From IMG/VR virus record IMGVR_UViG_3300032292_000851: a stretch of 20,000 nucleotides of DNA, one strand, 5' to 3'. Positions 1 through 20,000 of the stretch are shown here, one piece after another. The notes beneath the pieces are model-generated. The model made no database searches. It worked only from the letters and a program-made list of their open reading frames with translations, and was not told the origin of the DNA. Made by a program: the position numbers and the translations under genes. Source of the stretch: an uncultured virus (IMG/VR IMGVR_UViG_3300032292_000851) (Duplodnaviria > Heunggongvirae > Uroviricota > Caudoviricetes). Every line of letters begins with the position of its first letter. The stretch's first letter is position 1.

Positions 1-217
1 GATTACCAGAGTCAATACCTAAATATTCAATACTAGCTTGTCCAATCGTTTGTTTAAAAGCCGAATTAGCCCAAGTAGTTACAAAAGCATCTCTAACATC
101 TCTAGGTGATATTAATTTTTGGGTATTATCAGGTAAATCTAATAGAACACTGTTAATATCCTGCTTTCTCAAAGCTTCTGTTGGTGTTCCAACACTTATA
201 CTATATGTAGCTGGCAT
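1..217 (-). CDS. Partial hypothetical protein, possibly virion structural; runs off the window edge
   Basis: Manual translation from ATG at 217: MPATYSISVGTPTEALRKQDINSVLLDLPDNTQKLISPRDVRDAF..., open to position 1; AATATATA motif upstream at 238-245. Confidence 0.7.
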   Translation of the reverse strand, partial: MPATYSISVGTPTEALRKQDINSVLLDLPDNTQKLISPRDVRDAFVTTWANSAFKQTIGQASIEYLGIDSGN

Positions 218-276
218 TTAATCTTATTCTTTTTTTGTATATATTAAAAAGACAAGACTATTTATTGGTTTAAAAC

Positions 277-302
277 AAAAAAAGTCCTGAAGGACTTTTT
301 TT
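277..302. terminator. Intrinsic terminator after the 131-aa ORF
   Basis: A7-GTCC-TGAA-GGAC-T-run hairpin. Confidence 0.7.
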
Positions 303-697
303 TAATTGAATAAAAATTCTAATTTCATTAAATCTTTGACTCTAGCAGTTTGTAAATTTAAATCTTCAAAATTAATTTTATCATATCCTATCTCATTCTC
401 AACACTCATAAAATCCTCCATATCAGCAGAAAATGATTCTATATTTTTAATATTAATACCTATTGGATTACCTTGGTCATCCTTAGCTTGAACAACTTTA
501 CCTTCTTCATCCTTTTCAGAGTGTTTACTAATAATCATTTGTTCCATCTTATTCTTATCATCAACAATAGAAGATATTTCTTTAATAATTCTCATTAATT
601 TAAATGCCACCGAAGCGTTAATATCAACATCAACTAATTTATTTAGAGCGGCAATTGTTTCATCATTTAATTGTGAGTTTCTTATTATAATAGACAT
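302..697 (-). CDS. Hypothetical phage protein, 131 aa
   Basis: Clean ORF, A-rich start region, terminator downstream; no motif I can confidently assign. Confidence 0.75.
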   Translation of the reverse strand: MSIIIRNSQLNDETIAALNKLVDVDINASVAFKLMRIIKEISSIVDDKNKMEQMIISKHSEKDEEGKVVQAKDDQGNPIGINIKNIESFSADMEDFMSVENEIGYDKINFEDLNLQTARVKDLMKLEFLFN

Positions 698-708
698 AAT
701 TTTATATT

Positions 709-1425
709 TTATTTTATTGGTTCTACTAAACCATTGATTCTTGATTTTATTATTTCAAAATACTTTTCATCTCTTTCCATCACTATATATTTTCTATCAG
801 TTAATATACAAGCGTGTGCTGTTGTACCAGTACCAGCAAAGTTATCTAAAACCAAGTCACCAGAATTAGAATGTTTATTTACAATATCAATAATCAATTG
901 TAACGGCTTTTGAGTTGGATGTTCATATCTTTCTTTACCGTGACAAATTGGATATCTATAGGTACCATTATCATAGACAGAATGAAAAGTAGGTTTCTTT
1001 CCTTTTACAAAAGTAAAGAAGTATTCAATAGCATTTGATAAGTAATTTAACTTAGAATTAATAGGAACTGGATTTGATTTTTGCCACTGACAAACTCTTG
1101 GTTGTTTGAATTTGTATTTATCAGCCATAGTTTTAATCTCGGTTGATTTCCAAACATCATAGAAAATGATTAAAGTTCCACCATCTCTTAAAACACGATT
1201 GTACTCTTTGAAAAGAAAATCCCAATCTAGTTCGCCTTTATCCCAATCTCCAAAATCAATTGATACTTTACCATACTTTGTTATTAATTCTTTTGAAGCG
1301 TCATCTGAATAATTTGAAAAGCCAGATGGTCTGGATATTAAGTATGGTGGATCAACTAAAATCAAATCCACAGACTTACTTTCAACATTTTTTATTAACT
1401 CAAAACAATCACCTTGTAAAATCAT
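709..1425 (-). CDS. Orphan beta-class N6A/N4C DNA methyltransferase
   Basis: DPPY (motif IV) precedes HPTQKP and DNFAGTGTT (motif I); likely start is ATG 1425 rather than TTG 1428. Confidence 0.92.
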   Translation of the reverse strand: MILQGDCFELIKNVESKSVDLILVDPPYLISRPSGFSNYSDDASKELITKYGKVSIDFGDWDKGELDWDFLFKEYNRVLRDGGTLIIFYDVWKSTEIKTMADKYKFKQPRVCQWQKSNPVPINSKLNYLSNAIEYFFTFVKGKKPTFHSVYDNGTYRYPICHGKERYEHPTQKPLQLIIDIVNKHSNSGDLVLDNFAGTGTTAHACILTDRKYIVMERDEKYFEIIKSRINGLVEPIK

Positions 1426-1491
1426 CAAAGTATATATTCGACAACATGACCTTCGTGAAAATAATATATAATAAAAAATAACCAGTGAAAT

Positions 1492-2262
1492 ATGAACTTA
1501 GTAAATTTATTAAAAGGGTTATTAAACCTTCAAAAAAAAGTAGATATTAAATCTCTTCCTTCTCAAGGTTTATTCTATAATAATGACTTTGAAATCATTA
1601 TTAAAAAAGCTGATGTTGGTGACATCATTGAATATGAACACGATTATATTAAAGATGACTTAGGCTTAGTTATTACTAAACTTAAAAAAATTGTTGAGAA
1701 AAATACTACATTCTCATCTGGTTACAATTTCAACGACATCAAAAGTATTGATGTTGTTTTTATATTTTTAGAAATAGTTAGATTTACAAAAGGTAAGGCA
1801 GTAAAATTAACTTACTTTGATGATGAATTAGGTGAAGAAAAAATTATAGAATTCTCATCTAATTATTTTAATTACTTTAGACTTTCAGAAGAAGTAATGG
1901 AACATTATAATAAAGATTCTAAAGAATTTATTATAGAAGATTTCAAATTCAGCCTACCATCAATTGGTGTTGAAAACTGTGTTACAAATTATCTAATAGA
2001 CAAATCAGATGACTATGATGTTGCTAAATATAATGAATTTAACTATGACTTTATATTCTTTCTAGGAAATAAAAGAAGTGTTAATTTTAATGAAATAGAT
2101 AATTTAATTCAAATATTTAATTACGATATAGAAGAATCTGATTCTAAAAAAGTTAGAAAAGTAATTAAAATGTTTCAACCAATTCAAAAGTACTCTTTGA
2201 AAAGAGGAAATAAAATAATTGAAATCAACTCTAAGATAGACCTAGAAAAAATCTGGAAGTAA
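1492..2262 (+). CDS. Putative T4 gp26-like baseplate hub assembly protein
   Basis: N-terminal LPSQGLFY motif and ~250 aa size resemble gp26-like proteins; AATATATA at 1463-1470. Confidence 0.55.
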   Translation: MNLVNLLKGLLNLQKKVDIKSLPSQGLFYNNDFEIIIKKADVGDIIEYEHDYIKDDLGLVITKLKKIVEKNTTFSSGYNFNDIKSIDVVFIFLEIVRFTKGKAVKLTYFDDELGEEKIIEFSSNYFNYFRLSEEVMEHYNKDSKEFIIEDFKFSLPSIGVENCVTNYLIDKSDDYDVAKYNEFNYDFIFFLGNKRSVNFNEIDNLIQIFNYDIEESDSKKVRKVIKMFQPIQKYSLKRGNKIIEINSKIDLEKIWK

Positions 2263-2277
2263 TTTAATATATACTCT

Positions 2278-3021
2278 ATGAAACTTAAAAAGTATAACGA
2301 CTTTATTAAAGAGTCTTTTAGTACATCTCAACAATATGCTAATTTTTTAACATCTAAAGCTATATCAACTGATATATTCGATGATAGTTTATTTGATGTT
2401 AAACAATTTGCTAGAGTTAATAACTATAGATATGTAGTTGATACAAAAGGACATGCTGTTAATACTGAAATTGATGATAATGAAACGTATAGATTACTTT
2501 ATACTTGTCAAATTCAATACAGTTTAGTACCAGGTAAAAATGATTTTAATAAAATTCTTGATAATCTAAATACTATTAAGATATCTGTAGATGAAATGAT
2601 AGATAGAGTTGAAGAGGAAGGATTAAAAATTGAAAGTAATGAGTATTGGTCAGATAAAACAACAGGACACGAAAGAGTTATTCACACTTTTTCCATATCA
2701 TTTATTAGTGATGAAATAAGCACACAAGAATTAAAGGATATATTTAATACTTACAACACATCACAAGATAAAGAATACTTAGATGGTCTTAAACAACTTA
2801 GAAATATCTACAGAGAAGAAGGTATAGACTTTGATAGATATATGGACACCAATACCGACGCAATGGGGATGACCGCTGATGAGGAATATATTCAAGTTGG
2901 TGTGTTTTTAGGTGATGATTTATACGGTGTAGCCTCATATAATACAAAAACTAAACAATTCACTATAGATGAGGACGAAATAGTTGCCTCGGTAAACGCT
3001 TATAGAGAAGACAATCAATAA
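2278..3021 (+). CDS. Hypothetical protein with capsid-targeting-like N-terminus
   Basis: MKLKKYNDFIKES N-terminus; AATATATA at 2266-2273. Confidence 0.7.
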   Translation: MKLKKYNDFIKESFSTSQQYANFLTSKAISTDIFDDSLFDVKQFARVNNYRYVVDTKGHAVNTEIDDNETYRLLYTCQIQYSLVPGKNDFNKILDNLNTIKISVDEMIDRVEEEGLKIESNEYWSDKTTGHERVIHTFSISFISDEISTQELKDIFNTYNTSQDKEYLDGLKQLRNIYREEGIDFDRYMDTNTDAMGMTADEEYIQVGVFLGDDLYGVASYNTKTKQFTIDEDEIVASVNAYREDNQ

Positions 3022-3022
3022 A

Positions 3023-3048
3023 AAAACCCACTCAATTGAGTGGGTTTT
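3023..3048. terminator. Bidirectional intrinsic terminator between convergent genes
   Basis: Perfect palindrome AAAACCCACTCAATTGAGTGGGTTTT. Confidence 0.9.
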
Positions 3049-3056
3049 ATTTTTAA

Positions 3057-4508
3057 TTAAAGCTTGATAGCCTTAATCTCATTGTAAAGAGCCTTCTTAT
3101 CTAACTCCATCATTTTCATGATGTCAAAAACTTTATCGCTGAAGCCAGCTAAAGCGAAGACATTTTGTTCAGGGAACTGTAAAGTACCCATTCCAGCAAG
3201 ATCCCAAGAGTAAACGTATGGATTAGCACCAAACTTACTCTTATACTTAGAGAACTCAGCAGATGGAGTTGTATAACCCATCCAACCTTGCATGTCTGAC
3301 AAGATAATAACTCTATCATACTTCTTGTTAGCTCTATCAAAGATGGCTTTGAAATTGGTACCACCACCTGAGAATCTGAAGCTATTTCTAATAGTCATTA
3401 CAGAATCCATTGGATTATAAGACATATACTTAGCATCAGTAGAGAAAGTCATAACATCACAGTTATTAACTTTGGCCAAGATAGCACCAAACAATGAAGC
3501 AATCTCAGATGGTTTACCACTCATAGAACCAGAAACATCCATAACAACAAGTGTCTCACCATCAAATACTGGTACGTTAGCAACAGAAATATCAAGTGCT
3601 TGACCAATTGCCATAAGAACGTCTCTTACGTCTTTAGAAGAACCAATCTTACTGATTTCTTCATAAGCAGTTGAGAAACGGAATGGAAGAACTCTAGAGT
3701 TCTTAATCAATCTTTCATCAACCAACATTTCACAAGCTGAACTAACAGCAGTTGGAGATTGAGTGATGATGTTTCTCAAGTTTCTAAGAAGTGCGAAGTA
3801 GCCAATCTTCTTAGTAGAAATCAACTCTGACCAAGCATCGGCTTTCAATTTAGTCAAGTCTTCTTCAGACTCAGCTACTTGACCAGCTTGTGATAACATA
3901 GACTCCCAAGTTTGAGTGTTTTTCAACTCACCTTTAACAAGTGACTCAAGAGCCGCTTTATTTCTAACAGTTGGAATTGGATGAACAATGTTAACTAAGT
4001 CAACAAGTTTTACTTCTTTGTTATCACCTTTGTACTTAGCCAGTTGGTAACCATCAAACTTATCGAAAGCTTTAGCGAATCCTTTCTTCAAAGCATTTGG
4101 AAACTTAGGACTATCCTTAGAAGTCTTATAAGCTAAGTAATATGACATGATTTCAGTCATATCATCAACACGAACAACTACTTTGTCGTAGAAGTTTTTA
4201 CCCCACTCGGCACCCGATAGCTGTGACGTTAATTCACCAGCAAGGGCATGAGTAATACTTCTCATACCGAAACGGTCACGAGAAAAGATAGCCGCCTTAG
4301 CAACAAACTCTTTATCTTTTACTTTAGCAGAAAGTTTTCTCAAATCATCTAATGACGTTTGAGCATTTCTATAAAACTGGTCATTAACAAATGATGTTAA
4401 TAAAAGTGATACTAAAGCTAGTTCATCAGATTGTGAGTAAGCTTGTCCACCTGCTAGGTTTTCAGTTAAAGTCTTTGCCTTTGGCATTGTTGTGTTAAAT
4501 TTTGACAT
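3057..4508 (-). CDS. rsr: Ro60/Rsr RNA-binding protein (TROVE + vWA domains)
   Basis: TROVE hallmarks (NLAGGQAY, FDGYQLAKY, TWE, ALLRNLRNI, LPFRF) plus vWA MIDAS DVSGSM, GGGT and ILSDMQ. Confidence 0.95.
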   Translation of the reverse strand: MSKFNTTMPKAKTLTENLAGGQAYSQSDELALVSLLLTSFVNDQFYRNAQTSLDDLRKLSAKVKDKEFVAKAAIFSRDRFGMRSITHALAGELTSQLSGAEWGKNFYDKVVVRVDDMTEIMSYYLAYKTSKDSPKFPNALKKGFAKAFDKFDGYQLAKYKGDNKEVKLVDLVNIVHPIPTVRNKAALESLVKGELKNTQTWESMLSQAGQVAESEEDLTKLKADAWSELISTKKIGYFALLRNLRNIITQSPTAVSSACEMLVDERLIKNSRVLPFRFSTAYEEISKIGSSKDVRDVLMAIGQALDISVANVPVFDGETLVVMDVSGSMSGKPSEIASLFGAILAKVNNCDVMTFSTDAKYMSYNPMDSVMTIRNSFRFSGGGTNFKAIFDRANKKYDRVIILSDMQGWMGYTTPSAEFSKYKSKFGANPYVYSWDLAGMGTLQFPEQNVFALAGFSDKVFDIMKMMELDKKALYNEIKAIKL

Positions 4509-4541
4509 AATCTATATTTTAATTTTTAATTTATTTTAAAT

Positions 4542-4580
4542 AAAAAAGACCAGATAACATTTCTGTTTATCTGGTCTTTT
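4542..4580 (-). terminator. Intrinsic terminator/attenuator between the ncRNAs and ro60
   Basis: Minus strand AAAAGACCAGATAA-ACAGAAATG-TTATCTGGTCTTTTTT, ending about 33 nt before the ro60 ATG. Confidence 0.85.
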
Positions 4581-4588
4581 ATAATTTG

Positions 4589-4868
4589 CGCAAACAAGTA
4601 AATTTAGCCTAAGCGTTACAAAGAATTCTCCCGAAACTTTGCCTATAGTTGTAGTGACCATATCACTCAGTTCTTTATTTAAAGGAAGTTTCTGAATTCC
4701 TTGACTAACCTCTTAAAAAGAGTTTCAGGAGTCACCTGGACTTTTTCACTTTAATTCAGTACGTCCTCTCGGCTCCGAATTCAGTAGCTTTGCTGTCGCT
4801 TAGCACTTTTTCTGTCATAGTTTATATTTGAATATATCGAAGTATCTCAAACTATCGCTATGTCTGCG
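4589..4868 (-). ncRNA. Long (280 nt) Y-RNA-like structured RNA
   Basis: Ends pair: CGCAGACA/TGTTTGCG, TAGCGA opposite TTACT, TAGTTTGAG/CTTAGGCTA, then TACTTCGA; several internal hairpins; directly upstream of ro60. Confidence 0.75.
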
Positions 4869-4883
4869 TTTTAATTATATTGA

Positions 4884-4951
4884 CCAGAGTAAGTTATTAA
4901 AGAGTGTTTTTTTGAATTACATTTCGAAGTAACCCTTCAATTCACTACTGG
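4884..4951 (-). ncRNA. Short (68 nt) Y-RNA-like structured RNA
   Basis: CCAG/CTGG, TAGTGA opposite TTACT, ATTGAAGGGT/ACTCTTTAAT, and T-loop-like GTTAC-TTCGAAAT-GTAAT; same scaffold as the long RNA. Confidence 0.75.
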
Positions 4952-5088
4952 AGTATTTTAATTGTCTTTCTTTTATATCAGAAAATCAAAAAGTTTTAAT
5001 TTTCTTCAAAAAAGTTTTTTTTAATTTGTTTAGTATATATCAACCTCTAAAATTTCGTTTTTTTCAAAGGTGGATTTTTTATAGTCAT

Positions 5089-5120
5089 CAAAGATACTAA
5101 TTATATCAGTACTTTCCGAA
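5089..5120 (-). promoter_or_regulatory. Possible Bacteroidota-type promoter for the ncRNA-ro60 unit
   Basis: Minus strand TTCG-N20-TATCTTTG (consensus TTTG-N19-21-TAnnTTTG, one mismatch); GATATATA variant of the phage motif at 5034-5041. Confidence 0.45.
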
Positions 5121-5750
5121 ATGTTTTGAAACTTCCTCAATTAATTTTTCTAATTCTTCATCAGACATTTTATCAGAAAACTTCAAATCATCAGTGTTTA
5201 TAAAGTCTTCAGAGATTTCTTTCTGAACAGGAGTTAAGATATAATCAACAAATTCTAACTTTTCTTCATCGGTAAAACATTTAACCATTGATAAATACGA
5301 CCAATCTAATTTGTCTTTCCATTGTCTAATAAAATCAATTGATAAATCATTGGCACTAATAATAGACCAAAGATTTTTATCTTCAATAACTTTAGTATGG
5401 TTATCAAATGAATCTGATTGAGTAGAGATATAAAGTATCATTCTATCCCAATTTATATTTTCTTTATATTCAGTAATAAATTCATCAGATAAATTAGAAT
5501 AGGTAGTCATATTCAATTCATAGATATCTTCATTGTTAAAATATTCCAATTCTAGTGCCTTGTTTATAAAATCTTCAGAAAAACTCAATCCTTGTATAAG
5601 TACTTCTTTATCTAAAAGATCTGTACATTCTAAAATAGTATCTTCTGTTAATTCATAGTTTGTAGAAATATCATAAGTTGTATATCCATTAGATATCAAC
5701 TCAATTACCCAACCTCTATCTAATTTTTCTTCTATCTCAATTTTATTCAT
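5106..5750 (-). CDS. Hypothetical protein with degenerate LS-x-(D/E)FI...W repeats (tryptophan-repeat-like)
   Basis: LSDEFITEYKENINW and LSIDFIRQWKDKLDW; start moved to ATG 5750 because the 5813 extension runs through the nrdA terminator. Confidence 0.7.
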   Translation of the reverse strand: MNKIEIEEKLDRGWVIELISNGYTTYDISTNYELTEDTILECTDLLDKEVLIQGLSFSEDFINKALELEYFNNEDIYELNMTTYSNLSDEFITEYKENINWDRMILYISTQSDSFDNHTKVIEDKNLWSIISANDLSIDFIRQWKDKLDWSYLSMVKCFTDEEKLEFVDYILTPVQKEISEDFINTDDLKFSDKMSDEELEKLIEEVSKHFGKY

Positions 5751-5782
5751 AAAAATAATTTTCTTTTTATTTATATAATAAA

Positions 5783-5810
5783 AAAAGGGATTGTTCACAC
5801 AATCCCTTTT
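5783..5810 (-). terminator. Intrinsic terminator of nrdA
   Basis: AAAAGGGATTGT-TCAC-ACAATCCCTTTT. Confidence 0.88.
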
Positions 5811-5826
5811 CAATATTATTTAGTGA

Positions 5827-8373
5827 TTAAGAACCACAAGCTAAACAATCATCTGGATTATCAAGTGAACAACTAATTTCAGCCATTTGTTCGTCAACAG
5901 ATTTCTTTTGTTCTTCTTGTACTGTGAACTTAACAGCATCAGATGCTGCTTTATTTCTCAAGTAGTAGATACCTGTTTTAAGATTTGATTTCTTATCACG
6001 GTAACATCTTGGTTTACCATCTTTATCATAAATAACTTCAATAGTTTCACCTTGAGGAACATTAGGAGTACCATCAGCGTTCATAATGAAGTTTCTTCTT
6101 CCCCAACCATAAAAATGCATGGCTGTTAACTTCGCAAAGTTTGGAGAGTCCATAAAGATATTCATTGATTGTGTTTGGTCAATAAAGGCACCTCTATCAG
6201 CCGCCATATCAATAACATCTCTTTGCTTAATTTCATAAACTGTTTTGTAAACTTCTTTTAAGTTAGTTGGAACCTCAGGTATATTCTGAACAGAACCATT
6301 CTCATTAATAATCTTCTTTCTTAAATTATCACCCCATAAGTTTAACTTAACTAATTCTTTAACTAAGTATTTGTTTACTAAGATAAAAGTACCAGATAAA
6401 ACTGAACGAGTGTACATATTTGAAGTTTGAGCTTCACAAGATGCCTCATTACCTAAGATAGATGCTGTAGAAGCTGTTGGCATGATACAAGTTGTTAAAG
6501 AGTTTCTAACACCATACTTTTTAATATCTTCTCTTAATTTATCCCAATCCCATCTCTTAGTTGGAGTAACACCCCATAAGTCGAATTGTAATTTACCTTG
6601 AGAGATAGGTGAACCTTCATAAGTAGCATAAGCACCCTCAGTTTTGGCTAAGTCACAAGAAGCTTTAATCGAAGCATAGTAAATAGTTTCAAAGATTTCT
6701 TTGTTTATTGATTTAGCTTCTTCTGATTCATAAGGTAAACCTAACATAAAGAATACATCAGCTAAACCTTGAACACCTAATCCAATTGGTCTGTGTAATA
6801 AGTTAGAGAACTTAGCAGCAGGTGATGGATAAAAATTAACATCAATTACATTGTTTAAGTTAATTGTAGCCGCATAAGCCACTTCATATAACTTATTGAA
6901 GTTGTAAGTTTTGTTTTTGTTAATGAACTTAGGCAAAGCGATTGAAGCCAAGTTACAAACAGCAGTTTCATTTACTGATTCTTCACCATAGAACTCACTT
7001 AATCCTAACTTAGTAAGTAATTCTTTGTTTTTCAAAATCTCACCTTGAGTTTTTGTGATACCAGTTGCTTCAACAATTTCAGCGCATAAGTTAGAACTTC
7101 TAACTATACCAATGTTAGCTTGGTTTGATTTCTCATTGATAGAATCTTTATAAAGAATATAAGGAGTTCCTGTTTCAATTTGAGATTCTAGAATTTTATT
7201 CCAAACTTCTCTTGCTTTAAGAGTTCTTTTACCTTTTCCTAAATTTTCATATTTAGTATAAAGTTCTCTGAATTCTTGACCATAAGTTTCTGTTAAACCA
7301 GAACACTCATGAGGACACATCAAAGTCCAATCTTCATCAAGTTCAACTCTTTCCATGAACAAGTCATTCATCCACATAGCCAAGAATAAATCACGAGCAC
7401 GAACTTCATCTTTACCTTGGTTTTTACGAAGATCCAAGAATTCCATAATGTCTGAATGCCAAGGCTCCATATAAATAGCAATTGAACCTTTACGTTTACC
7501 ACCACCTTGGTCAACGGCTCTTGCTGTTTCATTAAAGATTTTCAAGAAAGGAATAATACCATTTGAAGTACCGTTAGTACCAGCAATGTAAGTTCCTTTA
7601 GATCTAACTTTAGTGAAAGAAATACCAATACCACCAGCATTCTTAGAAATTTGAGCAGATTCTTTAAGAGTATTAAAGATACCTTCAATAGAATCAGACT
7701 CTAAATCTAATAAGAAACAAGATGATAATTGTGGTCTACCTGTACCAGAATTAAATAAAGTTGGAGTTGCGTGAGTATAATATCCTTCTGAAAGTGTATT
7801 ATAAGTTTCAATAACTTTTTCTAAATTCTCACCCCATACTTGAAGAGCTGTTCTCATATACATATATTGAGGACGTTCAGCAACTTTACCATCTAATTTC
7901 AAAAGATAAGATTTCTCTAATGTTTTGAAACCAAAGTAATCAAAGTTATGGTCTCTTGAGTGAACAATTGCCGAATCAATCTCATCAGCATGTCTTTTAA
8001 CAATTCTATAAAATGATTCAGAAACAATTGGTGAATGTTTACCAGTTTTTGGATCAATATACTTATACAAATCCGTAACAGTTTCTGAAAAACTTTTCTT
8101 AGTTTCTTTGTGTAAGTTTGTGATTGCTAATCGAGCCGCTAATATAGAATAGTCTGGATGCTTAGTTGCCAATGATGCTGCTGTTTCCATTGCCAATTGG
8201 TCCAAAACTTGTGTTTTAATATCCGGCATAATACCTTCAATTACTTTTTGAGCCACCTCAAAAGGAATAATTAACTTGTCTAAACCATATGTTTGTTGAG
8301 TGATTCTATCTAAGATTTTATCTAACATTACCGGTTCTTTCTTCCCATTTCTTTTTACTACTTTTATATTCAT
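5827..8373 (-). CDS. nrdA: Ribonucleoside-diphosphate reductase class Ia alpha subunit with N-terminal ATP cone
   Basis: VVKRNG ATP cone, ATPTLFN, QLSSCF, DQGGGKRKG, SNLCAEI, AVCNLAS, MPTAST, KTGIYYLR, C-terminal CLACGS. Confidence 0.98.
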   Translation of the reverse strand: MNIKVVKRNGKKEPVMLDKILDRITQQTYGLDKLIIPFEVAQKVIEGIMPDIKTQVLDQLAMETAASLATKHPDYSILAARLAITNLHKETKKSFSETVTDLYKYIDPKTGKHSPIVSESFYRIVKRHADEIDSAIVHSRDHNFDYFGFKTLEKSYLLKLDGKVAERPQYMYMRTALQVWGENLEKVIETYNTLSEGYYTHATPTLFNSGTGRPQLSSCFLLDLESDSIEGIFNTLKESAQISKNAGGIGISFTKVRSKGTYIAGTNGTSNGIIPFLKIFNETARAVDQGGGKRKGSIAIYMEPWHSDIMEFLDLRKNQGKDEVRARDLFLAMWMNDLFMERVELDEDWTLMCPHECSGLTETYGQEFRELYTKYENLGKGKRTLKAREVWNKILESQIETGTPYILYKDSINEKSNQANIGIVRSSNLCAEIVEATGITKTQGEILKNKELLTKLGLSEFYGEESVNETAVCNLASIALPKFINKNKTYNFNKLYEVAYAATINLNNVIDVNFYPSPAAKFSNLLHRPIGLGVQGLADVFFMLGLPYESEEAKSINKEIFETIYYASIKASCDLAKTEGAYATYEGSPISQGKLQFDLWGVTPTKRWDWDKLREDIKKYGVRNSLTTCIMPTASTASILGNEASCEAQTSNMYTRSVLSGTFILVNKYLVKELVKLNLWGDNLRKKIINENGSVQNIPEVPTNLKEVYKTVYEIKQRDVIDMAADRGAFIDQTQSMNIFMDSPNFAKLTAMHFYGWGRRNFIMNADGTPNVPQGETIEVIYDKDGKPRCYRDKKSNLKTGIYYLRNKAASDAVKFTVQEEQKKSVDEQMAEISCSLDNPDDCLACGS

Positions 8374-8472
8374 ATTTTATTTAATTTTTTTGTCTTTTAT
8401 ATATTGGTTCATTTTTTTACTGAAAAATCTAAAATTTTAATTTTTTGAGGTTTTTTATACTGCTCAGAAAAA

Positions 8473-9447
8473 TTATAGAAAATCAATATTATTAAGTTTA
8501 TTTAAATTATACTTAAACTTGGTGTTATTAAGTATTTTACTAATCATTTCTAATTTAACTTCATAAATTCTTTCATATGAGTTTACTTTAAACTTAGAAT
8601 TTTCATAATCTACTTCAACCACATCACCAGTTATTGTAATCATATGGTTTGTAAATTCATCAAGCCATTGAAATTCAATTTCAGTACCTTCATAAATATT
8701 TCTATTTGTAATTTCTTTAGAATTATTATTTTTACCAATATGGTCTTGTAATTCTAAAATTATAAGATTTCTCCATTTTTTATCCAATAATTTAAACATG
8801 TTGAATAAATTATCAGAAAAATAAACAGCTAATTCATTAAACAATTCTACATTAGTAAAACTTTCACTTTGAAGATTATCTTTCAAAATATTGTAGTATT
8901 GATTAAAGTCTGTTCTAGAAGGTTTTCTACGATTGTTCAAGAAATTAATTGATGTATTTTTTTCAAGAACTTCATATACTCTTTCTTTTACTTGTTTAGA
9001 CCTTATGTATTTTTCATTATCAATTGATTCAAAATAGTAGTTAGAAGATCTATCTACTTCAATTGTATCTTTATGATATGTGTCAAAAGAACTTGTACCA
9101 TCTTCTTCATCTAATGGATCTTCTTTTTTACCTTTGAAAATAGAATCATATTTTAATGAGTGTTTACCTTCTAATTTATGTTTAGAAAGAACAACTTCAT
9201 CTGGATCTGGTTCTTCTGTTTTTACTTCCGATTCAGGTTCAATGATATCAAGATCATCTTCATCAATCTCAATAATGATGTCTATATTCTCATCATCATC
9301 ATCAAGACCTAAACCACCACCTTCTTCATCATCAGAATCATTATCATCTGAGTCATCTTCTGGTGCTGATTCTTGTTCAGTTGATTCTTCATCGAATTCA
9401 TTTTCTATATCATCGAATTCTTCATCATCTCTAACTTTTTTAGCCAT
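8473..9447 (-). CDS. Hypothetical protein with long acidic N-terminal region
   Basis: 324-aa ORF between helicase and nrdA; D/E-rich first ~85 aa. Confidence 0.75.
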   Translation of the reverse strand: MAKKVRDDEEFDDIENEFDEESTEQESAPEDDSDDNDSDDEEGGGLGLDDDDENIDIIIEIDEDDLDIIEPESEVKTEEPDPDEVVLSKHKLEGKHSLKYDSIFKGKKEDPLDEEDGTSSFDTYHKDTIEVDRSSNYYFESIDNEKYIRSKQVKERVYEVLEKNTSINFLNNRRKPSRTDFNQYYNILKDNLQSESFTNVELFNELAVYFSDNLFNMFKLLDKKWRNLIILELQDHIGKNNNSKEITNRNIYEGTEIEFQWLDEFTNHMITITGDVVEVDYENSKFKVNSYERIYEVKLEMISKILNNTKFKYNLNKLNNIDFL

Positions 9448-9475
9448 AGAGTTTTTTTAATTTTTTTTAAACCAA

Positions 9476-10810
9476 TTACTGGTCTATAAATTGGTCGTTT
9501 TCTAAAGTCAGATATGTAGAATTCAAATTCAACTTGATTTGAGATTTTAAGAAATCACCATCTCTTTGTTTTAATAATTTGAATCTGTAAATATTCTGCC
9601 TTTTCATTTCTTCTGTTCTTATTATAGCAAAAAATGTATCAGCAGTTTCAGCTATTGCCTTAGATTCTGGAACACTTTCTAATGTAATATCAGCTGAATT
9701 CCAAGCATCCTTAGCCACTTGAACACCGGTAATGACCGGACATTTATATTTAGCACCTAAAGCTCTTAAAGCCTCTGCTAAAAATTTACCTTTTGTATAA
9801 AGGTTATCAGCGGCAGCAACTTTACCAGCTGTAACAAGAGTAATATAATCAACAATAACCAAGTCAATTTTAATATCTTTTTTCTCTTTTAACTTTTGTA
9901 TGTAATTATCAAAGTCATTTACTGTTGCTGTACCAGCCGCCCAAAACTTAGTGTAGATTTTACCAACTTTTCTTTCAAATAAGTCAGCACCACTACCATC
10001 TGGTTTACTAAGATTTTGAATTCTTTTCTTAATCATTTCAGTGTCTTTTGACATTACATCATAATCATTAATAGGAATTCTTAAACGCATAGCACCAATT
10101 CTCTTCATAACTTTTCTTTCACTCATTTCAAGTGTAATATAAAGAACATTGTTACCCATATCTGCTGCCTTAAAAGCAAAATTTTGCATCCAGAGAGACT
10201 TACCGTTATTAGTCTCAGCCATTACAACATTTAATGTGGAAATATCCCAACCACCACCTAACATATGGTCAATAGATTCAAATCCACACTTTACTTTAAA
10301 TTTAGAGGAGTCTTGAACGTGATTTTCAGGATCATCAAAGTCAGAACCCATATCATCGTCTTGTACAAAATTGGTAGATGACATCTCATCAACTATACTT
10401 CTAATTCTATCAGCGGCTTCAACAGCCTTTTCAAAGTCTGAAATAGAGTCAAGATTTCTTGTTTCGTCAATAATATCAACTGTACCCGTTTTCAAACGAT
10501 TGGATAATATCCAAGCATTAAACTTAGGTTCGATAAAGTTCTTCTCATCATATTCTTTAAGATCAACTTGAAGAATAGATTTAAGAATCTCTTTTGTAAT
10601 AACACCTTCTTTATCATCTAAAGAAACCATATCCAAAATCTGACGAGGTGTCGGAGTTTGAGTATCATTACCTTTAATCATATACTCACGAATAATACCA
10701 TATACAAGTTGGATTTCTGAGTTTCTGAAAAAATAGGGTTTTACAATATCGAAGTACTTCTTGTTCTTGAGTATAAAATTAAAGAATACTTTTTCCAGTT
10801 GTGGAGTCAT
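9476..10810 (-). CDS. dnaB: Replicative DNA helicase, DnaB/T4 gp41-like
   Basis: Walker A AETNNGKS, YITLEM, IVDYI, TGVQ, ESKAIAETAD, LKQRDG. Confidence 0.93.
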   Translation of the reverse strand: MTPQLEKVFFNFILKNKKYFDIVKPYFFRNSEIQLVYGIIREYMIKGNDTQTPTPRQILDMVSLDDKEGVITKEILKSILQVDLKEYDEKNFIEPKFNAWILSNRLKTGTVDIIDETRNLDSISDFEKAVEAADRIRSIVDEMSSTNFVQDDDMGSDFDDPENHVQDSSKFKVKCGFESIDHMLGGGWDISTLNVVMAETNNGKSLWMQNFAFKAADMGNNVLYITLEMSERKVMKRIGAMRLRIPINDYDVMSKDTEMIKKRIQNLSKPDGSGADLFERKVGKIYTKFWAAGTATVNDFDNYIQKLKEKKDIKIDLVIVDYITLVTAGKVAAADNLYTKGKFLAEALRALGAKYKCPVITGVQVAKDAWNSADITLESVPESKAIAETADTFFAIIRTEEMKRQNIYRFKLLKQRDGDFLKSQIKLNLNSTYLTLENDQFIDQ

Positions 10811-10867
10811 TTAACCATTTTCATTTTTATATTATATCAAATGAAAGGACTAAGTTTAGATTTAAAC

Positions 10868-11656
10868 TTATTGCTCCTTGATTAAATCACCGTCTTGTTT
10901 CTCTTCTGAGTCTCCAAACGTAGCAAATCTTTGAATAGCAGGAGTTTCTATATCATCTAGAACTTCTTTTGGATTAATAGGAAATTTATTTTTAATTCTG
11001 TTTATAATTTCTACAATACCATGTTTAGCTATAATAGTACCAACACCAACAGCCAATCCTAGAAAATTTTGAGGAAGTGTATCTAGATTCAAATCATATT
11101 TATGTATTATAGACATAACACCATTCAATAAAGGAATTAAAAGTGAAGTATAAGCAAACATATCCACAATACTACCAATAACAGCACCTATATGTTTACC
11201 AATTACCAAAAATATGTTTTTAACAGATTCTAAACTTTTGATTAGTTTTTTAACTATGCCATTTCCAAATCCTTTCATTTTTAACTCTTCTAACATAGAT
11301 TTAGAATCTTTTGTTAGTTGGTCTTCTTCTTCAGCAGATTTGAATTTTTTCTCTTGTAAATATGCTATAGTAACAGAAGATAATGTTAATAGAACAATTG
11401 ATTCAGGCGTAAGAATAAATGAATCAAGATTCATATTTTCCATTAATCCTTGAACAACAGGATAAAGAGCACCAATACCGGCACCAAATGTGGTAACTAA
11501 ACTAACATTTAACTTTAAGTCTGAAATTACTTTTTTAGCGACTTTTTGATATGATGTATCACCATCTGATTCTTTAACCATTTTATCAAATGAGTTTAAG
11601 AATTCTTCAGCCATTTCATTTTGTAGTGTATAGTCAGTATATCTTTGAATCTTCAT
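10868..11656 (-). CDS. Hypothetical membrane protein with capsid-targeting-like N-terminus
   Basis: MKIQRYTDY..NE start; several hydrophobic Gly-rich helices; AATATATA at 11664-11671. Confidence 0.7.
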   Translation of the reverse strand: MKIQRYTDYTLQNEMAEEFLNSFDKMVKESDGDTSYQKVAKKVISDLKLNVSLVTTFGAGIGALYPVVQGLMENMNLDSFILTPESIVLLTLSSVTIAYLQEKKFKSAEEEDQLTKDSKSMLEELKMKGFGNGIVKKLIKSLESVKNIFLVIGKHIGAVIGSIVDMFAYTSLLIPLLNGVMSIIHKYDLNLDTLPQNFLGLAVGVGTIIAKHGIVEIINRIKNKFPINPKEVLDDIETPAIQRFATFGDSEEKQDGDLIKEQ

Positions 11657-11786
11657 ATTAAAGTATATATTATTTATTTACCATCATTTTTCTTAAAGTT
11701 TCAAAATATTTTCAAGAAACTAAGAAAAATAGGTTATTTGATGTTTTGTAATTAATATATAAGTTATAAAAAATTATTGTGCTAAA

Positions 11787-12320
11787 ATGAAATACTTAAA
11801 AAAATTCGAAAACTTCACAGGTCATGACCTAGGTAGATTCTCTGAAGAAGAGGAAAATAAAAATCTTATGACTAATCCTGCTGAAAATCAGCAAGCTTTT
11901 GATCAAGAAGAAGAAGAAATTTTCAACTCTGAAGAAGAGGAAGAAGAATTAGAAGAAAGAGAAGAATCTGAAGAAGAAGATACTTACGAAGATGAAAGAG
12001 AAGAAGAAAGAGGTAGAGTTTGGGGTGACGAAGTAGTTGAGAGAAAAAAAATCAACGCTGGCTTTCAAGCTTACTTAGATAAAAAAGCTGGTAAAAAAGC
12101 TGATAAGAAAGAAGATAAAGAAGAAAAAGGTGACAAAAAAGCTAAACCTGACTTTTTAGACTTAGACAAAGATGGTAACAAAAAAGAATCTATGAAAAAA
12201 GCGGCTAAAGACGCTAAAGAAGATAAGAAAGATGACAAGAAGGAAACTAAAGGTTTATCTAAAGCACAATCTAAATTACCTGAAGGATTAAGAAAAGCAA
12301 TTGAAGCAAAAAAGAAATAA
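11787..12320 (+). CDS. Highly charged protein (acidic N-half, basic C-half), possible head/core protein
   Basis: MKYLKKFENF start; Glu tracts; KPDFLDLDKDGNKKESMKKAAKD with a DxDxDG loop; AATATATA at 11754-11761. Confidence 0.7.
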   Translation: MKYLKKFENFTGHDLGRFSEEEENKNLMTNPAENQQAFDQEEEEIFNSEEEEEELEEREESEEEDTYEDEREEERGRVWGDEVVERKKINAGFQAYLDKKAGKKADKKEDKEEKGDKKAKPDFLDLDKDGNKKESMKKAAKDAKEDKKDDKKETKGLSKAQSKLPEGLRKAIEAKKK

Positions 12321-12341
12321 TTTTTAAATTTAATATAAAAC

Positions 12342-12371
12342 AAAAAACCCACTCAAATGAGTGGGTTTTTT
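12342..12371. terminator. Bidirectional intrinsic terminator
   Basis: AAAAAACCCACTCA-AA-TGAGTGGGTTTTTT between convergent genes. Confidence 0.9.
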
Positions 12372-14038
12372 TATGCGTTAATGTTAACGTTTATCTTTTT
12401 AATAGCCTCTTGAATCCAATCCGGTATAAAGTGTGAACTGTGTTTAATAACATCACCAAATGAACCATCTAAGATAATAGTATCAGCATAATCAATTTCT
12501 GAACGAACTGGTCTACCTGACATCTGAACTAAACCAGAAACTGTTTTCCAAGCATACCAATCAGGATTATTTGATTGTCTCAATTTATTCTTTTGAGAAC
12601 CTAAAGAAGGATAAGGAACTTTAGCAATAATTTGAAAACGAGCATCATCATTATCAAAAGAAACTCCAGTATCCATAGAAGGAGAAACAATAACTGTTGG
12701 TTCTTCTGATTCCTTATGAAGTTTCAACATTTCATCTTTATTAGAAGAGTCGTGAAATATCAATCTTGGATCTCGAATTGATTGTTCAATCCATTTAGCT
12801 AATTCAAATGAGTTAGTATGAATGATACCTTTCTTATTTTTATACTTATCTAATAACTTCTTAATATAAGGAATATACTTCTTAAATGTTTCTTCTTTAG
12901 ATTTATAAGACATCTTACCTAAAGGCATATAAAAGATAGGTCGATTCTTAGGATTAAACGGTGAGCGAATTGAGTAGTAAACAGCTTTAGCTACGTCTAA
13001 ACCATTTAACTGACAGAATAGGTTCTTATCTAAAATAGTACCTGACATAAGAATAACCATATCATAATTACTAAAAACATACTTATCTAAGTAATCATAA
13101 GCCCAAATAGGCTCCAAAGACAATTCTTTTTGTTTTAACTTCTCATTATAATAAGTTTCTAATACCCAGTTGTTAGGATTTTCTTTATACTCTTTTAAGA
13201 AGATTTCAATTTTTAATTGTAACTGTCTTAAATCAGTAGCCAATTGCATAGTTTTAACATCAGAGTTTTTACCACCAATAAGTTTATTGATTTTTAAGTC
13301 TCTTTTATCTTGTTTAACATTTCTTGGAGAAGTTGACATTCCTTTTTCCATAGATTCAAGTGTCGTTAAAACTTCACCATTAAGATATTTCAAAAAGTCA
13401 ACATAATTTGAAATAGAAGTAACGGCTTTAAGTTGTTTCATAATAGAATACTCATCAGTAAACTTAAATCTTTTAACCATATTTTCAGTTACTTTAATAG
13501 TGATAAAGTCAGACATAACATCATCAAACTCATGAGCTTCATCGACAATAAGAACTCTTGAATCTCTACTTTCTAATAATTTTGGATTATAGATAGCATA
13601 AAGAATGTATAAGTAAAAATTAGTAAGTGATATATTACCACTGATAAAAGATTCTTTAGCAGAAGTATAAGGACAAGATTCACAAGATGTTTTATTTAAA
13701 CGATTAAATTCAGCACCTTGAGCACAAGAACAAGAGTATTGTTCACATTCATAATTATCTTTACCTTTCAAATCAGAAATAGATTCATATTCGTTTGAAT
13801 ATTGGTCTTGAAGAAGTTTACTATTAGTAATGATATCAACTTTAGCAAGTTTATTAACATTCTTTTTATACCAATCAGCAATCATTAAAGCTAAGTGAGA
13901 TTTACCAGAACCAACTGGAAGATTTAGTAAGAAAAATTTATTCAATTTATTCTTTTGATATTCAGCTTCTATAAAATTAAGAGCTTCTTTTTGTTCCTTT
14001 CTAGGCTTGTATTTGGCAAGATCCGTTTTTAATGACAT
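12371..14038 (-). CDS. DinG/XPD(Rad3)-family SF2 helicase
   Basis: Q motif PRKEQ, PVGSGKS, Cys cluster (LKGKDNYEC..C.C...CESCPY), DEAH, MSGT, GVSF, KVPYP, QMSGRPVR. Confidence 0.9.
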   Translation of the reverse strand: MSLKTDLAKYKPRKEQKEALNFIEAEYQKNKLNKFFLLNLPVGSGKSHLALMIADWYKKNVNKLAKVDIITNSKLLQDQYSNEYESISDLKGKDNYECEQYSCSCAQGAEFNRLNKTSCESCPYTSAKESFISGNISLTNFYLYILYAIYNPKLLESRDSRVLIVDEAHEFDDVMSDFITIKVTENMVKRFKFTDEYSIMKQLKAVTSISNYVDFLKYLNGEVLTTLESMEKGMSTSPRNVKQDKRDLKINKLIGGKNSDVKTMQLATDLRQLQLKIEIFLKEYKENPNNWVLETYYNEKLKQKELSLEPIWAYDYLDKYVFSNYDMVILMSGTILDKNLFCQLNGLDVAKAVYYSIRSPFNPKNRPIFYMPLGKMSYKSKEETFKKYIPYIKKLLDKYKNKKGIIHTNSFELAKWIEQSIRDPRLIFHDSSNKDEMLKLHKESEEPTVIVSPSMDTGVSFDNDDARFQIIAKVPYPSLGSQKNKLRQSNNPDWYAWKTVSGLVQMSGRPVRSEIDYADTIILDGSFGDVIKHSSHFIPDWIQEAIKKINVNINA

Positions 14039-14148
14039 ACTTTTTTAATCTTTTTGTAAAATTTATATGATTTTTTTGATAAATGTTTGAAAAATCTAAA
14101 TTTTTGGCGATTTTTCGTAATATATAGAATAAATTACCTTCCTTTATT

Positions 14149-14334
14149 ATGCTATTAGTACCTGATTATGACGAATTTAACATCTATACATCTGTTGATG
14201 ATATAGAAACTTATGTACACCAACTTTTTTCGCAAGGATATGAGTTGAAAGAAGAAATATATACACTATGTCTTAAACACTTTGGAAAAGAGTTTCAAGA
14301 TATTATAGATATATTTTTTGAATATGAAGATTAA
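14149..14334 (+). CDS. Small hypothetical protein, 61 aa
   Basis: Follows AATATATA at 14119-14126 and overlaps the start of the next gene. Confidence 0.6.
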   Translation: MLLVPDYDEFNIYTSVDDIETYVHQLFSQGYELKEEIYTLCLKHFGKEFQDIIDIFFEYED

Positions 14335-14968
14335 AAACTACAATGAATTTACAAGCGAGAATGTGCTTTACATTTTTGACTTTGATGACACGCTTGTGAA
14401 TTCGCCAAGTTTTGATGAATTAGCTATAAATTATCTAAAGGAAGATATAACAATCAAAGACTTATTAAATCAATCTATAAATAGAGTAGGCGTTACATTA
14501 GACGACCTAAAATGGCAAGATGGTAGAATCTATGTACTTGACCCTAATAAAGAGCTTAAAGAGTTCGGTAACTGGGTTAGAAAAGGAGATAGATTATATA
14601 TGTTCACTCCAAATGCTTTTCACTTATCAGATTTAAGTCTACCAAGTACATTAAAAGATCTTTCAGAATTATACAAATCAGTTGAAAATAAATGTATAGT
14701 AACAGCTAGAGAAGAATCACTAAGAAATAAGATAACTAGAACATTATTAGACTTAGGATTAGAATTACCTAAATACGGTTTACATATGGCTCCAAATGGA
14801 ACAAAAAATTCTGGACATTGGAAAGGTGAAAGAATAGTAGAAATAATAAATGAAACAGGATTTCAAAAAGCTATCTTCTATGATGACAATGCTAAATATA
14901 TTAAAAGAGCTACTAAAGTAGTTCGAGAAAAATTACCTAACTTTGATTTCACACCTGTTAAGGTATAA
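14324..14968 (+). CDS. HAD-superfamily phosphatase, resembling RNA-repair/PNKP-type HAD domains
   Basis: YIFDFDDTLVNSP (motif I), VTAR (II), K (III), FYDD (IV); ATG at 14324. Confidence 0.8.
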   Translation: MKIKNYNEFTSENVLYIFDFDDTLVNSPSFDELAINYLKEDITIKDLLNQSINRVGVTLDDLKWQDGRIYVLDPNKELKEFGNWVRKGDRLYMFTPNAFHLSDLSLPSTLKDLSELYKSVENKCIVTAREESLRNKITRTLLDLGLELPKYGLHMAPNGTKNSGHWKGERIVEIINETGFQKAIFYDDNAKYIKRATKVVREKLPNFDFTPVKV

Positions 14969-14970
14969 AA

Positions 14971-14994
14971 AAACCTCTGATTTCTCAGAGGTTT
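14971..14994. terminator. Bidirectional intrinsic terminator
   Basis: AAACCTCTGA-TTTC-TCAGAGGTTT between convergent genes. Confidence 0.85.
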
Positions 14995-14999
14995 CTTTT

Positions 15000-17390
15000 T
15001 TACATATCTTTGAATTTGTAAATTTTACTTTCTTTAACTTCGTCTTTCTTTTCTTTGAAGTAACTCATAATTTGTTTGAATGACTTATTAAAATCTTGTA
15101 AGTCAGCACCAAACTCACCCATTCCACCATAGAATCCTTCACCTTCAAATTGTAAAGATCTTTTTGTAAATCTCGCCATTTTTTCAGCTACTACTTGACG
15201 TTTACCTTTGTTAGATATAACATCAACACTTTCTTTATACAAAGGAGCAAAATCTCCCAAAGTGCTAGCCTTTTTACCATATAAATAATCATAAACTTCA
15301 GCGTATAATTCTTTAACTGGAGCTTTAGTTTCAGAATCCATTTTCTTGTCTAGTATAGCTTGTATAAAATCTTCAGTTATTCCAACTCCTTTATCTTTCT
15401 CATCAACAATACTTTTAAGAGATTTTCTAATATTAGAAACTGCTTGTGTTAAATAATCTTCACCTTTAGCTACTTCAACATTTCTTTGAGTACCAATTTT
15501 TTTATCTTCTAATACGATATCATCAAACTTACTAATTGAGATTGACTCTTTAACTGGACTTAATTGGTCAAAATTAACAGCCATTTCTGGAGAACTAGCA
15601 GTATATTCACCTTTTTTATCTTTGAAGATAACAGATGCTTTTCCTTTAGATAAAGTTGTTTGTTTCACATCATCTTTAGTTAACCAAGTTCTATCTTTAC
15701 CAACTGTTGTATCGTGTGTTAATGAAATAACTTTAACTTTTTTCTTATCTCCTTTTTTATTTGTAAAGTAATACTCTTTACCAATTTTAATATTACCAGC
15801 ACCTTTATCACCACCTTCACCTTCTAGTTTAACACCAGCAGAAGTAATAATTAAACTTTTTAATTGAGTAAGGTTTTTAATCATTAAAGGATAAATTGAC
15901 TTTTCAGTTGGAACATCAGTAGTATTTATTTCTTCATCTTTTACAGTTCCTTCTTCTTCACCTTTAGATTTATTTTTATCTGTTATTTTAACTAAAACTA
16001 ATGATTGTAATAAATCGTTAAGAGTTTTAGCTCTTGATTGTCTTTGTCCTTTTTCTCTTAATAATTTAACAACAGCACCGGCACCAATAAGAGCAATACC
16101 TAAAGCTGAAAGAACAGGAGCTATTGAAATTAAATAACTACCAGCAGCAGATGTTGTAGTTGTTGTAAAACCAGCTCTAATTAAAACTTTTTTAGTTTGA
16201 GTATAAACTTGTTTAGCAATAAAACTTTTAGCACCACCATTTTGGTTCATTAAAACGTTATCTCCCCAAGTTCCTTCAAGATGATTAAAAATATCACCAA
16301 CTGTTTTATTTGCTGGATTTGCTAATTGACTAGTAATATCAGCAACAGAAGAAGCTTTTCCGCCACCTCCTAAGAAGCTCGACATAGCTTCAATACCTTT
16401 TGCCTGATCACCACCACCATAGAAACTGAAAGCGTCTTTTAAGTTACCAACTGGTTGATTGAAATTCAATGATTTACCAGTAGCATCCATAAATCCATTA
16501 TTTTGAATAGTATATGACCATCCTTTTGGATCTACTTTAAGATTATTCTCAACAGTAGTTGTAAATGTTTTCTCACCAAACTGAGCAGGGTGTTTAATTG
16601 TTGTAGTAATTAAGTCTTTAAACCATTGAGTTTGAGCAATCCAACCAATAGCACCTAAAGCACCACCAACTCCAGCTAAAATTAAAGGAAGTTTATTAGA
16701 TTTAAGGGTTTTCATTCTCTCACTATCAACAACGTTGTCGTCTCCAGCACCTTGTAACTTAGCAGATTGTCTGTTTCCAGCTTTTCTAGCTTCTGAATCT
16801 TCATCTTTTTTACCAAAAAGAGCATCCATAGCTTTGTCTTTTAACTGACCTAACTTCTTTAAGAACTCCTCATTAATAGGCTCATTTTCTAAATTAAATA
16901 TTTCTTCAAAAAGTAATTCTTCTTTGTTTAAATCAATAGAATTATTAGAATCCATCACAGAATAAACCGCCGCTAAATCAGTATCTAATGCTTTTTTAAC
17001 AACCTTTCTTGTATTCTCAATAAGTTTATTAGCAACTTCTGGATCTAAATATCCTTCTTCCTCTGGACTTTTTTCAGCGGCAGCAACAATAGAGTCATAG
17101 AATTGACCATACATTAAAACACCTCTTAAAAAAGCAACTCTACTTTTATCATTGGGCCACTCAGGTGATTTTTCTTTTACTTTATCATAAACAGCACTAA
17201 GAGCAGCATTAGTAGTATTACCCATAATTCTACCAATTTCTTCAGCGGCTTTTTTATCAGTTTCGCCTTTACCAAAGATTTTACCATTAGCTTTATATCT
17301 ACCTAGTTTACTAAGACCGTATTTTATATTACCCCAAAGATTTTCTTCTTCGTTAAGATATTCAAAATCAGAAAACTTTTTAATTTCCAT
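15000..17390 (-). CDS. Large hypothetical protein with two hydrophobic helices; candidate internal virion/ejection protein
   Basis: MEIKKFSDFEYLNEE start; LILAGVGGALGAIGWIA and IAPVLSALGIALIGAGAVV; AATATATA at 17411-17418. Confidence 0.7.
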   Translation of the reverse strand: MEIKKFSDFEYLNEEENLWGNIKYGLSKLGRYKANGKIFGKGETDKKAAEEIGRIMGNTTNAALSAVYDKVKEKSPEWPNDKSRVAFLRGVLMYGQFYDSIVAAAEKSPEEEGYLDPEVANKLIENTRKVVKKALDTDLAAVYSVMDSNNSIDLNKEELLFEEIFNLENEPINEEFLKKLGQLKDKAMDALFGKKDEDSEARKAGNRQSAKLQGAGDDNVVDSERMKTLKSNKLPLILAGVGGALGAIGWIAQTQWFKDLITTTIKHPAQFGEKTFTTTVENNLKVDPKGWSYTIQNNGFMDATGKSLNFNQPVGNLKDAFSFYGGGDQAKGIEAMSSFLGGGGKASSVADITSQLANPANKTVGDIFNHLEGTWGDNVLMNQNGGAKSFIAKQVYTQTKKVLIRAGFTTTTTSAAGSYLISIAPVLSALGIALIGAGAVVKLLREKGQRQSRAKTLNDLLQSLVLVKITDKNKSKGEEEGTVKDEEINTTDVPTEKSIYPLMIKNLTQLKSLIITSAGVKLEGEGGDKGAGNIKIGKEYYFTNKKGDKKKVKVISLTHDTTVGKDRTWLTKDDVKQTTLSKGKASVIFKDKKGEYTASSPEMAVNFDQLSPVKESISISKFDDIVLEDKKIGTQRNVEVAKGEDYLTQAVSNIRKSLKSIVDEKDKGVGITEDFIQAILDKKMDSETKAPVKELYAEVYDYLYGKKASTLGDFAPLYKESVDVISNKGKRQVVAEKMARFTKRSLQFEGEGFYGGMGEFGADLQDFNKSFKQIMSYFKEKKDEVKESKIYKFKDM

Positions 17391-17439
17391 AAAAATATTT
17401 TATTTTTCTATATATATTAAAAAGTAAAATCTATTTTTG

Positions 17440-18966
17440 TTAAATTTCCGCCTCTAACTGCTTGATTTCGTCTAAAATCTTCTTTAGATCCTCTTTTTTA
17501 TCCATCATGACTTTCTTAGCTTTTTTTCTATCAGCATAAACATCTTCAAGCATATTTAAAGTAGGAGATATTCTTTTTTCAAATACAACACCATTGATAC
17601 AAAGAACGTGTTTATCAGGATCGATAGGTCTACCGTTAGTACACTTAGATTTATCTTTTTCATCTTGAAGACCAATAAATGTCTCAGGAGCAATAAAGAA
17701 TTGTCTTTGAGTTGTTGGATAAAGTGAGGCAAAGTCATAAGTAACACACCACTGATTCATACCAACCACAGGATCTTTTACCCAACCACCAGCAATTGTA
17801 GAATCAGCATCACCTCTTTCATCTCGGAAAAGTACAATGTTGTCCATCTTACGGAATCTATTTCTTAAAACGCCTTCTGTAATAGCCAAAGAACCTAGAG
17901 CATTATTCATTTGAGAAACAACATCGATGATTCTAATTTGAGCTAATGATGAAATCGCATAAATAATTGAGATATAGTTACGAGCTTCATGAATCTTTTG
18001 TACTAGAACACTATCGACCGCGTTATAGTACATAAATGTTTCAAAGTCATCTTCATAAAGTTTTTGTAATGAACCATTATATTTAATCTTTTCAACACCA
18101 ACTAATTTATTAGCAACAAAATCTAATGATGATGACTCTTTTACTTTAATAGAAGTATCACATATTTCATAAAGTTGCATGTAATCAAAAATCATTCGAT
18201 GAGCAGGTACTTCAAATTCAGTAGACCAAATCTTATTCATTCTTTTTGTCAAAGATGAAACAGCTGGATCAATTTTATATTCTTTACCATTTACCCATTT
18301 AGAAATCTTTCTAGAACGATTCACTAAATATAACCAGTCATACTGAAGAAAGTTCCATCCAGTTAGAATTGGCATCTTAGGAATCATCTTATAGAAGAAA
18401 GCATAAAGCATATCAAACTCATCATCATATTTAATGTATTTGAATTTATATTCAGTACCAAACTTCTCAAAGTATTTATTAGTGTTATTTGTAATTCTTT
18501 CTTGAACTTCTTCTGACATTTCTTTAAGACCTAAAAGAATGATTTTATCATCATATACAATTGAAATTGAAAGAACTTGAGTAGAAGCACCTTCTTTTGT
18601 TACATTACCATCTTGGTCTTTAACATCAGCCGCTTCCGGGAAACCATCAACGATTTCGGTTTCAATATCTATAAAATAAATCTTAGGAAGATTAAATTCA
18701 AATATTTCATTTTTTTCTGATTCGGGTAAACCATCCAAGAACTCATAGATAGCATATCTATCAGGGTGATTTACTTCTATTTGTTTTACAGATTTACCAT
18801 CCCATGATCTAAACTCAGGATGTTTTTGTACATCTGTATCTTCACAAGCAACATATTTCATTGGATCTTCCCAATTATAATATTTAAGCTTTATATCACC
18901 GGTTTTATCAACGTAACTAACTACTAATTTCTTGCTATTTGTTAAGTATTGTGTTTCAACTAACAT
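17440..18966 (-). CDS. polB: Family B DNA polymerase, N-terminal subunit only (3'-5' exonuclease plus motif A)
   Basis: ExoI DIETE, ExoII GWNFLQYD, ExoIII YNAVD, GGWV, DFASLYP; ends with TAA after the DRKKAKK helix, lacking motifs B and C. Confidence 0.92.
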   Translation of the reverse strand: MLVETQYLTNSKKLVVSYVDKTGDIKLKYYNWEDPMKYVACEDTDVQKHPEFRSWDGKSVKQIEVNHPDRYAIYEFLDGLPESEKNEIFEFNLPKIYFIDIETEIVDGFPEAADVKDQDGNVTKEGASTQVLSISIVYDDKIILLGLKEMSEEVQERITNNTNKYFEKFGTEYKFKYIKYDDEFDMLYAFFYKMIPKMPILTGWNFLQYDWLYLVNRSRKISKWVNGKEYKIDPAVSSLTKRMNKIWSTEFEVPAHRMIFDYMQLYEICDTSIKVKESSSLDFVANKLVGVEKIKYNGSLQKLYEDDFETFMYYNAVDSVLVQKIHEARNYISIIYAISSLAQIRIIDVVSQMNNALGSLAITEGVLRNRFRKMDNIVLFRDERGDADSTIAGGWVKDPVVGMNQWCVTYDFASLYPTTQRQFFIAPETFIGLQDEKDKSKCTNGRPIDPDKHVLCINGVVFEKRISPTLNMLEDVYADRKKAKKVMMDKKEDLKKILDEIKQLEAEI

Positions 18967-19024
18967 CTATTCTATTTATTTTTACATGAGTTATAGATAT
19001 TTTTTAGAAAAAAGTTATTTTATT

Positions 19025-19055
19025 TTTGGTATTTAGATAAAATAGCTTATCTTTG
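19025..19055 (+). promoter_or_regulatory. Bacteroidota housekeeping-sigma promoter (-33/-7)
   Basis: TTTG-N19-TATCTTTG, an exact consensus match 26 nt before ATG 19082. Confidence 0.75.
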
Positions 19056-19081
19056 TTAAACAATTAAAAAATCACTACAAC

Positions 19082-19312
19082 ATGAAAACATTATACTGTA
19101 AAAACTACAAAGCAATTCATCACACAGTTTCTTTAGCTATGTTTGTATTCGCTTTATACTTCTTAGGAGGTCAAAAACAAATCTTAACTAGTTTTCCATT
19201 TCAATTAGCTGTATTAGCTGGAAACTTTTTCTTAACTAAGTGGACTTTAAGAGTTAGTGGAATTGACGCTGAAGTTGAAAAAATCTTGGCAGAAAAAAAA
19301 GGAGATAATTAA
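19082..19312 (+). CDS. Small membrane protein with two hydrophobic segments, 76 aa
   Basis: Own promoter and terminator; two hydrophobic helices and a charged C-tail. Confidence 0.75.
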   Translation: MKTLYCKNYKAIHHTVSLAMFVFALYFLGGQKQILTSFPFQLAVLAGNFFLTKWTLRVSGIDAEVEKILAEKKGDN

Positions 19313-19327
19313 TATTATCTCCTTTTT
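19296..19327. terminator. Bidirectional intrinsic terminator overlapping the stop codon
   Basis: AAAAAGGAGATAAT-TAAT-ATTATCTCCTTTTT. Confidence 0.85.
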
Positions 19328-19348
19328 ATATATTATTTAATATTTTAA

Positions 19349-19891
19349 TTAGTCAGCATATTCCATTGCCATACTACCACCGATACCAAATACCATCACA
19401 GCGACCATACAGATAGCACCTAAAGTACCTAATGATAATCCAAATAATGTAAGTGGGAAACCAGAACCAGCGATTGCTATTTGAACAACAGTAACGATTA
19501 AAGTTACAAAAGAAATAGCACTAGCAGATAAACCTAACCAACCAATAATTTTCATAGCTAATCCTTCTTCTTCAAGAAGAAGTGATTCAGCCATTATTTC
19601 TTCTTCTGTAGAAGCTTCAGTATGAACAGGAATATTTTTCTCATCTTTAAGTGATTCAATTTTAGCTTTATCTTCTTGTGGTAAAGAAGCATAAGCAGAT
19701 TTTAAGTCAGCAAGAGCCTTAGCCATTTCTGGTTGGTCTTTCTTTTCTTCAATTGCCTTAGCTAGTTTTTCACCAGCATTTTTCAATTTTTCATTTTTCC
19801 AATTAGCGAATGCTGAACTAATTTTGTTCCAAAGTCCACCTAAGAACTCTTCGTTTGTTGAAAATGATTCATAAGTTTTTAAATATCTCAT
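19349..19891 (-). CDS. Hypothetical protein with C-terminal hydrophobic hairpin and capsid-targeting-like N-terminus
   Basis: MRYLKTYESFSTNEE start; two C-terminal hydrophobic segments; AATATATA at 19916-19923. Confidence 0.7.
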   Translation of the reverse strand: MRYLKTYESFSTNEEFLGGLWNKISSAFANWKNEKLKNAGEKLAKAIEEKKDQPEMAKALADLKSAYASLPQEDKAKIESLKDEKNIPVHTEASTEEEIMAESLLLEEEGLAMKIIGWLGLSASAISFVTLIVTVVQIAIAGSGFPLTLFGLSLGTLGAICMVAVMVFGIGGSMAMEYAD

Positions 19892-20000
19892 GTCTATTAG
19901 TTTATTTTTATAATGTATATATTATATTGAAAAACTCATTTTTTTTTACATTTTTAAATTTTTTTTAATAATCACAGTCAAAATAGTCTAAAGTCTCACC

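Follow-up and report, generated by a model that had tools for sequence, protein, structure and literature searches.

What decides whether transcription of a pair of Y-RNA-like units continues into the ro60 gene that follows them? The question is raised by a 20,000-nucleotide stretch of DNA from an uncultured virus (IMG/VR record IMGVR_UViG_3300032292_000851; we call this whole stretch the window), in which two such units and an intrinsic terminator lie upstream of ro60, all on the minus strand (Table 1). The balance between Ro60 and Y RNA matters because the bound and the free protein do different jobs. An earlier note on this DNA had proposed that the terminator and an alternative, read-through helix exclude each other and that free Ro60 chooses between them. 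In our best reading, the leader is a Ro60-responsive transcription attenuator that would act by negative feedback, and we give this a probability of roughly 0.6. That the two-state layout of the leader is real and under selection is, in our judgement, very nearly certain.

The ro60 gene and the parts of its leader

The open reading frame belongs to the Ro60/Rsr family (TROVE plus vWA). It matches the Pfam TROVE model with E = 6e-17, above the cut-off, and vWA_Ro60 with 25 bits, slightly below the 27.7 that would be required. A profile of Ro60 relatives matched, over nearly the full length, the phiRo60 structures 9L5Y and 9KOP (E = 1e-34) and also D. radiodurans Rsr (2NVO) and human and Xenopus Ro60; phiRo60 is the closest solved structure to this family of Ro60 proteins. 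Close to the locus are nrdA and genes encoding a DnaB-like helicase and a family B polymerase, and from this gene content the window looks like the DNA of a huge phage. The closest named record is LR745206.1 (an uncultured phage, 634,780 bases), whose Ro60 is 81.8% identical and whose leader is 70.4% identical to that of the window across 93% of its length. Most of the bacterial assemblies returned for window-type Ro60 carry the label Bacteroidota, which is only a hint as to the host. ARAGORN reported 0 genes on the window. Near-identical bidirectional terminators stand between convergent genes at 3020-3050 and 12340-12370, and these are the source of weak Rfam leader matches.

Table 1. Features of the ro60 locus in the window, listed from the candidate promoters towards the gene
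Feature	Position	Strand	Remarks
Second candidate promoter	5033..5041	-	phage TATATA motif; putative function
Candidate leader promoter	4971..4996	-	AAACTTT ... TATAA type; pattern 5' of the short unit in 81/90 leaders; putative function
Short Y-RNA-like unit, proposed Ro60 sensor	4884..4951	-	68 nt; outer stem A:B, bulged U4947, head motif 4933-4925
Strand A	4951-4945	-	pairs with 4884-4889, closing the short unit, with U4947 bulged
Strand B, switching strand	4882..4889	-	partner A (stop state) or C (read-through state)
Spacer 1	4873..4879	-	UAUAAUU; one end of a self-closing RNA contig lies inside (4875-4877)
Long Y-RNA-like unit	4589..4868	-	about 280 nt; closing stem with bulged U, head motif 4846-4838, large non-tRNA-like interior
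Closing stem of long unit	4868-4861 with 4589-4596	-	from folding and alignment
Spacer 2	4580..4586	-	AAUUAUA; pairs with spacer 1, sets C beside B
Intrinsic terminator	4542..4580	-	hairpin 4579-4545, U-tract 4547-4542 (U6)
Terminator arms	C = 4576-4570, D = 4554-4548	-	C is the 5' arm, D the 3' arm
A/U-rich gap, terminator to start codon	4509..4541	-	33 nt; without a clear promoter
ro60 (Rsr/TROVE + vWA), proposed gated gene	3057..4508	-	483 aa; from Pfam and profile search

The terminator hairpin (C:D) folds at −17.3 kcal/mol, ends in U6 and lies between the RNAs and ro60, 33 nt from the start of the gene at 4508. It was absent from the list of a simple terminator scan, probably because its bulged stem and its loop fall outside the rules of the scan. 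C can also form 7 Watson-Crick pairs with B (UCUGGUC 4888-4882 with GACCAGA 4576-4570), and spacer 1 can form 7 pairs with spacer 2 (UAUAAUU 4879-4873 with AAUUAUA 4586-4580). Both helices stack outward on the closing stem of the long RNA, across small internal loops. The earlier note had drawn the terminator and both helices exactly so, and it had taken the whole extension to be exclusive with the terminator and the short unit. This is right for the 7-bp B:C helix, which competes with A:B and with C:D, but not for the A/U spacer helix, which forms either way (P = 0.57-0.95, present in both folding states). The leader of ro60 contains, in short, an intrinsic terminator and a conserved antiterminator that excludes both this terminator and the upstream helix, as an attenuator should. 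A separate ro60 promoter in the gap is unlikely: within 4509..4541 of the window we found neither a sigma-70-like site nor an exact TATATA, in agreement with the claim that no promoter is recognizable there.

The two units have a common head, which consists of a stem, a bulged U, RG, 8 nt and then G(U/A)UACUUCG. The long unit varies from about 200 to about 320 nt across the clade of close relatives that is defined below. Its interior (4597-4838 in the window) has conserved blocks and variable hairpins, without tRNA arms or an Rfam family, and may be an unclassified effector domain. Early on, the 5' part of the long unit can also adopt another helix (about 4855-4850 with 4823-4818), which resembles a short unit. 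We considered and rejected the idea that the long RNA is RNase P-like: by eye, the RNase P-like words are in the wrong order relative to the consensus and are unconserved. On the other side of the leader, window positions 5033-5085 form a conserved block that ends in TATATA and that is found 5' of the leader in most clade loci, also where the upstream gene differs.

Conservation and covariation of the switching helices

We collected 242 loci, with two of the sources contributing the best 80 of 363 and the best 80 of 90 matches. Once the window was added, 234 loci included the 5' end of ro60, and comparison of their last 450 nt left 180 distinct leaders. The clade of the window, with Ro60 at least 64% identical, accounts for 100 leaders, of which 90 could be parsed (nine of the others had a short flank and one was without the head pair).

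Conservation of the helix in related phages, which the earlier note had anticipated, is clear. Among all 26-nt windows within 650 nt upstream, the one containing B was the top partner of the terminator arm in 88 of the 90 clade leaders, with a median of −14.65 kcal/mol, versus −8.6 kcal/mol for the best other window. The choice of terminator in this test favored hairpins with a C-type arm; without that preference, the same partner pattern was seen among the rows listed. Control hairpins with U-tracts had a median of −9.05 kcal/mol (n = 72, taken from the first 60 clade loci, on both strands and many of them inside genes), and −13 kcal/mol was reached by 70/90 leaders versus 7/72 of these controls. 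Also, B and C match each other within a leader: own partners pair at a mean of −14.18 kcal/mol versus −11.94 kcal/mol for swapped partners (69 distinct pairs), and 0 of 20,000 permutations were as low, where the sequences are related and so are not independent trials. As the sequences of the closing stems vary between units and between lineages, the match of B and C is not due to a common protein-binding sequence.

For covariation, we aligned 44 leaders out of 52 non-redundant ones. The B:C helix together with two extension pairs is 86.4% paired (slid controls, 17-43%), and double changes occur at 4 of its 9 pairs, in 21 cells, a level that 0 of 500 shuffles equalled. The extension pairs vary by lineage, and the 7-bp core is mostly invariant within the clade, with a one-base gap in 9 of the 44 rows. 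The competing and supporting helices are also maintained: the terminator has 97.4% of its cells paired and double changes at 6/8 pairs, and the closing stem of the long unit is 99.2% paired with double changes at 7/9 pairs. The A:B helix of the short unit has three pairs (G-C, A-U, G-C) that are invariant in 44/44 leaders. In one leader (L021), A, B, C and D have all changed together, and in two others (L058 and L060) there is a concerted shift of B and C. The complementarity of the spacers is lineage-specific among the clade leaders.

Folding order and the input to the proposed switch

We modeled the order of folding by equilibrium folding of growing transcripts (this is not a kinetic simulation). 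In the window, A:B has P = 0.99 until C emerges, B:C has P = 0.89-0.94 at transcript 3' ends 4570-4554, and from 3' end 4548 onwards A:B and C:D have P = 0.99-1.0. The clade behaves alike: as long as D is unmade, pairing of the arm with the B window exceeds P = 0.5 in 87/90 leaders, and in the complete leader the same holds for C:D in 89/90. The alternation inferred in the earlier note appears in part in these growing transcripts, in that B:C dominates until D emerges, but the terminator then wins without any protein. At full length and protein-free, A:B plus C:D in the window is better than B:C by 8.6 kcal/mol. Because of this difference, any switch must be kinetic, and read-through requires that B:C persist while the polymerase crosses the U-tract. 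The all-or-none switch implied by the earlier note does not survive this result; a real one would be probably leaky. The antiterminator is metastable in these calculations, and the outcome is decided within about 25 nt.

How much would a bound protein change the outcome? With the RNA exposed to 4552, which is about what a paused polymerase leaves free given a hybrid of 8-9 bp, a modeled bonus of 3 or 6 kcal/mol for A:B lowers B:C from 0.88 to 0.36 or 0.08, respectively. However, before D is made, the free ensemble is better than the A:B-clamped one by a median of 6.8 kcal/mol (70/88 distinct leaders). This is more than modest binding repays at equilibrium, so the model needs kinetics, and a bound protein would act through slower strand exchange.

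We propose the following mechanism. A single transcript would begin 5' of the short unit. The short unit (A:B) would fold first and the long unit would close second, and this closure would set spacer 1 against spacer 2 and B beside the emerging C; the spacer helix may serve as a toehold. If the short unit is bare, then C would zip along B from the spacer side, displacing A, and with C occupied while the polymerase crosses the U-tract, some transcripts would enter ro60. Free Ro60 on the bulged-U helix of the short unit would block or slow this invasion, in which case C:D would form and transcription would stop, yielding Y-like RNAs only. These RNAs, and possibly damaged host RNA too, would soak up Ro60 and re-open ro60, a negative feedback that would match the amount of Ro60 protein to RNA. 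We infer the binding of Ro60, the direction of control and the sensing of damaged RNA.

RNA contigs give a view of the products. Part of the stretch is contained in 24 runs, 21 of them recorded as RNA, and we compared four runs, as contigs, which cannot prove ends, strand or level. In run X1, a 365-nt contig without differences from the window closes on itself by joining 4875 to 4541 (two letters of the joint are ambiguous, 4875-4877 / 4541-4543), which gives a 335-nt cycle with its ends in spacer 1 and the U-tract. In run X4, the joint is from 4870 to 4590, at the base of the long stem (281 nt), and another contig (4615-4913) spans the spacer between the units, so uncut precursor sequence exists. 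The back-joined contigs may be true circles or reverse-transcriptase jumps. They weakly indicate a leader RNA and a joint at the terminator, and the joints lend weak support to a transcript that ends at the terminator and to a long RNA that is excised from a precursor. We rejected the step in contig depth as evidence: it was 225.8 (X1) and 472.8 (X4) in the leader against 11.8 and 10.7-20.9 in ro60, with no step in X2 or X8, and depth is a single figure per contig, with the ro60 contig of X1 differing from the window at 51 places. There was no contig bridging the terminator among the pieces listed for X1 or X4, which is uninformative.

These data bear on several other explanations. First, the attenuator could be real but have an input other than free Ro60, such as the speed or pausing of the polymerase, or cutting in the spacer that removes B, and the result would be a fixed ratio or one coupled to processing. 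This fits the metastable antiterminator and its narrow decision interval, the ends of the X1 cycle in the spacer (4875-4877) and the U-tract, and the lack of the published Ro60 motif (see below). We nevertheless consider it unlikely. A weak terminator would suffice for a fixed ratio, and a fixed ratio leaves unexplained why B, in lineages with unrelated sequences, always shares bases with the invariant bulged helix in the second-last unit; the uncut sequence in run X4 also speaks against cutting of the spacer.

Second, B:C could be a helix for processing or end joining that would frame the long RNA so that a nuclease or ligase can act on it, in which case ro60 would rely on leak-through or on a promoter of its own. 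Contigs in which the long RNA is joined back on itself come from two studies (4875 to 4541 in X1 and 4870 to 4590 in X4), and the gap has a near-copy of the phage TATATA, with one mismatch, at 4518-4511. We think that this explanation is quite improbable. The joints are at the base of the long stem and in the U-tract, outside B:C, and the X1 form is entirely without B. Framing needs no terminator arm, yet the arm is consumed in every lineage that has the layout. As to the promoter, TATATA is a common motif of this phage (among the 18 gene starts listed for the window, 11 have it no more than 60 nt away); it follows the terminator in only 11 of the 90 clade leaders.

Third, the ligand could be another one or the sign of the switch could be reversed: a molecule that binds the long RNA or the invariant head motif, or Ro60 itself on the long unit, would favor B:C and turn ro60 on. 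The same bulged helix and head do occur in both units, and the long interior is conserved in blocks without belonging to a known family. However, the long-unit stem has P = 0.96 unaided in the window, so its stabilization would gain little in the model, and B:C destroys only the helix of the short unit. We give this possibility very little weight.

Finally, ribosome-mediated attenuation through a leader peptide is almost certainly wrong, in that the 20-codon ATG frame starting in the long unit of the window and the ATG frames of at least 8 codons in 82/90 leaders do not agree in start, frame or peptide across the 12 leaders that were listed (L022 is without a frame), a frame lies over B in only 35/90 leaders, and no conserved short reading frame over the switching helix was found.

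Recurrence, Y-RNA relatives and known attenuators

Returning to the Ro60-responsive attenuator, we looked at leaders outside the clade. There are 80 distinct distant leaders: 6 are short, 17 are headless, 33 have heads without a terminator in the last 125 nt (33 of the 57 that bear heads), and 24 have a candidate terminator. In a test for contiguous helices, the expected site ranked first in just 7 of these 24 loci, a test that missed bulged or short overlaps and that had false terminators among its loci. In a hand-picked set of 20 loci (19 of the 24, with L102, L112, L116, L230 and L232 dropped by eye, plus L107), the pairing of the arm with the strand just 5' of the last unit is clear in 11, partial in 5 and absent in 4. 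The switch sequences of the distant loci are unrelated to that of the window, and the loci that have the layout are scattered over several parts of the Ro60 tree, with loci that lack a terminator among them (the deep branches are poorly supported). Of 7 named phage records, one, that of phage csAssE-Sib (OR575929.1; Ro60 29.8% identical), shows every part of the layout. No upstream site there pairs better with the arm than its B site (−16.6 versus −8.9), and folding gives P(C:B) = 1.0 as long as D is missing and P(C:D) = 0.89 once it is present. The other six records are without the layout, as are all 21 loci of a phylum sample (21 of 401 genomes had a match). The layout is widespread among phage-like loci yet not general, and wherever it occurs, the switching 3' strand comes from the second-last unit.

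Are the units Y RNAs? They are encoded less than 4 kb from ro60 on the same strand, and each has a long stem formed by its paired 5' and 3' ends, with a bulged helix and an internal loop, as in the broad definition of Y RNA. They are not members of YrlA, because the published motif GNCGAAN0-1G, which YrlA and YrlB have near the 5' end, is missing from 90/90 short and 90/90 long clade units, and the T and D arms, which with an acceptor stem make up the permuted tRNA-like domain of YrlA, are missing from 90/90 clade leaders (by pattern search). A looser motif, RGYGA, occurs in 60 short and 63 long units of the 90 leaders, and YUAY is at the start of the head or V-loop in 82/90 short and 17/90 long units (the long unit of the window has AUAC). 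Rfam model RF02553 (YrlA) has no match in window positions 4500-5000 at E up to 10, neither the window nor any of 8 clade loci matches an Rfam family at its gathering score, and 8 distant loci gave tRNAs only. The bulged base of the window units is U, and in vertebrate Y RNAs it is C. Among distant arrays, units with T and D arms were found in 21/74 by pattern search, and two units of locus L076 match RF02553 without reaching its gathering score (E = 6e-7 and 6e-6). The bulged helix of the short unit recurs in the long unit and in these distant YrlA-like units. The clade units look like Y RNAs, seem to have a head of common descent with that of the YrlA-like units, and are putative partners of Ro60.

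Of the Ro60-sensing attenuation claimed in the earlier note, the terminator/antiterminator layout stands, by its conservation, its compensatory changes and its independent recurrence, and the link to Ro60 is plausible, as the helix that B:C destroys is the one with three invariant pairs. In a study of bacterial Y RNAs, V1 cut the 5'/3' stem of Yrn1 more strongly when Rsr was bound, which was read as stabilization, and the stem was protected; Y-RNA-free Rsr matures 23S rRNA and a bound Y RNA inhibits this; and YrlA and YrlB of M. smegmatis come from one precursor, encoded 5' of rsr (PMC4201824). Counting against the link, GNCGAAN0-1G and the T and D arms are missing from the clade units, and of the four RNA-facing basic residues that the phiRo60 study names (PMC12135203), two seem to be conserved in the Ro60 of the window (K141 and K142) and two do not.

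The arrangement is familiar in part. In the YrlA/YrlB and Yrn1/2 systems with Rsr, too, several RNAs precede ro60 on one strand (Chen et al., 2014, PMC4201824; Wang et al., 2018, 10.1101/312249), and bacterial and phage Y RNAs, like the window units, apparently come from a single precursor and have a stem formed by pairing of the 5' and 3' ends. The long unit of the window (about 280 nt) is larger than the quoted size range of Y RNAs (80-220 nt). Thermus phage phiLo likewise encodes a Ro60 and two upstream Y-like RNAs (Yrl1 and Yrl2), and binding of RNA by Ro60 was demonstrated there (PMC12135203). In the main text of that report, "terminator" and "autoregul" occur 0 times, and we did not find the layout when we parsed the phiLo leader. 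A terminator/antiterminator role for bacterial and phage Y RNAs is not described in the passages that we consulted. The known control of the Salmonella operon is the activator RtcR. In contrast to RtcR, the leader of the window would offer feedback without a factor.

Protein-responsive transcription attenuators include the ribosomal-protein leaders (L20 and L10 in Firmicutes), PyrR and TRAP. In such attenuators, an RNA-binding protein stabilizes an anti-antiterminator helix and the intrinsic terminator forms, and the ribosomal-protein leaders achieve autoregulation via a mimic of the protein's normal target. That mimic is disposable, whereas the sensor in the window would be a real partner RNA that is itself a product. 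Also unlike L20, L10, PyrR and TRAP, a second full non-coding RNA would be the scaffold that joins the switching strands over 300 nt. In the literature that we searched (titles and abstracts, few of them from subscription papers), we found neither Y-RNA attenuation nor Ro60 autoregulation. The leader would work like a protein-responsive attenuator whose components are not described in such a role within that literature.

More speculatively, and at somewhat worse than even odds, we suggest that in diverse phages Y RNAs make up a riboregulator in which the second-last unit is the Ro60 sensor and the last unit, of any size or type, is the antiterminator scaffold. Such an operon would read free Ro60, and hence the load of damaged RNA, without a transcription factor, and the scaffold in huge phages would be an unclassified Y RNA (220-320 nt) with a non-tRNA effector domain, maybe circular. 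This would be a new role for Y RNAs, as cis-acting sensors. A practical consequence is that a simple rule, by which the arm of the terminator should fit the 3' strand of the unit before the last, detects Y-like RNAs that Rfam misses, including the large unclassified one.

Other loci may have other forms of control. Six distant loci (L074, L076, L209, L211, L213 and L216) have a short ORF just 5' of the Y-RNA arrays whose product, by eye, is like a small DNA-binding protein, and promoter-level control is possible there. Most of the loci L253-L269, from a different, bacterial TROVE subfamily (about 30% identity), are without upstream Y-RNA heads and share a palindrome some 30-60 nt ahead of the start, in many cases followed on its far side by a divergent gene; this palindrome looks like a transcription-factor operator.

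Some loci have additional elements between the terminator and the start of ro60. L008, L128 and L134 have a multi-branched hairpin element of roughly 75 nt (diverged in L021), for which L008 and L021 gave no Rfam match at the gathering score. A long tRNA-like element is at this position in L188, and apparent small ORFs are in L049, L176, L189 and L196; in these five loci, the elements or ORFs would be under the terminator's control. Finally, in L017 (also L018 and L020, and similarly in L070), an insertion some 156 codons into ro60 interrupts the gene; the inserted ORF is, by eye, HNH-endonuclease-like, with the phage AATATATA motif just 3' of the stop. The leader switch is intact despite this interruption.
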